This document shows, piece after piece, positions 1-64,000 of a stretch of 64,000 nt of DNA (the first letter of the stretch is position 1; each line of letters starts with the position of its first letter). This DNA comes from a virus. The position numbers and the translations under genes are program-made. The stretch covers positions 32,242-96,241 of the IMG/VR virus record IMGVR_UViG_3300045988_076196; one strand, given 5' to 3'. The notes beneath the pieces were generated by a model. The model searched no databases. It was not told where the DNA came from and saw nothing but the letters and a program-made list of their open reading frames with translations.

Positions 1-12
1 ATTAACACATCC

Positions 13-143
13 ATCTGCATATACATTTACATATTCATATGCAGATATATCTACATCATCATGCACATAAATGATGTAGATGCCAGTACACATGATATAG
101 ATAGATATATTTATAGATAATACGCGCCTTTATGTCTATAAAT
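13..143. repeat. three consecutive ~10-bp inverted repeats (hairpin-capable)
   Basis: atctgcatat 13-22 / atatgcagat 37-46; atctacatcat 49-59 / atgatgtagat 71-81; atttatagat 109-118 / gtctataaat 134-143 (one G-T pair). Confidence 0.85.
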
Positions 144-202
144 ATAAACATTGCTTTCATGCACATATCACGATTTATATTAGCATCAAAGCCAACATCA
201 TT

Positions 203-276
203 CACATTTTTCATATGAATATTCGCTCACATATCACATTTTTCGTGGGAGATTCGTGTACATTCACACATTTTTC
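203..276. repeat. three direct repeats cacatttttc phased at exactly 32 bp (iteron-like)
   Basis: cacatttttc at 203-212, 235-244 and 267-276; no credible ORF covers them. Confidence 0.8.
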
Positions 277-932
277 CATCGTAAAATAATGTGTGATTGT
301 TAGTTGGCGGCTTGGCTATATGATATAAGGCGCGCAATCTGTGAGCGCAGATTTCACCATAGCCATATCACGCCACCTGTGCCGATTTGAGCCAAGTTTA
401 TATCCACCTTAAGCAAGATATGCCAACAGCCGATTCAAACCGCCACGAGCCAGCAAAGCCGCCATATCCGTTTGTGCCGCGCGACCCTATTATATATATG
501 CACATATTTGCCCGGGAAAATGATGATACTGTAATCCGCACACGCACACATGAGAAAATCAAGCTCGATTTTTTTCGCGCCAAGTCAGTATATGTACTGT
601 ATATTGCTGGGAAAAATATAAAAATTGTAAGGTGCGATTGTGCTTATGCCCGCTCGACACATCGATTTTTCACTTCATTTGAGCAAAGCATGGTGGGAAA
701 ATGTGGTAGTTAAAGCTGTCTAACCGTATCTGTAAAAAATGGAAATGGCCTGAAAAGTTAGAATTTGTGCAGATTGCACAATGTAAGCCCGTTTCGGTTG
801 TGCATATTATATAATGTCAGTCTAGCAGCCCTGACGGCTTTATGCGGCGCAAACTATACCGGGGATATAGGAACATAGGAAAGTAAAAAGCCCGTAGCGG
901 TCAAACTACAGGCTTTAGGGTTGCTATTCGGT

Positions 933-1244
933 TCATGGCAGCAAATCATATCTATCATATCGAGCCGACACAATCACATCATCATGCACGTCCTGAGTTC
1001 CCATATCGCAGAAAATACAAGTGATATCGTCCCCGGTCTCATAGTCTCCCGCGTCTGTATCAAACGCATAGACCATACCACCCGAAGTCTGAATGGAAAC
1101 GCGCTCCGTGTCTTGGTCTACTGTTTCAATCGCAATACAACGGCTTGCGTCTGCATAGATTCCATATTTTAGGATATTAACATTCTTTTCTTTAGTGGAA
1201 AACAGTGCAGAAATTAACATTGCAATAGTGATAATGGCTTTCAT
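933..1244 (-). CDS. small exported or membrane-anchored protein, function unknown
   Basis: 103-aa ORF; GGAGT RBS upstream of the ATG; N-terminus MKAIITIAMLISALFS looks like a signal peptide. Confidence 0.5.
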   Translation of the reverse strand: MKAIITIAMLISALFSTKEKNVNILKYGIYADASRCIAIETVDQDTERVSIQTSGGMVYAFDTDAGDYETGDDITCIFCDMGTQDVHDDVIVSARYDRYDLLP

Positions 1245-1351
1245 TTTATGTTACTCCTTCCATTTCTCAGCTGCTCAGCGCCTTTCTACGGGCTTTTCAG
1301 CGCGTCCGGCTATGTTTACTTGTCTTTTTTGTTTGCGGCGTGGCGGGCTTG

Positions 1352-1666
1352 CTATGCCGTCTCACCCGGCCAGAGTTCGCCTTTTACGTCATGCCATGAA
1401 ATAAACACGTCGTTTATATCTTCCGTCCTAAAATAACGCGCGGGCGTTGTCTCCGTGCCGTCCGGCATGATAACAGATTTATTGCTATACTTCCCCCAGC
1501 TATCCGCCATTGCTTCGCGTTCCGTTTTATATACACGGTTCACAATAATAGATTTGTGATATATATATGTCAAATTGTCCGACATCACGCGCGGCGTTCC
1601 GTGTTTTTCTTCGTCATATGCGCAAATATAGCGCCGCCCGTTCTCATACTTTCCATAAAATAACAT
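1352..1666 (-). CDS. hypothetical protein
   Basis: 104-aa ORF preceded by aaggaggattttaca-ATG. Confidence 0.5.
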   Translation of the reverse strand: MLFYGKYENGRRYICAYDEEKHGTPRVMSDNLTYIYHKSIIVNRVYKTEREAMADSWGKYSNKSVIMPDGTETTPARYFRTEDINDVFISWHDVKGELWPGETA

Positions 1667-1681
1667 TGTAAAATCCTCCTT

Positions 1682-1912
1682 TTATTTATAATTTTTTACA
1701 ATAAAATCCATTGCTTCTTCTTCTTCTTCAGCGTCAAATGTCTTTACCTTATTTTTCCAGTTTTTACAAGTGTATGGATTTCCCGCCCATGCGACATAAT
1801 AAGTTTGTTTAACACCTCTGCAATGCTTTTCCAAGATCCCGATATAACCGCCTTTTGCATGAATATAATACGTATCAAAATAAGAGTTTCCTTGTCTATA
1901 AATCTTTTCCAT
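1682..1912 (-). CDS. hypothetical protein
   Basis: 76-aa ORF preceded by agggaggattttacc-ATG. Confidence 0.5.
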   Translation of the reverse strand: MEKIYRQGNSYFDTYYIHAKGGYIGILEKHCRGVKQTYYVAWAGNPYTCKNWKNKVKTFDAEEEEEAMDFIVKNYK

Positions 1913-1928
1913 GGTAAAATCCTCCCTT

Positions 1929-2138
1929 TCAAATTTTACAATTTTTAACAGATTGAACCCGGCTTGCCACCTTGTAAAAAAGTGGTAGAATCTCGACGGG
2001 TGCAGGCTTGTTTTTTGACGCTGGCAATAATTTACAAATTTTCAGATAGTCGCTATCACTGTCAATATGGTAGTTTATGGAATCTGCCACTTTCTGAAGT
2101 TGGTAAAGTTTGGAATCCCAATATTTTACAGTGTGCAT
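1929..2138 (-). CDS. hypothetical protein
   Basis: ORF track starts at GTG 2153; ATG at 2138 sits 6 nt after GGGAGGG, so it is preferred. Confidence 0.45.
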   Translation of the reverse strand: MHTVKYWDSKLYQLQKVADSINYHIDSDSDYLKICKLLPASKNKPAPVEILPLFYKVASRVQSVKNCKI

Positions 2139-2168
2139 TCCATGCCCTCCCACGTCAATTTACTATCA

Positions 2169-2360
2169 TTATTTTCCACCCATGCGAAAGCCACGGGGAG
2201 CGCTCCGTTTGTAAATTTCTGGAGCATGCCAGCCCTGCCAGTTGTCCCAATATTCCATATTTTTCCGAGCAAGGCGTTTTGCTCCGGTCAGTGTCGGAGT
2301 AAATCCATAACAATATGACGCATACTGGCCGCCAATAATTGCAAAATTATTCTTTTTCAT
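2169..2360 (-). CDS. hypothetical protein
   Basis: 63-aa ORF preceded by tgggaggtaaaaatt-ATG. Confidence 0.5.
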   Translation of the reverse strand: MKKNNFAIIGGQYASYCYGFTPTLTGAKRLARKNMEYWDNWQGWHAPEIYKRSAPRGFRMGGK

Positions 2361-2376
2361 AATTTTTACCTCCCAT

Positions 2377-2496
2377 TCAATTTACAATTTTTTCTATCAG
2401 ATACGGAATCCAAAACAAGCTAGAAATTGCTACCAGACCGCCTAAAAACTGGAACGCCCAATATATAGGATTCAAACGGCGATTTTTCTTTTTCAT
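2377..2496 (-). CDS. 39-aa membrane peptide (below the ORF-track cutoff)
   Basis: MKKKNRRLNPIYWAFQFLGGLVAISSLFWIPYLIEKIVN; AGGGG RBS; fills the gap between flanking same-strand genes. Confidence 0.35.
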   Translation of the reverse strand: MKKKNRRLNPIYWAFQFLGGLVAISSLFWIPYLIEKIVN

Positions 2497-2511
2497 AGTT
2501 TGCGCCCCTTT

Positions 2512-2691
2512 TCAATATGCAATTTCATTCGCTGAAATGATACGAACATACGCTTTTCCAGCGCTTGCATCTGCAAATATTTTAGCAAGTTGGCAGGCCG
2601 TTTCATAGTCGCAATCTAGCCACTGTTCGCCCATATCCCCGCGCCCCGTTTCTTTTTCGTTTACCCACGTCAACAAATAAGTAACTTTCAT
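2512..2691 (-). CDS. 59-aa hypothetical protein (below the ORF-track cutoff)
   Basis: MKVTYLLTWVNEKETGRGDMGEQWLDCDYETACQ...; aagaggtttacaatt-ATG. Confidence 0.35.
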   Translation of the reverse strand: MKVTYLLTWVNEKETGRGDMGEQWLDCDYETACQLAKIFADASAGKAYVRIISANEIAY

Positions 2692-2775
2692 AATTGTAAA
2701 CCTCTTTTCATGTTTTTTTTGTTCATGGAATAGGGCTTTTTTAGCGGAAACCCTTTGGAAACCGCGCGGAAATGT

Positions 2776-3114
2776 TCAGCGTTCCATTTCCATATATTCT
2801 GCAATAATACTTTCAAGTTCGTCGCAGGCGTCCCAGTCAAGCGGATATTCTTCCCGGTCTCCGCCCCATGCGCAAACTACCGCGTGAAGTTCCGTATCAA
2901 CATAGCAAGTCGGGCCGCCAAGCGTGACATATAGCCGAATGGCTTTAATCGTTTTTGTACTGGTTAAAACAACCTCAAAATCAAGCGCGTCTGCTACATA
3001 GTCGTATAGACTCATTTTTTCTCTATCATCATTTTCTTCTTCCGTCGTGCCGTTGTAAATGGCTTCAATCTCTTCTGCTACGCACTGCGCGTATTCTCTG
3101 CATTCTTTTTTCAT
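2776..3114 (-). CDS. acidic small protein, function unknown
   Basis: 112-aa ORF; ttaggaggaataaaaa-ATG; D/E-rich. Confidence 0.55.
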   Translation of the reverse strand: MKKECREYAQCVAEEIEAIYNGTTEEENDDREKMSLYDYVADALDFEVVLTSTKTIKAIRLYVTLGGPTCYVDTELHAVVCAWGGDREEYPLDWDACDELESIIAEYMEMER

Positions 3115-3156
3115 TTTTTATTCCTCCTAAAAAATGTTTTTTTTGTTTGTGTCTTA

Positions 3157-3185
3157 AGTATAACCGATATTTTTTATAATGTCAA
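3157..3185 (-). promoter_or_regulatory. sigmaA-type promoter for the leftward cluster 3114->933
   Basis: minus strand reads TTGACA-17 nt-TATACT about 40 nt upstream of the RBS of 2776..3114. Confidence 0.45.
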
Positions 3186-3421
3186 TCGGCATATTACACA
3201 AATTTTAATTTGTTGTTTTGTTTATTTTTTTATAGCTCGGCGGGATTGCTCCCGCCTTGCTAGTTACTGTCTATCAATCCATTCTCTCGCGGCTTTCTCC
3301 GTTTCCGCCTTGATCACGATTTTGCCGCTTGCGTCCCGGATATAATAGACGTTTTCGGATTCTTGGATCAAAAATCCTTTGTACTGTTCTTCCGTGGTGT
3401 TCACCTCCCTTGCATGGTTAT

Positions 3422-3450
3422 ATGATAACGCAGAGTCCCGGAAAAGTCAA
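3422..3450 (-). promoter_or_regulatory. second leftward sigmaA-type promoter
   Basis: minus strand reads TTGACT-17 nt-TATCAT. Confidence 0.35.
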
Positions 3451-4545
3451 CCCGTCTAGTATAAAAATATTGCACAAATAAACGCGGCTGATTTTATACA
3501 AATTGACGAAACGGATATTATATATATTATAGTATATAATAGCTGGACAACGGCAAAAAGTCTATAATGCCACTGTGAGGCCGTACAAGCCATGTAGCGC
3601 CGTTTTTATGTCAAGACGTGCAATCATACGGCAAATAAAAGTATTCCGTTATACTCTTTTTATACAGTTTCAATATTCACTGTTTTAATAGTAAATAGCT
3701 ATGATATACGCTTGAAAAGTTAGAATATACGATATTCTATTGATTATTGTATAGTTATTCTATGTATATACTGTATAAATATTCTTACTGTATATTGTTA
3801 GGAATGATTCCTATTATTATATGTTTTTATCGATAGATTGTATCGGTATAATTAGCTATATAGTGTACTGATTAGAATAGTTACAATATTATTATAAGTA
3901 GTTACATAGTAGTAACAGTATTTGAATATCGATAGAATTGTATTGAATGAGAGAATATGGAAGATTGTAAAGATATGGGAAATGGTAGTAAATGCGGTTT
4001 ATTGGTATGGTAAATAGTGTTTACCAAAATGCGCATAATATGTAACGCGCGTTATATAACAGTCGTTATATATCAATTGATTTTATCGTAGTAGTTACTT
4101 CGATTTTTTGAAGCATGGCCCGAAAACGGGCTATAAATGTTACAAAATTGTTACAAAATTCAAATATCGGTGGAAAAGTGCTATTTTCAGGTGTTTTTGC
4201 TACTGACAGCATTTTCCATACCGGGGGCTAGGATATGGATGAAAATGGTAGAAATGGAAGAAACTGGCATTTAGCACAACAAATCACAGACCTTGTAATG
4301 CCTTATACATTTCAACAATATATACACCTCATAATATCTCACATATATAATTAGCAGCAAACCACATAATTATCAATCCATTTTAACTCAAAGCCAGTAT
4401 ATTAACTTTCTCAAAGTTAAATAACAAAATCAAAGTTATAATAATTTACAATTTGTTAACAAATAGCAAATCAGAATGTAGTATAATTAGATAATGAGAA
4501 TATGGCGATGTTGAAAATTGTCATATTTTATATAGGCAAAAGAGA

Positions 4546-4573
4546 CTTGTACTTTCCGTGAATGTAATATAAT
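4546..4573 (+). promoter_or_regulatory. possible promoter of gene 4673..5713
   Basis: perfect TATAAT at 4568-4573, with cttgta/ttgtac 15-16 nt upstream (weak -35). Confidence 0.3.
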
Positions 4574-4598
4574 ACGTTAGTATTATCTAAGTGTCACG

Positions 4599-4632
4599 CA
4601 AAGTACAACTGAACGACCCTCAAAGTACAACT
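4599..4632 (+). promoter_or_regulatory. 12-nt direct repeat caaagtacaact x2 (candidate operator in the 5' UTR)
   Basis: copies at 4599-4610 and 4621-4632, 22 nt start to start, 40-70 nt upstream of the ATG at 4673. Confidence 0.5.
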
Positions 4633-4672
4633 CTGTAACCATTTTGCAACTATTTAGAAAAGGAGAAAAAAC

Positions 4673-5713
4673 ATGCCAAATAAACCAAAATATATGCCGT
4701 CCAATGAAGATGGCAAACTAATCAAAGCGCTGATTAGTATAGAAGGACGCGAATTGAAATATCCAGAAATATGCAAAGCGCTCGATATCCCAACCAAAAG
4801 CGGCAACACCAAAATATCTCAGCTAGACAAAATTCGCAACTACTGTCAATTAGATACAGTAGATAATGTCTACCCAACTCGCTATATCGTTCAAGAGGTC
4901 TATCCTGAAGCAGACGCACTTATCAACGAGCTAGACAAAGATTCATATCAAGCCGCATTTGAGGCCGCCCTTTATCAAATATTCTTAAAGACAAATTGCG
5001 CCACCATATATGCGTCAACTAGCAACTTACTCAGAATGTTCCAAGAGGTCAATGATAATTTCAGCTATACATATAGTCAAGCTGTAGAAAATTCAGAGCA
5101 TTATGGATATATGAGCTTAGTCAACGGAATTGTATATAACATCCTAGCTCAATGGACAAGGCGCAAATTGCTTATCATGAAGAACCGCTACGTCATTGAT
5201 CTAAATAGGGGTTATCGGCTCTATAAGCAACGGTTTAATCCAGAAGGAAAAGAAACATGGCTCGAAGCTTATGATGTGCCAGAAGATAGCGCAGATCATC
5301 AGACCTGCCTATCTATCTATTCTAAAGCCATCAACGAGATAATGCCGCCAAATTGGGGCAAGGTTATAGATAATAGAGTCTATAAGCCATATGTATCAAC
5401 AGAGACATATAAAGCATTTGAAGCGCGACTTGCCCAATTAACCCAAGAGGCATTTGGCGGCGAATATGTTAAAGTCAAAGAGGTCTATATCATTAAGCCA
5501 GCCACAAAAGAATGGATTGCTAATCGGCTCTTAGATGTCTATGAGCATTATCCCAGCTTTGAGAAAATCAATAAAGAGGCTTGCACCAAGATTATTCAGA
5601 CCAGCCAGCTTAGTTGTATTACAGGCAAACAGCGGCGCGAATTTGTTGACATCAATATGAGCAACAAGCAGAGCGACAGGCTCAAGGATTTGGTTACTAG
5701 TGAAAAGCAATAA
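4673..5713 (+). CDS. hypothetical 346-aa protein; possibly a DNA-binding or replication/regulatory protein
   Basis: aaaaggag RBS; isolated transcription unit next to a 1.2-kb AT-rich repeat region; followed by a strong terminator; no motif recognised. Confidence 0.6.
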   Translation: MPNKPKYMPSNEDGKLIKALISIEGRELKYPEICKALDIPTKSGNTKISQLDKIRNYCQLDTVDNVYPTRYIVQEVYPEADALINELDKDSYQAAFEAALYQIFLKTNCATIYASTSNLLRMFQEVNDNFSYTYSQAVENSEHYGYMSLVNGIVYNILAQWTRRKLLIMKNRYVIDLNRGYRLYKQRFNPEGKETWLEAYDVPEDSADHQTCLSIYSKAINEIMPPNWGKVIDNRVYKPYVSTETYKAFEARLAQLTQEAFGGEYVKVKEVYIIKPATKEWIANRLLDVYEHYPSFEKINKEACTKIIQTSQLSCITGKQRREFVDINMSNKQSDRLKDLVTSEKQ

Positions 5714-5714
5714 A

Positions 5715-5764
5715 AAATCTGCCCCAATTTATTCCCTAAATATATAGGGTATTGGGGCAGATTT
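5715..5764. terminator. bidirectional rho-independent terminator
   Basis: 14-bp stem aaatctgccccaat / attggggcagattt with an inner cccta/taggg stem; A-run before and T-rich after; lies between convergent genes. Confidence 0.65.
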
Positions 5765-5768
5765 CTAT

Positions 5769-6071
5769 TTATTCTATTGCATTCCAAGTTGAATTTTCAT
5801 TATTATAAATGGCTGGTGGGTCGCCTGTGGTCACATATGTTAATCCATCATACTCATATTTTTGACCAGTACAAAATTCGGTGCTTCTCCAGTTTGTTGC
5901 ATACTGCTTATATTTACAACTCATCTCAATATCTAAGTATTGAGTCCATGCGCCTTTATAAAATTCTGCTAATTGTTTTTCTCTATCCTGCGCTTCTTCT
6001 TTGTATTTGCAGATATCACAATTCGAGCAACTATCACATACTGATACAACAACTTTATCATTTAGTGACAT
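5769..6071 (-). CDS. Cys-rich hypothetical protein
   Basis: ORF track starts at 6089; ATG 6071 follows GAGGATGG by 8 nt; CDSCSNCDIC motif. Confidence 0.5.
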   Translation of the reverse strand: MSLNDKVVVSVCDSCSNCDICKYKEEAQDREKQLAEFYKGAWTQYLDIEMSCKYKQYATNWRSTEFCTGQKYEYDGLTYVTTGDPPAIYNNENSTWNAIE

Positions 6072-6321
6072 ATAATGTACCATCCTCATTTAATCTTGGC
6101 GTGATAGCAGCGCCTCTAGGACGAGCATATGCTTCACCACCCACGACAATATAATTAACACCTGTTTCTTCATCTACTACTGTCAGCACATCATATAAGC
6201 CATTGGTGTTCTCAGCCCAAATCTTGACTGGACGATTCTGTTCTGCACCAACCATCGTAATGCTGCAAGCACCAAGAACGATACATAAAACCATACAAGC
6301 GATAATTGCAATTCGTTTCAT
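6058..6321 (-). CDS. putative lipoprotein
   Basis: MKRIAIIACMVLCIVLGAC has a signal peptide plus an LGAC lipobox; aaaggag RBS. Confidence 0.6.
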   Translation of the reverse strand: MKRIAIIACMVLCIVLGACSITMVGAEQNRPVKIWAENTNGLYDVLTVVDEETGVNYIVVGGEAYARPRGAAITPRLNEDGTLYVTK

Positions 6322-6588
6322 CTATTCTTTCTCCTTTCGCTTCTCAATCACTTTCTTTACTTTATCCTTACATTCATCAGGCACTCTATATTCATCTGCA
6401 AAGCCGCCCATTTCCATTAGATTATCTGGCTCGTCTCTGAACATCCTGAGAAAAGCCATATAATCCTTTCCGGTTGTTAGCTTATATGCTTTCATTTGTT
6501 GTTCACGACGCTCCAACCAATCCACTATATCACGCAACGCTTTACGATATGCTTTGATGTATTGCAGTGGGATTTCATCAGTATTCAT
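6322..6588 (-). CDS. hypothetical protein
   Basis: 88-aa ORF; ATGA start/stop overlap with the upstream gene. Confidence 0.55.
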   Translation of the reverse strand: MNTDEIPLQYIKAYRKALRDIVDWLERREQQMKAYKLTTGKDYMAFLRMFRDEPDNLMEMGGFADEYRVPDECKDKVKKVIEKRKEKE

Positions 6589-6929
6589 ACTGGTTTCATC
6601 AACATCAATGTTCCGCGCAAAATTCCATTATCCTCATATTCATATTTGATACAATTTCTATCTTTGATACCTTCCATCAAGTCGTTGAAAATATGTGCTT
6701 TAGCCAGTTCTATGCTAACTTGTAGGTCGATATGCCCAATAGAATCAACACAATATTGTGATCTAATCATTTCAACAGGTCTTGTTATTTTAATAAGAGT
6801 TCGCTTATATTCATTACATTTGATACATGGCGCGACATAACCGCCCAGTTTTCTAATCATCCAACGTTTGAATTTAGTCCACATTTTTCTATACTCTATA
6901 GTTACAAAATCCACTTGGTTTAGGGTCAT
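6585..6929 (-). CDS. hypothetical protein (alternative start ATG 6884)
   Basis: 114-aa ORF; the 6929 start would overlap the upstream frame 6889..7128 by 41 nt; MWTKFKRW at 6884 begins 4 nt after that frame's stop. Confidence 0.5.
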   Translation of the reverse strand: MTLNQVDFVTIEYRKMWTKFKRWMIRKLGGYVAPCIKCNEYKRTLIKITRPVEMIRSQYCVDSIGHIDLQVSIELAKAHIFNDLMEGIKDRNCIKYEYEDNGILRGTLMLMKPV

Positions 6930-7128
6930 CTAGTCCAAATCTATTAGAACAATACGGTACGTTTTCATCGTTCATCCCAAAATATTCACAATCCTTACAC
7001 CTAACAACTGGAACAGCGTCAACGGTCGAGCAATTTCACAGAAAGTTGAGGATGCTGTGTCGTTCTTTTGCATCAAGAATGTGTTCGGACACCCACTTGG
7101 CTTCTTCGTCAGCATCAATCAGCCGCAT
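6889..7128 (-). CDS. small conserved-looking phage protein with one in-frame TGA (codon 31)
   Basis: MRLIDADEEAKWVSEHILDAKERHSILNFL-TGA-NCSTVDAVPVVRCKDCEYFGMNDENVPYCSNRFGLDDPKPSGFCNYRV; the ATG overlaps the Lar stop (ATGCGGCTGA). Confidence 0.45.
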
Positions 7129-7322
7129 TTATCAACTCCCCTATTCCATGCTTCGACCGCTTCAAGATATGCGTTCACGTTCCATGCCGTTTTCAGCGAA
7201 ACGGATGTCCCGCATTTTCTACATTTTACTTTAAGTAGCATAATTTTCTTGCCGAAATTACATGAACCTCCTATTTCGTCTACCTCCCCACCGCAAAACG
7301 GGCATGGTTTTAATTTAGCCAT
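7119..7322 (-). CDS. lar: Lar-family restriction alleviation protein
   Basis: MAKLKPCPFCGG ... CRKCG ... AVEAWNRG, the typical Lar zinc-ribbon pattern. Confidence 0.7.
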   Translation of the reverse strand: MAKLKPCPFCGGEVDEIGGSCNFGKKIMLLKVKCRKCGTSVSLKTAWNVNAYLEAVEAWNRGVDKCG

Positions 7323-7338
7323 TCGTCAATCAATCCTT

Positions 7339-8016
7339 TCAGCAATCAAACTCAAATACGATGCGCACATCATCTTCTGTGCCGCCATCTGGAATAAGCT
7401 GTCTCAGCCCTTCCATCGTTTCATCATAGAACCAAGACGCGCATTCTCTATATGTAATTGGCGCAAAATAGCAAGCGGTATAATATTCCTTTGATTCGTC
7501 TCTTGGGTATTCACCATTGATTAAATCAACCATTTCTGGCTCGGTTAATTTGACAATGTTGCGTCCCCATATATCACCACTATAAGAATTTGGTTGCTTT
7601 CCTTTCATAATATAATCACGGTATGTGGCTTCGTCAACATAACCGTATTTTCTGTGCAACTGCTCCCAATCATATTCGTGCAACTCTCTCAGTGTAAGCC
7701 AAGAGCCATAACCATATTCATCGCTAAACAACACGTCATTTTTAGACATATCATCAGGATAACCCTTTAACTTCGAGATCGGCTTGAACCGTTCACCGGT
7801 TCTACATCCAGCAAATCCTTCTCCATTTCTAACTCCTGCCAAAATAGCAAACAAGTTATAATTTCTACTATCATCAGGTTTACTCATATATTCTTCTGTT
7901 GCCCATTTCTTATCTGAAGCTGGGTTATAATATGGATTCTTAAAGACTTTGAAAGTTGATAGCTCCCATGCACCATTACGCCGCACCTCGGCAATCATAT
8001 TAATATCTGTTCCCAT
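7339..8016 (-). CDS. hypothetical 225-aa protein
   Basis: long ORF in an operon; no motif recognised. Confidence 0.6.
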   Translation of the reverse strand: MGTDINMIAEVRRNGAWELSTFKVFKNPYYNPASDKKWATEEYMSKPDDSRNYNLFAILAGVRNGEGFAGCRTGERFKPISKLKGYPDDMSKNDVLFSDEYGYGSWLTLRELHEYDWEQLHRKYGYVDEATYRDYIMKGKQPNSYSGDIWGRNIVKLTEPEMVDLINGEYPRDESKEYYTACYFAPITYRECASWFYDETMEGLRQLIPDGGTEDDVRIVFEFDC

Positions 8017-8433
8017 TTAATCAATCCTTTCTTCAGCAATTCCATCAGCCGTACTATAACAAATATGCTTAATTCCCAATTCTTTTATATATTTCATACA
8101 AGCAGGACATGGACGCGCCATTGCTTTATTACCATTTGCATATTCACGATATACATATAGCGTCGATTTGCTAAAATCAATATCCAGATATTTTACTTTG
8201 TTCAATGCCCTGATTTCAGCATGAAGCGAATTTACCACGCCACTTTGATTTGGATCAAATTCACGCTCTGCATTAAGCCGCTTCTGCAACGGGCTTGTTT
8301 TGGTACTATTGCATCCAGTAGCAAGCAATATGCCCTTATAATACAGAGCTGCGCCAAGGTGGTATCTTGGAAATTCAGATTCTTTGCTTGCTCTACAAGC
8401 TGATTCAATGCCGCGCTTAGTTCTCTGGTTCAT
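8017..8433 (-). CDS. dCMP (deoxycytidylate) deaminase
   Basis: zinc motifs HAEIRAL and PCPACMKYI. Confidence 0.85.
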   Translation of the reverse strand: MNQRTKRGIESACRASKESEFPRYHLGAALYYKGILLATGCNSTKTSPLQKRLNAEREFDPNQSGVVNSLHAEIRALNKVKYLDIDFSKSTLYVYREYANGNKAMARPCPACMKYIKELGIKHICYSTADGIAEERID

Positions 8434-8894
8434 TCCTTTTCTTCCAATTCTCTAATCAATCTATCAATATACCATCTTGCCTTTTTTACATCTTCAATCC
8501 CATTCTTTTCTTCATAGCGCCAAAGATATTTAATGACATTGGCTGTGCATACTGCCTCAATCCCCGTCTTACTTACGGTTGCGGCTTTGAGTGCGTCAAT
8601 ACATTCAATACCGCCCTGAGTGTAGTGAGACGGATGGTTGACCATATCAGCATTTAGCTCTTTGCCACAGTATTTAGCTTCAGCGTTTTCATAAGCTGTC
8701 AATTTAAGCTCTTTATACCAGTTATAGCATTTGTTAAGCATATTGTCGCTCATTTCATCAAAGACACAAGCATATGTATCTGTATATTCATCAGTTTCTT
8801 TATCGTATTTCTTTGACAATGGACACTCCGTGCAATTAAATGTTTTATCGTCGCAATAATTGTAAAGAACAGTTTCTTTTTCTTTTCTTGTCAT
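8430..8894 (-). CDS. DUF3310-domain protein (T7 gp1.7-like)
   Basis: HPSHYTQGGIECIDA ... KYLWRYEEKNGIEDVKKARWYIDRLI. Confidence 0.7.
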   Translation of the reverse strand: MTRKEKETVLYNYCDDKTFNCTECPLSKKYDKETDEYTDTYACVFDEMSDNMLNKCYNWYKELKLTAYENAEAKYCGKELNADMVNHPSHYTQGGIECIDALKAATVSKTGIEAVCTANVIKYLWRYEEKNGIEDVKKARWYIDRLIRELEEKE

Positions 8895-8910
8895 ATTTAT
8901 TTATCCTCCA

Positions 8911-9126
8911 TCAATCATTCAGCATTATATTTTCAATATTCTCATACATTGTCCAATCTTCATCAAGTTTGGCTTTAACTGGTTTGAATGGGCGATATTC
9001 AACGCCGTCTTTTTCTTCATACTGCCAGTCACAATTTAGACAAGCCCATACATCAATAGGTGGAAGTGTGCAAATACAAGTATGGTAAATATCGCCACCA
9101 CATTTAGGACAAGTATAGATAATCAT
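8911..9126 (-). CDS. zinc-ribbon small protein
   Basis: CPKCGG ... CLNCDW. Confidence 0.55.
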   Translation of the reverse strand: MIIYTCPKCGGDIYHTCICTLPPIDVWACLNCDWQYEEKDGVEYRPFKPVKAKLDEDWTMYENIENIMLND

Positions 9127-9128
9127 AT

Positions 9129-10271
9129 TTATTCATCCTCCTCATTTTCATCACAATCTGCATTTACGAAATGGACATCTACGTTAAAAATTTCTTTCAA
9201 TACATCAATAGCCTCTTTTGGCTCGATGCGGAAAAATTCTCTATCGGGGTTGACCCGCTCTTTGTCAAAATATTTGTGGATATTATTTTCTAGCTCAAAG
9301 CAATCATCGCTAAATACGAAGCAATGAGCATGATATGGCTCTGGCAAGCTGCTAGAGCTGAGTTCGCGAACCCTCAATGCAGGATTCAATCTTCTGGTGC
9401 AACCTAGCTTTACCAATCCGGGCAAACTTGGTGATGTGATTACATATAGCCAACCAGCTTTACTATGTGACTCACGATAAGCAATAGAATCAAGTCGCTT
9501 ATCAATACTAGCTAATTGAGATTTAATCCTATTACGCTCATCATCTGTTAGTGCTTTATCAAAGGCAATATTCATTGCTTTCTTTTCTTCCAACAATTTC
9601 GCGCGTTCTCTAGCAATATCAGCAAGCAACTGCTCCTGTTCTCTTAATCTGCGCTTTTCTTCACGGATTCGCGTCTTTTCTTCTTTTTGCTTAACTTTAA
9701 TAGCCAAGTTAATATCAAGCATATCAAGCCGCGCTTTTACATACTCAGCATTAAGCGCCAATCCGACTTTATTTGCTTTAGACTGATAAGAATTAAATTT
9801 ATTCTTAATCAATTCTTTACTTTTAGCAATATTGCCTGTTGTTACAGATTTTTCTTTACTGTCAATATATCCGGACATTGCGTAGCACAAGCCTCTACCG
9901 TACACGTCCTGCATTTCTTTGCCACGTCTATTTGAACCATTTAGAGTGTATCCTTGCTCTATACGATATAGTCCAGTACTTACGGCAGATTCGATTTTGT
10001 CTTGTAACTGATAACGCCGATGTTCGAGTTCATCCAATGAATCTTGGTAATATGGAATATTATAATCCTGCATTTCTTCAATGGTATGAATTTTGCCATT
10101 TAGAGCATCAAGGACAGATTGAGCTGCTTTTGCAGATCGCATGGTGTTTTCATATTGATACGCCGCAATTTGCCGATGTTCGTCATAGTTATCAATCTCT
10201 GCTTGTATACTAGAAATATCTGCTTTAAGTTGAGCAATCTGTGCTTCAAGCTCTTTCTTTTTCTTGTTCAT
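9129..10271 (-). CDS. DUF4041 coiled-coil plus T5orf172 (GIY-YIG-like) domain protein
   Basis: C-terminal GWLYVITSPSLPGLVKLGCTRR ... REFFRI; ATG 10271 chosen, track start is TTG 10310. Confidence 0.65.
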   Translation of the reverse strand: MNKKKKELEAQIAQLKADISSIQAEIDNYDEHRQIAAYQYENTMRSAKAAQSVLDALNGKIHTIEEMQDYNIPYYQDSLDELEHRRYQLQDKIESAVSTGLYRIEQGYTLNGSNRRGKEMQDVYGRGLCYAMSGYIDSKEKSVTTGNIAKSKELIKNKFNSYQSKANKVGLALNAEYVKARLDMLDINLAIKVKQKEEKTRIREEKRRLREQEQLLADIARERAKLLEEKKAMNIAFDKALTDDERNRIKSQLASIDKRLDSIAYRESHSKAGWLYVITSPSLPGLVKLGCTRRLNPALRVRELSSSSLPEPYHAHCFVFSDDCFELENNIHKYFDKERVNPDREFFRIEPKEAIDVLKEIFNVDVHFVNADCDENEEDE

Positions 10272-10476
10272 TTTGAAAATCTCGAACACGTCTAGCTGTC
10301 TCCTTGTCAAAAATCTTGTCTATATTCTTATCAAAATCTAATGGATTGCTGCTCTTTGCTAAAATCTGCTTGGTGCTGATATTATATAGCTCGAATTGCC
10401 CATTGCCGCAATCATTGATAATCCAGCCAGTATCGTCATATTGGACTACGGCGTTAATTTTCTTTGTTCTTGGCAT
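10246..10476 (-). CDS. hypothetical protein, first gene of the leftward early operon
   Basis: 76-aa ORF; aggtgaaataa-ATG RBS; consensus promoter about 25 nt upstream. Confidence 0.5.
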   Translation of the reverse strand: MPRTKKINAVVQYDDTGWIINDCGNGQFELYNISTKQILAKSSNPLDFDKNIDKIFDKETARRVRDFQNEQEKERA

Positions 10477-10496
10477 TTATTTCACCTCATGCTATG

Positions 10497-10525
10497 ATTA
10501 TATCACATCAATTTGCACTTGTCAA
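10497..10525 (-). promoter_or_regulatory. consensus sigmaA promoter, leftward early operon
   Basis: minus strand reads TTGACA-17 nt-(TGa)TATAAT. Confidence 0.65.
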
Positions 10526-10556
10526 GCATAATTTTTGAAAAATTGATTTTTCACAT

Positions 10557-10606
10557 CAATTTAACTATTATCTACGAATGTATATGAGTAGATAATAGTT
10601 AAATTG
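10557..10606. promoter_or_regulatory. perfect 18-19-bp palindrome arms with a 12-bp spacer (operator candidate)
   Basis: (c)aatttaactattatctac 10557-10575 / gtagataatagttaaatt(g) 10588-10606; sits between divergent early promoters. Confidence 0.6.
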
Positions 10607-10682
10607 TAATTATATATTATATACTAGATATTATATCATAGAAAGTATGTAATGTCAATAGAAAAATTTTTTATTTTACCAC

Positions 10683-10711
10683 TTGACAAAGTGATGAATA
10701 TATGGTATAAT
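10683..10711 (+). promoter_or_regulatory. consensus sigmaA promoter P1, rightward
   Basis: TTGACA 10683-10688, 17-nt spacer, TGgTATAAT ending at 10711. Confidence 0.65.
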
Positions 10712-10721
10712 AATATAGTAA

Positions 10722-10783
10722 ATAAGTAAATACGTTAGTATTTACTTATACATTGTTTCTTTCTTTTGCTTCTTTTCTTTCTT
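10722..10783 (+). terminator. 12-bp AT-rich hairpin plus T-rich tract just downstream of P1 (attenuator or short-RNA terminator candidate)
   Basis: ataagtaaatac-gtta-gtatttacttat followed by acattgtttctttcttttgcttcttttctttctt. Confidence 0.4.
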
Positions 10784-10808
10784 AGAGAGTTATATATGAA
10801 AATAATAC

Positions 10809-10837
10809 TTGACATATCTATCATAATATGATATAAT
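10809..10837 (+). promoter_or_regulatory. consensus sigmaA promoter P2, rightward
   Basis: TTGACA 10809-10814, 17-nt spacer, TGaTATAAT ending at 10837. Confidence 0.65.
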
Positions 10838-10866
10838 AGCATTAAGCTCAAGGAGGTGGTAAGAAA

Positions 10867-11010
10867 TTGTGGAGCGAAATGAGCTATAACTGGTATGTAT
10901 CGGAAGATACAGAACCAGAAGTATGGGATGATGAATATGAGCCAACTGAGCGCGATTGGTCGCTTTGGATATATGGTAGTTCAGAGAATGATTTAGAGGT
11001 GATTTTTTGA
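10867..11010 (+). CDS. 47-aa acidic, Trp-rich leader ORF
   Basis: aaggaggtggtaagaaa-TTG (or ATG 10879); its stop overlaps the TTG start of the polymerase gene (TTGA). Confidence 0.4.
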   Translation: MWSEMSYNWYVSEDTEPEVWDDEYEPTERDWSLWIYGSSENDLEVIF

Positions 11011-12890
11011 GCCTACAGACGCAAGTTTATTTGCATTCAGTAGATACGTCATGCTTTTATGATGACAACGAAATGACGCTACATAGACGGCTTGTTCGGT
11101 TATATTCTTTGCGTAAGCGATGGAAGGATAGTGATAAACCAGATTGGCGTATCAAGTCTGTAAATCGTTTGCTTAAAAAAGAAAAGGTGCGACTATCTGA
11201 ATTGCTCGATGATGCAGTGAGACGAAATGAAACTAGAAAATTGCGTCAAGATGCTGTGACCGATAAAACGGTTGTTAATCTATTTGAATCTGACTTAACA
11301 CGCAGCTTAGGACTTGACCCGTTCAAGTTGACAGATGAGCTGTTCATCATTAACGTATTTTTCTTTCAGGTATTTAATAATCTAGTTCATCAAGGATTTA
11401 TTTACAATGGTGAAAAATATGTGTTCCTTACAGCATCAGCTGGACAGATAAGAACGAAAAGAGCCGTATTCGTTAAAGAATCGTCGTTTAAGCGCATTGA
11501 GCAAAAATTGATGTGCGGCTTGACCATAGACGAAATCAATGAGCGCGGAGGCATGAATCAGAATAAATTCCTTGCATATTTGGCGCTTATGAACTCTGCC
11601 ACAGATGTTTGGGAAGATTTTGATATTGACAAATCAATCGTAGTAGATGATTGGGAAACGGCTGTTCCGGGATTGGTTGATCATATTGATGGCGTATCGT
11701 ATGAGATTCGGCGCGAAATGACAGAGACGATTATTCCTCATATGGACGGATGCGGTATTATGCTCAATGAAACAACAAGAATGGTGCGTATGCCATGGGT
11801 AAAGGGATTACTTGTTACATTTCCGTTTGATAAGTTTATCAAAGAAAAATGCGGTGGCGAGGCAACAGTAACGGATATTTATGGCAATGAGCATAAAATT
11901 ATAGAGGAAGATATACGGTATATATTCACAAAAAGCCAATTCAAGCTATGGAAATTTTATGATTCGTGGAATTGTTATAAGGCGCGATTCAAAAATTTTG
12001 GATGCAATGCTTGTTATTGCAACATAGAAGAACCGTATATTCCAAAGAGCCGCATCAATTATCAGATGCTTCAAACCTTGAGTGATATGACTGATAATGA
12101 GATTGATCGCATTATTTCTAAGACTGCGCAAGAGATTGACGATGTTGGTAAAGATTATCAAGTTACTATGCGGTTACTTGGCGCAACAGAGAACAATCGT
12201 TATAAATCAGCTATGCAAGAGGCGTTGCTGATTTATCCTGAATTATTCAAAGATTCATATAATCGAGAAATTCTGAAGCAGACTAAAAAGAGCCTAGTTA
12301 AACAAGCCAAAGGTGGGCGGCTTAGAGTAAATGGGAAATATTTATTCTTAGCGCCTGACTTGTATGCGTTTTGTGAATGGCTGTTCCTAGGTGAGCAGAA
12401 TCCACAGGGACTGCTTGCAGATGGTGATGTATATACTAATCAATATCGTGATGGTGATGAATTAGCTTGTTTGCGTTCTCCGCATTTGTATAGGGAATGG
12501 GCAATTCGGACAAATAGGCGTAGCTTAGAGCTTGATTATTGGTTTGGTGGAACTAAGTGTATATATACTAGTTGTCATGATTTAATAACAAGGATAGTTA
12601 TGGCGGACTGCGACGGTGATAAATTATTGGTTGTAAAAGACCGAACATTGACAAATTGTGCGAAAAGGAATATGTCTGATATTTGTACTTTGGCATATGA
12701 TCTCAAAAAGGCGAAGGGAGGTTTGGTAAATTCAGATAGCTTATACGAAGGAATGATTAGAGCATATACCGGTGGCAACATTGGTATTTGGAGTAATCAA
12801 ATAACTAAAATTTGGAATAGCGGGAATATTACTAAGGAAGAATTGGACGTTGTAAAATGGTTGTGTTTTGAGAATAATGCAGTAATTGAT
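11007..12890 (+). CDS. YonO / cellular-RdRP-like single-subunit RNA polymerase, exon 1
   Basis: FLTASAGQIRTKRAVF (about 11424-11471) resembles the RdRP FLxFSxSQLRxxxxWF motif; LRSPHLYREW ... ADCDGD (DCDGD at 12606-12620) matches the DxDGD metal-binding motif; the frame stops at TAA right at the intron start. Confidence 0.6.
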
Positions 12891-13930
12891 TAAATGATAG
12901 TCCACTCATGCGGCAACGCATGATGTGAATGATGGTGAACTCGTAAATGCGAGGTGTGCGGAGAAATCCGTGCTAACGGTAAAACCCTAAACGTATGAAC
13001 GCATGGCAATACCGTGGCAAGATTGTGTGATAAATATTAAGATGAAAGGAGGGACAATATGAGAAAGATTAGTTTGATTGGCAAGAAATTTGGGAGATTG
13101 ACGGTTTTATCTGATGCTGGAACAAAAGGTGGTAGAACATATTCTAACTGTCTATGCGATTGTGGTAAAATGGTGGTAGTTAGTAACAAACATCTAAAAA
13201 GTGGGCATACAAAATCTTGTGGATGTTATAAAAACGAAATTATTGGCGAAATTGGTAAAATAACCGGCAAGACAAATATCAAGTATGCGCAAAAGCAAGC
13301 ACATGAAAATAATAGAAAACATGATATGTCTGGAACAAGATTGTATAGAATTTGGTTACAGATGAAACAGAGATGTCACAACGAGAAGAACGACAGGTAT
13401 CAATATTATGGCGGTAAGGGCGTTTGCGTTTGTGATGAATGGAGAGAAGATTTTCAAGAATTTGAACAATGGTCGAATAACAATGGATATAGAGATGACT
13501 TGACCATTGATAGAATAAATTCTAATAAAAATTATGAACCGTCTAATTGTCGTTGGATATCTCAAAGTGAAAATAGCGCAAGAATACATCGTGATGTGAG
13601 ATACTGGTGTATTGATGTACAAGGCGGAAGATATGCAGAATTTGACAATATTAGAGAATTTTGCAGAAATAATCCTGAGATCGCAAATGAGAATCATGTG
13701 AGATACGCTGTTAGCGGAAAATGTGAAAATCAAGGCGATATTATATTTGGCAAGTTTTAATATTTTATCACACAATAAGCTGTAACGACTAGCCCATTAG
13801 GGCGTAGCTTGTAGGTGAAATTCCTACTCGCAAAGTGCCATCCATCTCTATGAGATGAAGAGATAGTCTACTCCGACTGTTTGAGCAGTGTTAAAGTATC
13901 TCGAAAGAGACGGTATGAAGGTATGCTAAG
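12891..13930 (+). mobile_element. group I intron (td-like, IA2-type) carrying an HNH homing endonuclease; 3' boundary +/-30 nt
   Basis: begins taaatgatag after an exon-terminal U (T4 td begins taattgagg); aaatccgtgctaacgg, taacgactagcccattagggcgtagc and gagatagtctactcc closely resemble T4 td core elements. Confidence 0.7.
13059..13760 (+). CDS. intron-encoded HNH homing endonuclease
   Basis: gaaaggaggg RBS; CxC...HTKSCGC zinc cluster; DRINSNKNYEPSNCRWISQSEN (HNH_3-like); paralog of 63280..63951. Confidence 0.8.
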   Translation: MRKISLIGKKFGRLTVLSDAGTKGGRTYSNCLCDCGKMVVVSNKHLKSGHTKSCGCYKNEIIGEIGKITGKTNIKYAQKQAHENNRKHDMSGTRLYRIWLQMKQRCHNEKNDRYQYYGGKGVCVCDEWREDFQEFEQWSNNNGYRDDLTIDRINSNKNYEPSNCRWISQSENSARIHRDVRYWCIDVQGGRYAEFDNIREFCRNNPEIANENHVRYAVSGKCENQGDIIFGKF

Positions 13931-14611
13931 ACGCAATGGTTGCCAGAACGACCAAAACAAATCAATAATACAATTAAACAATATACAAAAGCCCGTGTTC
14001 CAAATTTCTTTCAATATGCAAAAGACAAAGACCCAGATACCCAAGTTGAGCCAGCCAACAATTCAACCATGAATCGTATCTCAGCTAAAATCCCTACTTC
14101 CAGAATCCGCTATAACAATAAGATTGGGAAATTTGACTGGACTATGCTGATAAATAAATCGGTCGATTATACTACTAGAGAAAATTCTTCAATCATTGAG
14201 CGGTATAATTGGTGGATATGGAATCAGCGCCGATTTGATTATGGCGATGACCCGCATATCAATGAGGATGATTTATATAAATATCGCTGCATTGCACAAG
14301 ATATAGTAGAATATAGCAACGAGCCACTAGATATTGTGGTGAATAGCCTAGTTGCTTATCTATACACAGTTAAAAAATCAAGTAATAAGAAAATGCTATG
14401 GGCTTGTTTTGGTTGGACGATTGTAGAAAATTTGAGAATCAATACAGCGCAACTTAATCCAATCTGTTCCATTTGTGGCAAGCGGTTTAAGCCGAGAGAT
14501 GTATGCCAGCATTATTGCTCAGAGGAATGTTACAAGAAAGCAGATAATCAGCGGCGCATTGAGTCGCGTGAAGCCCCACCTGTCCGCACGGGGGACATGT
14601 TAAAACAATAG
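13931..14611 (+). CDS. YonO/RdRP-like RNA polymerase, exon 2 (start approximate, 13904-13940)
   Basis: the frame is open from 13895 with no RBS and no ATG; C-terminal CSICGK...CQHYCSEEC zinc finger. Confidence 0.5.
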   Translation, partial: TQWLPERPKQINNTIKQYTKARVPNFFQYAKDKDPDTQVEPANNSTMNRISAKIPTSRIRYNNKIGKFDWTMLINKSVDYTTRENSSIIERYNWWIWNQRRFDYGDDPHINEDDLYKYRCIAQDIVEYSNEPLDIVVNSLVAYLYTVKKSSNKKMLWACFGWTIVENLRINTAQLNPICSICGKRFKPRDVCQHYCSEECYKKADNQRRIESREAPPVRTGDMLKQ

Positions 14612-14636
14612 GAAATATATGGATAAAATGAACACA

Positions 14637-14652
14637 CCACAATATATTGTGG
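14637..14652. promoter_or_regulatory. perfect 16-bp palindrome ccacaatatattgtgg
   Basis: seen directly, 25 nt after the polymerase stop codon. Confidence 0.5.
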
Positions 14653-14680
14653 TAGACTAATAGGGAAAGGAAAGATATAA

Positions 14681-15100
14681 TTGCATAAAAATAAATATCC
14701 TCGGCTTGGTAAAGCTGACATGAGTAAAGAGTTGCGGCGGCGCACAGGTGTTGATTCTAAGATTATTGAGCTAGTGTTAAGAAACTATCATGACATTATT
14801 CGTGAGACACTACAACATGGCGTGGAATATTCTTTGCCCGATATTGGTGTTATTACATTTCGCGACCACCCACCAAAGCCAGCTGGCGAATATTGGAACG
14901 GATTCCAAAAGCGGCGTATGTACTATCCTGACAGAATGGGATATTATCGACTAGAGTTTAAGGCTGAGAAACATATGGCAAGTGCTGTTAAAGGTGGCAC
15001 ATTGTATGGGAAAGGCGCAACTAAAGAGGAATATGATGCTTGGGTATTGGAGAATTATCCTGATAATCCCAAGTTTATGAAGGAAGAAGAAGATGGCTGA
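14681..15100 (+). CDS. HU/IHF-like DNA-binding protein
   Basis: MSKELRRRTGVDSKIIELVLRNYHDIIRETLQHG...LPDIGVITF matches the HU-fold pattern; alternative start ATG 14720. Confidence 0.6.
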   Translation: MHKNKYPRLGKADMSKELRRRTGVDSKIIELVLRNYHDIIRETLQHGVEYSLPDIGVITFRDHPPKPAGEYWNGFQKRRMYYPDRMGYYRLEFKAEKHMASAVKGGTLYGKGATKEEYDAWVLENYPDNPKFMKEEEDG

Positions 15101-15656
15101 ACATAATAAGCTGAATCAGGAATTTTATGTTTATGCTGGTGGATTGCTCAATGTATCGCCCCAGACCGCCAAGAAATACTGGATGGGGTTTGTTGATACT
15201 ATTATTCATATTCTTCATTTTGATGGCAAGTGTCAAATGCCAAGCATAGGCACATTTACGTTAGAAGAATTGCCTGAGCGCAGAGTGATGGCTAAGAATG
15301 AGCAGGGTGAACTTGTTGAGCAAATCAACCCTGCTTGGTTTAAGATATTATACAAATACAATGAGGATTTTCTTAACAATGTCAATGGGCGTGGCGTTAC
15401 AAAGAAATATCGTAGGCGCGTCCGTGAACGTAAATTAACACCAAACGATCTCAAGCTAATTACTCAAGCAGAAGCAGAACGAACAGCAAAGCGCACGTTG
15501 AAACAGATGCAAGATGACCGCATTGAGCAAGCAAGGCAACAGAGCTATGATGATTTTATCAATGTGATCAACAAGAAAAAAGAAGACTATGAACGGAAAA
15601 AGAAGGAAAAGGAACAGAAATTGAATGAATCTACAGAAGATACGACAAGCGACTGA
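15093..15656 (+). CDS. HU/IHF-like DNA-binding protein with a K/E-rich tail
   Basis: SPQTAKKYWMGFVDTIIHIL...MPSIGTFTLEELPERR...NPAWFKILYKYNEDFLNNVN; ATGGCTGA overlap with the upstream gene. Confidence 0.55.
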   Translation: MAEHNKLNQEFYVYAGGLLNVSPQTAKKYWMGFVDTIIHILHFDGKCQMPSIGTFTLEELPERRVMAKNEQGELVEQINPAWFKILYKYNEDFLNNVNGRGVTKKYRRRVRERKLTPNDLKLITQAEAERTAKRTLKQMQDDRIEQARQQSYDDFINVINKKKEDYERKKKEKEQKLNESTEDTTSD

Positions 15657-16824
15657 GCTGCTAGATAGCAAGTTGATTGACTTGCAAGAATGGACGGCTC
15701 GTTGTCTTGGTGAAGATTATAGGGGTGTCTGGTCAGAGGAATATTTACGTCGATGTGCTGTGTTTGTAAGAAATATGCTCAATAGTGCAGACGATTGTGA
15801 ATCAGACGAAAAAGACACCAATATTCTATCACAACTCAGAGAGGCTAAGCAGGAACTAGAGAAATCACGTCTTAAACTGCGCACAGAAAATCTTGAATAT
15901 GCGGCAAATATGCGCGAGGTGGCACGACATGATATGCTTAATGAAGAAATTGTCGCAGCTATCAATCGGCTTGAACCAATCAAGTTTAGTCGTAAATTCG
16001 AGCCAGACCCAATTAAAGAGCAAATTGGTGTGTTGTGTATTGGCGACGAACATTATGGCACAATGATTGATATGGATTCATTATTTGGTGAAAAGGTTAA
16101 TGTGTATAATCCTGACGTATTCAAGGCGCGAATGGAAAAGCTGATGAATAATATCGAGGATGACGCATATTCCGTATCAGCATTCAGCCGTTTGGTTGTG
16201 TTTGATATGGGGGATTCCATTCAGGGCGCACTTAGATTATCAGACCTTATGAAGCTCAAAGCTGGTATTGTAGATAGTGCTATGCAGTATGCCGAATATA
16301 TCAGTCAATGGCTAGTTGAATTGAGTGAACGTCTACAAGTGCCGATTGAATATATCGCAGTTGGTGGTAATCATAGCGAATTGAGACTACTCAATGGCAA
16401 GAAGGGCGATTTCCAAGAAGATAACATTGCTAAGATCATTACACAGATTGTGCAGTTGCGACTTAAGGACAATCCAAACATTGAGGTTGCACCATATGCT
16501 GAATGTGGGTTTAAGTCAATTCAAGGTGTGAATATCCTAGCATATCATGGTGACGATACCAAAGATGTAACTAGAGAAATCGCGTTCTTTGAGGATTATC
16601 ATCAGATTGATATTGACATTCTACTACTTGGACATTTCCATCATCTTGAGCAACAGTCAGTTGGTATTGGTTTGAATACTGAAAAAGAGGTCATTAAATG
16701 TCCGTCCATTGTTGGTATTGATGATTATAGCAAGAAATGCCGCAAGTTGTCAAGAGCTGGTGCATTGCTCATGCTGTTTGAAGATGGGCAAAAGACGTGG
16801 ACTAAGAAATATATTTTGAATTGA
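15625..16824 (+). CDS. calcineurin-like metallophosphoesterase (possible Mre11/SbcD-type nuclease)
   Basis: motifs IGDEHYG, MGDSIQG, GGNHSE, YHGD, GHFHH in the canonical order. Confidence 0.75.
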   Translation: MNLQKIRQATELLDSKLIDLQEWTARCLGEDYRGVWSEEYLRRCAVFVRNMLNSADDCESDEKDTNILSQLREAKQELEKSRLKLRTENLEYAANMREVARHDMLNEEIVAAINRLEPIKFSRKFEPDPIKEQIGVLCIGDEHYGTMIDMDSLFGEKVNVYNPDVFKARMEKLMNNIEDDAYSVSAFSRLVVFDMGDSIQGALRLSDLMKLKAGIVDSAMQYAEYISQWLVELSERLQVPIEYIAVGGNHSELRLLNGKKGDFQEDNIAKIITQIVQLRLKDNPNIEVAPYAECGFKSIQGVNILAYHGDDTKDVTREIAFFEDYHQIDIDILLLGHFHHLEQQSVGIGLNTEKEVIKCPSIVGIDDYSKKCRKLSRAGALLMLFEDGQKTWTKKYILN

Positions 16825-17321
16825 TTCATTCTCTGCTAGGTGATAGCTAGTTTAGCTGTGTTAATCATGCTTGTGGGGCGATTGACCTATCTAGTAGAGT
16901 TGAATATATCTCATGTACCATGCGTACAAGGAGTTTTCAGAGCCGTGTATGGCGGCCCTTGTAAGACAAAAAAACATAACAGAGGGTGGCGCTAGATGCC
17001 CGATGGCGCTTGATAAATGGGGTTTTAATAGTTGTATCTAGGTATATACTGTAACTGCCTGTCGCTATGCCCATTGGCGGCTATGAATATCCGAAAGGAG
17101 GTCACTATTCTCTTGAATTATCCACTGGTTTATCCGAAGCATAATTAAAGAAAGGATGGTGGTCAGAGCCAATCGGCTCATATCTACAATAAGCCCAACT
17201 CAATGGGAACTGTTGTTTAACTGAATATTGAACCTTGACAAATACGAAGCAGCTGAGAGCAATCTTGGCTGCTTTGTCATATTTATAGGAAAATAAACGG
17301 AAAGGAAGGAAGTAGCAAAAT

Positions 17322-18146
17322 ATGTTTTGCCCATATTGCGGCAAGGAAAAGCAAGATAGCCAATTCTATAAAAGCCCAATTAAAACGGGCGAATATATTA
17401 AACCATGCAAGTCATGTGTAACTGAGCTATACAAACAAGCACTTGAAGCCACTAAAGACCAAGGCGCGGCATTATGGTCAACTTGTATGCAGACTGGTAT
17501 TCCTATGCGACGGGCTGAATATACCGCTTGTCTTGATACACTAGAAAAGGCGGCTAAAGGCAAAAAGCCTAGTCTATTTATGTTGTATCATACATACTTA
17601 TCAACATCACCGGATAAATTGACTGGTGTATGGGATAGCGATATGGAGCTGTCTAATTTCAAGGATTTGGGCGATGTGGCTAAGAGCGAAACGGATGAAG
17701 TTGCATTAAAGGCAAGATGGAATCGTCAGTGGGGCGTTGATTATGAAGAATGGGAATATCAGTGGCTTGATGACATATTTGATAGATATACGGAAGAAAT
17801 TCTTGATATGGACACAGCTAAAGAGATGACATATAGGAATCTGTGTCAAGCCAATCTGCGTAAATTCAAAGACCCAACAGATAAAGACGCTGGGGATGAA
17901 ATTCTTAAATTGATGAAGGTACTAAAACTAGACCAGTTTAAGGAAAATAAGCAGAGCGATACAGAAAAATTCATTGAGCGCATGGCTTGGAATATTGAAA
18001 ATACAAAACCGTGTGAATGTGAGGATTTGAATAAATATAAGGATTTTAGTGGATTTGAGCTGACTTGGAATCATATTATGAGAAGTTTGAAAAATCTATG
18101 CGCCGGATCAAAAGACTATCCAGACATCCCTGTTGATGAGCGATGA
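17322..18146 (+). CDS. possible small terminase subunit (by position only)
   Basis: 274-aa ORF immediately upstream of TerL; N-terminal CPYCG...CKSC zinc finger; no diagnostic motif. Confidence 0.3.
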   Translation: MFCPYCGKEKQDSQFYKSPIKTGEYIKPCKSCVTELYKQALEATKDQGAALWSTCMQTGIPMRRAEYTACLDTLEKAAKGKKPSLFMLYHTYLSTSPDKLTGVWDSDMELSNFKDLGDVAKSETDEVALKARWNRQWGVDYEEWEYQWLDDIFDRYTEEILDMDTAKEMTYRNLCQANLRKFKDPTDKDAGDEILKLMKVLKLDQFKENKQSDTEKFIERMAWNIENTKPCECEDLNKYKDFSGFELTWNHIMRSLKNLCAGSKDYPDIPVDER

Positions 18147-18162
18147 TTGGTGGTGATATGAA

Positions 18163-20007
18163 ATGAAGAGTCAAATGGGAGGACTTCGTAGGAAGTTTAT
18201 GTCCAACCACTTAATCACGACCGAGGCATGGTCTGGTAAAAGCAAATCGGAAGAGAAAGAGCAAAACGCAATAGAGTGGCTGACTCTTTTTTAGTTCCGT
18301 AGGAATTGGCACATATATGTAGATATGGTGCTTGGTATTAAGCTAAGGCCATTCCAGATGGTTATGATATATTTAATGGGTATATCTCCATTCTTTTATG
18401 CAATCTGTTCTAGAGGTTTGTCAAAATCATTTATGGCTGGACTTGGAGCAATATGTAAGATGAATCTATATCCGTATAGCGAGATTGTTATTACATCGTC
18501 TACTGTTCAACAGGCTAATAAATTAGCTGATAAAAAGATACGCGATGAAATAATTAAGAAGCTCTCAAGTTATTTGTTATACATGTACGAGCATGAGTAT
18601 ATAGTTATAACAAAGCCGGATGATGGTACAAAGATAGAAAATAAGTTAAATGGCTCAACTATTGTTGTATTGCCGTGTACTGAGGCAAGCCGTGGTGAAC
18701 GTGCAACACTGCTTATTTATGAAGAGGTGCGTTTGCTTAAAAAGACAATTCTTGATGCGGTCTTTGAAAAGATGCCACACCCAAGACAGGCCAAATATAT
18801 GGATAATCCTGTTTATGGGAATAATAAACGATGGATTGAAGAATGCCAGCGTATCTACATTACGTCCGCAAGATATAAATATGAATGGTTTTGGCGTTCT
18901 TTTAAGAATGTGTTCACTCAGCATTTTATAGACAAGCGCGTCAATCATAATGTTTTTGCTGGTGATATATTTATGGCAATAGATAATCGCTTAAAGACGT
19001 GGGCTGATTATCGCAAAGACAAGGCGGAGTCTGAGATGGATTGGAAAATGGAAGACCTCAACCAGATGATAGGCGAGGCTGAGGATGCGTTTTTCACATA
19101 CGAGCAATTTAAGACAGCGCAAATTTTACAGCATTGTTTTAGACCTCTTACATACCTTGATTTCTTCTCTGGTGAACAGGTTGATTTTCCAGAGAAAAAG
19201 GAAGATGAAGTGCGACTCGTTGTGGTTGACTACGCATTTTCCAACACTACTGGTTGTACAAAGAACGACAATACCATTATTACGCTCATGTCGGCGCATT
19301 GGGATAAAAAGAAAAATCGGTTTGAACGTCATATTGATTATATAGAGGGACATGATGCTTCTGACACAATAGGCGCATCTGATAGAGCGAGATACTTATG
19401 GTGGGTATATGATGCGGATTATCTATGTCCCGATGGACGCTCTGGTGGTGAAGTTCTATTCAATCATATGACAGAGCCATTGTCTTGGCCGGAATTAGGA
19501 CTTAGGTGGAATAAGCACGGATTAGGTCTTGCAGATAAATACCAGATGGTTCCACAAGCAAAATTGGATGATTATAGAAGTCGTGTCGTTGACAAAGATG
19601 CAGTTCCAGCTATTATACCCGTGATAGGCACACCAGAGTTGAACTCTACTGGTTGGTTGTCACTGCGTAAACAGCTTGAAACTAACAATATGAAATTCCT
19701 TATTTCTATGCAAGATTATCAGAATGAGCTAACAGATAGTGGTGAATATTATAAATATACTGCTGAAGAATTAGTTAATCAGCTTGAGCCATACGGACAG
19801 ACAGATATGACAATCATAGAGGCAGTTAATCTAAAGACGGTTATTAAGCAAGATAAAATCAAACTAGAAGAACCGCGCACAGGAACTAAGGATAGAATTG
19901 TAACCATTATGTATGGAAATTATATTATTGACTTGATTGAGAACGCATGGCAACAACAGTTACAAGAAGATGAGTTTGATGTTGATTCGATTCAATTAGT
20001 ATATTAG
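18163..20007 (+). CDS. terL: terminase large subunit, with an in-frame TAG at 18292-18294 (uninterrupted ORF is 18325..20007)
   Basis: Walker A-like CSRGLSKS, Walker B LLIYEEV, nuclease VVVDYAFS...DNTIIT; the upstream 43 codons are in the same frame and have a GGTGGTGA RBS, whereas ATG 18325 has no RBS. Confidence 0.75.
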
Positions 20008-20157
20008 TATTTGCCTATGAAGCGGTAGCTATGTTGGTGTGTTGCCGTGGAGGCACTATTAGGGTTGTGTGGAATCCAAGTTCCAACTGAGGCTTAATCA
20101 AAAAAAGTTGAAAATAAAAACACTCAAAAAATATAAAACAAGGAAAGGAGGTTGAAG

Positions 20158-21735
20158 ATGCCAAAAAATAATGAAGATGTGAAGCTGTCTAAAAATGACC
20201 TTCAGGATATTATTGATTTTAGTGCAGGTCTGATGGCGGTTGATAATTTTTACTCACCATTTCTGAGCAACCAGCTATTGACCAATCTAAACAATAATCC
20301 TCGTCTACCTAATGCAGAGGCGGTAAAAAAGGCGCTCAATGATTATAAGAATAGCGGCGCCGATTTACAGGGTTTTGTAGAATTTGCATCAGCGTTTGAT
20401 ATGATTTTCAAGCGCACTTTATATTCTTATGCAAATGCGCTATCTTTCGACCTTCAGATAACGTGCAAAAATGCATATACAAAGGGCGACTATGAATCAG
20501 AGGAATATAAGAAAGACCGGCAGACAGTAGATAATTTCTTGACCAATTTTGATTACAAGAAAGAATTTTATAATGTTCTGCTAAATGTCTTAAAGCGCGA
20601 CTCATATTTTACTTGGTTTAGAAAGACTAAGAGCGGTAATCGCGGCAAGATGAAGTATGCTCTACAAATTATGCCACAAGATTATTGTATGCTTACGGGG
20701 TACTTTGAAAAAGGGTTGCTGTGGTCTTTTAATGTACTGTATTTTATGCAACCGGGCGTAGATATTGAGGGATTTGACCCAAGTCTCAAAAAGACATATC
20801 TTGATGCGATTGAAAATGCTGAGTTAAATTACAAGCCGTCTGCGCCACTCGATAAACGTAATGGTAGTTATGCTCTATGGGCAGATGTATCACCACTTAA
20901 TGGTGCTTATGCTTGGAAATTTTCTACAGATAACTTTGCTAACAATCCATTCTTATCGCCATATGTAGCAAATGTTTTACGTAGTGATGAGGTTGGAGAA
21001 TTACAGTATAACAAAGATCTTATCTCTGCGGCTGGTATTCTAGCTGGTGAGATTAGATTATTTGATTCAGCCAAGTCAGGCACGAAGGCGAATCAGTTCG
21101 CCATTGATCCGAAAACGCTTGGTGCATTTATGCAAAAGGCGGCTAATGGACTAAAGAATGCTGCCAAACTAGCAGCTATACCACTTGAGAATATTAAATA
21201 TTTCCAATTTGAGGATAAGAACCCAAATAGCTATACAAATGAGCTAACTACAACAGCTGGTATTGGTACTGGCATTAGCCGTGTTATCTATTCATCCGAT
21301 AAGATGAGTAATGCTGAACTAGAGGCGGCGCTTAATGAGGTCTATCAGACCATGAAGCCAATGTATGCTCAGTTCAATAATTTCCTTGATTTCTATGTGA
21401 ATCAAATGACAAGCAAATATAAGTTTAAGTTTGAGTTTGTTGGTTCTAACTATCAATTTGAGCGCGATGCTAGATTTGATAAGATGATGAAAATGGCTGA
21501 TAAGGGGCTTGTACTCAATTCATCTGCATGGGCTAGTGCTGTTGGTATGAACCCTGTCACATTTGATAGGATGCTTGCTGAGAGTAAATATACTGGATGG
21601 ATTGATAAGTATTCGACCATGATGCTTAACGCTAATACATCGTCTTACAAAGATAATAAGGGCGGGCGTGAACGCAAGAACGCTAGAGATTTGACCGATT
21701 CAGGCGAAGCAAGCCGAGAAACATTAGAGGAATGA
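20158..21735 (+). CDS. portal protein (by position and size)
   Basis: about 525 aa directly downstream of TerL; GGAGG 6 nt before ATG 20158. Confidence 0.6.
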   Translation: MPKNNEDVKLSKNDLQDIIDFSAGLMAVDNFYSPFLSNQLLTNLNNNPRLPNAEAVKKALNDYKNSGADLQGFVEFASAFDMIFKRTLYSYANALSFDLQITCKNAYTKGDYESEEYKKDRQTVDNFLTNFDYKKEFYNVLLNVLKRDSYFTWFRKTKSGNRGKMKYALQIMPQDYCMLTGYFEKGLLWSFNVLYFMQPGVDIEGFDPSLKKTYLDAIENAELNYKPSAPLDKRNGSYALWADVSPLNGAYAWKFSTDNFANNPFLSPYVANVLRSDEVGELQYNKDLISAAGILAGEIRLFDSAKSGTKANQFAIDPKTLGAFMQKAANGLKNAAKLAAIPLENIKYFQFEDKNPNSYTNELTTTAGIGTGISRVIYSSDKMSNAELEAALNEVYQTMKPMYAQFNNFLDFYVNQMTSKYKFKFEFVGSNYQFERDARFDKMMKMADKGLVLNSSAWASAVGMNPVTFDRMLAESKYTGWIDKYSTMMLNANTSSYKDNKGGRERKNARDLTDSGEASRETLEE

Positions 21736-21739
21736 TATT

Positions 21740-22252
21740 ATGATGTTATCAGAAAGAACAAGTGAAGCCCTAGATATTCTAGTTGGGCAGTATTTCCAGT
21801 TGAATCGCACGTTTGATCGTTGCGTATCGTGGATGGAAGTAAAATTTGCTATGCCAAATGCGGCAAATATTATCCATCACAAATTAGCGCATCTCTGGCC
21901 GCTTATGGCTGATACTGTAAGTGACTTTAAGCATCAGTGGAACATTACTACATACTATCCTGAGACGCGCGGCGATAAGCGTGAATATGACAATCTTGAG
22001 CAAATGATGGATACTATGCTTAGAGAAACGCTTGATCTATATCAAGTCATCAAGCAGACGTATTATATTGCAAAAGAAGAAAAAGATTTTAACGCAAACG
22101 CTATGCTACAAGATTTGATGGAAGATATGAATAAAGTTGTAGCACAGATTATTCTATTGGATGATAAAGCCAAACAGATGCCAACAGCATATGATGAATA
22201 TGATCGGCACATTAATAGTTGGGGCATTGTTGGCTTGGAGGATTATCAATGA
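21740..22252 (+). CDS. hypothetical protein, probably helical
   Basis: 170-aa ORF translationally coupled to its neighbours. Confidence 0.5.
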   Translation: MMLSERTSEALDILVGQYFQLNRTFDRCVSWMEVKFAMPNAANIIHHKLAHLWPLMADTVSDFKHQWNITTYYPETRGDKREYDNLEQMMDTMLRETLDLYQVIKQTYYIAKEEKDFNANAMLQDLMEDMNKVVAQIILLDDKAKQMPTAYDEYDRHINSWGIVGLEDYQ

Positions 22253-22425
22253 TTATCCTTGGAATCCCCAAGAATCCAGAAGATTATTTTATTGCTGATG
22301 ATGCGCTTGCTTGGGAATTAGATAAGGCTGGCTTTTCAGCTAAATACCTAGACGAGGATGCGCATTATTATAAGCGCAACGCAAAATTACTAAGATGGCT
22401 TGATAAGAATGGAATAGAAGGATAA
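22249..22425 (+). CDS. hypothetical 58-aa protein
   Basis: GGAGGA RBS; ATGA overlap with the upstream stop. Confidence 0.45.
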   Translation: MIILGIPKNPEDYFIADDALAWELDKAGFSAKYLDEDAHYYKRNAKLLRWLDKNGIEG

Positions 22426-22450
22426 TACGCTAGAAAGGAGGAATCTATGA

Positions 22451-22870
22451 TTGGAAACAGTCAAGAATATTGCCGCAATTTTAGGAGCAATCCTTTCTTT
22501 GTCAGCGGTTATTACCTTATGTTGCAAACCTATTAAACTATATATTGCAAATGCTCTAAAAAAATATCAGAGCGAACAAGATGATAAAGTAAAACAAAAT
22601 ACCCTTAAAGCGACGCTCAAGCGAATTGAGAGTAAGCTAGATGCAACTATAGCATATACAACTGAGGCGTGTCGTGGTGAAATCAAAAATATGTTCTATA
22701 AATATATAGATAATAAGACATTGCCATATTATGAAAAGATGCACATGATACAGATTGAGGATATTTATGTAAATAAGTTGCAAAAGAATCATTATACTAA
22801 GGGGCTTATTGAAGAAATGAAAACGTGGTCTGTTGACTATAGTGGTGTTGATTCACAAAATGTCAATTAA
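22451..22870 (+). CDS. membrane-anchored hypothetical protein
   Basis: TTG start 9 nt after AAAGGAGG; N-terminal hydrophobic helix IAAILGAILSLSAVITLCC. Confidence 0.5.
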   Translation: METVKNIAAILGAILSLSAVITLCCKPIKLYIANALKKYQSEQDDKVKQNTLKATLKRIESKLDATIAYTTEACRGEIKNMFYKYIDNKTLPYYEKMHMIQIEDIYVNKLQKNHYTKGLIEEMKTWSVDYSGVDSQNVN

Positions 22871-22961
22871 CCATAAATTGGCGGCTTGGGCATAGCGCTC
22901 TTTGGGTCACCGTAGACGGGATGAATATCTCGTTATATCCTTGCAGAAAGGAGGAAGATAA

Positions 22962-24635
22962 TTGGAAAAAATTGTATCATTGGCTGTTGATGATGTCCAA
23001 AAAATTGACTTTGATAGCTATTCTGATGATGAATTTGCTATAGCCAAAATGGGCTTTCTATCAACTAGACCGAACGCGCACAATTTAATCATTGATGAAG
23101 ATGTCTTACGTGAATCTGCGTCATCTGCTTTGAATAAATGGGTCGTTGCAGATATGTTTATGGGAGAACCCACCACTCATACAAAGAATGAGCATATAGT
23201 TGGTAGAATCCCAAGAAGCCAAAGCGTTGAATTTGTCTATGATGATGATGGATACCTTAGAGCATATGTAGATACTGTTATCTCTAAAATTTACGCCAAG
23301 GATTTTTGCAAGGCGTTTGAGCAAGACAAGAATCGCGCTGTTTCTGTAGAAATGAAAATTTTTACAGATGGGGAAGATGATAATATTGTTCAACGTTTTA
23401 ACATTATGGGCGTAACAGTTTTGGGTAAAAGCATAAAACCGAGTTGTCCCGAATCTGATATAGAATTTGTCAGATTTTCAGAGGAGGATGCAGATAAGTT
23501 CTTCGAGAAACAGTCTGACTCTTTATCACAACTCAAGAATTTTGTTGAGGAGCGTAAACAATCAATGGCTGAAAAATATGTAAACCATCCTATCAATACA
23601 TCTAAGGATGCTGTATATACAGGTGAATGGGATGGTGATGAAGCAAAGAAAAATTTAGTCAAAGAGAAAAACTATAAGACTCTAGCGCCCAAGGTATGCC
23701 TCAGACTTGAGGAAGGTTGGGAAGATAGAGAGGTAACCAAACTGGGCTACCCCGTCATGGGACTATATGACGGTGAATGGCGTTATTCAACTAAAGCTCT
23801 ATCATCTGCACTAGCCTATGCAAAGCAGAATGATGAGACTGAGGTTGTAAATAAAATTGAGGCTATCTATAAAAAGTTAGACCTTGATGACGATTCTGAA
23901 AGAAAGGAGGACAAGAAAATGGCTGAAATTGAATTTAGCGCGGTTGATATTGGCGATATGTGGGGTAGACTATATAGCGCCATGCGCGAAGCTCGTAATT
24001 GGGAATATGGTATTCAGGGTATTTATGAGGAGGACAATAAGAAGTTTGCAATCCTTATTGATGATGCTAAGAAGCTATATCGGCTCGATTTTAGTCTGAC
24101 TGAGGACGGTCTTACTCTTGCAGATGAGGTTGTTGAGGTAAAGCAGGAATTTACTGAGACAGACAACATGAAGAAATTTGCCGAACCAGAGAATGTTGCT
24201 GAATATCGTCTAGCTGAATGTGACCATGATGATGACGAAGAAGATCATGAGATGTCTGCTGACGAAATGAAAGCTAAGATGGCTGAACTCGAAAAGGATA
24301 TTGAATCCCGTGATAATATCATCATGGAAAAAGATGCAGAACTAGAAGAACTGCGCAAATTTAAGGCAGAAGTTGAGGAACAGCGCAAAGCTGCAACCGT
24401 TGAATCTATTATGGCTGAATGCAAGGAATATATGTCTGATGAGCAGTATAAGGAAATGCGTGAAGAAGGCATGGCTTGCAAGATGGCTGAGATTGATGGT
24501 TGGACAAATAAGGTCAAGGCTGTATCTTTCTCTGCTGTAAAGAAGAATGTAAAGAAAAATAATGATGGGCTGTTCCGCTTTGCGGCTCCTATCGACAATA
24601 ACAAGAAATCAAACTCTGTTTGGGATAGAATTTAA
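22962..24635 (+). CDS. putative scaffolding / prohead-protease fusion protein
   Basis: lies between portal and capsid genes; C-terminal half is acidic coiled coil (EELRKFKAEVEEQRKAA). Confidence 0.35.
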   Translation: MEKIVSLAVDDVQKIDFDSYSDDEFAIAKMGFLSTRPNAHNLIIDEDVLRESASSALNKWVVADMFMGEPTTHTKNEHIVGRIPRSQSVEFVYDDDGYLRAYVDTVISKIYAKDFCKAFEQDKNRAVSVEMKIFTDGEDDNIVQRFNIMGVTVLGKSIKPSCPESDIEFVRFSEEDADKFFEKQSDSLSQLKNFVEERKQSMAEKYVNHPINTSKDAVYTGEWDGDEAKKNLVKEKNYKTLAPKVCLRLEEGWEDREVTKLGYPVMGLYDGEWRYSTKALSSALAYAKQNDETEVVNKIEAIYKKLDLDDDSERKEDKKMAEIEFSAVDIGDMWGRLYSAMREARNWEYGIQGIYEEDNKKFAILIDDAKKLYRLDFSLTEDGLTLADEVVEVKQEFTETDNMKKFAEPENVAEYRLAECDHDDDEEDHEMSADEMKAKMAELEKDIESRDNIIMEKDAELEELRKFKAEVEEQRKAATVESIMAECKEYMSDEQYKEMREEGMACKMAEIDGWTNKVKAVSFSAVKKNVKKNNDGLFRFAAPIDNNKKSNSVWDRI

Positions 24636-24642
24636 CTAAATT

Positions 24643-24675
24643 TATAATTAAAGGAGACTATTTAATTATGGCAAA
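24643..24675 (+). repeat. 33-nt translation-initiation cassette, copy 1
   Basis: tataattaaaggagactatttaattatggcaaa, identical to 25182-25214. Confidence 0.9.
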
Positions 24676-25153
24676 GAATCATGCTATTTTCAATGGCACA
24701 CACTGCGCTTTCTGGGATGTGGATGCTTACAATCTAGTTGGTATCGCTGCTACTGATATCGACAACGCTACTTTCCTAACCCTAGGCGATATTAAGCTCA
24801 AGACAGATGGCGGCTATGAGTTTGCTGTTACTGCTGATGCTACTGATGGCGAGTACATTGCTGGCACTCCTACAGTTGGTTATGGTGTCGAGGCTCAAAT
24901 TTTTGAAGACCCTCGCTATTTTACTAATGAAGCTGGTAAACCTATCTCTGTAAAGCATCTAGTTAAGGGCGATTGCATTGAGGTTGATATTAAGGCGTTT
25001 AGTGCAGACCCCACCACTTCTACTTATGCCAAGGTTGCCGCTGGCAAGCTGACTGGCTCTACTACTGCTTCTGACCCATTCAAGATTCTTGGCACTCACA
25101 CTATTGATATTGGTGGCGAACTCGTTAAGACTTGGATTCTCATGAAGCAGTAA
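24668..25153 (+). CDS. putative head decoration or auxiliary capsid protein
   Basis: 161-aa ORF directly upstream of the capsid gene; shares the capsid gene's RBS cassette. Confidence 0.4.
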   Translation: MAKNHAIFNGTHCAFWDVDAYNLVGIAATDIDNATFLTLGDIKLKTDGGYEFAVTADATDGEYIAGTPTVGYGVEAQIFEDPRYFTNEAGKPISVKHLVKGDCIEVDIKAFSADPTTSTYAKVAAGKLTGSTTASDPFKILGTHTIDIGGELVKTWILMKQ

Positions 25154-25181
25154 TATCCAAACAATTACTATATAAATAAAA

Positions 25182-25214
25182 TATAATTAAAGGAGACTAT
25201 TTAATTATGGCAAA
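25182..25214 (+). repeat. 33-nt translation-initiation cassette, copy 2
   Basis: identical to 24643-24675. Confidence 0.9.
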
Positions 25215-26307
25215 TATTATCACCCCAGAACTAGTTCAGTTTGCCAAGGGCAATGCTGATTTTTATACCGCTTTCGCTGATTATCACAACCATAAGGCCG
25301 CTACTGAGTGGGGCAAGTCTATGGGAGCATATGACCAGTCTGTTTCTCTAACTGAGAAGGCTGAAAAGGTTCGCAATGCCTACTTTGCAGAGATCGAAAA
25401 GGTTTCCAACTGTCCTCTAACTGCTGAGAATCGTGATGCTTGGATGGCTAATCCTGTTGTCCAGTGGGCTAATTTTGCTGTCATCAACGCGACTGTTAAT
25501 GTCGTTCTACCCGGTTATGTTACTTCCACCTTTGCGCCTTTCGTTGATTTCCGCACTGTCGGCTATGCTGATATCGTTAATCTGGCTATTCCTCCCAAGA
25601 CTCTATATACCGTGTCTAAGGGCGCTAAGGGTGAGCGTACCAGCTTCCGTCAGAAGAAGTATAGGGGCAATGTCATTCTAACCCCAATCGAGCACATCAT
25701 CACCACCTACGTTGATATGGCTCGCGTATTTGCTGGTAAGGACGATCTAGCTGAGGCTGTTCGTGCTATCGTTGTTTCTATTGAGCTCGATATGAACAAG
25801 GAAATTGTCTCTGCTCTATCCACTGGTCTTGGCGATGTCAATTATCCCTCTCAGTTTGTTGAGAATGGTGCATTTGATGCCAAGAAGCTCGTTCAGCTTG
25901 CACAGCGCGTTCAGGCTTATAACCAGATGGCTAAGCCCATCATCCTTGGAACTGCAGCTGCTCTAATGAATGTTCTACCTGATAGCGCCCTTGGCTATCG
26001 TATGAACATTGATGGCAAGGAAGGTGTTGTCTCTTATGTCAAGAACTTCTACGGTTTTGATCTGTATGAACTACCTCAAGCTCCTACTGGCGGCGCTGAC
26101 TTTGGTATGGCTCTAAATGATAATGTTCTATATGTTATCAGCCCAGCAGTCAACAAGGCTATTGCTGGTGTTATGAGCACTTCTATGACCAACTCCAACC
26201 AGTTCTATGAGAATGCAGATATTAGCCAGAACTTCACGATGCGGAAAGCATACGACTTCCAGTTCATCACGGCAGCATACGCCGGTATGTACACCATCAC
26301 TGACTAA
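25207..26307 (+). CDS. major capsid protein (by position, size and expression signals)
   Basis: 366 aa; strong RBS; followed by a strong terminator. Confidence 0.6.
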   Translation: MANIITPELVQFAKGNADFYTAFADYHNHKAATEWGKSMGAYDQSVSLTEKAEKVRNAYFAEIEKVSNCPLTAENRDAWMANPVVQWANFAVINATVNVVLPGYVTSTFAPFVDFRTVGYADIVNLAIPPKTLYTVSKGAKGERTSFRQKKYRGNVILTPIEHIITTYVDMARVFAGKDDLAEAVRAIVVSIELDMNKEIVSALSTGLGDVNYPSQFVENGAFDAKKLVQLAQRVQAYNQMAKPIILGTAAALMNVLPDSALGYRMNIDGKEGVVSYVKNFYGFDLYELPQAPTGGADFGMALNDNVLYVISPAVNKAIAGVMSTSMTNSNQFYENADISQNFTMRKAYDFQFITAAYAGMYTITD

Positions 26308-26321
26308 TAGTAAATATCTAT

Positions 26322-26353
26322 GAGAGGGGTTAGAAATAACCCCTCTCTATTTA
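26322..26353 (+). terminator. rho-independent terminator after the capsid gene
   Basis: gagaggggt-tagaaata-acccctctc followed by tatttat. Confidence 0.7.
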
Positions 26354-26383
26354 TAACGGAAACAAGAAAGGAAAATAAAAGGA

Positions 26384-27037
26384 ATGGCAAACACTACTAA
26401 TAAATCTACTATGACTACATCCAAGACAACTACTAAGAAAGAAGCTGCGCCAACTACACCAGTTGTAGATACAGAGAAGGAACAGCTAAAAGCACAACTT
26501 GCGGAACAGCAGAAGCGTATGGAAGAAATGATGGCGCAGATGCAAGTTCTTATGCAAGCACAGAGCAATTCTACAACGTCAATCAAATCTGTTAATTCTA
26601 ACAAACAGATTGTATTTATCAATATGACTTCTGGTGGCTTGAATCTCAAGGGGACTCGTATGTATCACATTGACAATCAGTTTGGTACTAAGAGCGTACA
26701 GGAATCTGAGGCTCGTGTCATTGTGGCGAATATGCCCAACACTATTGCTGATGGATATGTATATATTCCAGATAATGAGTTCCTAGAATCTTGTAACATG
26801 GGCGGCGTATACGACGGTATGCTCAATGACGAGCAGATGAAAACGCTACTTAATCAGGACGCGAATTATGTCTGTGATGTATTTGAAAATGCAACAGATT
26901 CTCAAAAGCGCATCATTATTGATATGGTGTCTGATAGACAACTTAATGGTAAGCCTGTTGATGCCAATATTCTAGTTCGTCTTGGCAAGCTGACAGGAGT
27001 AGATTTCTTAAATATTGAACCCCTCGAAGAGGAGTGA
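26384..27037 (+). CDS. hypothetical structural-module protein
   Basis: 217-aa ORF; T/K-rich N-terminus and a coiled-coil segment. Confidence 0.5.
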   Translation: MANTTNKSTMTTSKTTTKKEAAPTTPVVDTEKEQLKAQLAEQQKRMEEMMAQMQVLMQAQSNSTTSIKSVNSNKQIVFINMTSGGLNLKGTRMYHIDNQFGTKSVQESEARVIVANMPNTIADGYVYIPDNEFLESCNMGGVYDGMLNDEQMKTLLNQDANYVCDVFENATDSQKRIIIDMVSDRQLNGKPVDANILVRLGKLTGVDFLNIEPLEEE

Positions 27038-27043
27038 TAAATT

Positions 27044-27484
27044 ATGGCAACATCATTTGATGTTATTGGACAAAGAGCATTAAACGTAATTGATGACTAT
27101 AAACTGCGCAAACTATATGACGCAAACATTGAGCTGTTTCACGACAAGATTGATGGGTGGATTATTAGTTCAGCCGCAAAGTTTATAGAATGTGAACAAC
27201 CTCTAACATATGATTCAGAGCTTAGACAATTTGACGCAGATTTAACAGATTTAGAGATTCAGATTCTTGCCGAATATTGGGTTATATACTGGTGGCGCGG
27301 CGAGACGGACGTAGCAACACAGATTGCACAAAAACTTAAAGTTCCATCCTCTTTTCAGATGGATGGCGTATCCTCACAGAATTTCAAGGAAAAGCAGAAC
27401 GTCATTGATAAGCTAGAAGAAGATGTAGATAGGCTCATCCACGACAAATACCAGCTCTTATATCTATCCTCCTATAATTATTAA
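27044..27484 (+). CDS. putative head-tail connector protein
   Basis: 146 aa; call based on position only. Confidence 0.35.
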   Translation: MATSFDVIGQRALNVIDDYKLRKLYDANIELFHDKIDGWIISSAAKFIECEQPLTYDSELRQFDADLTDLEIQILAEYWVIYWWRGETDVATQIAQKLKVPSSFQMDGVSSQNFKEKQNVIDKLEEDVDRLIHDKYQLLYLSSYNY

Positions 27485-27498
27485 AGAGGGGTGGATAT

Positions 27499-27765
27499 AT
27501 GAGTAGAACAGATAAGCAAGATAAAATTCATGCTTTATATAAAGTCCTATTGCTGTTTGAAGATTTGACCAGTCTTGAGCCGACCATCGAAGAAGCCGAC
27601 TATACAGCATATTGTGAGCGGCTATCTGTGCGATTTAGGGCGGTTGATGGTGAAATCGCTGATACATTGGCAGGATTAAGCAAAATGGGGCTTGAGCTTA
27701 CTCATCCTATTATTCGTTCATGTGTATTGCGCATGACGAACAGAATTGAAAGGATGGGTGATTGA
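27499..27765 (+). CDS. hypothetical protein
   Basis: 88-aa ORF with a GAGGGGTGG RBS. Confidence 0.45.
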   Translation: MSRTDKQDKIHALYKVLLLFEDLTSLEPTIEEADYTAYCERLSVRFRAVDGEIADTLAGLSKMGLELTHPIIRSCVLRMTNRIERMGD

Positions 27766-27766
27766 T

Positions 27767-28519
27767 ATGGCGTATGAAATGTTCCAATATCAACCAAGTC
27801 CCAATGATTATTACCGCGATTTGACGCAGGAATATATTTGTGCGCAATGGGATAACACGTCTGCTAAAACGCCGGAGAATGGCGGCGAATTGCTAGAACA
27901 AAATGGAATAGGGTCTAATGAATATAGTTGTGTTCAAGCGTGGGTTGCGCCTACTGTTGCAACCACATCGACTGGACAAAAGGATACTATAGATTTTCTA
28001 CAGCTAATATTCAAGAATATTGACCATTTTGTTGTGCGCGGACTGTATTATAAATTTGATAGCAATGTGTGGATTGTTCACGATTCGGGTAAATTTGATG
28101 GCTTGCCCCGTGCTGTTGGGGTGCGTCGTTGTAACAATGTTATGCGGATTAAAGATGAGATCAATGACACAATCTTTAGCGCACCATGCGTTGTCGACTA
28201 TGATATGCAATCACCATCAGCACAAGTCAGTACGCCTATTATTACGCCAAACAACCATGCTGTTGTTATGGTTCAGGGCAATGAGGACGTATATAGGCTA
28301 TTCAAATATAACACACGTTATATGTTAGGCGGCAGACCATTTAAGCTGTTATCTTATCAGAATGCTATTAATGCTTATGGCATGAGTAAGCCAACATTGT
28401 TCACGCTTGAACTATATCTTGATGAGGCTCACGCTGGCGATGATATTGAGAATCAACTTGCGGATAATAGCTCCGTTGATTATCCAATGGACGAAAATGC
28501 GCCATTTCCAATGGGCTAA
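27767..28519 (+). CDS. hypothetical neck/tail-module protein
   Basis: ATG 27767 begins 1 nt after the upstream TGA; track start is 27746. Confidence 0.5.
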   Translation: MAYEMFQYQPSPNDYYRDLTQEYICAQWDNTSAKTPENGGELLEQNGIGSNEYSCVQAWVAPTVATTSTGQKDTIDFLQLIFKNIDHFVVRGLYYKFDSNVWIVHDSGKFDGLPRAVGVRRCNNVMRIKDEINDTIFSAPCVVDYDMQSPSAQVSTPIITPNNHAVVMVQGNEDVYRLFKYNTRYMLGGRPFKLLSYQNAINAYGMSKPTLFTLELYLDEAHAGDDIENQLADNSSVDYPMDENAPFPMG

Positions 28520-28536
28520 AGGAGGGCGGTTAGATT

Positions 28537-29115
28537 ATGTATAATTCTTTAAGTCGCTTGCCGACAATACCATACAATATTATGGTATATCTAGCAAAAT
28601 CGACCGACCCTATTGCCGATGTCTTTTGGAAAATGTTGGCATATAAAGACTACAAGGCGTTGAGCCATGAACCACTTACATTTCAACAGAAAATGAAATT
28701 AGTGTGGTCATATGGCAAGCAGGATACATATAATGTATTTTTAACTAATCTGATTGAAGATGTCATGGCTGAATCAAAGCAGATTATTAAGATATATCAA
28801 TACTATATTCATGCTTCTGAGCTATATACTAGTACAGTAGTATATGCGTTTGATTGTCTATATGGCGGTCAGATGAGCCTAGTTGAATATAACGGCATTC
28901 CTGTTAATCGCGGTGATTTATTCATTCATTGTATATTATATTTACTTAATGGTGCAGAAGTAGGCGGTGTTGGTAAACTCATGTTCTTAGATGATATGAG
29001 CCGATACAGCGCGGCACGTTCGACCATTGGCAATAATAAGACATTCACAGGTGTTCAGCTATATATGGCGGTCAACGTTGGAGATTCTGGCAAGGTGATT
29101 GATTGTGGCGATTGA
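28537..29115 (+). CDS. hypothetical neck/tail-module protein
   Basis: 192-aa ORF with an AAGGAGGG RBS. Confidence 0.5.
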   Translation: MYNSLSRLPTIPYNIMVYLAKSTDPIADVFWKMLAYKDYKALSHEPLTFQQKMKLVWSYGKQDTYNVFLTNLIEDVMAESKQIIKIYQYYIHASELYTSTVVYAFDCLYGGQMSLVEYNGIPVNRGDLFIHCILYLLNGAEVGGVGKLMFLDDMSRYSAARSTIGNNKTFTGVQLYMAVNVGDSGKVIDCGD

Positions 29116-29929
29116 TATTGAGGTCCTAGAAAAAGGATATTTTTATTTCGATAAGCCAGTTCCTTACAAATTGTCGGACACGACCCATGTTGATATAACG
29201 CCTATATCAGTATATGACAGTGAGGTCTTTTTGTCAAGTTGTGATATTCTCCAAATAGATAAAAACGCGCTTAATTCTGTTGAGATAATTCAGATGAGTT
29301 ATCTTGATTTTTTGCTGAAAGTCATGTTGCCTACAGATAAATCTGGTCTATTGCTAGATAAACTGAGCAATATTTTTAGATTGTGTCTGGGTATGAAGAC
29401 TTGGAAATTAAAAGTAAAAGAGAAACAGAAATTAAGTATAGTTGCCCCAGATGATTCTTTTGAAATCACAGGTAAGCAATTTGATGATATTAAGCGCATT
29501 ATATTGTATCAGAATGTGCCGCATTACGATGATACATATATCGACCCAGATTTGAAAAAGATGATGGGCGAAGTGGATAGGCTTAAAAGTCAAGGTATTA
29601 GTACACCTAACCTAGAGCGACGCATGGCCATCATTACGGCTCATTGTGGCATTAATAAACAAACATTGATGCAGTATACAATGCGGTCATTACAGTTGCT
29701 ATTTGAAGAATGCGCAGGTGAGGTTGAGTTTACAACTTTGCGTCCTATTATGTTATATGCTGGAAAAGCTAAAGAGCTTGAGCATTGGATATACAAGAAA
29801 AAGAAAGATAGGCTTGATGGGTATGTTACATCTGTTGAGTCGTACAATAAATCTATGGGTGGAGATGGCGTAGTTAAACAAGCCAACTCCGATATGATAA
29901 AACAAATAAATAATATTGTAAATCAATAA
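29099..29929 (+). CDS. hypothetical tail-module protein
   Basis: 276-aa ORF; start uncertain (TTG 29099 or GTG 29105). Confidence 0.5.
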   Translation: MIVAIDIEVLEKGYFYFDKPVPYKLSDTTHVDITPISVYDSEVFLSSCDILQIDKNALNSVEIIQMSYLDFLLKVMLPTDKSGLLLDKLSNIFRLCLGMKTWKLKVKEKQKLSIVAPDDSFEITGKQFDDIKRIILYQNVPHYDDTYIDPDLKKMMGEVDRLKSQGISTPNLERRMAIITAHCGINKQTLMQYTMRSLQLLFEECAGEVEFTTLRPIMLYAGKAKELEHWIYKKKKDRLDGYVTSVESYNKSMGGDGVVKQANSDMIKQINNIVNQ

Positions 29930-29943
29930 GGAGGAAATCTTAT

Positions 29944-30078
29944 ATGAGAAAGTTCCTAGCTGGCGTTGGCGATGCTATTCTCCTTAAGGGTCAGACTATC
30001 ATCGGCTTTGCCAAAACTCTAACAGAATCAACCTTTGGCTTTACTATTTCTAGTGAAGAAATCCGTGGCGGCAAGGGT
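29944..30078 (+). CDS. major tail protein, exon 1 (45 codons)
   Basis: aaggagg RBS; MRKFLAGVGDAILLKGQTIIGF...EEIRGGKG; reading on gives a stop after 6 more codons. Confidence 0.6.
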
Positions 30079-30285
30079 AAAAATTGCCCTCTGCGTTAAG
30101 TAATTAGCGTATGACTTCGGGTTAAATGCTTTGAATCCCTAAAGCCCACATACCTAAACAGTAGTTGGAAACGACAAGCTGAATGGTTACGAAAGTAGAA
30201 AAAAGTTGTGGGATGGCTATACGGTTAAATCCTAAGTAGCTTATACCGATAAAATGGGTGTTTAGCAGAGAAGTCCCTAAATATA

Positions 30286-30314
30286 TTGACATATTTATAA
30301 CAATGTGATATAAT
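30286..30314 (+). promoter_or_regulatory. consensus sigmaA promoter inside the intron
   Basis: TTGACA-17 nt-(TGa)TATAAT; 25 of 29 positions identical to early promoter P2. Confidence 0.6.
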
Positions 30315-30526
30315 ATACATGGGAAACTTTCAACGAATATCTCCTTGTGGGAGAAGTAGAACCTCAAGCATATGGAGGAAGAAAAATCCGACCCCTATAA
30401 AATAGGGTGAACATATATTCTACTCTCATGTGAAAGCATGAGCAGACTGCTAGTAATAGTAAGTCGATATTGGCGTTGCGAACCAATATGAATACAAAAT
30501 ATTTTATACTAAAAGGAATGTTATGT

Positions 30527-31600
30527 ATGTTGTTATCAAAAGTTGTTAAGTTGAAATGGAACACAAAGAATAGAAAACATTACGAAAGTATTGGATATAT
30601 ATTTACTAAATATGGTGATGAATTTGATGTAAAAGTCGAAGATTTGACACCTTCTAGTAAAGTTGTTGTTGAGGTTGAATGTGACTTTTGTCATAGCGTT
30701 GTTGTGAAAAAGAAATATCAAACATATAATATACAGCATCACGAAAAATATGGGGATTGTTGTGCATCATGCCAATCTAAAAAGAATAAGTTGATATGTA
30801 TGGATAAATATGGCGTTGACAATGGTTCTAAGACAGAATATGCCATTGAAAAAATAAAACAAGTTAGTATGGAGAGATATGGTGTAGATAACCCATCTAA
30901 GATAAGCGATGTAAGACGCAAGTTAAGCGAAATAGCTAAGGCTAATTCAGAAGATGTTATCACTAAGAGAAATCAGACCATGCTAGAAAAATATGGCACG
31001 ACATCACCAATGGACTTAGATATTGTCAAAGAGAAACAACGTGATACTCTATTGAAGAATTATGGCGTTGAGCATCCAAAGCAAAGTGAAGAAATAAAAA
31101 TGAGAGAACGTCAACGGAATATTGAGAAATATGGTGTTGATAATCCTATGAAACTTAAATCCGTAAGAGATAAGATAAAGGCAACGTGTCTTGAAAAATA
31201 TGGCGTTGAATGCTCATTAAGCTCACCAGATGTTAGAGCTAAAATTAACAAAACATTACTTGAAAATGGTAATGTAAAAACATCTAAACAACAACTTCAA
31301 CTACAACAACTATTAAAAGAAATATATGGAGATTGTGACTTAAACAAGCCGTGTGGTTCATGCTTTCTTGATTGTGTAATTGAATATAATGGTGTCAATA
31401 TAGATATTGAATATGATGGTGAATATTGGCATCAAGATACACAACAAGATAGGCGTAGAGACGAATTTGTCAAATCACAAGGATATAAAATTCTGCGCAT
31501 TCGTGGAAGATATGACATTCCAAATAAAGAACAACTTGTGAAACATATTGAAGAATTGGTAAATTCACAACATACATTCGATATAATTAAAATGGTATAA
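30527..31600 (+). CDS. homing endonuclease: six KYG-type repeats plus a C-terminal Vsr-like PD-(D/E)XK nuclease (I-Bth0305I-like architecture)
   Basis: repeats (E/D)KYGV(D/E)NP..K about every 23 aa; C-terminal DIEYDGEYWH...RDEFVKSQGYKILRI; track start 30470 has no RBS. Confidence 0.7.
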   Translation: MLLSKVVKLKWNTKNRKHYESIGYIFTKYGDEFDVKVEDLTPSSKVVVEVECDFCHSVVVKKKYQTYNIQHHEKYGDCCASCQSKKNKLICMDKYGVDNGSKTEYAIEKIKQVSMERYGVDNPSKISDVRRKLSEIAKANSEDVITKRNQTMLEKYGTTSPMDLDIVKEKQRDTLLKNYGVEHPKQSEEIKMRERQRNIEKYGVDNPMKLKSVRDKIKATCLEKYGVECSLSSPDVRAKINKTLLENGNVKTSKQQLQLQQLLKEIYGDCDLNKPCGSCFLDCVIEYNGVNIDIEYDGEYWHQDTQQDRRRDEFVKSQGYKILRIRGRYDIPNKEQLVKHIEELVNSQHTFDIIKMV

Positions 31601-31613
31601 AATATAATTAGGT

Positions 31614-32549
31614 AATGCACTAATCGGTAAATATTATCATGATTCTGGTCTAACTGTTCAGATTACTGACTCTTGCTTCAAGCTAGAGTATATTGCGGCC
31701 AATCTTGGTGTTGATCTACAGAAGGGCGGTCTTGGTGTTTATCAGGGCGAACTGGTTGTTCAGACTGCTGGTAAGGTCACTCTACCACAGGCTCCAACCG
31801 CCGTTGCTGGTTCACTAATTGGTTGGTATCGCACTCCTAGCGAGAAGGATTATACTGTTGGTACAATTACTGAGGCGTCCGGTGTATACACAATGGAAAT
31901 TGCCAATGCTAAGGTTGGCGAGAAGTATTGTGTTATGTATTTCTATCAGAATGCTAATGCTGATAGCATTATCATTCCAGTTGACTATGTACCAGACGAG
32001 CTTCACGTCATTATTATCAATGACCTGTTCAATGCGGATATTTCCACTACGAACAATGCAACTAAGGTTGGCCGTCTAATTACTGATATTCCTAGACTAC
32101 AGCTTGATGGCGCACAAGACCTTAATCTTACTGCAACTTCCGCAGCTACTGTTTCTCTGTCTGGCTCTGCTCTAGCAGTTGACTCCACTGACTCTTGCGA
32201 GAATGAGTCTTACTATGGTACTATGACCGAGGAAGTCTTTGGCGCAAAGTGGCAGAACGAAGTAAAGGCTATTGCATTTGAGGATGCTGATATTAGCCTA
32301 AAGGCAGCTGGTAGCCAGACTCTAGTTTGCTATGTTCTATTTGACGGCAACAAGGCTCCTAAAATTGTTGACAATGCCAATTTTACATTTGCTGTCGAGG
32401 ACGGAACTGAGAATGTGTCTGTCAATGAAAGTGGCGTTGTGAATGCAATCAAGGCTGGTACAGCACATATTTCCGCAACTCTAAAGGGTGCTGACCCAGA
32501 GGTCAACCCAAGTGTTGTTGGTTATGCTGAGGTCACTGTAACCGCTTAA
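31614..32549 (+). CDS. major tail protein, exon 2 (C-terminal Ig-like Big_2 domain)
   Basis: NALIGKYYHDSGLTVQ... continues from exon 1; C-terminal VNAIKAGTAHISATLKG...GYAEVTVTA. Confidence 0.6.
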   Translation, partial: NALIGKYYHDSGLTVQITDSCFKLEYIAANLGVDLQKGGLGVYQGELVVQTAGKVTLPQAPTAVAGSLIGWYRTPSEKDYTVGTITEASGVYTMEIANAKVGEKYCVMYFYQNANADSIIIPVDYVPDELHVIIINDLFNADISTTNNATKVGRLITDIPRLQLDGAQDLNLTATSAATVSLSGSALAVDSTDSCENESYYGTMTEEVFGAKWQNEVKAIAFEDADISLKAAGSQTLVCYVLFDGNKAPKIVDNANFTFAVEDGTENVSVNESGVVNAIKAGTAHISATLKGADPEVNPSVVGYAEVTVTA

Positions 32550-32565
32550 TCTATTTAATTTTAAT

Positions 32566-32599
32566 GGGGAGAGATATTCGTATCTTTCCCCATTTTATT
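32566..32599 (+). terminator. rho-independent terminator after the major tail gene
   Basis: ggggagagata-ttcg-tatctttcccc followed by attttatta. Confidence 0.7.
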
Positions 32600-32625
32600 A
32601 CGTTCAAATAAAGTAGGTGAAAATA

Positions 32626-32946
32626 ATGGATTGTCCATATTGTAATGTAGTAAATTACGACGAAATCCCAACTTGTAATAAGCAAGAGGAGCATCCCGTT
32701 TGCCCTCATGTTAGGCGGTGTATTGAGCATCATATGTGGAAACCACTAAATTTTATGGCTAGTTGCCCAATTAAATCTGCGCCAACTGGTAATGTGCAGT
32801 TTGAGCGGCATGGCTATTTGTACGTTAAAGTTGGTGAACAAATCATTAAGGTGGAAAACCCATATGATTATATCCCAGACAATGTAGAATTAAGGAAATA
32901 TAAAGGAAATTATAAGGTAATTAAAGAAAAGGAGAATAAGGAATAA
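32626..32946 (+). CDS. zinc-finger small protein
   Basis: MDCPYCN...CNKQEEHPVCPH; AGGTGA RBS 5 nt before ATG 32626. Confidence 0.5.
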   Translation: MDCPYCNVVNYDEIPTCNKQEEHPVCPHVRRCIEHHMWKPLNFMASCPIKSAPTGNVQFERHGYLYVKVGEQIIKVENPYDYIPDNVELRKYKGNYKVIKEKENKE

Positions 32947-33347
32947 TGAAGGATTTTAAGGAAATGGAAAGTATTGAACTCAAGGATTTTGGCATTCGTG
33001 TCAACCCATATTTAACTTATGCACAAGTTCAGGCTATTGCCAATAGTGTTTACACCCTAAAGAGCTGGGCAGAGCGTGAACAGAACATTGATATGCTACT
33101 ACTTATCTATGCAACTAACCTAACGGCTGAGGAAGTCAATAATTACAATCATGAACATTGGCTTAAGTCCGGCCTGATTGACTGTGTTAAGGCAAATGTA
33201 CTAAATTTCTATGATATCGATAAGGCTATCAAATATGAGGAAAGTCCAATGCGCACTCTCATGAAGTTAGCTAATGAAATGCCGGAATTTAGCAAAAAGC
33301 TTAACGAATACTTAGAGGTGGCAAAGAATGCCAACAGCAAGAAGTGA
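32946..33347 (+). CDS. possible tail assembly chaperone (by position and size only)
   Basis: 133-aa ORF between the major tail and tape measure genes. Confidence 0.35.
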   Translation: MKDFKEMESIELKDFGIRVNPYLTYAQVQAIANSVYTLKSWAEREQNIDMLLLIYATNLTAEEVNNYNHEHWLKSGLIDCVKANVLNFYDIDKAIKYEESPMRTLMKLANEMPEFSKKLNEYLEVAKNANSKK

Positions 33348-33879
33348 AGTTGAATTGCGTCGAATGCTGAAAGACCCCTTGCAAAAAGCTGTACAATATG
33401 TCGTTCAAAAGATATGGAATGAAAATCGCGAAGTAGTACGACTTGTTGTCTACGAGGTCTATCAGCCAACAGAATATGATAGAACTATGGGTTTTCTTAA
33501 TGCGTGGGACTTTACAGGCGAATATTACAATCCACCAAGCATGAACTCTGTAGCACATGGTGAATTTTATTTCAAGCCCAGTGAAATGCCACTTGGCAGC
33601 ACAGACCCAGAATCAGGAAATTATGCGCAACATATTGGTATTGCTGGAAGTTATAAGGGCGCAGATGCTCGTGAGTATCTGGCTGATATTATTTACGGTA
33701 ATATAAAGTGGGGTTCTGGTTTTGGCATTGGAGATTGGCAAAGAAAGCGTGACGCATGGACTGAGTTAAATAAGCGCATAGGCAGACGCAAGATGAAACA
33801 ATGGATGAAAGAAGGCATGGAGGCGGCTGGGCTTACTGTACAGATGCACAATACGCCGCTTCATGTCGAGGAAAGTTAA
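33328..33879 (+). CDS. hypothetical protein
   Basis: 183-aa ORF with its own ATG, overlapping the upstream gene by 20 nt. Confidence 0.5.
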   Translation: MPTARSEVELRRMLKDPLQKAVQYVVQKIWNENREVVRLVVYEVYQPTEYDRTMGFLNAWDFTGEYYNPPSMNSVAHGEFYFKPSEMPLGSTDPESGNYAQHIGIAGSYKGADAREYLADIIYGNIKWGSGFGIGDWQRKRDAWTELNKRIGRRKMKQWMKEGMEAAGLTVQMHNTPLHVEES

Positions 33880-33880
33880 T

Positions 33881-34396
33881 ATGGTTATATGTGGACTTGA
33901 TGCAAGCACCTCTTGCACTGGATGGTCTATATTTGATAATGGTGAACTCATTGCATATGGCGCAATCAAGCCCAAGGGTGATGATTGGCACGATAGGGTA
34001 ATGGGGCTTACTATGGAATTATCAAAAATATTTAGACAGTATCAACCCACCATTATCTATGCAGAGGAAGTGCCATTAAAAAAAGGCGCATCTACTATAG
34101 AAAAATTGGGCGCAGTGCAAGGCGTGATTTTAGCATTATGCGCTGGCTTCAAGATAAAGCCATGCTTCTTGATGCCAAGTAAATGGCGTGGCGACCTTAA
34201 TCTCTTTGATGGCACAAGAGCCGGATTACAAAGAGATGTTCTGAAGAAAAAAGCCATAGAGATGGCGAATGAAGAATTTGGCCTCGAATTGGCATGGGTT
34301 GCCCCAAGTAGCAAAAAGAATGAGGATGATTGCGCGGAAGGAATCCTCATAGCCTACTCACAAATTAAGAAAAAAGGGAGTGTGATGAATGGCTAA
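33881..34396 (+). CDS. RuvC-like Holliday junction resolvase
   Basis: ICGLDASTSCTGWSIF, IIYAEEVP and DDCAEGILIA correspond to the RuvC catalytic acidic motifs. Confidence 0.75.
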   Translation: MVICGLDASTSCTGWSIFDNGELIAYGAIKPKGDDWHDRVMGLTMELSKIFRQYQPTIIYAEEVPLKKGASTIEKLGAVQGVILALCAGFKIKPCFLMPSKWRGDLNLFDGTRAGLQRDVLKKKAIEMANEEFGLELAWVAPSSKKNEDDCAEGILIAYSQIKKKGSVMNG

Positions 34397-34766
34397 AAGT
34401 TCAAATTACTCGATACTCGTTGATGCTGAGTTAGACTTAAAACAAATCACACAAAAACTTAATTCACAGAAATATAAAATAGATGTAGAAGCTAATATGA
34501 CTGGTGATGCGGCAGACAAACTAAGAAATACAAATTCTGCCACTCGGTCATTAGAGGAATCTACAGTGGATCTTACTCTTACATATCAGCAATTTAGACA
34601 AGTACTTGATTCTGTTATTGATGTAACGAGTAAAATGTATGAGCAAGTCAAGGCGTTAGACACAGCACAAACGGAGTTTAAGAAAGTCTCGGACTTGTCT
34701 GGTCAAGCACTTGATGATTATACAGATAAACTTGCTCAGATGGGCAAGACAGTTGGCCGCACCGGT
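34389..34766 (+). CDS. tape measure protein, exon 1 (126 codons)
   Basis: typical TMP N-terminus ...LDTAQTEFKKVSDLSGQALDDYTDKLAQMGKTVGRTG; reading on gives 15 unrelated codons and a stop. Confidence 0.65.
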
Positions 34767-35104
34767 AAACCAAATCGGTCTGAGCCGGTATGTACAAATG
34801 GTAAATGTGCATAGAGAACAGCCCCTAAACCCTTGAAAGCCTCAAGAGCCTTATCACTACAACATGAGGATGAGATAAGCCTGAGTGTGATTATTAACAA
34901 TGAATCAGCGCGAAAGCAGAAAGACGATAAGGATGATTCCATGGTTGAAAAACCTAAAGAATCTGTCTTAAATAATGTATGATATTTGAGACAAAAGGGC
35001 AGATTGGGCGCGAAGCCGTGATGAGCGGTGTGTCAATCGAATATACAGGGCGACCCTCCAATTATATAGGGTGAAGAAATATTCAGGAAGGGATTAAAAA
35101 CCCC

Positions 35105-35133
35105 TTGACAAATTATCTAATATGTGCTATTGT
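35105..35133 (+). promoter_or_regulatory. sigmaA-type promoter inside the insert
   Basis: TTGACA-17 nt-(TGc)TATTGT, 27 nt upstream of the ATG at 35160. Confidence 0.45.
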
Positions 35134-35159
35134 ATAGATACTTAAAGGAGGTATCTATT

Positions 35160-35384
35160 ATGTTCTTATCTATCGTATTTGCAATTTTTGTTTGGCCTGC
35201 CATTGCCATTGCTGGGTTGATTGCATTAGGTAAAGAAATTGGGAGATTGTTTCATAACTCAAGCGATTCAACCAAGCCGACCACTATACAGTCACAACGT
35301 AATATTCATTATGAAACACCTAAAGAAGAAGAGCGACGTACTAATTATTGGGGCATGGATGATGAAAGGTGGGGCAAATTGTAA
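35160..35384 (+). CDS. 74-aa single-pass membrane protein
   Basis: aaaggagg RBS; MFLSIVFAIFVWPAIAIAGLIALG followed by a hydrophilic tail. Confidence 0.5.
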   Translation: MFLSIVFAIFVWPAIAIAGLIALGKEIGRLFHNSSDSTKPTTIQSQRNIHYETPKEEERRTNYWGMDDERWGKL

Positions 35385-35464
35385 TGAATAATCTAGCTAC
35401 AGTGTTCATCATTGGATGGTTCGTTTACATCATCTTATTTACAATTAGTTGTGTGAGGAAGTAA
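35384..35464 (+). CDS. 26-aa hydrophobic peptide
   Basis: TAATG overlap with the upstream stop; MNNLATVFIIGWFVYIILFTISCVRK. Confidence 0.35.
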   Translation: MNNLATVFIIGWFVYIILFTISCVRK

Positions 35465-35466
35465 TT

Positions 35467-35583
35467 ATGGAAGATGTATATATTGTAGCAATCATCGCAA
35501 CGGTAATCGTATTTGCCATCCTTATTTATCTTTGTTCCATGAGTGGCTATACAACAAAGCGCAAAATCCAGATGATTATATAG
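35467..35583 (+). CDS. 38-aa hydrophobic peptide with a basic tail
   Basis: GAGGAAG RBS; MEDVYIVAIIATVIVFAILIYLCSMSGYTTKRKIQMII. Confidence 0.4.
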   Translation: MEDVYIVAIIATVIVFAILIYLCSMSGYTTKRKIQMII

Positions 35584-35679
35584 ATATTAATAGAAAGAAA
35601 CGAGATAAGGATATAGCACAGGTCAAAGCCCAAGAAAAGTATGACAATGATTGGGGATATATTAGATAATTTATAACCG

Positions 35680-38600
35680 TCAGAGATGGTTGAAGCCGCA
35701 ACGGAATTTCGCAAGAATAGTTTTAATGATTCTGATTCGGCAACGCTAGCAAAAGTAGCGACAATGTTTACTAATGTAGCAGATGAATCTATGTCTGCTG
35801 CTGATAGCGCATCGTTTATTATAGCTCAGATGAAGGCATTCAATATAGAGGCTGATGATGCTTATAGGATCATCGATTCTGTGAATGCTGTGTCAAATAA
35901 TTATGCCGTTTCATCTGGGCAATTAGCACAAAATCTAGGTAATATGTCTGCTGCAATGGCAACAGGCAATAATACATTTGAACAGTCTCTTGGTATGCTC
36001 ACGGCTATGACTGAAATCACGAGGAATGCACCCAAGGGTTCAAGAGCGCTTATTACTGTACAGGGACGTCTGAATCAGGTTGTAGACGAATCCTCAGATA
36101 CGGGTAAGGCGTTAACAGCATGGTATCAAGAACACGCCATCGCTATTAAAGATGATGAAGGTCAAGTTCGTAGTCTATATGAAGTATTGACTGATGTAGC
36201 AAAGATTTGGCCTAAATTAACCAAGAATGAGCAGATGTACTATCTGCAACAGCAAGCAGGAACCACACAAACACAGAATCTTGCTGCTCTTCTAAAAAAT
36301 TATCAAACAGCTATTGATGCAACCAATACAGCGCTAGAATCCAATGGTTCTGCCATGAAAGAAAATGAAGCCTACATGGAATCAATTTCTGCGAAGGAAC
36401 AGGCTCTTGCAGCTGAATTTGAGGATTTTGCAAATCGTGTTTTATCTAAAGAGTTGGTTGGTGGATTCTTGGATGCTGGTAAAGCTATGCTTGATTTTGC
36501 CAACAATGATGTTGGTGCGGCCATTACTAGGATCACTGGATTCTCTACTACTATTGCAAGCTTAGTTGGTATTGCAGGTACGGTTATTGGAAAACTAAGT
36601 GAGATGAGAACATTGTTCTCAGCGACAAATGCAGCTGGCGGATTAGCGTCTATTTTAACCTCACCAAAGACATTACTTATTATTGCAGGAGTAGCAGCAG
36701 CTATTGCTGGAATAGTTGAAGTTGTACAAGCGTTAAATCAGGCAGCAGAAAATAGGAAATTTGAAAATCTTGTAAAGAATTTTGAAGAACTTGATAAACA
36801 AGCCAAAGACGCTGCTGATAAGCTTGAAGACGTCAAAAAGCGACTTGATGAGTTAAATGATACTCCTGCAAAAGATAGAGGTCAAGATTGGCAGAATGAA
36901 ATAGACAAACTTGAGACATTAAAGCAATATTATGAATATATTGAACAAATGCTTCAAAAACAAGCTGCCGCTGCTCAAGAAGCTGCTTATAACGCTCCTC
37001 GTACTGTTGGTGTATCTGTTGATAAGAAAGTTGTTGAAACAGACGAGTATAGTAATAATTTTCAAACATATATAAAAGAAATCGGTCAATATAAGACTGA
37101 ACAGGAAGCTGTATATGCTCTTGCTGCTCAAGAGAGTATATCTTTTACAAATGAGCAAACAGAGGCGCTATCAAAGTTGTATGATGAGACAGAGATAGCC
37201 GCACAGGGTTATGCTTATTTGAAACAAAACCTAGAAGATATTGGCTATACGTTCTCCAACAACATTCAGACTGCTTCTGAATATGCATTATCTCAAGGCT
37301 CTGCTATGAAGGGTTTGGCCGTACAGATTGAAGAAACTAAAAAATATAGCACAGAGCTTACACAGGCACAACAAGAGCAATACGATGCTTACATAAAGAA
37401 TAATCAAGGACAGTATGAGTATCTGTCAGGTCTTCATAATTTAACAACTGAGCAACAAGCGTTCGTTGATGGATATAAAGCCATGGTTGATGCCATGGGT
37501 GATTATTCAGTTAATGTCGAAAATGTAGCTAATGAAGTTGAAAATATATCTAATTCGTTTGCGTATTATAATGAAATTGTAACGAACTATCAGGATGCAA
37601 TGAATGGTGTAACCGGAGCTTCTGAAGCATTCGTTCAATCTCTGTTTGACCAAAATGGACAATTAACTACAACAGCTCAAACGGCGCTAACCACAGACAG
37701 TGCGATGGCGAGTTACGCTACTTCTATCATACAGGCGCAACAAGCACAGTCTCAGGCTAACTTTAATAATCTTATTCAGCAGATTGCATCAGTTGGACAA
37801 CAGGCCACAATAACTTCCGAACAAATTGCTAATATGATGGTGATGGCTGGTGTTCAAATTGGTGCTGGTGGTAGCGCTGAGCTTTCTAGGAATCTACAAC
37901 GTACATACGAAGCTAAAACTGGCAAGAAAGTATCGCAGGACAAAGCTGCGTACAAACAATGGTTACAAGATACCGCCTACCAAATCGGTCAAAATCAATG
38001 GAAACGTCAGCAAGAGGAATATGCGAAACAGCTTGAAGCCATAAAAGATTATGTCCCAGCAGAAAAAGCCGCCGAAGAAGCAGAAAAGCAAGCTAAGAAA
38101 GCCCAAAAAGCGCAAGAAAAGGCGGCTAATGAATCTCAGTCGGCATATGAATCAGCCGCAAAATCAGCAGAGCAAGCCGCGCAAGAAGCAGCTCGTGCCG
38201 CTGAACAAGCCGCAAAATCAGCAGAGCAAGACGCGCAAGAAGCAGCTCGTGCCGCTGAACAAGCCGCTGAGGAAGCCAAGCAGAAAATTCTTGATTCTAT
38301 CCAAGAACTAAAAGACGCATCTGATGATTTCTGGGATAGCAAAACAGACGCTGTTGAAGAAACCAACAAAGAGCTAGACCGCCAAAAGCAACTTGAAGAA
38401 AAGCTCAAAGCGCTAGAAGAAGCCAAACAAAAGAAAATCCTACTCTATAAGAACGGCCAGTTCCAATATGACAAGGATTATGGGACGATTGCTAAAGCTC
38501 AAGCTGATTATGAAGAAACCCGCGACAAGATTCAGCGCGAACGTGAGCTAGAGCAGCTTCAAGAGATGAAGGATAACGCCACTAAGATATTCAATGAAAT

Positions 38601-40758
38601 GAAGGATATTGTTCAGAATGGCGGCAATGTCACTCAAGAGATGATTAACAGTTGGCTTTCTCAGATGCAAGCCGATGGGGCTGATTATTATGATAGCAAC
38701 AAGAAAATGCTTGGTGAATGGCTGGATTGGGCTAAGGGTGCTATCAATGAAATTAGCAACCAAGTAGCATCTGCTACTGGAGGTAGCGGAGGCGCTAGTG
38801 GTGGTTATGGTTCCGGTAGTGGCAGTGTTTCTGGACAATGGAGTCATCAAGACGAAACAAATCCATATGTTGCTTTTGGACAAGATACAATCCAAGAGAT
38901 GCTTGAATGGATAAAAAAGATAGATAAATATCAAGACGATGAAGAGTTTATGAATGAGATAATACGAAGAGCTGCTAGTGCTGGATATATTATTCCATCT
39001 AATGCAGGACTTCGTGGCAATCTAAAAATGAATCTTCTTGAAGCTCTTCAAAAAATTCTAGCGCCATATCAAAATCTAATTGAAACTAACACATCCAGCC
39101 CGTATGTTTATGCATGGAAGGGTTTATTTAAGGGTGAACTTCAGAGAGGTACTGACCTAGGTAGCAACACTGTATTTGCAGGATATCAGAACAAACTTTT
39201 GTCTGGCGCTATCGATGACCCATATGAAGAGCAGGAATATTATCAACGCAATCAAGCCATAAAAGCTCTATACAATGAATACAAGAAAATAACAGACCAG
39301 CTTGGCTATATTCCAGATTATCTGAAAGATTTTATGGATATGGGGTCACAAATGCTCAACAATGTTGACCTTGTTGCTAGAAAAATGGCTGATAATTACG
39401 ATAATTTGTCTGCTAGTGGTAAAAGCCTGTTGGATTCTCTCATATCTGGCGAAGAGGACTATGAGGCGGCTAATAAGATGCGCATTGCATATCTAGCCGA
39501 GAATTATAGTCCAGAGCGTCTTAGATATATGAATCTAGTCCGGGTGGCTGGTTCTTCCAGAAATGCAATGCAGTTGATGAATCAACGCACAGAGGAAGAT
39601 AAAGCCCGTGATGAGGCACTGTATGGCGATTGGCTAAATGAGCTACGAGATAAGATAGACAAAGCTGGCGGTGTTGTAACAGATGAGATTTACAAGTGGT
39701 ATCTAAAAACAGCTGGTGGAGCATTAGGTGCTTATGGAACTGGCGACGCTCAGCTATATACAGATGTGTTTGCTGGTGGCGGCAAATATTTATATCGTGA
39801 TCAAGAAGAGCTAGAGAGGCTTGGTTATCATGGATTCTTAGGTAATTTTGGCAACATCAGCGAAGGCGGGTTGTCTGATGTAACTAAGAATCTTGTTAAG
39901 AGCAAAATCCTAACGTCTACCACAGAAACAAACATTGATAAGCAAAAAGAGCAGATAACTCAGAATAATATCAAAGGCATTAAAGATACTCTTGAGAAAT
40001 ATCAAGAGGGATATGGCGCAACTCAACACTGGATTGATGATGCAACCAAATACATCACTGATACTCTGAATAAAAACAACGAGGCGTTGTTGACAGCTGA
40101 TGCAGAAACAAGAAAATCTTTACTTGCTCAAAATGAAGAGCTTGTGGGTATTCGTGATTCTCTTAGTGGTGTTGAGGCTGATGAAGATATTAACAAATTA
40201 CCCGGCTCAACAACTGCTTACAATGATTGGGAGTTCAAGATTGATAACCCAACAGATGAAGAACTTGCGGCAAAAGCAGAACAACGTGCGCAAAAGTTGG
40301 CAGAACAAATGGCGGCAAATTCAGAGGCATGGTGGAACGCTAGTTCTAAAGCAGAGCAAGACGCTTTACACAAAGCAAACGAGGAGCTTGCTAAGAAAAT
40401 CAATGATTTGACTGGTAGTAATTTGACATATGAGGGGTCGACTGGCACATGGTCAAAGAACGCCTCTGGTACTCATAATTTCCGTGGTGGTCTATCCTTA
40501 GTTGGTGAGCGTGGCCCAGAGCTTAGAGTTCTTGGGCAAGGTGATAGTATCATTCCAGCTTATCAAACGGCAAACCTATGGAAATGGAGCGGTACAACAC
40601 CTGAGAGTATGCTCAAAACGCTTGAATTGAGAAAAGGCGATGGGCGAAATTCTTACGTATTCAATGTGTCTAAGCTCGAATTACCAAATGTTAACAATGC
40701 AAAGGAATTTGTGGCTGGACTAAAGAATTATGCGCTACAGTATAGTTATAAACGTTAA
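35680..40758 (+). CDS. tape measure protein, exon 2 (about 1692 codons)
   Basis: very long alpha-helical / coiled-coil ORF; EAATEFRKNSF... and C-terminal GGLSLVGERGPELRVLGQGDSIIPA are typical of tape measure proteins. Confidence 0.85.
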   Translation, partial: SEMVEAATEFRKNSFNDSDSATLAKVATMFTNVADESMSAADSASFIIAQMKAFNIEADDAYRIIDSVNAVSNNYAVSSGQLAQNLGNMSAAMATGNNTFEQSLGMLTAMTEITRNAPKGSRALITVQGRLNQVVDESSDTGKALTAWYQEHAIAIKDDEGQVRSLYEVLTDVAKIWPKLTKNEQMYYLQQQAGTTQTQNLAALLKNYQTAIDATNTALESNGSAMKENEAYMESISAKEQALAAEFEDFANRVLSKELVGGFLDAGKAMLDFANNDVGAAITRITGFSTTIASLVGIAGTVIGKLSEMRTLFSATNAAGGLASILTSPKTLLIIAGVAAAIAGIVEVVQALNQAAENRKFENLVKNFEELDKQAKDAADKLEDVKKRLDELNDTPAKDRGQDWQNEIDKLETLKQYYEYIEQMLQKQAAAAQEAAYNAPRTVGVSVDKKVVETDEYSNNFQTYIKEIGQYKTEQEAVYALAAQESISFTNEQTEALSKLYDETEIAAQGYAYLKQNLEDIGYTFSNNIQTASEYALSQGSAMKGLAVQIEETKKYSTELTQAQQEQYDAYIKNNQGQYEYLSGLHNLTTEQQAFVDGYKAMVDAMGDYSVNVENVANEVENISNSFAYYNEIVTNYQDAMNGVTGASEAFVQSLFDQNGQLTTTAQTALTTDSAMASYATSIIQAQQAQSQANFNNLIQQIASVGQQATITSEQIANMMVMAGVQIGAGGSAELSRNLQRTYEAKTGKKVSQDKAAYKQWLQDTAYQIGQNQWKRQQEEYAKQLEAIKDYVPAEKAAEEAEKQAKKAQKAQEKAANESQSAYESAAKSAEQAAQEAARAAEQAAKSAEQDAQEAARAAEQAAEEAKQKILDSIQELKDASDDFWDSKTDAVEETNKELDRQKQLEEKLKALEEAKQKKILLYKNGQFQYDKDYGTIAKAQADYEETRDKIQRERELEQLQEMKDNATKIFNEMKDIVQNGGNVTQEMINSWLSQMQADGADYYDSNKKMLGEWLDWAKGAINEISNQVASATGGSGGASGGYGSGSGSVSGQWSHQDETNPYVAFGQDTIQEMLEWIKKIDKYQDDEEFMNEIIRRAASAGYIIPSNAGLRGNLKMNLLEALQKILAPYQNLIETNTSSPYVYAWKGLFKGELQRGTDLGSNTVFAGYQNKLLSGAIDDPYEEQEYYQRNQAIKALYNEYKKITDQLGYIPDYLKDFMDMGSQMLNNVDLVARKMADNYDNLSASGKSLLDSLISGEEDYEAANKMRIAYLAENYSPERLRYMNLVRVAGSSRNAMQLMNQRTEEDKARDEALYGDWLNELRDKIDKAGGVVTDEIYKWYLKTAGGALGAYGTGDAQLYTDVFAGGGKYLYRDQEELERLGYHGFLGNFGNISEGGLSDVTKNLVKSKILTSTTETNIDKQKEQITQNNIKGIKDTLEKYQEGYGATQHWIDDATKYITDTLNKNNEALLTADAETRKSLLAQNEELVGIRDSLSGVEADEDINKLPGSTTAYNDWEFKIDNPTDEELAAKAEQRAQKLAEQMAANSEAWWNASSKAEQDALHKANEELAKKINDLTGSNLTYEGSTGTWSKNASGTHNFRGGLSLVGERGPELRVLGQGDSIIPAYQTANLWKWSGTTPESMLKTLELRKGDGRNSYVFNVSKLELPNVNNAKEFVAGLKNYALQYSYKR
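38155..38262 (+). repeat. 54-bp tandem duplication (2 copies, 1 mismatch) within the tape measure gene
   Basis: gccgcaaaatcagcagagcaag(c/a)cgcgcaagaagcagctcgtgccgctgaacaa at 38155 and 38209. Confidence 0.9.
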
Positions 40759-40772
40759 ATTTTAATCAAATT

Positions 40773-40803
40773 GGGAGGGTAGGTGACTGCCCTCCTATAT
40801 ATC
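40773..40803 (+). terminator. hairpin terminator after the tape measure gene
   Basis: gggaggg-taggtgactg-ccctcc followed by a T/A-rich tract. Confidence 0.5.
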
Positions 40804-40823
40804 TATATGGAGGAAAATATAGA

Positions 40824-41405
40824 TTGGATAAGAAGGAAAAATCCCCAGAACAGGAGCTAGTGGAATCTATCGGCTTGATGGTTGATAATGGCATGTCTAG
40901 TTCTACTAAGATATATTCTGGGATTGTAAAAAATAGCGATGGTAAAACGGCGCAAGTTACAATGAACGGGCAAGACCAAAATGTAGCTGTGTCTCCATCT
41001 GATTTAGGCATTGGCTCGATTGCGCGTGTGTTTGTACCGGGTGGCAATATGTCTAACGCATTCATATTAGGCTCTGTATCTGGTGGTGGTGATACTCCAA
41101 CACCAACTAAAAAGAATGATGGTGTTGCTGGGAGCTATCAAGGCAATGGGGAAACGTCAAAATCTTTAACGTTTGAATTTGAGCCTAGATTTTTGATTGT
41201 TATGGGCGTAGCTACAAGTGGTTCTTCTGCTACACTTGATGAAATTGGTTTTATGGTGAAAGATTGCCCGTTTGCATATATCGTTACATCATATTCAACC
41301 GATCGTTATACATCTGTTACATGGGGTTCAAATTCTGTCAGTTGGTTTAATAGTAGTAAATTTCTAAATGGTAGTTATGCAAAATACTATTATTTTGCAA
41401 TTTAA
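40824..41405 (+). CDS. hypothetical tail-tip module protein
   Basis: 193-aa ORF; TTG start after GGAGGAAAA. Confidence 0.5.
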   Translation: MDKKEKSPEQELVESIGLMVDNGMSSSTKIYSGIVKNSDGKTAQVTMNGQDQNVAVSPSDLGIGSIARVFVPGGNMSNAFILGSVSGGGDTPTPTKKNDGVAGSYQGNGETSKSLTFEFEPRFLIVMGVATSGSSATLDEIGFMVKDCPFAYIVTSYSTDRYTSVTWGSNSVSWFNSSKFLNGSYAKYYYFAI

Positions 41406-41420
41406 TATAGAGGTGATATT

Positions 41421-42083
41421 ATGACAGCAAATCAATACAAATCAATGGCTGAACTACGTAGGGCTTTACAGTTATTTGCGGCGACATTATACGATAAAGA
41501 AGAGACAGCCGTTGAACTTGCCACCCTATATCCTGTATGGGCGGCAGATAAGCAATATAAGGCTAATGACATTATCTCATATGGAACAAATAGCGTAGGC
41601 GACCCACAGCTATATCTAGTGCTACAGGCGCACAAGTCACAATCCGATTGGCTACCTGATGCAACTGCAAGCCTATATAAAAAGATGGGTATTAGTGAAA
41701 GCGGCTATCCCATTTGGACACAGCCCCTATGCGCTGTAGACGCTTATAATCTTGGTGACATTGTAAGCTATAATGGCAAGTTGTATAAATCCATTATCAA
41801 TGCTAATGTATGGGCACCAGATGCATATCCTGCCGGATGGGAAGAATATACTGAATCAACAAGCGGAGGCGATTCAGGAGAAACAGGTGGTAGTGGGACT
41901 ACAGAACCAGAAACGCCCCCAACCGAAACAATCCCAGATTTTGTACAGCCAACCGGCGCACATGACGCATATAAGAAGGGCGATAAAGTGAGATTCGAGG
42001 GAAAAATCTATGAGAGCCTAATTGATGCTAATACATATAGTCCATCTGCTTATCCTGATGGTTGGAAGGAAATAACAAAATAA
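41421..42083 (+). CDS. carbohydrate-binding (CBM5/12-like) repeat protein
   Basis: two copies of AYxxGDxVxYxGKxYxSxIxxNxxxPxAYPxGW; paralog of 55154..55552. Confidence 0.55.
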   Translation: MTANQYKSMAELRRALQLFAATLYDKEETAVELATLYPVWAADKQYKANDIISYGTNSVGDPQLYLVLQAHKSQSDWLPDATASLYKKMGISESGYPIWTQPLCAVDAYNLGDIVSYNGKLYKSIINANVWAPDAYPAGWEEYTESTSGGDSGETGGSGTTEPETPPTETIPDFVQPTGAHDAYKKGDKVRFEGKIYESLIDANTYSPSAYPDGWKEITK

Positions 42084-42108
42084 AATTTAATAAATAAGAG
42101 GTGATATA

Positions 42109-43233
42109 ATGGCACTAACAACTCCTATTTTATATACTCAAGTGGCATTTGATGCCTCTAAAGATCAAACATTCAGATTTAATGTAATAGGTGGCGACCA
42201 AGTGACAGGGTCGACTATTGTCATTAAAGATAATGCGACTCTATCTCAGGTATATACGACCACTGTAACAAGCTATGCTTATAGTATCACTGTGCCAGCT
42301 GGCTCATTGACAAATGGCAAGTATTATCAAGCATATGTCACAACACATAACGCGGCAGGCGAAACATCAGAGCCGTCTAATACCATTCAATTCTATTGTT
42401 ATACAAGTCCATCATTTGAATTTAGCAATTTACCAAGTACACACATTCTAAATAATGCATCTTATATATTTAGTGTTACATATAATCAAGAGCAGAAAGA
42501 GCCGTTGAACGCATATAAATTTGACCTATATGATAATACTGGCATTTTGCTGTCTACATCCAGCACTAAATATACGAGTACAACATCTGTGCCAATTACG
42601 GTGTCTTGGGCATTTAGTGGATTTGAAGATAAGACGGTATACAAGATTCAATGCACAGGCACAACTTCAGAAGGTACGCTTGTTGACACTGGGTTAATTA
42701 CTATTACAATTCAATATTCTGGTGTTCGTAACTATAGTAATTTATATCTTACAAACAACTGTAACGATGGTAATATAACTATTGAATCTAATGTATTGGC
42801 GATTGACGGTGAAGCGAATCCGGCTAATCCAACATATATTGATAGTAAAGAAATTGACCTTAGAGCAAATGGCTCATATGTCAAATGGCAACAAGGATAT
42901 CAATTACCAAACGATTATACAATGCGTATATGGGGACGCGCTTTTAACGCAAATACAGAGGTAAGTGGCGACCCAAATAATCTACTGGAACTAATGAATG
43001 CAAATGGCGATATTGTATATGTGTCATATTGGGAAGATACGACGAATGCATGGTATGAGATGAAAGTAAAGGATGTTGGCTCAACATGGGCATATGTGAT
43101 TAAATCTACAACAATTCCTAAAACAACAGATAACGACTATATATTCATGTGGCTGAGATGTGATGGTGGACTGTATGATCTAAAAATTGAGAATCTTGGC
43201 GCAAATTGGAACGAGGAGGCGGCTGGCACATGA
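42109..43233 (+). CDS. putative distal tail / baseplate protein
   Basis: 374 aa; call based on position downstream of the tape measure gene. Confidence 0.4.
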   Translation: MALTTPILYTQVAFDASKDQTFRFNVIGGDQVTGSTIVIKDNATLSQVYTTTVTSYAYSITVPAGSLTNGKYYQAYVTTHNAAGETSEPSNTIQFYCYTSPSFEFSNLPSTHILNNASYIFSVTYNQEQKEPLNAYKFDLYDNTGILLSTSSTKYTSTTSVPITVSWAFSGFEDKTVYKIQCTGTTSEGTLVDTGLITITIQYSGVRNYSNLYLTNNCNDGNITIESNVLAIDGEANPANPTYIDSKEIDLRANGSYVKWQQGYQLPNDYTMRIWGRAFNANTEVSGDPNNLLELMNANGDIVYVSYWEDTTNAWYEMKVKDVGSTWAYVIKSTTIPKTTDNDYIFMWLRCDGGLYDLKIENLGANWNEEAAGT

Positions 43234-44138
43234 TTGGATTACTAGGATATAATTTTTGTTTAGACGGTAATTGCGTTGACCCCATGCCGACTTCTGCAAA
43301 TAAGATTACGTCAACCACATTAAAAAATGGCGTGTTTTCTCATATGAATGCAAGTTCAGATGTGAGTGGAGAATATAACAATACAGTTCCAACGTCATGG
43401 GATTTCAATACTATCATGGATTGTAATTTCAATGAGAATGTCGGCGCTGGTAACTTAGGTGAAATTACTAAGAATATCACATCTGTGCGTATCAAGCGGC
43501 GAGAAAAAGGCACATTCGACTGGATTACTATAAAAGAAATTCAAATCAATACGATTGAAGATTTCTCATTTATTTTTACTGACAATATAGCCTCTAATTA
43601 CACGCAATATGAATATGCATATGTGCCAGTTATTCAGCAAACAGAAGGTGCATATACAGTAGATGAAATTTACTCCAGATTTAACGGTGTCTTCTTATGC
43701 GATCTTGACACTATATATAAATTCTATGCGGACATTGAATATGGAGCAACGAATAGAGTACAGAAAATCGGCACATATGAGCCGTTTGGTAGAAAGTATC
43801 CTGTCATGATAAGCAATGGATTGCTTGACTATGACCAAGGAACGGTGAGCGCCCTAATTATTCCTAAGAATTTTACTGAGACAAATGTAATTGATAGACA
43901 GGCTGTTACAAAGGAACGCAATGCGTTGTTTAAGTGGCTGACTAATAAAAAGCCAAAAATGTTGAAGGACTGGAATGGCGGAGAGTGGATTCTTTGTATC
44001 GTAGGTAATCCACAGACTGACTATGAAACCAATTATGGCATGGGTATTCAGCGCATGACAGCAGACTGGACGCAAACAGGCGACCCTAAAGAAAAGGCTG
44101 ACTTGTATGCAAATGGGCTAATCCCACGGGAGGATTAA
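43230..44138 (+). CDS. putative baseplate protein
   Basis: GGAGGCGG RBS; ATGA overlap with the upstream stop. Confidence 0.4.
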   Translation: MIGLLGYNFCLDGNCVDPMPTSANKITSTTLKNGVFSHMNASSDVSGEYNNTVPTSWDFNTIMDCNFNENVGAGNLGEITKNITSVRIKRREKGTFDWITIKEIQINTIEDFSFIFTDNIASNYTQYEYAYVPVIQQTEGAYTVDEIYSRFNGVFLCDLDTIYKFYADIEYGATNRVQKIGTYEPFGRKYPVMISNGLLDYDQGTVSALIIPKNFTETNVIDRQAVTKERNALFKWLTNKKPKMLKDWNGGEWILCIVGNPQTDYETNYGMGIQRMTADWTQTGDPKEKADLYANGLIPRED

Positions 44139-44141
44139 CAC

Positions 44142-45596
44142 ATGATTAACATAACTGCTGAAGATTATAACGTCTTAAAACAACAATATATAAAAAAATA
44201 TATGAAGCTTGAGCTACTTGACTTTCAATATAATGTAGTAGATGAGCTAAGTGGCAATATGATTAGTTGCAGTATCAATGTTGATTCAAATAGTGATTTG
44301 CGGCGTTCGTGTGATTTAACATTTGTTGTCACTACTAGTACATTTGATATTAAATCAGGGCAGAAATTATGGTTAGATAAATTTGTCCGTCCGTATGTTG
44401 GCTATGAAAATATGCGAACTGGAAAAATCCAGTGGTATAATCAAGGTATATACCTAGTTAATAATCCGCAATGGTCATATGATGCGGCAACAAATGAAAT
44501 CTCTATGCAGGCTCTTGATTTAATGAGTAAGCTAACCGGTTTGCGCAATGGTAATCTTGAGGGAATACCTACTAAAATAGCTAAAGATGAGAATGTACGT
44601 GAGGCTATTATTAGAACGATTGAATTGGGCGGATTTACCAAGTACGTATGCGAAGAATGTAAAACAAATGACGGCACGATAACGCCTGTTCCATACGATA
44701 TTGAAATTGATGTGGGTGGCACAATATATGACATTTTATCTCAGTTACGTGATATTATGCCCAATTATCAAATATATTTTGATGTAGATGGGGTGTTTCA
44801 TTATGAGCCGATTCCGCTTGCTAAGGACGACCCTGTTGTAATAGACGATGATTTATGGCCTTATTTGCTTGTATCAGAGAATATTAACACAGATTTTGAG
44901 AGCGTCAAGAATTATGTGGAGGTATATGGCCATACTTGGGACGTTAGTTATTACAGCTCATCTGAAGACACCACGGTTGAAGGAAGAACCATCACGCCGA
45001 AATTTGCAGATTTGAAGGAATTAGCAAATGATACTGCAATAGGCATTACGTTACCAACAGCAATATCAAGCACAGAGCCAGTGTTGATAAATTTCTTAGG
45101 TACATTCATGGTGTTAGATATTGACAATAAAAATGTTACTAATTTAGATGCTGACACAGAGTATATTTTTCAATATGTGATACCAAAAGATAGTAGCGGT
45201 AATTTTTGGCGTTTTATGGGGCATCAGCAAGCACAAGCTATATCATATGATAACAATCCCTCTAGCCCGTTTTATGTAGGCGACCCGATAGGCTCTAGTT
45301 CAATAGGCCGAATCCGTATAGTGCTATATGGTGGTGAATATGATAATATTTACTCAGATAATTTGGCTAAGCAAAGAGCGGATTTTGAAATATATCAGCG
45401 GTCACGGCTTAATGATAGCATTTCAATTGAATCTGTCCCAATTCCGTGGATAGACGTAAATATTGTTATATCACATAGATTTGGGCAAAAGATGGAGCAA
45501 TCAAAATATATAATCAAATCGTTTAATATTGATTATTCAACAGGTGGTACTATGAGTATTAACGCTATTACATGGTATCCATATTATCCAGATTAA
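44142..45596 (+). CDS. putative baseplate / tail-tip structural protein
   Basis: 484 aa; N-terminus ...LELLDFQYNVVDELSGNMISCSINVDSNSDLRRSCDLTFVV resembles phage minor structural proteins. Confidence 0.45.
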   Translation: MINITAEDYNVLKQQYIKKYMKLELLDFQYNVVDELSGNMISCSINVDSNSDLRRSCDLTFVVTTSTFDIKSGQKLWLDKFVRPYVGYENMRTGKIQWYNQGIYLVNNPQWSYDAATNEISMQALDLMSKLTGLRNGNLEGIPTKIAKDENVREAIIRTIELGGFTKYVCEECKTNDGTITPVPYDIEIDVGGTIYDILSQLRDIMPNYQIYFDVDGVFHYEPIPLAKDDPVVIDDDLWPYLLVSENINTDFESVKNYVEVYGHTWDVSYYSSSEDTTVEGRTITPKFADLKELANDTAIGITLPTAISSTEPVLINFLGTFMVLDIDNKNVTNLDADTEYIFQYVIPKDSSGNFWRFMGHQQAQAISYDNNPSSPFYVGDPIGSSSIGRIRIVLYGGEYDNIYSDNLAKQRADFEIYQRSRLNDSISIESVPIPWIDVNIVISHRFGQKMEQSKYIIKSFNIDYSTGGTMSINAITWYPYYPD

Positions 45597-45613
45597 AATA
45601 GGGAGGTGCTTTA

Positions 45614-45928
45614 ATGGCAACAAAATACCCTAACGAAATTCAGACATTCCCGACAATGCAGGATATTATAGCTGAAGATGCAGTAGCTGTCGTTGCATAT
45701 CAGAAAGCAATGCAAGATGGTGATATCAACGCGGCGCAAGTTGCATTGTCTGGAATTTCTAATTATAACACAAAAATAATTACAGCAGACCTTATTAACA
45801 CCATTCTTGATACATGCACAGAAGTGCAAAAATATTATACGGCTCGATATAGCCCCGCATATATTGTATCCTCTACTCAGCCGATAACACAGCAACCTAC
45901 AGATTTTTGGTTTGAGGTGACGGCATGA
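45614..45928 (+). CDS. hypothetical protein
   Basis: 104-aa ORF with a GGGAGGTG RBS. Confidence 0.5.
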   Translation: MATKYPNEIQTFPTMQDIIAEDAVAVVAYQKAMQDGDINAAQVALSGISNYNTKIITADLINTILDTCTEVQKYYTARYSPAYIVSSTQPITQQPTDFWFEVTA

Positions 45929-46416
45929 AATACCAAGATATTCATCTTGAAGATAAGGCGTTATGGACTCAATTTCAAACTGAATGGAATAACGGGAATT
46001 ATGCAACGGCTATTGCACTATTAAAAAATGCGGCTTTAACCAATAAGCAACTAAATGCCGCAGTTATCAACGATATTACAACTGTAATTACCGCATTAGA
46101 AAATCAGAAAGATGATTCATTCAAGACCGATAAAATCAAGGTTGCAACAGAGCCACCAAGCGGTATGTCTATTGGAGAGATATATTTCAAGATGCTCAGT
46201 GCAATCAGCGATTACAATATGCCTGATTCATATTATATCGACCCAACGGAAAAGACGGCAACAGGATATGATTCAGTCAAATTAAAGGCATTAGCCGATA
46301 AAACATATCTTACTAATAATACAGCTCAATTATTTGGAGAAAGTTGGCCCAATCTAAATGTAGATAAGGCACTATTTGATTTAGAGACAATGTTGCTAAA
46401 TATAAAACAGGCTTGA
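45925..46416 (+). CDS. hypothetical protein
   Basis: 163-aa ORF; ATGA coupling to the upstream gene. Confidence 0.5.
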   Translation: MKYQDIHLEDKALWTQFQTEWNNGNYATAIALLKNAALTNKQLNAAVINDITTVITALENQKDDSFKTDKIKVATEPPSGMSIGEIYFKMLSAISDYNMPDSYYIDPTEKTATGYDSVKLKALADKTYLTNNTAQLFGESWPNLNVDKALFDLETMLLNIKQA

Positions 46417-46432
46417 TAGGAGATGATAGAGA

Positions 46433-47569
46433 TTGGCAGATAAAAAGGAAACATTGCATCAAAAAACAAGTAGCGGCGCATATGATACATTGTATGTAAA
46501 TACGACCGCAACACGCACCTTTGTCAGCTCTAGCATTAACACTAAGCTAGGATTGACAAATGGCAACATTGACCAAGCTATAGCACGAGTTGTAAGCGAT
46601 TTGAAAAATACAGGTTTAATTCATATTCGTGTAACAGATAATAGCGGTATACCTATAGTAGGGGCTGTTATTACAGGATTAGAAAACACAGTTACAACTG
46701 GTGAAAACGGTGAGGTATTTGGGAAAATTGGCAATGCTACGTCTATGACCGTAACTCCGCCATATGCTGATTTTTTACCAAAAACAGTATCGCTTAGCAC
46801 CTATGTGTCATCTTTTAGTATTTTTGTTGTGAGACTCGATAGGATTGCAGATAATACAATAAATAGATATAGCAGCTCTACTACTCTAAGATTTTCAAAT
46901 AATGTTGCATCGGTTGACGTTTGTTGCGTAGCAGGCGGCGGCGCTGGAGGCGGATATACAGCATATAGCCAAAATGGTGGCGGTGGCGGTGGCGCTATTG
47001 TAAATTCTTATAATATTGCCGTCACTCCTGATACTGATTATCCGCTAATTGTTGGCTCTGGTGGCTTATATGAAAGAAGTGTAGGAACTGGTGGTGGCGG
47101 TTCAGCTTCTGCGGCAGATGGCGGTGAAACGTCATTTATGGGAGTAGTTGCGGCTGGTGGCAAAGGCGGTCAAGCTACTGCTGGCGGTGCGGCAGGTGCT
47201 GAAGGATGCGGCAATGGTGCTCATGCTGCGAATGGTGAAGCAAGCACTGTAGCAGAATTTGACGATACCAGTGCTGTACCACTACGATATTCAGGTGGAG
47301 GTGGCGGTGGATATTCAAGTAATGCCAACTTAAACCCACCACAAGAAATACCATACTATGCTGGTGGCGAACCAAACGGCGCAGATGGCGCAGCTGTAAG
47401 ATATATAATGGGTAGAGAAGAAACCAGAGTCGCTAGTGTAGCCAGTATTGGCGGTGGTGGAGGCGGCATGGCTGTTAGTCCAGCCAGTTCATCTACTAGT
47501 ATTAGAACAATAATTGACGGCTCATCTGGTGGTAACGGTATAGTTGCAGTTCGCATTCATTTTAAGTAA
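46433..47569 (+). CDS. glycine-rich tail fibre / receptor-binding candidate, paralog A
   Basis: TTG-GCA-GAT-AAA start; runs of GGGGG; C-terminus GGNGIVAVRIHFK. Confidence 0.55.
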   Translation: MADKKETLHQKTSSGAYDTLYVNTTATRTFVSSSINTKLGLTNGNIDQAIARVVSDLKNTGLIHIRVTDNSGIPIVGAVITGLENTVTTGENGEVFGKIGNATSMTVTPPYADFLPKTVSLSTYVSSFSIFVVRLDRIADNTINRYSSSTTLRFSNNVASVDVCCVAGGGAGGGYTAYSQNGGGGGGAIVNSYNIAVTPDTDYPLIVGSGGLYERSVGTGGGGSASAADGGETSFMGVVAAGGKGGQATAGGAAGAEGCGNGAHAANGEASTVAEFDDTSAVPLRYSGGGGGGYSSNANLNPPQEIPYYAGGEPNGADGAAVRYIMGREETRVASVASIGGGGGGMAVSPASSSTSIRTIIDGSSGGNGIVAVRIHFK

Positions 47570-47586
47570 AGGAGGGCTGATGAATA

Positions 47587-48765
47587 TTGGCAGATAAAAA
47601 TATTACAATTCGACAATTGAATAATGATGAAAATTATGACAAATTATATCCTACGACTATAGCTGAGCAGTTAAAACTCAGTGCTAATACATCAGCTCTA
47701 TTTGGCACATCTGTTAAGGATGCCGATGCCGCAATGGGTGTAATATGCGACCAGCTTGCAGATTTGAAATTTGTAACGATTAAAGTTGTAGACCGCACAG
47801 GAAATGGGTTGGCGGGCGTTCCTATTCAGGGGCTTGCTGGCACACCCAAGACAGGTAATGACGGTACGGTTCGAGGCGTATGGATTAGTGACCCTGTTAC
47901 AGCTGTATCACCTTATGTTGATTTGGCTAGTATATCTGATAACGCAGAATCATATGCTGGCACATTTAATGTGTTAACGCTTACATTGCCTTCTCTTTCC
48001 AATAATACAACTATTGATTATAAATCATCTACTACAGTCAGATTCAGCCGTAATGTAAAGAACATAGATGTATGTTGTGTTGGCGGAGGCGGTGGCGGTG
48101 TTTTACCATCTGATTCTACAGGCTCTCTTGGCGGAGGTGCAGGTACTGGTGGTGGCGGTGCTGGCATCGTAAATGCTATCGGCTATTATCCTCCAATTAA
48201 CACTGATATCTCAATTATAGTTGGCACTGGTGGAGCAGTGGAAACCGCTTGGTATTATCTTAAAAATAGCGGTGTTCGTGCTGGTAATTCAAGTTTTGGT
48301 GATATTGTCGCATATGGCGGCACTAGTGGCTATTATACAGAAGTTGGAACTGGTAGATTTATATACCATGGTGGTGTTGAGGGAAGTTCTGGGTCTGGCA
48401 ATGGCGGCGGATTTAGTTCTACTGTTGTCACTGAAGAGGATGGTAACGGCAAGGCAAACACCACTCTTTCAAAATTTAATGAAGGCGTAACATTCTATTC
48501 TGGCGGTGGCGGTATAGGCTATTATAATCCTGTTCAAGATGCATATGGACAAGAATATTATCAGAGTTTTTCAGGCGGAAAGCCGAATGGCGCAGATGGT
48601 GGCGAAGTTCGTAAAAGATCTGGTACAGGCTATGATGTAACTGATGCAACAAAAGCTGGTATCGGTGGCGGTGGTGGTGGAGGCTATTATCATACTTCCA
48701 CAGATTATGCAAATGCATCTGCTGGTGGTCAAGGGCTAGTATCTATCCGCATTCACTTATATTGA
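47587..48765 (+). CDS. glycine-rich tail fibre / receptor-binding candidate, paralog B
   Basis: same TTG-GCA-GAT-AAA start; same architecture; C-terminus GGQGLVSIRIHLY. Confidence 0.55.
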   Translation: MADKNITIRQLNNDENYDKLYPTTIAEQLKLSANTSALFGTSVKDADAAMGVICDQLADLKFVTIKVVDRTGNGLAGVPIQGLAGTPKTGNDGTVRGVWISDPVTAVSPYVDLASISDNAESYAGTFNVLTLTLPSLSNNTTIDYKSSTTVRFSRNVKNIDVCCVGGGGGGVLPSDSTGSLGGGAGTGGGGAGIVNAIGYYPPINTDISIIVGTGGAVETAWYYLKNSGVRAGNSSFGDIVAYGGTSGYYTEVGTGRFIYHGGVEGSSGSGNGGGFSSTVVTEEDGNGKANTTLSKFNEGVTFYSGGGGIGYYNPVQDAYGQEYYQSFSGGKPNGADGGEVRKRSGTGYDVTDATKAGIGGGGGGGYYHTSTDYANASAGGQGLVSIRIHLY

Positions 48766-48782
48766 TAATGAGGTAATATGAT

Positions 48783-48995
48783 ATGAAATATTGTATTGTA
48801 GAAAATGGTATTGTAACAAATATTATCCTATGTGATAATGAAGAATCAGCAAATAAATTAGGAGCGGTGGCATATTACGATGGGGCAAAAATCGGCTCAA
48901 AATATGACCCATATAATTATTATGCTCTACAGGAATTACGCCAAAAGGTAGCCGACCAAGAGGAATTGATTGGGCTACTAACTGGCACAGTATAA
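48783..48995 (+). CDS. hypothetical 70-aa protein
   Basis: ORF with a GAGG RBS. Confidence 0.5.
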   Translation: MKYCIVENGIVTNIILCDNEESANKLGAVAYYDGAKIGSKYDPYNYYALQELRQKVADQEELIGLLTGTV

Positions 48996-49018
48996 AAATG
49001 GATTAGGAGGAATAATAA

Positions 49019-49348
49019 ATGAGTGCAGAACAAATTGTTAATCTAATTGTAGCGGTATTGGCTGGTCTAGCTACGTGTATTCCACTTGCTATGAAGCTGA
49101 TACAGTATGTCAAGAAGGCAACTCAAGAAAAGAATTGGGCTGGCTTGCTTGACCTAGTTATGAAGCTAATGGAACAAGCTGAAAAGAAATTTGCTGATGG
49201 CGCGACCCGTAAAGAATGGGTCATGGCTATGGTTCAGACTAGCGCAGAATATGTACAGTATCCAATGGACGTTCAGGCTCTTAGTGACATGATTGACCAG
49301 TTGACCAATTTGACTAAGAATGTCAACGTAAAGAAGGAGAGTAAGTAA
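49019..49348 (+). CDS. holin (LL-H-like, one N-terminal transmembrane segment)
   Basis: IVNLIVAVLAGLATCIPLAM transmembrane segment, then a charged helical tail; immediately upstream of the lysin. Confidence 0.55.
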   Translation: MSAEQIVNLIVAVLAGLATCIPLAMKLIQYVKKATQEKNWAGLLDLVMKLMEQAEKKFADGATRKEWVMAMVQTSAEYVQYPMDVQALSDMIDQLTNLTKNVNVKKESK

Positions 49349-50040
49349 TGGGCATTATGACCAATCTTGAACTTGCAAAGAAGCATGAGGAAGTAGCTAA
49401 GAAATATAAGACGATTTATGCTTGGGGCTGTTTTGGTATGCCATGCACTCAGCAGATTCTAAATGAGAAGAAGGCGCAATATCCAGATTGGTACACTAGC
49501 CGTTGGAATATGTATCAGCAGAAAGTTGGTACAGGCACATTTCTGTTTGACTGCGTGAATCTTACGAAGGGTATTTTGTGGGGCTGGAATGGTAATAAGA
49601 ATGCTTATTATGGTGGAGCAAGATATGCCGCAAATGGTGTACCTGATGTAAGCGCAGATGGTATGATTGCCAAATGCAAAAACGTGTCCAACACAAATTG
49701 GGATAAGATGGCTATTGGTGAAGGATTGTGGTTGCCGGGGCATTGGGGTCTATATATTGGCAATGGTCTAGCTGTGGAATGTACGCCAGCATGGAATAAC
49801 TGTGTTCAAATTACGGCTGTTGGCAATATTGGCGCAAAGGCTGGTTATCCAACTAGAAAATGGCAGAAGCATGGTAAGCTACCTTGGATTGATTATGTAG
49901 AATCCGAAGACGATAAGGAACATGCTGCAAATAAAGCCAAAGTAAAGAGCCGCTTTGGATTTGACGATAAGACAATCGAGTTCCTAGATGGCTACAAATG
50001 GAATAAGGCGCTAATGGAAAAATTAGCGACCAAGCCATGA
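49348..50040 (+). CDS. endolysin candidate (NlpC/P60- or CHAP-like cysteine peptidase)
   Basis: FDCVNLTKGILWGW (Cys) and GHWGLYIGNGLAVEC (His); flanked by holin-like genes. Confidence 0.5.
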   Translation: MGIMTNLELAKKHEEVAKKYKTIYAWGCFGMPCTQQILNEKKAQYPDWYTSRWNMYQQKVGTGTFLFDCVNLTKGILWGWNGNKNAYYGGARYAANGVPDVSADGMIAKCKNVSNTNWDKMAIGEGLWLPGHWGLYIGNGLAVECTPAWNNCVQITAVGNIGAKAGYPTRKWQKHGKLPWIDYVESEDDKEHAANKAKVKSRFGFDDKTIEFLDGYKWNKALMEKLATKP

Positions 50041-50294
50041 TGAGGCTTAGTTATAAGCGAAGATGGAGTAAAGGGCAGATGAGCAAAACAATCGTTCTGT
50101 ACTGCATTAGGGCAATTACCCTAATTGCAGTATGGGCGGTTGCCGTAAAGACATATGCTGTGTTCAAATGGGGTGCAACTGATATTAGTGATGTACTGAT
50201 ATTCTCTGCAACAGCATTTGGTGGTGAATTGCTCTTACTGGCCTTTAAGCGCGTCTTTGCTAAGAAGAATGAAAATCCAGATGATTACAATTAA
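50037..50294 (+). CDS. two-transmembrane holin / antiholin-like protein
   Basis: two hydrophobic helices (IVLYCIRAITLIAVWAVAV, VLIFSATAFGGELLLLAF). Confidence 0.45.
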   Translation: MMRLSYKRRWSKGQMSKTIVLYCIRAITLIAVWAVAVKTYAVFKWGATDISDVLIFSATAFGGELLLLAFKRVFAKKNENPDDYN

Positions 50295-50310
50295 ATAAAT
50301 AAGAAAGGAG

Positions 50311-51021
50311 TTGGTAGAGGTGAATATAACATTAACTGGTACTAAAGTATCTCTTGATACACATACTCTTGCGTTTGCAAAGAATAATCTTGTTAATGAA
50401 ATTATATGCACTGTAGACACCGATGAGTCATGGACTTATAGAATTGATGTCCTATACTCACAAACAGATTGCTCCGGAAATCCGTTGTATAATATTATCA
50501 ATTTGAATAGAACGGGCAATGTATGCTCTGCACTACTCACAATTGCTATGTTGCCATTTAGCGGCAAATATACTATGCAGTTGCGTAGCATAAAAGACCA
50601 ACAGATATATCATAGTGATATTTTTGAAGTGTGGGTTAAGTATAGTATTGACCCTAGTAACGTATATGACCCAGTTCCTAGCGAATTTTATCAAATTGAA
50701 GATAATATTATTGAGATAAACAATCATCCTCCTTATCCTGATATTAGTGGATTCTGGATGATATGGGATCCAACTACGCATCAATACGAGCTTAGTACAA
50801 TTCCGGTTCCTACTGAAGCTGGTGGAGATAAGACATATATTCATAAGCAGGTCATTGCCTCTAACACATGGGAAATTACGCATAATTTATATAAATATCC
50901 ATCTGTATCTGTTGTGGATACAGGTGGCAATGTTGTGATTGGTGATGTGGAATATACCAGCTTGAATACATTGGTAATAACATTTACAGCTCCATTCAGC
51001 GGAACGGCGTATCTTAATTGA
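50311..51021 (+). CDS. hypothetical structural protein
   Basis: 236-aa ORF; start may be GTG 50320. Confidence 0.5.
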   Translation: MVEVNITLTGTKVSLDTHTLAFAKNNLVNEIICTVDTDESWTYRIDVLYSQTDCSGNPLYNIINLNRTGNVCSALLTIAMLPFSGKYTMQLRSIKDQQIYHSDIFEVWVKYSIDPSNVYDPVPSEFYQIEDNIIEINNHPPYPDISGFWMIWDPTTHQYELSTIPVPTEAGGDKTYIHKQVIASNTWEITHNLYKYPSVSVVDTGGNVVIGDVEYTSLNTLVITFTAPFSGTAYLN

Positions 51022-51045
51022 TATAAATAAGGAGGACAATATTTT

Positions 51046-52740
51046 ATGCAATTTTTAACTAATCTAAATCTTTTGTCCAATGAATTACAAAATGCAGTCA
51101 TTCAGGTATTGGCTACAGACCCAACTAATAGCAAAATTGGACAAATTTATTATAACAGTGCAGATAAGGCACTAATGCAATATGATGGCACACAATGGAA
51201 AAAAGTAGGCGTTGTGTATCAGCAAGGCTCTACTACTGGTGCTGTCATTACTGGACTTGATGATACTGGTAATGTAACCACCACAAACGTTGTAGGGCTT
51301 ACCCTAAATGGGTATGAGCCTGTTGAAGGCGGCTATGTTTCTGATAAGATGGCGCTAGGCGCGGCAATCAAAGCCCTAGATACAGCTGTTCAAAATGCTG
51401 TAGCTGGTGGTGGTGAAGTTAACCAAAACGCATGGAGCAATATCAGCGTTAAGAAACAAAGCACGGCTACTACAGCTGTTACAGGGGCTACGGCTGATAC
51501 TACGATTCAGGCTAGTACTAAGACTGATACATTTGCTGTTGCATCTGGTAACAAGTGGGTCGATATTGGCTCTGATGATAAGCAAATTAATATTGGGCAT
51601 AGCTTGAGCGGCGTTACAGCTGGTACTACAGGTGCGGCCAATTCTGTCCCTGCTATTACAGTGGATGCGGCTGGTCATATTACTAAGGTAGAGGCTAAGA
51701 CAATTACCCCAGCAGCTATTGGTGCAGCTACCACAGCACAAGCAGAGGCGGCACAGAATGCGGCTGAAGCGGCACAAGCTAGTGCTGATGCGAAGGTGGC
51801 ATCTGTTGGTGCTGCTTCTAACGGTGGTATTGCTGTTGGTGGAACTGCTACTGCACCCACTGTTGGCATCAAGCTAGATCCAGCAACAGGAAATGCAGCT
51901 ACCCTAGGTGCAGCTGGCCTTATGGTTACTATCCCAGAAGTGAAAGTACCAGTATATGATATTGTAAAAGATGCTGATAGCGGCGATTATGCGGCTATTT
52001 ATCATCTGACAAAAGATGGCGTTAACACTGGCGCAGCAATCAATATCCCAAAAGACCTGTTTGTTAAATCAGGTGAAATTGTGGATAATCCTGCTGGTCA
52101 ACCAGCGGGTAAATATATTGAGCTAACCCTACAAAATCAGACTGAGCCAATTTATATCAACGTAGCTGACCTAGTTGATGCTTATACGGCTGGCAATGGT
52201 ATTACTATCAGTGCGACCAATGAAGTATCCGCAAAGGTTGTTGCGGCTAATGGTCTATCTGTTGGTGCATCTGGTATTGCTATGGGGCTTGCATCTGCCG
52301 ACGCAAACGGTGCAATGTCTAGTGACCAGTTTACTAAACTAGCAGGTATTGATGAAGGCGCAACAGCTGATACCATTACGCTCAATGGCACAGCAACTAA
52401 AACTCCTAGCTTCTATGCTCCAATTGCGGCTGGCACTAATGGGCAGCATCTAGTATCTACTGGAACAGGTGCGCCTACTTGGCAGGATATGCCTACTATT
52501 CTTAAGAAATATACGGCTACTAATGGCGCTCTTACAGCAACTGGCGGCGCATTTACTTGGAATATTCCTGCGACAACTCATGGTGTCACAACCCCTGCTA
52601 CTGTTCAGCTATTTGAGGTTGCCAGCAATGAACAAGTAATTGCTAATGTGGCGATTGCTGAGAATGGCAACGTGACAATTACAATTAACGGGAATGGCTC
52701 TCTTGCCGCTGATACATATAGAGCAGTAATTATTGGGTGA
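51046..52740 (+). CDS. tail fibre protein
   Basis: N-terminus ...VLATDPTNSKIGQIYYNSADKALMQYDGTQWKKVG is a common fibre N-terminal motif; Ala/Gly/Thr-rich shaft. Confidence 0.65.
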   Translation: MQFLTNLNLLSNELQNAVIQVLATDPTNSKIGQIYYNSADKALMQYDGTQWKKVGVVYQQGSTTGAVITGLDDTGNVTTTNVVGLTLNGYEPVEGGYVSDKMALGAAIKALDTAVQNAVAGGGEVNQNAWSNISVKKQSTATTAVTGATADTTIQASTKTDTFAVASGNKWVDIGSDDKQINIGHSLSGVTAGTTGAANSVPAITVDAAGHITKVEAKTITPAAIGAATTAQAEAAQNAAEAAQASADAKVASVGAASNGGIAVGGTATAPTVGIKLDPATGNAATLGAAGLMVTIPEVKVPVYDIVKDADSGDYAAIYHLTKDGVNTGAAINIPKDLFVKSGEIVDNPAGQPAGKYIELTLQNQTEPIYINVADLVDAYTAGNGITISATNEVSAKVVAANGLSVGASGIAMGLASADANGAMSSDQFTKLAGIDEGATADTITLNGTATKTPSFYAPIAAGTNGQHLVSTGTGAPTWQDMPTILKKYTATNGALTATGGAFTWNIPATTHGVTTPATVQLFEVASNEQVIANVAIAENGNVTITINGNGSLAADTYRAVIIG

Positions 52741-52755
52741 TGGAGGTGCTAACCA

Positions 52756-53979
52756 ATGAAATATGTTGGCACCTATAGCGACCCTAAAGATATTGTTACT
52801 AAAGATAAGCTAGAAGCTGTAGCATCTAGGGTTTCAACCAATGAGGATAATATCGCTATGGCTGAAAGTGATATAGAGGGGCTACAGACTAGTGTAGGCA
52901 CATTACAGACAAATGTAGGAAATATCCAAACAGCTCTAACTAGCAAACAAGATACTGTAGTAGGTGCGGCTAGTACAATTACTGAGGATAATTTAACTGC
53001 AAGTCGCGTATTGGTATCTAATTCATCTGGTAAGGTAGCTGTATCTGATGTGACCTCAACCGAGCTTGGCTATCTTGATGGCGTAACAAGTAATGTACAG
53101 ACACAATTAAGTGGTAAACAACCAACTATATCCGTGTCCGGTATTCTTAAAGGGACAGGCAATGGAAATATAGAAGCGGCAGTGGCTGGCACAGATTATC
53201 TCGCCGAATCTGACCTGTACATCTGTACAGTTACTGCATCCGGCACGAGCTATACTGCTGATAAGACGCCGATAGAACTGCTGACAGCTTCGAGAGCTGG
53301 AAAACTCGTAGTAGCTAAGCTCAATGAAGCTGTATATTTTTTCGATGGCGGTAATTCTCAAATGGCGCTGTTTACGCGGGTACAAGATGCGAATGTTTAT
53401 GGTCTGCGAGTTACAATTGGTGGAACGGTAATCTTAGCAACGACCAAATTGCAAGAAGCCGCACTTATCACCAACCTTGAAGCTAATAAGGATAATAACA
53501 CATCTTATCCATCTGCAAAAGCTGTCTATGATGCAATTCCTCATCCTGATACTAAAACAGACGCTCAAACACAAGCAGTTGGTGTTGATACAGATGGTAA
53601 GTTGTGGACAAATGCCTCACCGGTTATAAGCGTTAATAGCAAAACAGGCGTAGTTCAGCTCAATGCTAGTGACGTTGGGGCGCTTTCTGATACTACTGTT
53701 GTCCCAAGTAAAACAAGTCAACTTGATAATGATAGTGGGTTTATTACATCTGCTCCTGTAACAAGTGTCAATGGGCAGACAGGCGCGGTTACACTTACAA
53801 AGAGCGATGTAGGACTGAGCAACGTCGATAACGTATCCGTAAACGCCCGCCTGAACCGTACAACGAACGTCGCTACGGACGACGCGAATTATACAAACTA
53901 CATGGCCCGTGGCGAGGCATTATTTTCTTATGAACATATTCCATCTGTTAATGGAACTATTGCATGGCAATATGAGTGA
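52756..53979 (+). CDS. tail fibre protein
   Basis: coiled-coil N-terminus; SAKAVYDAI and GVVQLNASDVGA fibre-type repeats. Confidence 0.6.
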   Translation: MKYVGTYSDPKDIVTKDKLEAVASRVSTNEDNIAMAESDIEGLQTSVGTLQTNVGNIQTALTSKQDTVVGAASTITEDNLTASRVLVSNSSGKVAVSDVTSTELGYLDGVTSNVQTQLSGKQPTISVSGILKGTGNGNIEAAVAGTDYLAESDLYICTVTASGTSYTADKTPIELLTASRAGKLVVAKLNEAVYFFDGGNSQMALFTRVQDANVYGLRVTIGGTVILATTKLQEAALITNLEANKDNNTSYPSAKAVYDAIPHPDTKTDAQTQAVGVDTDGKLWTNASPVISVNSKTGVVQLNASDVGALSDTTVVPSKTSQLDNDSGFITSAPVTSVNGQTGAVTLTKSDVGLSNVDNVSVNARLNRTTNVATDDANYTNYMARGEALFSYEHIPSVNGTIAWQYE

Positions 53980-53988
53980 GGTGGCAAT

Positions 53989-54750
53989 ATGGCTGAAACA
54001 TGGGTATTAAATACAAGTGTTACATTCTCGTCTTCTGTTGATACTGAAATAAACTTCACATCAAATGGGACTGCTTTTGTATACTTCAGGGTAGGCCTTC
54101 CAGAAGTATATTATTGCACTTCGACAAATCCGTTTTCTGGTTATGTAACTGTTTATAATCGAAATAGTGGCTGGGTAAACGAGGCTTATCGCACTGTTGT
54201 ATTTGATACTGCACCGACTGGCAATCTTCTGATATGGTTACAAGCCAATGGCACTAAGCAAGTCGACCCTGAACCAACGACACCTAAGCATGCTTGTTTA
54301 ATAGATGGTACAGGATATTCTATTAAGCGGGGGAAGGTGTCAATTGGTGGTACTGGGTACGATATCAAAAATGGAAAAGCATTGGTCGATGGCACAGCAT
54401 ACGATATCCCATTCACACCGAAATCATATGTTGTTACAGTAACATTAAGTAGCTATACTCACGTTATATATAATGACACACTCTATAGCTACGATACGGT
54501 TCTTTACGTCGCTCCGGGGGATTCGGTGCGATGTGTGGTTAGTGCTGCACTGCGATACGGTATGACTGACGTAGCCGTTAGAGTAAACGGAACTAAGGTT
54601 AAGACATCAAGTTTTGCGGGGCCTCCCCCACATAATCTGCCTCAATATAGTTATTACTACGATTTTACGCCTGAATCTGATGCAACAATCACAGGAACGA
54701 CAGTAGGGGGCGGTAACAGCAGTCACGGGGAAATTGATATTACAACGTAA
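53989..54750 (+). CDS. hypothetical protein (fibre module)
   Basis: 253-aa ORF with a GAGGTGG RBS. Confidence 0.5.
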   Translation: MAETWVLNTSVTFSSSVDTEINFTSNGTAFVYFRVGLPEVYYCTSTNPFSGYVTVYNRNSGWVNEAYRTVVFDTAPTGNLLIWLQANGTKQVDPEPTTPKHACLIDGTGYSIKRGKVSIGGTGYDIKNGKALVDGTAYDIPFTPKSYVVTVTLSSYTHVIYNDTLYSYDTVLYVAPGDSVRCVVSAALRYGMTDVAVRVNGTKVKTSSFAGPPPHNLPQYSYYYDFTPESDATITGTTVGGGNSSHGEIDITT

Positions 54751-54764
54751 AACAGGAGGCAAAA

Positions 54765-55157
54765 ATGACCTATTTCAAAGCAAACAATATAGAACATTTA
54801 GCTAATATAATTGGCAAAAGAGCAGATGGCGATTGGGACAACCGCGAATCCAAAGCGATTACGCTTGAAATGACATATGCAGAGGCCGCACAGCTCTTTG
54901 TCGATGGCCTGAGCTGGTTTATTGTTCAGAGGGATACTGTGCCAGTTTATGACGAGAGCGGAAATCCAACCAGCGAAACGACTGAACAGGTGCAGGAATG
55001 GGACAATTCTGATTACAATGTAGCTGGCTCTATTACAGACAATAGAAATGGCACTTGTACTTGTAAAATGGGTAAAAAGACTCGGCTTGAAACAGAGCAA
55101 GAATTGAGAAAAGATGCTGAAACAGCCGCCAAGATTCTATTAGGAGAAGAAGCATGA
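54765..55157 (+). CDS. hypothetical protein
   Basis: 130-aa ORF with a CAGGAGG RBS. Confidence 0.5.
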   Translation: MTYFKANNIEHLANIIGKRADGDWDNRESKAITLEMTYAEAAQLFVDGLSWFIVQRDTVPVYDESGNPTSETTEQVQEWDNSDYNVAGSITDNRNGTCTCKMGKKTRLETEQELRKDAETAAKILLGEEA

Positions 55158-55552
55158 CATATACAGAAAGGGCTAGAGCATTACGCCCATACATTGAAAA
55201 AGCGGCCATCAGCCTAACTGATGAAGATGCACTACAGGCAGTAGAGCTATTTCCACAATGGGTAGTTGGACACGCTTATGTGGTGGACGAACGGCTACAA
55301 TATAAGAATGTGCTATATCGTGTGGTTCAAGCGCATACCTCACAGAGCGATTGGACACCTGATATTACACCAGCGATGTTTGTGGTCGTATCACTAGATG
55401 AATGGCCTGAATTTGTACAACCTACTGGCGCGCATGATGCGTATAAAAAGGGTGATAAGATTACATTTGAGGGTAAGCATTATATTAGCTTAATCGACGG
55501 AAATGTATATTCTCCAACAGCATATCCGGCTGGTTGGCAAGAACAGGCGTAA
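55154..55552 (+). CDS. carbohydrate-binding (CBM5/12-like) protein, paralog of 41421..42083
   Basis: EFVQPTGAHDAYKKGDKITFEGKHYISLIDGNVYSPTAYPAGW versus DFVQPTGAHDAYKKGDKVRFEGKIYESLIDANTYSPSAYPDGW. Confidence 0.55.
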   Translation: MTYTERARALRPYIEKAAISLTDEDALQAVELFPQWVVGHAYVVDERLQYKNVLYRVVQAHTSQSDWTPDITPAMFVVVSLDEWPEFVQPTGAHDAYKKGDKITFEGKHYISLIDGNVYSPTAYPAGWQEQA

Positions 55553-55560
55553 ACGAAATG

Positions 55561-55605
55561 ATATCCTCTATGGCTCGTATTGGGTTATAGAGGATAAATT
55601 TTAAT
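55561..55605 (+). terminator. hairpin terminator
   Basis: tatcctctat-14 nt-atagaggata followed by aattttaat. Confidence 0.5.
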
Positions 55606-55626
55606 CTAATTAGGATGTGATAATAT

Positions 55627-56439
55627 ATGGCAACAATCAGAGCCGCAGATGGTGGCTATCTATTAAATTCAGACCAATTTAATTATACCAAAGATGCGCA
55701 GGGTCGACCCGTGCTTAATGTGAAAGGCTTGACAGGTGTTGTTGGTGCGTCAGGCGATTTCAAGTCAGATGGCACAGTGCCAATGAGCGGCAACTTATAT
55801 ATGAATGGTAATAACATCATGGGTGTTAAATCCATTAGTAATACAGATAGCGGCATGGCTATTGAATCAGAGGTCAGCTTGAATAATCATAAAATCACTG
55901 ACCTGCTTGACCCAACTGCTGACCAAGATGCGGCGACTAAGGCATATGTAGATGGACATAGTCTACTTGGTGACGATGGCATGGTTGATAGCGACCTAAA
56001 TATGAATGAGCATGGTATTGTCAATGCGCATAGAATCAGTACGGACGGTCCAGCTCCATTATATATTGGCTCAACTATTGAGCCAACAGGCACAACTGCG
56101 CCTAGATTGACTGGCTCTAATGATGGTACAGCGGCATTCGTCAAGGCTGATACACAGGCTACTTATGTGCCTGTCAGTGTAGGTGCGCCAACATCAACAA
56201 ATCATGCTACTACTAAAGAATATGTAGATGGCAAGACAGGTGCAATTCAAGCTAGTGCAATCCTTAAATCAGGCGGCACTATGGTAGGCAAGCTCAAACT
56301 AACTGCTGAACCAACTGAGGACAATGATGCAGTTGATAAGGGGTATGTTGATGCTATTCTACCAGCATTTACGGCTGCTGATGATGGCAAGGTGCTAGGC
56401 ATTGTAAACGGCGCATTAGCATGGGTTGCTAAAGCATAA
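55627..56439 (+). CDS. tail fibre / receptor-binding-like protein
   Basis: three copies of the fibre motif (DAATKAYVDG, HATTKEYVDG, DAVDKGYVDA). Confidence 0.55.
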   Translation: MATIRAADGGYLLNSDQFNYTKDAQGRPVLNVKGLTGVVGASGDFKSDGTVPMSGNLYMNGNNIMGVKSISNTDSGMAIESEVSLNNHKITDLLDPTADQDAATKAYVDGHSLLGDDGMVDSDLNMNEHGIVNAHRISTDGPAPLYIGSTIEPTGTTAPRLTGSNDGTAAFVKADTQATYVPVSVGAPTSTNHATTKEYVDGKTGAIQASAILKSGGTMVGKLKLTAEPTEDNDAVDKGYVDAILPAFTAADDGKVLGIVNGALAWVAKA

Positions 56440-56459
56440 TATAGAGAGGAGAATGAAAT

Positions 56460-56993
56460 ATGGCTAATTGGTGCGGAGGCATAAGACTAGATTCAACCAC
56501 ACTTAAACTCATTAACGGGGTGATTTGTGATGCAAATGCAGCAACTGTTGATAGAAGCAAAGCAGTATCTACTTGCGGTCAGCTCTGGGATGGTGCATTA
56601 TTTACCGTTGCTAAAATTGGCGGCGCTGGTTATATCACTCTACATGGTTCGGAAGGCGAAGAAGTTGGTACGCCTATTATGGGTAGGGGCAATTGCGGTG
56701 TTGGTCTTGATGGACGCTTTTTCAAGATTGTAAAAGGCGCTGTTACACTACAGGATGGATTCTTACTTACTGTTAATGCAACGCCTGATACTGCAAGCAT
56801 TAAAGTAGTAGATGCTGATTCTGTTGAAGTTACACCTGTTGCTGGAAAAACCAATGTGTTCTTACTTAGTGATATTGGTGACAAATATGGTGTTAATGTT
56901 GAAAAGGAAGGCTATACCGGTAAGCACTTGACCATTACCAATGATAAAGACCAAACACTTGATATTCAGCTTGAGGAGACACCTCAGACGTAA
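56460..56993 (+). CDS. hypothetical protein, last gene of the rightward block
   Basis: 177-aa ORF with a GAGAGGAG RBS. Confidence 0.5.
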   Translation: MANWCGGIRLDSTTLKLINGVICDANAATVDRSKAVSTCGQLWDGALFTVAKIGGAGYITLHGSEGEEVGTPIMGRGNCGVGLDGRFFKIVKGAVTLQDGFLLTVNATPDTASIKVVDADSVEVTPVAGKTNVFLLSDIGDKYGVNVEKEGYTGKHLTITNDKDQTLDIQLEETPQT

Positions 56994-57035
56994 AATTTTT
57001 ATAAAAGGCATATTATAGAGACTAATATAAATTTA

Positions 57036-57084
57036 TGGGGAACATTGGATAGATTATTACATCTACCATGTTCCCCATTTTTTT
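57036..57084. terminator. bidirectional terminator between the convergent blocks
   Basis: tggggaacat(t)gg ... ccatgttcccca followed by ttttttt. Confidence 0.7.
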
Positions 57085-57397
57085 ACTTTATTTCGTCTTT
57101 GCCTAAAGCGTCTGCTAATCCTCGCTTGTATCCAGCGGCATATCCTTCATCATAACCTGCGTCATATCGTTCTTGAGAGGTTTCTTCCTTACCGTCTTCA
57201 AGACCGTTTAAGTACGCTTCGTCACAACTTACAATATTAACATCTAACTCATCATATTTAGCAATTTCGGCATTATGCCTATTGCATAAATCCTCTAATG
57301 TGGCGACCATAATAGAATCGAGTCGTTTACATAAATATAGTGTCTCTACTCCGTCTAGCAATTCATAATAATCACCAATGCGCCTAAATTCCCACAT
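57083..57397 (-). CDS. acidic small protein with a GYxxGY motif
   Basis: 104-aa ORF; RYDAGYDEGYAAGYKRG. Confidence 0.5.
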   Translation of the reverse strand: MWEFRRIGDYYELLDGVETLYLCKRLDSIMVATLEDLCNRHNAEIAKYDELDVNIVSCDEAYLNGLEDGKEETSQERYDAGYDEGYAAGYKRGLADALGKDEIK

Positions 57398-57620
57398 CTA
57401 GTCCTCCTCCTTCCTCAAAATCTTGGATTGCATCATCATATCCCACACCATATCCATCGCCATACGCTTCTAACACTGTAGTCAATAGCTCAAAGAATAC
57501 CTCTGCCGTATCATCATTTGTTTCCATTTGAAAAAGGGAATATGGCTCATGTGGATAAGCAGGGTCAACTAGGTGGATACAGGATTCGTCGCCGTCAATG
57601 TGTAGAGTAGGAATAATCAT
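57384..57620 (-). CDS. very acidic 78-aa protein with no Lys or Arg
   Basis: about 18 D/E and 0 K/R residues; YGDGYGVGYDDA motif. Confidence 0.5.
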   Translation of the reverse strand: MIIPTLHIDGDESCIHLVDPAYPHEPYSLFQMETNDDTAEVFFELLTTVLEAYGDGYGVGYDDAIQDFEEGGGLDVGI

Positions 57621-58114
57621 ACGCCTGTAGAGCCAAATCCTGCTAGACCGCGCTCTGTTTTATCTAGTTCATCAACTAGCTCAAATTCAGCTTGGTCATA
57701 TTTGCGTAGTGCCATTTGAGCAATTCTATCACCATTGTTGATTTTGATACAATCATCGGTTGTATTGAGTAGGATAACAACAACCTCTCCAGTGTAGTCC
57801 TCATCTACAATACCACCAACACAGATTAAGCCTTTACTAGCCAGACCCGAACGCTGTAGCAACTGGAGCATATACCCCTGTTCTGGTTGGAATGCCCACC
57901 CCGTAGGGATTTTTACTGTTTCATGTGGGCTGACATACACCTGCTCAAAATGGTCTGTATTGACTTCCATATGCTTAAAATCTGCATCTGGATTTAACTC
58001 AATACATTTATCTACACGCAAATCACAATAAATATCCGCACAAGCTGCTTTTTCACTACCATAAGTAGGTAGCTTGGCGGTGTCTGATAATCGCTTTGCT
58101 TTAATCTTCAACAA
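57617..58114 (-). CDS. dut: dUTPase (trimeric type)
   Basis: GGIVDEDYTGEV (motif III) and C-terminal RGLAGFGSTG (motif V). Confidence 0.85.
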   Translation of the reverse strand: MLKIKAKRLSDTAKLPTYGSEKAACADIYCDLRVDKCIELNPDADFKHMEVNTDHFEQVYVSPHETVKIPTGWAFQPEQGYMLQLLQRSGLASKGLICVGGIVDEDYTGEVVVILLNTTDDCIKINNGDRIAQMALRKYDQAEFELVDELDKTERGLAGFGSTGV

Positions 58115-58431
58115 CTCAAGTCCTCCTCATACATCGTATCAATGCCATATTCAAGAGCGCAATCATGCTCAATCTGACATCCTCTAGCTGTCTGCCAACC
58201 ACCACAGAAGAATACAACATCAGCTTCGCTCATTAGTTTAATTGACTCACCTAGATACCATAGGGGTTTAGCGTCATGCGGCGTGTTTCTAAAAAATGAA
58301 TAAATAATGTCAATACACTCGTTTTCTCTGGCAAACTGTGTTGCTAGTTTATCAATGATAGAATCGCGTTTATCCTCAATTTCTTCAGTTGTCTTTCCGT
58401 TCATCGGCTGAGAGATAAAAATTTTAGGCAT
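58108..58431 (-). CDS. DUF4406 / nucleoside 2-deoxyribosyltransferase-like protein
   Basis: KIFISQPMNG ... VVFFCGGWQTARGCQIEHDCALEYG. Confidence 0.55.
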   Translation of the reverse strand: MPKIFISQPMNGKTTEEIEDKRDSIIDKLATQFARENECIDIIYSFFRNTPHDAKPLWYLGESIKLMSEADVVFFCGGWQTARGCQIEHDCALEYGIDTMYEEDLSC

Positions 58432-58972
58432 TTGATTTCTCCTTGAATTTCTTATTATAACCGCATGGGTGGAACTCGGTACATAATCCGCCTCTATATT
58501 CGCATAGTGGCACTAGATCATCCTTAAACTCAGGATTGGTTTTAATCACCTCATCGACAATCTGTTGCATAACAGCTCTTGTCTCAGGTGAGGCTTGATT
58601 GCATAGGCGCTTATGAGCCATATACACAAGCTGCTGACCATTGATTGACATAACATGGCTTACTAGCTCATCTTGTGGTGCTTTGTTGCGGTCATACTTA
58701 TTTTGTCTATCATTGCGCTGAGATTGGACATAATGATTGCATCCTACATGATGACGAACAAAATGAACTGATACCCAATAGGGAATGACCATGTGAATGC
58801 CAAACCATAGCTCTCTAAGTGGACTATGCTCAGATGCAACTAGCTTGCGTTTCCATTCATCAGAGGGAAGAGCTGTTACACTCTTCCCCACTGTGTTTAA
58901 CGTACAATATCTACACCAAGCCCAGTCATCATCTGTCGGATGTTTGATTAGTTCAACAAGATAATTGGGCAA
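58424..58972 (-). CDS. thyX: divergent ThyX-like (flavin-dependent thymidylate synthase family) protein
   Basis: SEHSPLRE... and VRHHVGCNHYVQSQR versus the canonical RHRxxSxxxxSxR; only 182 aa. Confidence 0.55.
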   Translation of the reverse strand: MPNYLVELIKHPTDDDWAWCRYCTLNTVGKSVTALPSDEWKRKLVASEHSPLRELWFGIHMVIPYWVSVHFVRHHVGCNHYVQSQRNDRQNKYDRNKAPQDELVSHVMSINGQQLVYMAHKRLCNQASPETRAVMQQIVDEVIKTNPEFKDDLVPLCEYRGGLCTEFHPCGYNKKFKEKSNA

Positions 58973-59239
58973 TTAGTAGTCCTCCTCCTCATCATCAGCA
59001 TATTGAGCTAGAACGTCCTCTGTAATATCGTGGCATTCAATATCTACTAGGTATAGTTTGTCACCATTATAGCAATCAGGGGAATATGTCACCATATCGA
59101 CCTCTACACAGGTGTTATCATCGACCCATACACGCTCACCAATGCGAGGGATAATCATACGTGCGGCATGGGTATATGACCATACACGCCCTTCACAGTC
59201 CTCATTGCCATCAATAAAATATCTTAGTAGAAATTCCAT
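58973..59239 (-). CDS. hypothetical protein
   Basis: ATG 59239 lies 9 nt after GGGAGG; track start 59299 would overlap the upstream gene by 56 nt. Confidence 0.45.
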   Translation of the reverse strand: MEFLLRYFIDGNEDCEGRVWSYTHAARMIIPRIGERVWVDDNTCVEVDMVTYSPDCYNGDKLYLVDIECHDITEDVLAQYADDEEEDY

Positions 59240-59243
59240 TCGT

Positions 59244-59468
59244 TCAATCCTCCCAATTATATGGTTTGCAGAAATAGCTAATTTCATTTGGCGCAACATA
59301 TTTCTGTAGAACTACATACATTTCCTGTTCATCTTCTTCAGCATTGATAGGTAGATATACCAAATCGCCCTTATTTGGTTCGCCCATTAGGTCTAGTTCA
59401 TCACATGAACAAATCCAGTCCTCATTGCCTAGTCTACCAAGATAAAAATTGATACGATTTTCTGTCAT
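59244..59468 (-). CDS. hypothetical protein
   Basis: 74-aa ORF in the operon. Confidence 0.5.
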   Translation of the reverse strand: MTENRINFYLGRLGNEDWICSCDELDLMGEPNKGDLVYLPINAEEDEQEMYVVLQKYVAPNEISYFCKPYNWED

Positions 59469-59469
59469 T

Positions 59470-59895
59470 TTAGTTTACTCCTTCCATAGTTAGTTCTGCC
59501 TCATTCATTAACTGTTTAATCATATTATCGAGATCGGACTTGTTTGCACCTAGCTCAAGGGATAGCAAGATTTCATCTTTTTTCTGTTGTTTCAATTTAT
59601 TTCTTTCTCGTATGTCTGCATCAGCTTTACGATACAACGCCGTATCGTAACTTGAAAATTCTGCATGGTGAATACCGTGCTTTATATGAAAATTAAAATC
59701 ATCTGGAATATTATACTTAGTTTTGATTTCTGGCAGAATAGAATCTGCATATTCCTCAACCATCTTATTAAATTCTGCTAAGGCATTATTCGCTTTGTTA
59801 CGTTGTTCGTTTAGTAATTTTTCGCTGTCTGGCTTAGGATAACAAGCGTTAACTGTTTGTTCTACATATTCACGAATTAACTTAGTTACTTTCAT
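59470..59895 (-). CDS. hypothetical protein
   Basis: 141-aa ORF with an AGGAGGAC RBS. Confidence 0.5.
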   Translation of the reverse strand: MKVTKLIREYVEQTVNACYPKPDSEKLLNEQRNKANNALAEFNKMVEEYADSILPEIKTKYNIPDDFNFHIKHGIHHAEFSSYDTALYRKADADIRERNKLKQQKKDEILLSLELGANKSDLDNMIKQLMNEAELTMEGVN

Positions 59896-59905
59896 TTAGT
59901 CCTCC

Positions 59906-62206
59906 TTATTCACATTTTGTCCAGCCGCACGACTTACAAATTTTGCAACCGCCCTCAAACATTACTGGTTCACCACATTCAGGGCACAGCTCTGCTGGAA
60001 TTGCAGATAATGTTTCGCTTAGCTTCTCAATACTTGCAGTAGCTTTATTAAATGCATTGGATAAGCCCTTAAAGCTACTAACAGTATCATCTTCTTTATC
60101 ATCTAGTTCACTCTGCATCTCATTATACATCTCTACTAGAGCATTGCCAATAGCCATAGGACAACAAGAGCCTTTGCTTGTATCATGGTGAGTTGCCTTT
60201 CTAGTAGCATAGGACGGGCATACACCAGTTGAATCAAGTTGGTCTTTGATGGTCATAATATCCACACCAGCACGACATAGTAGGCTGACCATGCGGCTTA
60301 GACCTGTCATGAAATTAGCGCATCCGCCTGTCGAGCCTTTATTGAAATATACTTCTTGTAGATTACCATCAATAGGGTCAAAGAATGCTAGAACATGAAG
60401 TGAGCCGCATCCTGTCTGAATTTTGCGCTTTTTGCCAATCAGGTCATTACTTGGTTCGATGATTGAGCCGCGAGGTAGAGTAAGAGATGTGGGTTCAGGC
60501 TTTGATTCATTGTCTTTCTTTGGTTCAGCATTTAGAATACCAGCCCTCTTGCATCCGGCACGATATACTGTAATACCCTTTAGATGCTTTTCCCAAGCGT
60601 ACATATATAGGTCTTTTACATCATCTACTGTTGCTTCATTTGGTAGATTGACAGTTGAGCTAATACTTGCATCAATATGTTTCTGCCATACTGACTGCAT
60701 ATCAATACGCCGCTTGATAGGAATGGTAGCAGATGTGACGAAATAGGGAGGTAGCCCAAGTTCGTCTTTAATACCATGAGCATCCATATATTCCTTGACG
60801 ATTGGTGTATATACCTTATATACCTCATCATGCCCATGCAAGGATTTTGTAGTGCGCTCATAATAGTTAGCAAAGATTGGCTCAATGCCACCTGATACGC
60901 CAATCATTGTACTGATAGAACCAGTTGGAGCAATGGTTAATAGCTGGCTATTACGCATACCGTTCATATCAATAGATAAATGAGCTTCAATATCGTCTTC
61001 TTTGATGTGCTCTGTAAAAAATGGAGATGCAGCCACCTTATATACATCCCACTTTTCGTAACATCCTTTGTCTCGTGCCACATCAGCACTAGCTACAATA
61101 GCATTACGAGCCATAGAATAGCCAATGGAATTGCATAGAACGATAGAATCAGGAGAGCCGTATTCAATACGTAGCTTGATTAGCATATCGGCTAGTCCCA
61201 TGATGCCAAGCCCAATTTGCCGCCAATCCCTAACCGTCTTGCGCTGTTCAGCTAGTGGATGCCGCTCAAGCCCCTCATCCAACACATCATTTAGTGCTTT
61301 AACTGCAATACTTACAGTTCTGTTAAAATCGTCCCAATCAAACTTACCATTACGGACAAATTCAGCTAGGTTGATTGCGCCAAGTAGACACGAGCCTCCT
61401 GCTGGTAGTGGTTCTTCTGCACAGGGATTTACACCAGCATATTCAAAATCCTTATCATTGCTTACTAGGTTCCAGTTGGTAATTCTATCCCAATAGAGAA
61501 TACCCGGTTCAGCATAGTCCCAATTATTACGGCATAACAGGTTAAAAATATCTCGCGCTTTTACTGTTTTCTTGATTTCTTCGCCTGTTTCATTGCGCTT
61601 ATAGTATAGTTCCCAATCTTCATCATTTTTAACTGCTACCATAAAACGGTCTGTAACGCGAACTGAGATATTAGCAGATGTTACTTTGCCCAAGTCGGAT
61701 TTGACCGCAATGAATTTTTCGAGGTCTGGATGGGTACAATCAATACTAATCATCAATGCACCGCGTCTACCATTCTGACCAATCTGTTCTGTTACTTGAC
61801 TGAATGTGTCCATAAAGCTGACTGCGCCAGATGTGGATTTGGCTTGATTATTGACCTTTGCGCCACATGGAGCAAGTTTACTGATGTCGATGCCGCAGCC
61901 TCCTCCATAACTATAAGTACGAGCCAGTTTTTTAGCAGTATCGTAAATTGACTCGATATTATCTTCTGGTGGTGAAATAACATAACAGTTACTATATGTT
62001 ACCTTTTCGTCATCAATGCCGCGATTGCTCAAGATGCGCCCACCAAATAAGAATTTCTTATCAGCAATAAGCTCTGCTACATCTGCATCGCCACCACTTA
62101 CACGATCAAGCCAATTTTCAAAAGATTCCCCATTACGTTGGTATTTCTTCTTCCAGATGTCAATACCAAGCTGATTTTCTTTACCTAGCCATTCTTCAAC
62201 AAACAA
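59906..62206 (-). CDS. nrdJ: class II (adenosylcobalamin-dependent) ribonucleotide reductase
   Basis: VNPCAEEPL active-site loop, TIAPTGSIS, C-terminal CPECG...CKICKSCG zinc ribbon; no beta-subunit gene nearby; TTG start 7 nt after AAGGAGGA. Confidence 0.85.
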   Translation of the reverse strand: MFVEEWLGKENQLGIDIWKKKYQRNGESFENWLDRVSGGDADVAELIADKKFLFGGRILSNRGIDDEKVTYSNCYVISPPEDNIESIYDTAKKLARTYSYGGGCGIDISKLAPCGAKVNNQAKSTSGAVSFMDTFSQVTEQIGQNGRRGALMISIDCTHPDLEKFIAVKSDLGKVTSANISVRVTDRFMVAVKNDEDWELYYKRNETGEEIKKTVKARDIFNLLCRNNWDYAEPGILYWDRITNWNLVSNDKDFEYAGVNPCAEEPLPAGGSCLLGAINLAEFVRNGKFDWDDFNRTVSIAVKALNDVLDEGLERHPLAEQRKTVRDWRQIGLGIMGLADMLIKLRIEYGSPDSIVLCNSIGYSMARNAIVASADVARDKGCYEKWDVYKVAASPFFTEHIKEDDIEAHLSIDMNGMRNSQLLTIAPTGSISTMIGVSGGIEPIFANYYERTTKSLHGHDEVYKVYTPIVKEYMDAHGIKDELGLPPYFVTSATIPIKRRIDMQSVWQKHIDASISSTVNLPNEATVDDVKDLYMYAWEKHLKGITVYRAGCKRAGILNAEPKKDNESKPEPTSLTLPRGSIIEPSNDLIGKKRKIQTGCGSLHVLAFFDPIDGNLQEVYFNKGSTGGCANFMTGLSRMVSLLCRAGVDIMTIKDQLDSTGVCPSYATRKATHHDTSKGSCCPMAIGNALVEMYNEMQSELDDKEDDTVSSFKGLSNAFNKATASIEKLSETLSAIPAELCPECGEPVMFEGGCKICKSCGWTKCE

Positions 62207-62221
62207 TAAATCGTCCTCCTT

Positions 62222-62392
62222 TTAATTTTCCTTAACGTAGATAACAATATTTAGCTCATCATCTACATTGATTGTTGTGCCAATGTGGTTAATATCATAA
62301 AATAGATTTCCGACGACGACACGAACTTCTGACGTATCTTTTGCTATTGTTCTCATTTTTGACAAATAGTTAATCAGTTGCTGTTTTGTCAA
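62222..62392 (-). CDS. 56-aa hypothetical protein (below the ORF-track cutoff)
   Basis: TTG start 8 nt after GGAGG; MTKQQLINYLSKMRTIAKDTSEVRVVVGN... Confidence 0.35.
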   Translation of the reverse strand: MTKQQLINYLSKMRTIAKDTSEVRVVVGNLFYDINHIGTTINVDDELNIVIYVKEN

Positions 62393-62414
62393 TTACATTA
62401 CCTCCTTGTCATAT

Positions 62415-62443
62415 ATATTATCACGATTCAGTTGATTTGTCAA
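62415..62443 (-). promoter_or_regulatory. sigmaA-type promoter upstream of nrdJ
   Basis: minus strand reads TTGACA-17 nt-(TGa)TAATAT. Confidence 0.45.
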
Positions 62444-62618
62444 GTGGCTTTTTTAAGCCTTCGATATAGTGATAAATAGAATTGGCACAATCTGAGCATA
62501 CGTCCTCAACGACCTTAAAATATTCAGCTTTTACACAATCATTGTCAATGCTGACAGAATATCTGTCTCTAATGCTTATAATCTCTTTGCCACAAATATC
62601 ACATAGCCATTTAATCAT
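62421..62618 (-). CDS. zinc-ribbon small protein
   Basis: CDICGK ... CSDC. Confidence 0.5.
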   Translation of the reverse strand: MIKWLCDICGKEIISIRDRYSVSIDNDCVKAEYFKVVEDVCSDCANSIYHYIEGLKKPLDKSTES

Positions 62619-62953
62619 TCCTCATCCTCCTTATCCATCAATTTATTAACAGCATCAACAAGCTCATTGATTTTACTTCGTGCTTCAACGAGTTTATCAA
62701 TAAGCCAACTATTAGAACCATAGTCAATAGTTGATGTGACACAAGGCAAATTCTCAATCTTCTTTTCTTTCTTAGTGAAACTATGTGTGCCAATACGGAC
62801 AAAACATCTATCTTCCTGTGGCAAATAATAGCCACATCTATCATTGTCCTTGTCGACAATTATGATATAATTATTATCTTTGATATCAGAAATCCAGCCA
62901 ACAAAGCCGCCAATGGTTTCAACATAATCCCCTACATGAAATTCATAGTTCAT
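62615..62953 (-). CDS. hypothetical protein
   Basis: 112-aa ORF, coupled to its neighbours. Confidence 0.5.
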   Translation of the reverse strand: MNYEFHVGDYVETIGGFVGWISDIKDNNYIIIVDKDNDRCGYYLPQEDRCFVRIGTHSFTKKEKKIENLPCVTSTIDYGSNSWLIDKLVEARSKINELVDAVNKLMDKEDEE

Positions 62954-63279
62954 CTGCGATGTCTCCTATTTCCAAATTTTTCATCAATCAAATCTTGTAG
63001 GTACATAGCTGCCTCATATTCATCAAACGTATGTGGAGTATAATCGGAGCTATAAGCCGTAAACCATCTTGGCGCACCTGTTGCCATTCTCTCAACGCAA
63101 TCTCCGATACAATGTACTACAAAGACAGACAACCAATCTTTCACATCAATATTTTCTATATCCTCAAGTTCACCAATTTCTTTCTTTTCTTTTACTAAAG
63201 CGGCATATCGTTCTATCTCTTTATTGTATTCTGTGTCTAAGTCGCTGATGCCACATAATTGCGGTGTTGGATAATTCAT
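62950..63279 (-). CDS. hypothetical protein
   Basis: 109-aa ORF, coupled to its neighbours. Confidence 0.5.
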   Translation of the reverse strand: MNYPTPQLCGISDLDTEYNKEIERYAALVKEKKEIGELEDIENIDVKDWLSVFVVHCIGDCVERMATGAPRWFTAYSSDYTPHTFDEYEAAMYLQDLIDEKFGNRRHRR

Positions 63280-63951
63280 TTAATCAACATCTCCTTTAAT
63301 TCTAGGACTTCTTTGTTCAACTGGTGTTGTTAGAGCTTTTTCCACATCCCATTTATAAGTATCGATTCTATTATATATAACTCCTCTTTTTATACCCACC
63401 TTTTCACTCCACTGAGCAACATTCATTGTTTCCCCAAACGCTGTTAACAATCTATTTCTAGTGGTATTGTTATTTTGAGTTTTTATATCAGCCCATCTAC
63501 AATTTTCAGGGCAATAATTCCCATTGACGTCAATTCTATCTATAGTAAGATTGTCTGCATAACCGTTGCTAATAGCCCATTCTCTAAATGGAATAAATTC
63601 TTCCCATTCTTGACAAATCGTAATACCTTTACCACCATAATGTTTATAGTTGCAAGTGTTTGGATTATTACATCTATTTTTCATACCATGCCAAATTCTA
63701 TAAAGCCTCGAATTACAATCATTATGAATCGCCCGTTCTTTGTCTCTGTTCGTGATTATTTCTTTTCTTATACATCCACATGATTTTGTGTGCCCGTTTA
63801 TCAAATTACTACTTCTAACGTTCACTATATTTCCGCAATCACATTCGCATTGCCAAATTACACTTTTACACTTATGTTCACAGTTCTTTACTATTTTAAC
63901 CGCTATTAGTTTTCCAAATCTCATTCCTGCCAAATTTTTGAATTTGCCCAT
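63280..63951 (-). CDS. free-standing HNH homing endonuclease, paralog of the intron-encoded 13059..13760
   Basis: FGKLIAV...CECDCGN...HTKSCGC...YGGKGITICQEW...DRIDVNGNYCPENCRW; AAGGAGAAA RBS. Confidence 0.8.
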   Translation of the reverse strand: MGKFKNLAGMRFGKLIAVKIVKNCEHKCKSVIWQCECDCGNIVNVRSSNLINGHTKSCGCIRKEIITNRDKERAIHNDCNSRLYRIWHGMKNRCNNPNTCNYKHYGGKGITICQEWEEFIPFREWAISNGYADNLTIDRIDVNGNYCPENCRWADIKTQNNNTTRNRLLTAFGETMNVAQWSEKVGIKRGVIYNRIDTYKWDVEKALTTPVEQRSPRIKGDVD

Positions 63952-64000
63952 AACATATATTTCTCCTTATCTTAGAAAATATTAAGGTAGGAGAACGAGA

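Follow-up and report, generated by a model that had tools for sequence, protein, structure and literature searches.

A two-exon gene for a YonO-family RNA polymerase in a gut phage, with a putative group I intron and a candidate late promoter

Positions 11007-14611 of the window, a 64,000-nt stretch of the IMG/VR virus record IMGVR_UViG_3300045988_076196 (positions 32,242 to 96,241), are one two-exon gene for an RNA polymerase of the YonO family. Taken with its surroundings, the gene very probably forms part of a polymerase cassette in a siphovirus that resembles SPbeta and comes from a lineage of gut metagenomes, in which the host RNA polymerase would transcribe the polymerase gene early and the phage enzyme would then transcribe the late genes. 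The enzyme type is not new. The polymerase is a further member of a known, large family (324 clusters at E ≤ 1e-30; 409 IMG/VR loci), members of which are already annotated in GenBank; the window adds one more and shows that the family is abundant in gut phages. YonO-type enzymes are, to our knowledge, the smallest known relatives of the cellular multi-subunit RNA polymerases, and they are used as models of the ancestor of those enzymes. An earlier note on this DNA called such polymerases barely characterised, which is too strong: in SPbeta, YonO has been shown to be a processive, DNA-dependent enzyme, by which 37 late genes are transcribed as a single operon (Forrest et al., 2017, PMC5467207). 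That the YonO promoter is unknown, as the same note had it, agrees with the literature.

The polymerase gene and its product

Exon 1 (11007..12890, + strand) encodes residues 1-628, and exon 2 (13922..14611, + strand) encodes residues 629-857 and the stop codon. As plain reading frames these appear as 11007-12893 (628 aa) and 13940-14611 (223 aa), with an HNH endonuclease ORF (13059-13760) in between. Joining the exons gives a protein of 857 aa, which confirms the split ORF of about 850 aa described before; the length of about 820 aa then given for YonO is wrong, as SPbeta YonO has 839 aa. Over 815 aligned columns, the spliced protein and SPbeta YonO are 46% identical from one end to the other, with no break in the alignment at the splice junction. 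By tblastn, exon 1 is 47% identical to SPbeta yonO over 100% of the exon length (E 3e-172), and the yonO genes of SPbeta, phi3T and the Goe11-14 phages are all matched at E of about 1e-172. Exon 1 matches phrog_8308 at E 3.5e-214, and exon 2, collinear with the YonO C-terminus, covers positions 651-845 of the same family, which thus spans both exons. The sole Pfam match of the polymerase is RdRP (PF05183; 37 bits against a cut-off of 23.8), and NCBIfam holds no model for it. We did not find a match in the PDB by sequence, either with the single protein or with a profile of 54 sequences; QDE-1 and RDR2 were reached via fold comparison only, and a YonO structure is absent from the PDB. A near-identity DNA search of 50,697 phage records returned only a 60-nt piece of the intron 3' core, in Bacillus myoviruses, and the phage itself is absent from those records.

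The two strings that the earlier note picked out as hallmarks of the two-barrel lineage are both present in the protein. YVFLTASAGQIRTKRAVFV is at residues 138-156 (nt 11418-11474), and LRSPHLYREW at residues 489-498 (nt 12471-12500) is followed by MADCDGDKLLVVKD at residues 532-545 (nt 12600-12641). The DCDGD motif within the latter (D534, D536 and D538; nt 12606-12620) aligns with FDNDGD of YonO, whose Asp triad is catalytic and essential (PMC5467207). Across 54 homologues at 60-93% identity, the DCDGD, RSP and SAGQIRTK motifs are unchanged, with D534, D536, G537, D538, R490, P492, R149 and K151 invariant in 54/54, and so are all four residues of a C-terminal Cys4 cluster in exon 2 (C810, C813, C827, C831). 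The Asp triad, RSP, SAGQIRTK and the Cys cluster at the C-terminus are found in SPbeta YonO as well. The protein also has in common with QDE-1 of Neurospora and RDR2 of plants the DxDGD loop and an R-x-P motif at matching spacing: R490 and P492 precede D534 by 44 and 42 residues, against 45 and 43 between R962/P964 and D1007 of QDE-1 (PMC2919709). This spacing suggests that R490 and P492 are the barrel A Arg and Pro (QDE-1 R962/P964; Rpb1 R446/P448). Barrel B of QDE-1 has R738, K743 and D709, and the Pfam RdRP alignment spans SAGQIRTK, with R149 and K151. A counterpart of D709 was sought from the sequence alone, and residues 90-148 hold no invariant acidic residue among the 54 homologues, only D110/E111 being semi-conserved.

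The AlphaFold2 model of the spliced protein (pLDDT 86.3, pTM 0.80) has 21 Foldseek matches in the PDB at E ≤ 1e-3, all of them to RDR2 or QDE-1 (E 2.7e-19 to 5e-13; TM 0.45-0.54; probability 1.00; 11-13% identity), and beta-prime subunits match at E > 0.05 only. In BFVD the best matches are phage proteins titled 'RNA dependent RNA polymerase' (E 6e-35). Judged by these whole-model matches, the predicted fold is of the QDE-1/RDR2 class, with two double-psi beta-barrels. A primase or helicase fold is absent from the significant structural matches; two BFVD rows titled 'DNA helicase' are pieces of crAss-like phage proteins. The earlier note had proposed such a comparison, and its placement of the protein in the two-barrel RdRP/YonO lineage is supported alike by the end-to-end homology to YonO, the Pfam RdRP match and the fold matches. 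The same broad lineage includes gp66 of crAss-like phages, also a two-barrel single-chain phage polymerase. The crAss-like proteins are weak BFVD matches (E 6e-5 to 3e-4), and no match to gp66 is among the best 50 in the PDB. gp66 is a much larger virion protein that is injected with the DNA. Unlike gp66, the 857-aa polymerase would be made after infection, since its gene is placed under host promoters.

The intron and its endonuclease

The 1031 nt between the exons (12891..13921, + strand) are probably a group I intron that interrupts the polymerase after codon 628 and is predicted to self-splice. Intron-less alleles at 88% nucleotide identity in two relatives (L003, L004) are collinear with the window up to 12891 and then again from 13925. 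The intron-less 856-aa protein P0001 reads NAVID-CAKTQW across the junction, and the window reads NAVID|YAKTQW. A T stands at 12890 (the U before the 5' splice site) and a G at 13921, and removal of the insertion restores the reading frame. The intron of the window scores 26.6 bits (E 2e-4) against Rfam Intron_gpI, below the cut-off of 50, with a 702-nt ORF interrupting the model. The same cut-off is passed, at 53.1 bits, by a homologue in L094 (11889-12151) that lacks the ORF and has 77-82% identity to the ribozyme parts of the window. The P1 pairing in the window intron is unconvincing, at 3-4 bp only.

The ORF within the intron (13059..13760, + strand) encodes a putative HNH homing endonuclease of 233 aa and has its own ribosome-binding site. 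It matches phrog_374 (E 3e-64) and phrog_3377 (E 6e-38), has no Pfam or NCBIfam match at E ≤ 0.01, and is missing from the ORF-less versions of the intron. The insertion site is identical to that separating yonO_1 and yonO_2 in phage Goe11 (vB_BsuS-Goe11, MT601272), so that an intron-split yonO is not new and was already in GenBank. The break falls at the same codon (after ...TID in Goe11 and ...VID here), and both introns start with TAAAT..ATAGTC, end in G and contain an internal ORF. Beyond the first few bases, however, the two introns have no detectable blastn similarity, and the ORF is 300 aa in Goe11 against 233 aa here. With introns inserted repeatedly at one conserved codon of genes that are only 46% identical, the family illustrates cleanly how a homing site is conserved in an essential phage gene.

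Two other readings of the gene have to be weighed here. Like QDE-1 and RDR2, the enzyme might be an RNA-dependent RNA polymerase acting on RNA templates; the only Pfam match is named 'RdRP', the nearest solved structures are RNA-dependent enzymes, and relatives in phages Perkons and PMBT24 are annotated as 'RNA-dependent RNA polymerase'. QDE-1 and RDR2, however, serve RNA silencing on RNA or single-stranded DNA templates, and the window protein is far nearer to YonO (46% identity) than to either of them (11-13%, in structural alignments). YonO, the studied member of the family, strongly prefers DNA templates and is needed for late-gene transcription (PMC5467207), and the gene in the window heads the late block of a DNA phage. 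We regard an RNA-templated enzyme as very improbable. A shade less probable still is a pseudogene, in which a mobile-element insertion has inactivated the polymerase. A stop codon at 12891-12893 does break the frame, about 1 kb intervenes before the second exon, and the intron falls short of the Rfam cut-off. Against this, both exons are intact and conserved, and their junction gives exactly the collinear sequence of the intron-less alleles. The boundaries are of the U|...G| kind that group I introns have, relatives with other ORFs or none keep the ribozyme parts (one of them passes the Rfam cut-off), and the same site is occupied in Goe11, a viable phage. A spliced gene for a YonO-like, DNA-dependent polymerase remains our reading.

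Upstream promoters and the late block

Six perfect sigma-A-type promoters with an extended -10 (12/12 plus TG) occur in the whole 64-kb window, and four of these lie within 10497-10837, two on each strand. On the + strand are a distal site (TTGACA-17-TGgTATAAT, 10683..10711) and a proximal site (TTGACA-17-TGnTATAAT, 10809..10837), the latter 198 nt upstream of the polymerase start. The two on the - strand (10525-10497 and 10658-10630) are divergent and lead into the leftward early genes; relatives also have divergent consensus promoters. Loci L003 and L004 have a perfect + strand promoter too, at a distance similar to that of the distal site, and in L003-L010, L013, L015, L016 and L021 the polymerase start is preceded, at 164-199 nt, by a + strand promoter of consensus or near-consensus sequence. 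In SPbeta an 11/12 site is found at -289, so that a host-type promoter is upstream in both; here the promoters are duplicated and of perfect consensus.

Between the proximal promoter and the polymerase lies an ORF for an acidic 47-aa protein (MWSEMSYNWY...; 10867-11010, + strand), preceded by AAGGAGGTGG, a strong ribosome-binding site, and with a stop codon that overlaps the polymerase start. A small ORF with W-x-E-M-S-Y is kept at the same position across the gut-clade loci; the 47-aa protein has no match to any known family in profile searches. Because this conserved ORF comes first, the polymerase is the second cistron. The earlier note had made it the first gene after two perfect promoters, and while both promoters are real, that position belongs to the 47-aa ORF. 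Its further observation, that sigma-A promoters are lacking before the structural operons (14.6-57 kb) except in introns, holds roughly. The sole 12/12 + strand site in that range is at 30286, about 155 nt upstream of a homing-endonuclease ORF, but an Rfam search around it found no intron.

Downstream of the polymerase, the gene for an HU-like DNA-binding protein (14681..15100, + strand; Pfam Bac_DNA_binding, 25.3 bits against a cut-off of 22.4; phrog_379) takes the place of yonN in SPbeta. The gene order is that of SPbeta (small ORF, yonO, HU-like yonN, yonJ-like exonuclease, YonG-like, portal), with packaging and structural genes downstream in both. SPbeta comes from Bacillus subtilis, whereas the phages considered here are gut metagenome phages (contigs of about 80-115 kb). 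Other differences from SPbeta are the putative group I intron in the polymerase gene, a small ORF without recognisable relationship to YonP, and the lack of the 1.7-kb non-coding leader that SPbeta has between the HU-like gene and yonJ. A 230-nt insertion at 16856-17085 had no blastn match among phages.

We propose the following course of events. The host sigma-A RNA polymerase would start at the 10683 and 10809 promoters, giving one early message with the 47-aa ORF and the polymerase gene. The group I intron with its HNH homing endonuclease would self-splice and join 12890 to 13922, and the spliced message would yield a single-chain, two-barrel, DNA-dependent RNA polymerase of 857 aa with Mg2+ held by D534, D536 and D538. 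As SPbeta YonO does, the enzyme would then transcribe the rightward late block, which begins with the HU-like gene (14681) and reaches about 57 kb, most likely from a single start site, for which ACTAATAGGGA at 14656-14666 is the candidate. Of this, splicing in vivo, the dependence on DNA, the specificity for late genes and the assignment of the promoter are inferred, and activity, template preference and timing are carried over from a homologue at 46% identity. There is no clear intrinsic terminator between the early message and the late block, so the host polymerase could read through into the late genes.

A conserved element downstream of the polymerase gene

How promoters are found is still missing for YonO-type enzymes, and a positionally fixed motif from about 70 diverged loci is a lead. 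In the window this motif is the 11-mer ACTAATAGGGA (14656-14666, + strand; GGG at 14663-14665), a candidate YonO-dependent late promoter and start site. It lies 45 nt past the polymerase stop codon and 18 nt upstream of the HU-like gene, which is the first gene after it. An inverted repeat, CCACAA-TATA-TTGTGG (14637..14652, + strand), stands between the stop codon and the 11-mer; close relatives have it too, with differences in the loop and the stem, and no T-run follows it. When a matrix built from 26 non-close relatives was run over both strands of the 64-kb window, ACTAATAGGGA scored best at 18.5 bits, a score also reached by the best of 30 mononucleotide shuffles, and the next best site scored 11.8. 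Within the window the motif is found a single time, at the head of the rightward block and on the coding strand. The pattern ACTAWTAGGGR has 29 matches in 109 loci, 29/29 on the + strand and 27/29 directly after yonO. In a leave-one-out test, the top match was at most 260 nt after yonO in 41 of 71 diverged loci, against 0.68 expected.

Two forms of the element are found, aACTAWTAGGGAAa in the gut clade and TAAT-N7-TTTAAGGGRGA in the Bacillus/SPbeta clade. The SPbeta form, TAATAGTCATTTATGAGGG, is within the primer-extension amplicon of the mapped YonO start site, a placement at the level of the region. The published coordinate of that start site is B. subtilis 168 position 2225998. A gapped pattern has five matches in SPbeta, all on the + strand, against 1.46 expected (2/200 shuffles reach five). 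With a rigid matrix built on 12 Bacillus-clade loci the SPbeta copies were missed, their spacing being different by 1-4 nt. The G run of the SPbeta copy TTATGAGGGTG is at 9419-9421 of locus L001, or NC_001884 complement 60434-60436. The SPbeta repeat TCATTTATGARGGT, sought in the window, gave matches at chance level only. In single-sequence folds of Bacillus-clade leaders, 12 of 14 loci have the 5' GGG paired with a CCC further downstream, at modest z-scores. No consensus structure came from RNAalifold on a MAFFT alignment of these leaders, so the leader structure is a hint only.

We give even weight to the proposal, taken whole, that the element is the promoter and start site for YonO-class polymerases. 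One copy would drive the late block of about 42 kb and transcripts would start at the GGG, in the Bacillus clade with a 5'-terminal GGG...CCC stem; some yonO introns would have captured the element for late expression of their endonuclease, and a likeness to T7-class promoters would be convergent. Somewhat less probable, though a serious contender, is that the polymerase is real and ACTAATAGGGA is not its promoter. The element might then be the leader or a translation signal of the HU-like gene, a place where RNA is processed or the binding site of another factor, and the late promoter would be elsewhere, e.g., in the 16825-17321 gap. In about 30 of 72 instances no more than 30 nt separate the GGG from the following start codon, so that it abuts the ribosome-binding site, yet in 33/72 the distance from the motif to the following gene exceeds 60 nt. 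With just three occurrences on the + strand of the whole 64 kb, TAGGG[GA]A is not the general ribosome-binding site of this phage. Conserved A+T-rich positions also precede the GGG (ACTAWT in one clade, TAAT-N7-TTTA in the other). In SPbeta the first motif copy precedes the mapped start by about 800 nt and that start lies past yonN, and the candidate in the window is before the yonN-like gene; this, and the shuffle that equals the window score, favour the alternative. The related copy inside the SPbeta amplicon speaks for a promoter, and so does the finding that in L082 and L057 the identical 11-mer stands before an endonuclease ORF carried by the intron. The arrangement in these two loci recalls the T4 td intron and I-TevI, T4 intron endonucleases being wired to late promoters.

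The T7 and T3 promoters are TATAGGGAGA and TAAAGGGAGA, and we take the A+T-rich stretch of the motif followed by GGGAGA to resemble -5 to +6 of T7-class promoters. YonO, however, has no relationship to T7 RNA polymerase, and the upstream TAAT is spaced differently.

An intron-split polymerase gene of the YonO family

Three ORFs lie on the + strand within 11007-14611. The outer two, of 628 aa (11007-12893) and 223 aa (13940-14611), match the N-terminal 644 and the C-terminal 195 positions of phrog_8308, a phage family of 847 positions; the split ORF described in the earlier note is borne out as the two ends of a single family. The ORF between them (233 aa, 13059-13760) matches HNH endonuclease families (phrog_374, E-value 3e-64). 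The protein is continuous across the junction (...ENNAVID -> YAKTQWLPERP..., aligned to ...ENNFTID-FAKTLFMPTRP in YonO, the single-chain RNA polymerase of Bacillus phage SPbeta). Boundaries that fit group I rules place the end of exon 1 at T 12890, the intron at 12891-13921 with G as its last base, and the start of exon 2 at 13922. They are confirmed by natural intron-less alleles. P0001, a homologous polymerase of 856 aa that is 93% identical, reads NAVID-CAKTQW at the junction. Its coding loci (L003 and L004, close relatives of the window) align at 87-88% nucleotide identity to 12891 and resume at 13925, with nothing between.

The Rfam group I model scores the window intron at 26.6 bits (E-value 2e-4); it falls short of the cut-off of 50 because the model is broken up by the ORF. 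The ribozyme halves recur in relatives with other ORFs or with none, and an ORF-less copy in another yonO locus (L094) reaches 53.1 bits, above the cut-off. In Bacillus phage Goe11 the gene is likewise divided, into yonO_1 and yonO_2 with an ORF between them; the break follows the same codon as in the window gene, and the Goe11 intron also begins TAAAT..ATAGTC. An intron-split yonO is already in GenBank, though without discussion.

Over its whole length the spliced product (857 aa) shares 46% identity with SPbeta YonO (839 aa), and it scores 37 bits against the Pfam RdRP family (PF05183; cut-off 23.8), which supports the proposed YonO-type identity. A tblastn of exon 1 found yonO of SPbeta, phi3T, SPR and Goe11-14 (E-value about 1e-172), with further homologs in Clostridium phage D-1873, Psychrobacillus phage Perkons and Enterocloster phages. 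The three motif strings on which the earlier note relied were located at residues 138-156, 489-498 and 532-545. In an alignment of 54 sequences the invariant residues include D534, D536, G537, D538, R490, S491, P492 and H493, as well as A145, G146, I148, R149, K151 and a C-terminal Cys4 set; the Arg/Pro-to-Asp spacing is the same, within one residue, in QDE-1, a eukaryotic RNA-dependent RNA polymerase. No residue was recognised as the fourth universal Asp. An AlphaFold2 model built from 54 homologs (mean pLDDT 86.3, pTM 0.80) was put through the structure search that the note had proposed. Foldseek against the PDB returned 21 matches at E<=1e-3 (best 2.7e-19, TM 0.45-0.54), every one of them either RDR2 from maize or Arabidopsis or the fungal QDE-1; the beta-prime and Rpb1 chains of RNA polymerase matched only at E>0.05. 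Among predicted viral structures the best matches were phage proteins called RNA-dependent RNA polymerase (E-value 6e-35).

The earlier observation was accurate overall and its interpretation is supported. "Barely characterised" does not describe the family, however, since YonO has been studied experimentally (Forrest et al., PMC5467207). The polymerase is a new addition to a known, experimentally characterized and populous family, with over 4,137 proteins reaching E<=1e-10 among 90%-identity clusters (at most 8,000 candidates scored), 324 and 837 clusters at E<=1e-30 and E<=1e-10 in a 50%-identity library, and 409 loci in IMG/VR. Its nearest relatives are found in human gut metagenomes and in MAG bins of inconsistent taxonomy. 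A DNA-level search of the phage collection gave no close record for the region.

Two further patterns were seen among the homologs. P0005, another homologous polymerase, is 68% identical overall; its exon-2 part (13922-14611) is near-identical to the window and exon 1 far more diverged (alignment judged by eye), which suggests that recombination had a breakpoint close to where the intron sits. Many family members in the 50%-identity library begin or end near query residues ~314-328, 402-416, 534/535 and 628, some of them right at the catalytic DxDGD motif. Such recurrent end points suggest several intron or intein sites, or gene splits.

Host promoters and a probable role in late transcription

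Perfect TTGACA-17-TGnTATAAT sites number six in the 64 kb, with four of them within 10497-10837, two per strand; the two + strand promoters reported upstream of the polymerase are indeed perfect. In a dozen related loci a + strand promoter of consensus or near-consensus sequence precedes the polymerase start by 164-199 nt; in SPbeta an 11/12 site is found at -289 relative to yonO. Contrary to what the note stated, the polymerase is not the first gene downstream. A 47-aa acidic ORF (MWSEMSYNWY..., 10867-11010, + strand) with a strong ribosome-binding site lies between the proximal promoter and the polymerase gene, its stop overlapping the polymerase start codon, which puts the polymerase second in an early message transcribed by the host. 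The 47-aa ORF has no match to known families, and a small ORF with a W-x-E-M-S-Y motif occupies the same place throughout the gut clade of yonO loci, and its product may be a polymerase partner. At least 10 IMG/VR contigs (L033, L044, L048, L050, L055, L056, L065, L070, L078, L084) begin 120-1100 nt upstream of yonO, and several of these span 65-90 kb; the region of the divergent promoters (~10.5-10.8 kb) probably holds a genome end or a repeat.

YonO is a strictly DNA-dependent, processive RNA polymerase that requires its Asp triad, and without it 37 SPbeta late genes are silent; these form one operon with a start site upstream of yonK (PMC5467207). The window shares with SPbeta the order small ORF, polymerase, HU-like, yonJ-like exonuclease, YonG-like, portal and tape measure, and the whole series runs on the + strand as far as about 57 kb. 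From homology and context, we infer that this polymerase serves its phage as the late transcriptase. The note had noticed no comparable sigma-A promoters in front of the structural operons apart from those inside introns, and this roughly holds. The only other perfect + strand site in the block (30286-30314) precedes by about 155 nt a homing endonuclease ORF (30470-31600, phrog_12131), and Rfam detects no intron around it. The yonJ-like exonuclease gene contains, in antisense orientation, a perfect 12/12 sigma-A promoter whose spacer measures 18 nt (16753-16724, - strand).

A conserved motif after the polymerase gene

The motif directly after the gene is what merits experimental work. The note had called the promoters of such polymerases unknown, and Forrest et al. 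left the YonO promoter sequence open (PMC5467207). We compared the sequence after the polymerase stop in the window, SPbeta, 23 loci from genomes/MAGs and 78 from IMG/VR, reduced to 71 non-redundant loci. The window carries the conserved 11-mer ACTAATAGGGA at 14656-14666 (+ strand), and most of the 71 diverged loci have a related motif at this position, which reads aACTAWTAGGGAAa in the gut clade and TAAT-N7-TTTAAGGGRGA in the Bacillus type. ACTAWTAGGGR has 29 matches in 109 loci (~3.7 Mb over both strands, estimated), all 29 on the + strand and 27 of them 40-170 nt past the polymerase gene. The other two are inside yonO introns (L082 11996-12006, L057 13064-13074), where the ACTAATAGGGA element lies 17 nt upstream of a 266-aa endonuclease ORF different from the window's. 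In a leave-one-out analysis the best matrix match of the locus on either strand fell <=260 nt past the stop in 41/71 loci, against 0.68 by chance, the loci being mutually related. The window site is the top match in 64 kb (18.5 bits, next 11.8), a score that taken on its own is equalled by the best of 30 shuffles.

Related copies occur in SPbeta (L001) at 8613-8627, about 9243 and 9403-9421, the last within the amplicon of the primers used for the published primer extension (9282-9305 and about 9498-9524). The first copy is upstream of yonN, the HU-like gene, whereas the mapped YonO start is downstream of it. In many gut-clade loci the motif adjoins the ribosome-binding site of the next gene. 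In the Bacillus clade an RNA starting at GGG tends to form a 5' terminal stem (GGG..CCC) whose sequence varies by locus; the region (L001 8625-8676; equivalents in L018, L019, L026, L029 and L089-L107) contains a conserved CTRAT...AAGAGR core, and RNAalifold did not confirm the stem. Judged from sequence and position, the motif is a candidate YonO promoter, with roughly even chances of being one.

Other features of the downstream region

A 230-nt insertion relative to L003 and L004 (16856-17085, + strand) holds CTCATGTACCATGCGTACAAGGAGTT, near-identical to part of the late leader of SPbeta (L001 about 10262-10290); a BLASTN of the insertion found no match among phages. It is followed by non-coding DNA that precedes the YonG-like gene (17086-17287, + strand) and is 91-96% conserved against about 88% in the flanking coding DNA, with a long imperfect hairpin (TGACA..AAGCAGC...GCTGCTT TGTCA). 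A drum RNA (RF02958; 20012-20128, + strand; 49.7 bits, cut-off 43) sits in the 144-nt gap between a 560-aa ORF and the portal gene. In L004, a close relative, the yonJ-like and YonG-like genes are separated by an inserted IS605-type OrfB/TnpB gene (6259-7368).

What the first reader, a model, noticed from the sequence alone, without database searches (positions are those of the whole stretch)
18163..18327. In-frame amber codon (TAG 18292-18294) near the 5' end of the large terminase gene
I translated this region by hand. ATG 18163 has a good GGTGGTGA RBS and opens 43 codons ending ...NAIEWLTLF. A TAG follows, and then FRRNWHIYVDMVLGIKLRPFQ... continues in the same frame into the Walker A region.
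- The 10 codons between the TAG and the first downstream ATG (18325) look like the conserved (W/F)xRNPxxFVxxxLGIKLxPxQ segment of terminases.
- ATG 18325 has no RBS.
- The essential TerL therefore seems to need either readthrough or suppression of one TAG, or an RBS-less internal start.
- Both TerL and the polymerase gene also terminate in TAG.

Alternatives: amber suppression by a host or phage tRNA encoded outside the window, regulated low-level readthrough limiting TerL dosage, a sequencing error, or a defective prophage.
Basis: seen in the sequence. Interest (0 to 1): 0.65.

Follow-up and report, generated by a model that had tools for sequence, protein, structure and literature searches.

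The report
Ribosome hop over stop in terminase
The essential DNA-packaging gene of this gut phage and its relatives is interrupted by a stop codon plus 0-3 extra bases flanked by two matching codons, and the comparison of relatives says the ribosome most likely hops over this tiny gap, which would be the first natural example of a 'stop-hop' so far seen only in synthetic constructs.

Summary
ATG 18163 opens 43 codons, TAG 18292-18294 interrupts them, and the same frame runs on into the large terminase (TerL), which ends at TAG 20005-20007. It is not a sequencing error. The interruption sits at the same spot in 31 distinct junction sequences from many metagenome contigs.

In every interrupted relative the insert is a stop codon, then 0-3 further bases, then a copy of the codon before the stop:
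- UUY-UAG-UUC (the window and its closest relatives)
- UUC-UGA-UUC
- UUC-UAGCAA-UUC
- UAU-UAG(C/G/U)-UAU
- UAU-UAGUU-UAC
- UUC-UAG-UUA (near-match only)

The gaps are 3, 4, 5 or 6 nt, so all three frames occur and two different stop codons are used. About 95 uninterrupted homologous proteins have exactly W-x-T-x-[F/Y]-R-R-N-W, with no length variation. Only a hop of peptidyl-tRNA(Phe/Tyr) from the take-off codon to the matching landing codon restores this motif in every variant.

I found no suppressor tRNA, no genome-wide TAG recoding and no conserved stimulatory RNA structure. The best reading is a natural short translational bypass ("stop-hop"), confidence about 0.7. It is inferred from comparison only; no protein data exist.

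The parts
18149..18156 (+). Shine-Dalgarno-like GGTGGTGA serving ATG 18163
   Evidence: Read directly from the sequence. It lies 6 nt upstream of the ATG.
18163..18291 (+). ORF1: the first 43 codons of TerL (MKSQMGGLRRKF...NAIEWLTLF)
   Evidence: It is conserved as protein in relatives, and in uninterrupted homologs it is continuous with the rest of TerL. It is also present as 42-43-aa mini-ORFs in 14 protein clusters, all ending exactly at this F or Y.
18289..18291 (+). Proposed take-off codon TTT (Phe43), in the P site when the stop enters the A site
   Evidence: The 99%-identical relatives have TTC here. Other lineages have TTC or TAT, which matches or nearly matches the codon at the end of the insert.
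18292..18294 (+). TAG: the 3-nt coding gap (slow-to-decode A-site codon), proposed to be bypassed
   Evidence: The gap in relatives is TAG, TGA, TAGC, TAGG, TAGT, TAGTT or TAGCAA.
18295..18297 (+). Proposed landing codon TTC (cognate to tRNA-Phe); decoding would resume at CGT 18298
   Evidence: Removing TAG+TTC gives EWLTLFRRNW, the same length as all uninterrupted homologs.
18298..20007 (+). ORF2: the rest of TerL (RRNWHIYVD... to ...SIQLVY plus TAG stop). The hop product is 612 aa.
   Evidence: The AF2 model of the N-terminal domain matches large-terminase ATPases: T4 gp17, D6E, P74-26 and HK97. The C-terminus is colinear with PMBT24 TerL.
18325..18327 (+). In-frame ATG that gene callers use as the start. 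It is not a conserved start.
   Evidence: It has no SD. It is replaced by TTA in the largest interrupted clade. The codons between the stop and this position show mostly synonymous change.
17322..18146 (+). Upstream neighbour, a YonG_N-like protein with a zinc-ribbon-like CxxC…CxxC pattern at its N-terminus (read by eye). It is probably the small terminase; given as context.
   Evidence: Its homologs in L128, L131 and L132 hit PF27269 YonG_N weakly. The window protein hits phrog_3314. It is syntenic in PMBT24.
20152..21735 (+). Portal protein; given as context.
   Evidence: phrog_2739, portal, E = 1.4e-33.

Best explanation
TerL is encoded in two pieces that the ribosome joins by a short programmed translational bypass, a 'stop-hop'.

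1. Translation starts at ATG 18163.
2. Phe43 (UUU 18289-91) reaches the P site and UAG 18292-94 enters the A site, where decoding is slow.
3. Peptidyl-tRNA-Phe unpairs from the take-off codon.
4. The mRNA slips 6 nt and the same tRNA re-pairs with the cognate UUC at 18295-97.
5. Decoding resumes at CGU 18298.

The product is a 612-aa TerL reading ...EWLTLF-RRNW..., colinear with uninterrupted homologs. Ribosomes that terminate instead release a 43-aa peptide.

Shown by the data:
- The interruption is conserved.
- The insert follows the rule of a stop, then 0-3 nt, then a copy of the preceding codon.
- Gap lengths cover all three frames.
- The flanking motif never varies in length.

Inferred:
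- The hop itself.
- Its efficiency.
- Its purpose. One possibility is keeping TerL dosage low. Another is that the insert is a tolerated scar that breaks the target site of one of the homing endonucleases that plague this gene, as in T4 gene 60.
For: **1. The same site is interrupted in 31 unique junction sequences**. The forms are:
- UUC-UAG-UUA: 15
- UUC-UAG-UUC: 4
- UUU-UAG-UUC: 1 (the window)
- UUC-UGA-UUC: 3
- UUC-UAGCAA-UUC: 3
- UAU-UAGC-UAU: 2
- UAU-UAGG-UAU: 1
- UAU-UAGU-UAU: 1
- UAU-UAGUU-UAC: 1

**2. The 4-nt and 5-nt gaps put ORF1 and ORF2 in different frames**. A triplet readthrough cannot join them. The take-off codon cannot re-pair at +1 or -1 either: UAU would have to pair with AUU or UUA.

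**3. Take-off and landing codons co-vary.** They are Phe..Phe in four forms and Tyr..Tyr in four forms.

**4. The stop can be UAG or UGA**. The fourth gap base can be C, G or U.

**5. The flanking motif has a fixed length.**
- About 95 uninterrupted homologous proteins at roughly 46-83% identity, plus 59 uninterrupted viral loci, all have W-x-[T/S]-x-[F/Y/W]-[R/K]-R-N-x with no indel.
- R45 and N46 are invariant.
- No homolog carries the 2-3 extra residues that translating the insert would add.

**6. The junction lies inside a confidently modelled helix**, residues 29-45.

**7. The codons after the landing site are under purifying selection.**
- Minimal synonymous to nonsynonymous changes are 44:13.
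- In the clade with no canonical start before PFQ the ratio is 13:3.

**8. Other recoding routes lack support.**
- No tRNA gene lies in the 64-kb window.
- About 60 related loci carry no suppressor tRNA.
- No other real gene in the window has an in-frame TAG.

**9. Precedents exist.**
- Synthetic stop-hops use matched codons flanking a stop (review PMC5009743).
- T4 gene 60 has take-off GGA followed by UAG and a matched landing GGA.
- A bypass has been proposed in the Streptomyces phage Hau3 terminase (PMC10732093).
Against: - No protein-level evidence exists.
- The most populous form (15 of 31) lands on UUA. That matches tRNA-Phe at only two of three positions.
- No conserved RNA structure surrounds the site (consensus -0.75 kcal/mol).
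- Interrupted genes show no stronger SD-like pairing than uninterrupted ones.
- From my own recollection of the older literature, unstimulated stop-hops in E. coli run at roughly 1% efficiency; no tool result here gives a figure.
- For the in-frame forms, including the window itself, readthrough cannot be excluded from sequence alone.
- The variants may descend from one ancestral insert, so they are not fully independent observations.
- The 5-nt-gap form rests on a single contig (L170).
- The phage genomes were only partly scanned for tRNAs.
Confidence: 0.7

Rival explanations
1. Stop-codon readthrough or suppression. A near-cognate or suppressor tRNA inserts an amino acid at UAG, giving ...LTLF-X-F-RRNW..., two residues longer. 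Lineages with 4-nt and 5-nt gaps would then need separate +1 or -1 frameshifts.
For: - In the window the stop is in frame.
- TAG is a rare terminator here, 4 of 74 ORFs.
- The commonest form, UUC-UAG-UUA, lacks a perfectly matched landing codon.
- A second TAG-terminated ORF (34389-34814) has a 56-codon in-frame extension that is conserved in L143.
Against: - It requires three unrelated mechanisms at one site.
- The out-of-frame forms have no slippery re-pairing option.
- One lineage uses UGA instead of UAG.
- No CUA or UCA tRNA was found.
- TerL's own terminator is TAG.
- None of about 150 uninterrupted homologs has extra residues at this invariant, helical motif.
- It does not explain why the insert always ends with a copy of the codon before the stop.
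Confidence: 0.15
2. Two separate products. ORF1 is an independent 43-aa leader peptide, and TerL starts downstream, at ATG 18325 or by termination-reinitiation.
For: - ATG 18325 exists in the window and in several lineages.
- Gene callers use it (P0025 and P0047).
- SPbeta-type homologs align only from residue 45.
Against: - ATG 18325 has no SD.
- The largest clade has TTA there and no ATG/GTG/TTG until after the PFQ motif. Its intervening 20 codons still change 13:3 synonymous to nonsynonymous.
- The RRNW motif just after the stop is the most conserved part of the N-terminus.
- ORF1 is fused to TerL in all uninterrupted homologs.
- The landing codons (UUC, UAU, UUA) are not start codons.
Confidence: 0.08
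3. A non-functional state: sequencing or assembly error, a decaying prophage, or genome-wide reassignment of TAG.
For: None beyond the bare presence of an in-frame stop in an essential gene.
Against: - The same interruption occurs in dozens of independent contigs from different studies.
- Purifying selection acts on both sides.
- Only this one real gene has an internal TAG, and TAG also serves as a terminator.
- The neighbouring structural genes are intact.
Confidence: 0.02

Closest known systems
Synthetic 'stop-hops' in E. coli (described in the Atkins et al. 2016 review, PMC5009743; I recall the original work as Weiss, Dunn, Atkins and Gesteland 1987 and O'Connor et al. 1989)
   Same: Matched codons flank a stop codon. 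Peptidyl-tRNA hops a few nucleotides, so that 9 nt specify one amino acid. No elaborate stimulatory signal is required. The window's UUU-UAG-UUC has exactly this architecture.
   Different: Those were engineered constructs. The review states that no natural occurrences are known. Here the element is natural, sits in an essential gene, and is conserved and diversified, with gaps of 3-6 nt and either UAG or UGA.
Phage T4 gene 60 translational bypass
   Same: The take-off codon is followed immediately by UAG. There is a matched landing codon. Two ORFs are joined into one essential enzyme subunit. The host gene is one invaded by homing endonucleases.
   Different: Gene 60 skips 50 nt. It depends on a nascent-peptide signal, a take-off stem-loop, a 5' stem-loop and a mini-SD. 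Here the gap is 3-6 nt and I found no conserved RNA structure or SD. There is no sequence homology and no adjacent mobA-like gene.
Proposed UUA-triggered bypass in the large terminase of Streptomyces phage Hau3 (Smith et al. 2013; Antonov et al. 2023, PMC10732093)
   Same: Short frame-disrupting inserts lie in a phage large-terminase gene. The flanking sequence is contiguous in relatives that lack the insert. The argument that the junction is too conserved to accept extra residues is the same.
   Different: Hau3 has 10-nt inserts that begin with a rare 'hungry' sense codon (UUA), tied to bldA tRNA biology in actinomycetes. It has two sites and occurs in only 3 genes. Here the trigger is a stop codon, the gap is 3-6 nt, and there is one N-terminal site. 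The phages are gut phages related to Enterocloster phages, and the terminase family (YonF-like) is unrelated.
Mitochondrial 'byps' of Magnusiomyces capitatus
   Same: Many short inserts are bypassed, with take-off and landing codons that are matched or match at two of three positions. That resembles the UUC/UUA form here.
   Different: Those inserts are 27-55 nt, occur at 81 sites throughout a mitochondrial genome with relaxed decoding, and have an unused codon in the A site. The present case is a single conserved site in a phage gene.

Membership tests
Programmed translational bypassing (hopping) | Take-off and landing codons are cognate to the same peptidyl-tRNA | tested here: met
   Eight of 9 junction forms are cognate: UUY/UUC, UAU/UAU and UAU/UAC. 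One form (UUC/UUA) matches at 2 of 3 positions. Phe..Phe and Tyr..Tyr co-vary.
Programmed translational bypassing (hopping) | A slow-to-decode codon (stop or hungry codon) lies immediately 3' of the take-off codon | tested here: met
   UAG or UGA directly follows the take-off codon in all 31 unique sequences.
Programmed translational bypassing (hopping) | The gap is non-coding: it can change frame, and removing it restores colinearity with uninterrupted homologs | tested here: met
   Gaps are 3, 4, 5 and 6 nt. Uninterrupted homologs have an invariant spacing that equals the hop product.
Programmed translational bypassing (hopping) | Stimulatory signals of the gene 60 type: mRNA stem-loops or an internal SD | tested here: not met
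   No consensus structure was found. SD-like pairing does not differ between interrupted and uninterrupted genes. This feature defines the efficient gene 60 type. It does not define stop-hops.
Programmed translational bypassing (hopping) | The protein product lacks gap-encoded residues | not testable with these tools
   This needs mass spectrometry of the junction peptide.
Stop-codon readthrough or amber suppression | The downstream ORF is in the same frame as the upstream ORF wherever the element occurs | tested here: not met
   The 4-nt forms (L016, L017, L133 and others) and the 5-nt form (L170) are out of frame.
Stop-codon readthrough or amber suppression | A suppressor tRNA is available, or the identity of the stop is conserved | tested here: not met
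   No tRNA gene lies in the window. Only Ile(UAU) and Leu(CAA) tRNAs were found in relatives. Both UAG and UGA occur. Host tRNAs and the unsampled genome parts were not examined.
Genome-wide stop-codon reassignment (TAG to Gln, as in crAss-like and Lak phages) | Many genes carry in-frame TAG, and TAG is not used as a terminator | tested here: not met
   Only TerL is joined by reading TAG as sense. TAG terminates 4 of 74 ORFs, including TerL itself.
+1/-1 programmed ribosomal frameshifting | A slippery site allows re-pairing on an overlapping codon | tested here: not met
   UAU-UAG-N offers AUU at +1 or UUA at -1 for tRNA-Tyr. There is no homopolymer run, and the T6 run in the window is broken in 99%-identical relatives.
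Large terminase subunit (TerL) | ASCE ATPase fold of terminases with Walker A and an upstream Q motif, encoded next to the portal gene | tested here: met
   Pfam gives no hit. The AF2 model (pLDDT 84) gives 28 top Foldseek hits that are all large terminases. The closest homolog is annotated as terminase in PMBT24. The portal gene lies downstream.

The most novel reading that the evidence does not exclude
This would be the first natural family of 'stop-hop' translational bypass elements. It is a 6-9-nt cassette (stop, 0-3 nt, repeat of the take-off codon) in the essential large-terminase gene of a clade of human-gut phages related to Enterocloster phages. It has been kept for long enough to diversify in gap length, frame, stop codon and take-off tRNA. 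It works without gene 60-like RNA signals. Its role could be to throttle TerL synthesis or to immunise a conserved target site against homing endonucleases.
Probability: 0.6. Interest if true: 0.85.

Novelty: new variant of a known kind. Interest (0 to 1): 0.8.

Why it matters
Programmed bypassing is one of the rarest decoding events. The accepted natural cases are T4 gene 60 and its homologs, the yeast mitochondrial byps, and the candidate sites in the Hau3 terminase.

Short stop-hops were shown in synthetic constructs. The field's main review states that natural occurrences are unknown, and that some cases read as 'readthrough' might in fact be hops.

This family offers a natural series of variants: gaps of 3, 4, 5 and 6 nt, UAG against UGA, Phe against Tyr tRNA, and cognate against near-cognate landing. 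That amounts to a ready-made mutational series for testing what a ribosome needs in order to hop.

There are practical consequences as well. Gene callers truncate TerL in these abundant gut phages, starting it at MVLGIKL... or MIMIYLMG.... That affects annotation, TerL-based phylogenies and any structural or defence-sensing study of their terminase.

Tried and rejected
- **Genome-wide TAG, TGA or TAA reassignment.** I rescanned the ORFs with each stop read as sense. Only TerL is joined.
- **Suppressor tRNA.** ARAGORN found none in the window or in 63 related loci. Type-B relatives carry only Ile(UAU) and Leu(CAA).
- **Transcriptional slippage on the T6 run.** The run is broken (TTC) in 99%-identical relatives and absent in other forms.
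- **Conserved RNA structure around the site.** RNAalifold on 11 representative junctions gave -0.75 kcal/mol, which is essentially no structure. Single-sequence folds pair the U-rich take-off region with upstream purine-rich Glu/Lys codons, but not consistently.
- **Internal SD stimulator.** Duplex energies with the 16S tail are the same for interrupted and uninterrupted genes.
- **Pfam and PDB sequence searches for TerL.** Neither gave a hit. Identity was established by structure prediction and Foldseek instead.
- **An apparent independent hop in a distant clade (L185).** This was a regex artefact. The gene is continuous.
- **Host identification through genome contigs.** The scan returned only MAG bins with uninterrupted genes.
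- **Extending the near-identical genomes beyond the window ends to look for tRNAs.** This succeeded only for type-B relatives.
- **A general tendency to TAG readthrough, tested at the tail-chaperone-like ORF.** The result was inconclusive.

Full report
**1. What is in the window**

- GGTGGTGA (18149-18156) precedes ATG 18163.
- Forty-three codons end ...NAIEWLTLF (TTT 18289-91) and are followed by TAG 18292-94.
- The same frame continues TTC CGT AGG AAT TGG... (FRRNWHIYVD), passes ATG 18325, which has no SD, and ends at TAG 20005-07.

The window is a gene-dense phage region of 39% GC. A YonG_N-like gene lies upstream of the interrupted gene and a portal gene lies downstream.

Pfam and PDB sequence searches do not recognise the protein. 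Other evidence identifies it as the large terminase:
- It is 47% identical to the annotated TerL of Enterocloster phage PMBT24.
- An AlphaFold model of the N-terminal 253 residues has pLDDT 84 and pTM 0.81. It matches only large-terminase ATPases at the top of a PDB fold search: T4 gp17, D6E, P74-26 and HK97.

**2. The stop is real, and it is an isolated case in this genome**

The window contains no tRNA gene. Of 74 ORFs of at least 80 codons, 43 end in TAA, 27 in TGA and 4 in TAG, including TerL itself. Reading TAG, TGA or TAA as sense joins no other real gene. Genome-wide code reassignment is therefore excluded.

Near-identical junctions appear in independent assemblies from different projects. 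A sequencing error is therefore excluded.

**3. What the relatives show**

I collected junctions from four sources:
- IMG/VR
- metagenome contigs
- contigs encoding the truncated or mini-ORF proteins
- one genome scan

Thirty-one unique interrupted junction sequences were found. All lie at exactly the same place, between the F/Y codon and the RR-NW codons.

| Form (take-off, gap, landing) | Unique sequences |
|---|---|
| TTC TAG TTA | 15 |
| TTC TAG TTC | 4 |
| TTT TAG TTC (the window) | 1 |
| TTC TGA TTC | 3 |
| TTC TAGCAA TTC | 3 |
| TAT TAGC TAT | 2 |
| TAT TAGG TAT | 1 |
| TAT TAGT TAT | 1 |
| TAT TAGTT TAC | 1 |

The rule is a stop codon, then 0-3 further bases, then a copy of the codon that preceded the stop. 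The gaps of 3, 4, 5 and 6 nt cover all three relative frames of ORF1 and ORF2.

Close relatives without any interruption read:
- ...DWLTLF RRNW (L018)
- ...EWLTLF RRNW (L050, L116)
- ...HWITYF RRNW (L035)
- ...EWATFY RRNW (PMBT24)

These are exactly what is obtained by deleting the gap and the landing codon.

**4. The junction cannot easily accept extra residues**

About 95 uninterrupted homologous proteins at roughly 46-83% identity all show W-x-[T/S]-x-[F/Y/W]-[R/K]-R-N-x with no length variation. So do 59 uninterrupted viral loci and 7 genome loci.
- R45 and N46 are invariant, and W39, T41, R44 and W47 are at least 90% conserved.
- In the model the junction lies inside helix 29-45.
- No homolog has a sense codon in place of the stop together with the two or three extra residues.

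**5. Both sides are translated**
- ORF1 is part of TerL in every uninterrupted homolog.
- Fourteen database clusters are 42-43-aa mini-ORFs that end exactly at the take-off F or Y.
- After the landing codon, the minimal synonymous to nonsynonymous change is 44:13 over 22 codons.
- In the TTC-TAG-TTA clade the ATG 18325 equivalent is TTA, and there is no ATG, GTG or TTG before the PFQ (Q-motif) codons. The ratio there is 13:3 over 20 codons. An internal start therefore cannot be the conserved solution.

**6. Mechanism**

The one event that gives the conserved protein in all forms is a hop. Peptidyl-tRNA-Phe or -Tyr is paired to the take-off codon while a stop sits in the A site. It unpairs, the mRNA moves 6, 7, 8 or 9 nt, and the tRNA re-pairs to the cognate landing codon. 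Decoding then resumes at the Arg codon.

Three observations are what this model predicts:
- the co-variation Phe..Phe against Tyr..Tyr;
- the free choice of UAG or UGA;
- the free choice of the fourth gap base.

Readthrough would need to be supplemented by unrelated +1 and -1 shifts at sites with no slippery re-pairing option. It would also add residues to an invariant motif.

Caveats:
- The commonest form lands on UUA, a two-out-of-three match.
- I found no conserved RNA structure and no SD-like stimulator specific to interrupted genes.
- The efficiency is unknown.
- The variants may share one ancestral insertion.

On a TerL tree the interrupted genes form one subclade, interspersed with uninterrupted ones (L018, L050/L116, and the L035/L161 group). 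This implies several precise losses or several gains. One apparent distant case (L185) was a pattern-matching artefact.

**7. Comparison with what is known**

[quoted passage not shown] The 2016 review by Atkins and colleagues states that no natural occurrences are known (PMC5009743). A 2024 preprint from the same school still lists only gene 60, the Hau3 terminase candidates and the Magnusiomyces mitochondria as natural bypassing.

The nearest biological precedent is the proposed UUA-triggered bypass of two 10-nt inserts in the large terminase of Streptomyces phage Hau3 (PMC10732093). Its terminase family, host, trigger and gap length all differ.

T4 gene 60 shares the layout of take-off codon, UAG and matched landing codon. 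It skips 50 nt with elaborate signals.

My literature searches found no description of the present element.

**8. Function (inferred)**

Two possibilities stand out.
- **Dosage control.** Termination competes with hopping, so TerL, a catalytic non-structural protein, would be made at a fraction of ORF1 initiation.
- **Immunity to homing endonucleases.** TerL genes of this family are heavily invaded by group I introns and homing endonucleases. The insert might therefore persist because it disrupts an endonuclease target within a highly conserved DNA stretch, as proposed for gene 60. I have no direct evidence for this idea.

**9. Verdict**

The proposed mechanisms are not; a stop-hop fits best.

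| Explanation | Confidence |
|---|---|
| Stop-hop | 0.7 |
| Readthrough plus frameshifts | about 0.15 |
| Split product or internal start | about 0.08 |
| Artefact or decay | about 0.02 |

It is a new variant of a known kind and of high interest to the recoding field. It is directly testable with a junction-peptide mass spectrum or a dual reporter.

Noticed in passing
window 20012-20128 (+): A match to the Rfam 'drum' RNA (RF02958; 49.7 bits, gathering score 43, full length 1-112) fills the gap between the TerL stop (20007) and the portal start (20152).
   Followed up: no
L002 (Enterocloster phage CB457P1), L128, and proteins P0001-P0120: TerL genes of this family are often split by other insertions. 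CB457/CB473 phages have TerL in three pieces around an I-TevI-like endonuclease gene. L128 has a GIY-YIG/NUMOD3 gene after a 368-aa TerL piece. Many database homologs stop at about 290 or 422 aa, which suggests recurrent intron and homing-endonuclease insertion sites.
   Followed up: partly
window 34389-34979 (+), L143, L144: The ORF just upstream of the tape-measure region ends in TAG (34812-14) and is followed by a 56-codon in-frame extension (RTAPKPLKASRALSLQHEDE...). The extension is conserved in L143. In the more distant L144 the same stretch is nearly identical at the DNA level, but it lies in another frame and is interrupted by TAA and TGA. It may be a tail-chaperone-type recoding site or a conserved non-coding element.
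   Followed up: partly
window 11007-12893 (+): A 628-aa ORF hits Pfam RdRP PF05183 (E = 7.5e-8). This resembles the YonO single-subunit RNA polymerase of SPbeta. Together with the YonF-like TerL and the YonG_N-like neighbour, it points to a distant kinship with SPbeta-like phages. It ends in TAA, not TAG.
   Followed up: no
L129 (logan SRR12177866_3072), just after the KLRPFQ codons: A relative with an intact N-terminal junction has a 1-nt deletion (CCA TTC CAA TGA TAA TGA... instead of ...CAA ATG ATA ATG). That puts the rest of TerL in the +1 frame. It rests on a single contig, so it could be an error or another recoding site.
   Followed up: no
L239 14152-14244 and 16135-16211; L240 13773-13848 and 14711-14794: Relatives with the TTC-TAG-TTA junction carry tRNA-Ile(UAU) and tRNA-Leu(CAA) genes. 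No such genes lie in the 64-kb window. Neither is a suppressor.
   Followed up: partly
window 16825-17321: A stretch of about 500 bp has no ORF of 100 aa or more on the + strand. It lies between the exonuclease-like gene (15625-16824, phrog_284) and the YonG_N-like gene. It could hold a pac site, a promoter or an RNA. No Rfam family matched at gathering score.
   Followed up: no
window 9129-10310 (-) and 59906-62206 (-): A T5orf172/MUG113-domain protein (GIY-YIG-like, possibly a free-standing endonuclease) and a class II-like ribonucleotide reductase with a TSCPD domain are encoded on the minus strand.
   Followed up: no

Follow-up and report, generated by a model that had tools for sequence, protein, structure and literature searches.

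A putative group I-type intron with small membrane-protein genes in the tape measure gene of a human-gut phage

Introduction

Phage group I introns are commonly regarded as selfish elements that persist by means of a homing endonuclease, or as decaying remnants that no longer have one. The classical way in which group I introns accommodate ORFs is to place them in the terminal loop of a peripheral helix. In T4 (td with I-TevI, nrdB, and nrdD/sunY), SPO1, and Twort, the ORF is looped out from such a helix and has its own promoter. For T4 I-TevI, an RBS hairpin blocks the read-through RNA and translation occurs from the gene's own transcript. Endonuclease-less introns can reportedly be trans-mobilised, or take part in collaborative homing, as Bonocora and Shub are said to have described in 2009. 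A different kind of phage gene with its own promoter is HK97 gp15, which Cumby et al. are said to have characterized in 2012 and 2015 as a membrane superinfection-exclusion moron that targets a pathway in which the tape measure protein takes part. The intron in the capsid gene of Tuc2009 belongs to a class that is either ORF-less or endonuclease-bearing. Introns with an endonuclease or no ORF have also been described in the capsid and tail genes of Cluster J mycobacteriophages (PMC3706429), and the lysin intron of S. thermophilus falls in the same class (PMC3952083). Trans-homing of endonuclease-less introns is known from T4 mobE with the defunct I-TevIII (PMC2790892).

Here we describe an insert in the tape measure gene of a virus from IMG/VR (record IMGVR_UViG_3300045988_076196). 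We analysed a stretch of 64,000 nucleotides of this record, which we call the window. We consider it very likely that the insert is a self-splicing group I-type intron with a looped-out membrane-gene operon, and that it lies in the tape measure gene of a human-gut siphovirus of approximately 90-100 kb. A limited and incomplete literature search turned up neither a tape measure intron nor any phage group I intron described as having a membrane-protein operon.

Results

The tape measure gene is encoded in two segments that flank the insert.

34389..34766, + strand: tape measure exon 1, 126 codons, last residues ...GKTVGRTG
34767..35679, + strand: group I-type intron, 913 nt, with the ribozyme core at nt 1-340, the cargo loop at about nt 358-892, and a 3' tail to the terminal G at 35679
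35680..40758, + strand: tape measure exon 2, 1692 codons plus stop; its first letters, UCAGA, pair with the guide (P10)

An ORF at 34389-34814 reads ...KLAQMGKTVGRTG to position 34766, after which the exon 1 frame continues into the intron and is terminated 46 nt later, inside P2, by TAG at 34812-34814. The exon 2 frame is open from 35680 and begins SEMVEAATEFRK. The initial annotation of this DNA had placed the break and the resumption of the frame at these same two positions, and both the ORF list and uninterrupted homologues agree with it. Its proposal that removing 34767-35679 rejoins the frame also held, since deletion of the insert yields a single ORF of 1818 aa that matches the homologues and the empty sites described below. 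The joined ORF reads GRTG followed by SEMVEAATEFRK, which is the reading of uninterrupted relatives, and homologues covering the full query have a gapless GRTGSEM(V/I)(E/D)AATxFRKN. The peptide across the junction in the joined protein is GRTGSEMVEAATEFR / TGSEMVEAATEFR. The expected ligated junction of the exons is ..CGCACCGGT followed by TCAGAGATGG.., and the 40-mer that spans it is GACAGTTGGCCGCACCGGT followed by TCAGAGATGGTTGAAGCCGCA. Two empty sites, which are the genes of uninterrupted homologues, read ...ACTGGT directly followed by TCAGAR ATG... with zero bases gained or lost at the DNA level, so the boundaries of the intron are base-exact. The bases at the splice sites are T (U in RNA) at 34766, which closes exon 1, and G at 35679, which closes the insert, as expected from the group I junction rule that had been invoked earlier. 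The suggestion that the joined sequence fits a tape measure N-terminus was borne out with Pfam PhageMin_Tail, which matched exon 2 alone with 62 bits from profile position 17 and the joined protein with 73 bits from profile position 2, in a match that spans the junction. The interruption of the tape measure frame by 34767-35679 is thereby confirmed.

The resumed frame had been thought to lack both an RBS and a plausible start. There is, however, an ATG at 35686, after the first two codons of exon 2; public gene calls start there to give a protein of 1690 aa, and sequence inspection likewise revealed no Shine-Dalgarno sequence ahead of it. On a rival reading, a moron could have been inserted at the DNA level, leaving the tape measure as two cooperating polypeptides (126 aa, and 1690 aa from the ATG at 35686) with no splicing; the use of this ATG by gene callers and the insert's own promoter fit this reading. 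The missing Shine-Dalgarno sequence and the position of the break inside the conserved PhageMin_Tail domain argue against it, as do two features of the relatives that are described next.

Rfam returned no group I match (RF00028, Intron_gpI) in the window, whether the cut-off was the gathering score or E<=10, and none in the insert alone; the scan that the initial annotation had proposed as a check therefore left the element undetected. Because of this, we collected relatives, using two pattern scans of IMG/VR (42 loci, given here as L numbers) and protein look-ups that added further ones. At all collected loci the element sits at the identical tape measure site, at the same nucleotide. From these we extracted 38 complete copies, 35 of them unique, with lengths of 601-1066 nt. 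The structure alignment was built from 20 representative mini-introns, each made up of nt 1-341 and the final 16 nt together with the edges of the exons. The intron is present in many phage contigs of 80-100 kb from many samples. The closest cultured relatives are the Enterocloster bolteae phages PMBT24 and CB473P1-3 (41% identity), which have the gene order of the window, RuvC and then tape measure, with an unbroken tape measure gene. Megablast of the region against GenBank phages gave no match. A scan with the core pattern gave 0 matches in 185,579 species genomes, so prophages give no clue to the host. Paralogous introns were found by nhmmer. Two paralogous introns occur elsewhere in the tape measure genes of relatives, and the window contains two further introns, as had been noted.

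The alignment led to the following model of the ribozyme and its splice-site pairings.

34761..34789, + strand: P1 and P10; exon ACCGGU 34761-66 pairs with guide GCCGGU 34784-89, and P10 UCUGA 34779-83 pairs with exon 2 UCAGA 35680-84
34790..34812, + strand: P2 hairpin, intron nt 24-30 / 40-46, both-side changes in 4 of 7 pairs
34821..34842, + strand: 5' strands of P3 (34821-24), P4 (34830-32), and P5 (34839-42), with J3/4 UAAA and J4/5 UUGAAA
34843..34996, + strand: P5 extension, 154 nt, with a modelled long-range helix 34849-55/34926-32 and GAAA hairpin 34909-18
34935-39/34959-63, + strand: modelled P5 extension helix with a receptor-like motif, capped by GAAA hairpin 34943-54
34965-92, + strand: modelled variable hairpin of the P5 extension
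35048-51, 35006-08, and 34997-35000, + strand: partner strands P3', P4', and P5'
35015..35029, + strand: P6 hairpin, intron nt 249-252 / 260-263, compensatory CCG/CGG, UCC/GGA, and UCU/AGA
35037..35085, + strand: catalytic core, with P7 5' strand 35037-44 (U, bulged C, GAAUAU), P3' 35048-51, P8 35053-72, J8/7 GAAGAA, and P7 3' strand 35079-85
35086..35106, + strand: P9.0 5' strand and P9 hairpin; GG 35086-87 pairs with CC 35677-78, and P9 (35088-35106) has compensatory changes in L026, L016, and L047

The core order is P3-P4-P5-P6-P7-P3'-P8-P7' with a P3/P7 pseudoknot, every helix is in its canonical place, and both-side changes are present in P3, P5, P6, P7, and P8. Across the 20 sequences, 95.8% of the pair cells in the model (80 pairs in 17 helices) are paired compared to 34-46% in slid controls, and 29 pairs change on both sides compared to 1-6 in those controls. 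In 500 shuffles, the observed values of pairing, covariation score, and both-side changes were never reached; the number of further pair types was reached in 63 and is thus unremarkable.

All 20 sequences have the U.G pair of P1 at the 5' splice site, and exon and guide show compensatory changes at two positions (ACUGGU/GCCAGU in L040, AGCGGU/GCCGCC in L047). RNAalifold had instead paired exon 1 with AUCGGU at intron nt 8-13; we rejected this pairing because it is GCCGGU with which the exon covaries in L040 and L047, and AUCGGU is absent from L047. P10 is paired in every cell (100%) and shows a single change, from U-A to U.G, while P9.0 (GG/CC) is paired in 92.5%; with so little variation, the evidence for P9.0 and P10 is sequence complementarity alone. 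The motif ccctaaa, which had been singled out as a core element, was placed as P3-J3/4-P4. P4 is only 3 bp long and invariant inside the family, and the placement of P4 and P5 was settled by two paralogous introns, in which both helices covary. Pair 73/234 is G-C in the window, U-A in L001, L027, and L029b, and C-G in L048c; pair 64/242 is C-G in the window and A-U in L048c. An earlier candidate for P4 (64-68/229-233) did not hold in the paralogous introns and contained a mismatch at its centre in L001; it was replaced by 64-66/240-242. A candidate P5 hairpin (72-78/99-105) lacked both-side changes and would have crossed another helix with good support; it gave way to 73-76/231-234.

P7 consists of U271-A319 (C-G in eight sequences), a bulged C or A at 272, and the invariant G273-C318, which adjoins the bulge and is a candidate for the guanosine-binding pair. 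Its remaining strands are GAAUAU/AUAUUC in the window, GAGUAU/AUACUC in L016, and the canonical GACUAU/AUAGUC in L047. The real P7 and J8/7 lie at 35037-35085. The strings aaggatatagcac...ggggatatattag near the 3' end, which had been taken for core elements like those of td, turned out to be ORF 3 coding sequence and the 3' strand of the closing helix. Most copies have CUGAUGAG in the loop of P6, a sequence with the look of a hammerhead core; no stem I could be placed and the window reads GUGAUGAG, so this candidate was dropped.

A GAAA tetraloop together with an 11-nt receptor is a module typical of large ribozymes. The P5 extension contains two invariant GAAA tetraloops, and several copies have the canonical 11-nt receptor: the receptor-like motif is CAUGG/CCUAAAG in the window and the canonical UAUGG/CCUAAG in L001, L016, L044, and L047.

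These results bear on the split-gene reading introduced above. A DNA-level moron would have no use for 340 nt of covarying non-coding sequence or for a guide that covaries with the exon, and the insertion nucleotide is always identical. We therefore give the two-polypeptide reading little credence and return to the intron.

The most canonical copy, L047, scored 11.6 bits against RF00028, for which the gathering score is 50 bits, and a neighbouring endonuclease intron in L002 scored 77.7 bits in the same test. RF00028 fails on all three introns of the window. The shape of the element is distinctive in its long P5 extension, its short P8, and the lack of P7.1/P7.2. Because the covarying topology fits while RF00028 gives only 11.6 bits, we assign the insert, on its modelled structure, to the group I introns in a form outside the curated Rfam model. 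Thus the central claim of the initial annotation, a group I-type tape measure intron free of a homing endonuclease, is supported by the covariation of the structure, by that of exon and guide in P1, and by the 38 complete copies.

The in-frame interruption of a coding sequence is also the sole point in favour of other intervening elements, namely a group II intron, an intein, or translational bypassing. We found none of the group II features (GUGYG start, AY end, domain V, or reverse transcriptase ORF) in the insert, which runs AAACC...CCG and has no Rfam group II match. An intein is impossible because the exon 1 frame meets its stop 46 nt into the insert. The ribosome hop in T4 gene 60 is 50 nt, and 913 nt is far above any known hop. 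With a topology that is that of group I, we regard the chance of any of these alternatives as close to nil.

The group I-type intron of the window carries the following cargo.

35160..35384, + strand: cargo ORF 1, 74 aa, intact, with an N-terminal membrane helix and an acidic tail ...DDERWGKL (family A)
35384..35464, + strand: cargo ORF 2, 26 aa, made up of one hydrophobic helix; its start codon and the ORF 1 stop overlap (TAATG)
35467..35669, + strand: cargo ORF 3, a family-B gene with a frameshift, read for 38 aa before the stop at 35581-83, with NPDDY...YDNDWGYIR in another frame to 35669

The initial annotation had listed a promoter and three ORFs for membrane peptides in the insert. The promoter (below) and the membrane character of the ORFs stand, but they are not all intact: besides the intact ORF of 74 aa there is one of 26 aa, and the third is truncated to 38 aa in a family whose length is 67 aa. 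The frameshift in ORF 3 is a one-base deletion in an A-run at approximately 35560, AAAA for AAAAA. Three assemblies, drawn from different samples, share it, and at least one of these is a distinct sequence, so an assembly error is unlikely. ORF 3 of the window is a pseudogene remnant. The counterpart of ORF 2 in L029 is 33 aa long.

All 38 complete copies contain one to three tandem small membrane-protein ORFs of 26-92 aa, often translationally coupled. None of the 38 contains an endonuclease or an ORF of more than 92 aa. The cargo proteins have an N-terminal membrane helix (two in some), then basic residues, and a charged tail that often has an acidic-W-G end. Near-identical ribozymes carry different combinations of these ORFs, so the cassette has been exchanged. 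Within sets of close relatives, cargo pN/pS was 0.07-0.2, which shows purifying selection; the cargo ORFs are real genes.

Profile searches with family A found 149 database clusters and those with family B 1220, all of approximately 63-96 aa; these clusters have no Pfam domain and no name other than hypothetical protein. In the four cases where the context of a database match was looked up, which include the entry for ORF 1 of the window and one from a Hadza gut metagenome, the match lies in this intron (4 of 4). Pfam, PHROGs, and PADLOC returned nothing significant for the cargo. The weak matches were to a PHROG holin (E=0.04, one copy) and to a YxzE-like bacteriocin (E=0.02).

These cargo data bear on whether the intron is a decayed element, that is, a fossil that splices poorly or in a factor-dependent way and retains leftover ORFs in a tolerant or defective phage lineage. 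The lack of an endonuclease, the frameshift in one cargo ORF of the window, and the failure of Rfam to detect the element are what such decay might leave behind. The purifying selection on the cargo, the compensatory changes that maintain the structure, and the occurrence of the intron in so many contigs of 80-100 kb and so many samples all speak against it. A further point against decay is that siphoviruses need the tape measure protein for tail assembly. We think decay very improbable, and continue with the intron as a maintained element.

A long-range helix similar to P9.1 closes around the cargo.

35110..35123, + strand: 5' strand of the P9.1-like helix, AAAUUAUCUAAUAU, directly after P9; this stretch doubles as the internal promoter's spacer
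35659..35679, + strand: 3' strand of the P9.1-like helix and 3' end of the intron, with the helix at 35659-72, AUAA, P9.0 CC at 35677-78, and the terminal G at 35679

The sequence at 35110-35123 is exactly complementary to 35659-35672 (14 bp), and the helix ends 7 nt short of the 3' splice site. It is formed by other sequences in L018 (UUUAAUAU/AUAUUAAA) and L005 (UUCAAUA/UAUUGAA), by an unrelated 18-bp pair in L016, and by blocks of 10 and 7 bp in L044, and it is also kept in L040 and L021. It is weaker and more distant from the splice site in L001/L027 and L047. Because this long-range helix closes around the cargo and diverges in sequence among subfamilies, the model places the cargo in the terminal loop of a P9.1-like helix.

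The region between the core and ORF 1 is predicted to contain signals for expression of the cargo.

35105..35133, + strand: predicted sigma-70/sigma-A-type promoter, TTGACA, 17 nt, TGc-TATTGT, 10 of 12 positions matched
35134..35158, + strand: RBS hairpin AUAGAUAC/GUAUCUAU, with the Shine-Dalgarno sequence in loop and stem and the 5' strand at the predicted transcription start

Divergent copies retain the -35 box, the 17-nt spacing, TGn, and the -10 box with a differing spacer sequence. Hairpins of the AUAGAUAC/GUAUCUAT type enclose the Shine-Dalgarno sequence and have the AUG adjoining, and a hairpin of different sequence occupies the equivalent place in L041/L044, L047, L029, L001, and L019. 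The predicted accessibility of the region from Shine-Dalgarno to AUG rises in the short RNA for most copies (for example, from 0.19 to 0.62). For the window's own sequence, a simple accessibility calculation gave 0.55 falling to 0.40 in the short RNA, with no opening of the RBS, for a transcription start that is only predicted. No terminator-like site was found on the + strand at 34300-35800, and none after the cargo. The RBS hairpin would be able to form in the tape measure pre-mRNA and not in an RNA begun at the internal promoter. Because the hairpin would in this way be limited to read-through RNA, the cargo is, by analogy with I-TevI, probably translated solely from its own transcript.

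We also examined how the intron is distributed among alleles. In L002, L047, and L048, a standard endonuclease intron lies downstream, past a mini-exon of 24 nt; the window has no such neighbour. In these three loci, the cargo intron could be co-converted with the neighbouring endonuclease intron. With a degenerate pattern for the empty site, three intron-less alleles were found in IMG/VR, as against at least 42 occupied ones. These three are distant, being 70-84% identical to the exons of the window over short stretches, and no close intron-less allele of the window type was found in IMG/VR or the JGI metagenomes. The intron looks fixed in this lineage.

Discussion

On the reading that we favour, the first 340 nt of the intron in the late tape measure transcript would fold into a ribozyme, and the 14-bp closing helix would loop out the 535-nt cargo so that the terminal G and exon 2 reach the core through P9.0 and P10. 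Guanosine would then attack after the U of the P1 U.G pair and the exons would be ligated, giving one tape measure protein of 1818 aa. The loop would hold an operon of small membrane-protein genes with its own host-type promoter, in the place usually taken by a homing endonuclease. From the conserved promoter and hairpin we infer that the cargo may be expressed on a schedule separate from that of the late tail genes.

Our best guess is that the cargo has a moron-like function at the membrane, for example superinfection exclusion. The features that it has in common with exclusion proteins are general ones only, namely a single membrane helix, basic residues following it, and an acidic C-terminal tail. 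Alternatively, the cargo might act in lysis timing in the manner of a holin or antiholin, or as an addiction module of a toxin-like kind, under which loss of the intron would carry a penalty. Short single-pass membrane proteins, tandem paralogues that are translationally coupled, and the weak holin and bacteriocin matches would all suit such roles. None of those matches is significant, though, and the free swapping of cargo among near-identical ribozymes, together with a dead gene in the window, argues against a strict toxin-antidote pair. We consider lysis timing or addiction rather unlikely.

Returning to a role in exclusion, we raise tentatively the possibility that this intron lineage has given up homing and become a protected carrier of an exchangeable, self-promoted membrane-gene cassette that blocks the entry of competitor DNA via the tape measure channel. 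The intron would then be retained for the benefit of its cargo to the phage and not for the cutting of empty sites. At least 35 sequence variants have in common an insertion site, a covarying ribozyme, and, without exception, small membrane-protein genes as cargo, which are under purifying selection. If the cargo is advantageous to the phage, this would be a second route to intron persistence, and a gene expressed early or independently would be housed harmlessly inside an essential late gene. There is also a practical consequence in that automated annotation cuts the tape measure gene into two. Since the Rfam model misses all three introns of the window, counts of such introns in gut viromes are probably too low.

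The locus can be compared with four kinds of known system. The cargo resembles HK97 gp15 in encoding small proteins of the inner membrane, in having a host-type promoter of its own, and in lying among late tail genes, from which it would be independently expressible. Unlike the cargo, gp15 is intergenic and has a terminator, and the two have no sequence similarity. As in the case of T4 mobE and I-TevIII, the intron has no endonuclease of its own, and in L002, L047, and L048 an endonuclease intron lies 24 nt downstream. It differs from that case in that the window has no endonuclease neighbour and no close intron-less allele was found.

Like the introns of Tuc2009, Cluster J, and S. thermophilus, this one lies in a late or structural gene, is seen via intron-less relatives, and follows the U...G junction rule. 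Those introns are spliced in late expression, whereas here we infer splicing from the sequence. It is also unlike them in having an independent membrane-protein operon and in its site, the tape measure gene.

With the introns of T4, SPO1, and Twort it has in common a self-splicing group I architecture, here deduced from covariation, an essential phage gene as its location, and an early in-frame stop past the 5' splice site. The ORFs would lie in a terminal loop close to the 3' end, as in P9.1 of sunY, and, as proposed above by analogy with I-TevI, there is a predicted internal promoter and an RBS hairpin that may form in the read-through transcript only. It departs from these introns in having a membrane-protein operon as cargo and no homing endonuclease, in its large P5 extension with tetraloop and receptor modules, and in being RF00028-negative, and unlike the IA2 phage introns it lacks P7.1/P7.2. 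The intron is thus a new structural and cargo variant relative to known phage group I introns.

The cargo intron in the window and in a public contig

The cargo intron, the group I-type intron with small membrane-protein ORFs in the tape measure gene, is present in identical form in a public contig (ENA ERZ27270388 k141_173206, 96327 nt). Gene calling on this contig split the tape measure into two genes of 141 aa and 1690 aa. In nr, the first cargo ORF is named as a hypothetical protein from 'Caudoviricetes sp.'

Within the intron, window positions 35088-35133 have three roles, two at the RNA level and one at the DNA level. In the modeled RNA fold this stretch would contribute the 3' strand to P9 and the 5' strand to the helix that closes the loop. 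In the DNA it supplies the -35 box and the spacer of the predicted cargo promoter. The strong conservation of the promoter spacer within subfamilies is probably due to this triple role.

The family-B cargo gene (35467-35669) is frameshifted, with AAAA in place of AAAAA. Three assemblies, each from a different sample, share this one-A deletion, and at least one of them is a distinct sequence. Family B is intact at 67 aa in more than 1000 database clusters.

Other introns in the window

Features of the second and third introns
about 30079-31700, second group I-like intron
near 30287-30315, predicted promoter (TTGACA-17-TATAAT) inside the second intron
30470-31600, endonuclease-like ORF of 376 aa in the second intron
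about 12894-13939, third intron, between ORFs 11007-12893 and 13940-14611
13059-13760, ORF of 233 aa carried by the third intron

The exon upstream of the second intron ends in ...GGCAAGGGT (last base 30078), with GCCCU as the guide. This intron has a core, CAACGAAUAUC ... GACCCCUAUAAAAUAGGGUGAACAUAUAUUCUAC, similar to that of the tape measure intron. For the third intron, a 3' core at 13775-13872 (GUAACGACUAGCCC ... GAAGAGAUAGUCUAC) has its match in a paralogous intron of the related locus L029. Rfam detected neither the second nor the third intron.

Positions 20012-20128 (+) match the Rfam 'drum RNA' (RF02958) at 49.7 bits, exceeding the gathering score of 43.

Comparison with related phages

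33863-34396, RuvC-like endonuclease gene with an 8-nt overlap with the tape measure start (34389)

The order of RuvC-like gene then tape measure gene is identical in the intron-less Enterocloster phages, which rules out an intron-associated nuclease.

Relatives have up to three introns per tape measure gene (L002, 4257-7130; also L001, L027, L047, L048, L053, L059, and L060). Besides the cargo intron, these are a standard endonuclease intron downstream of it across a 24-nt mini-exon (SEMVDAAT) and another intron past ...YYLNQQAG. The tape measure gene is an intron hot spot.
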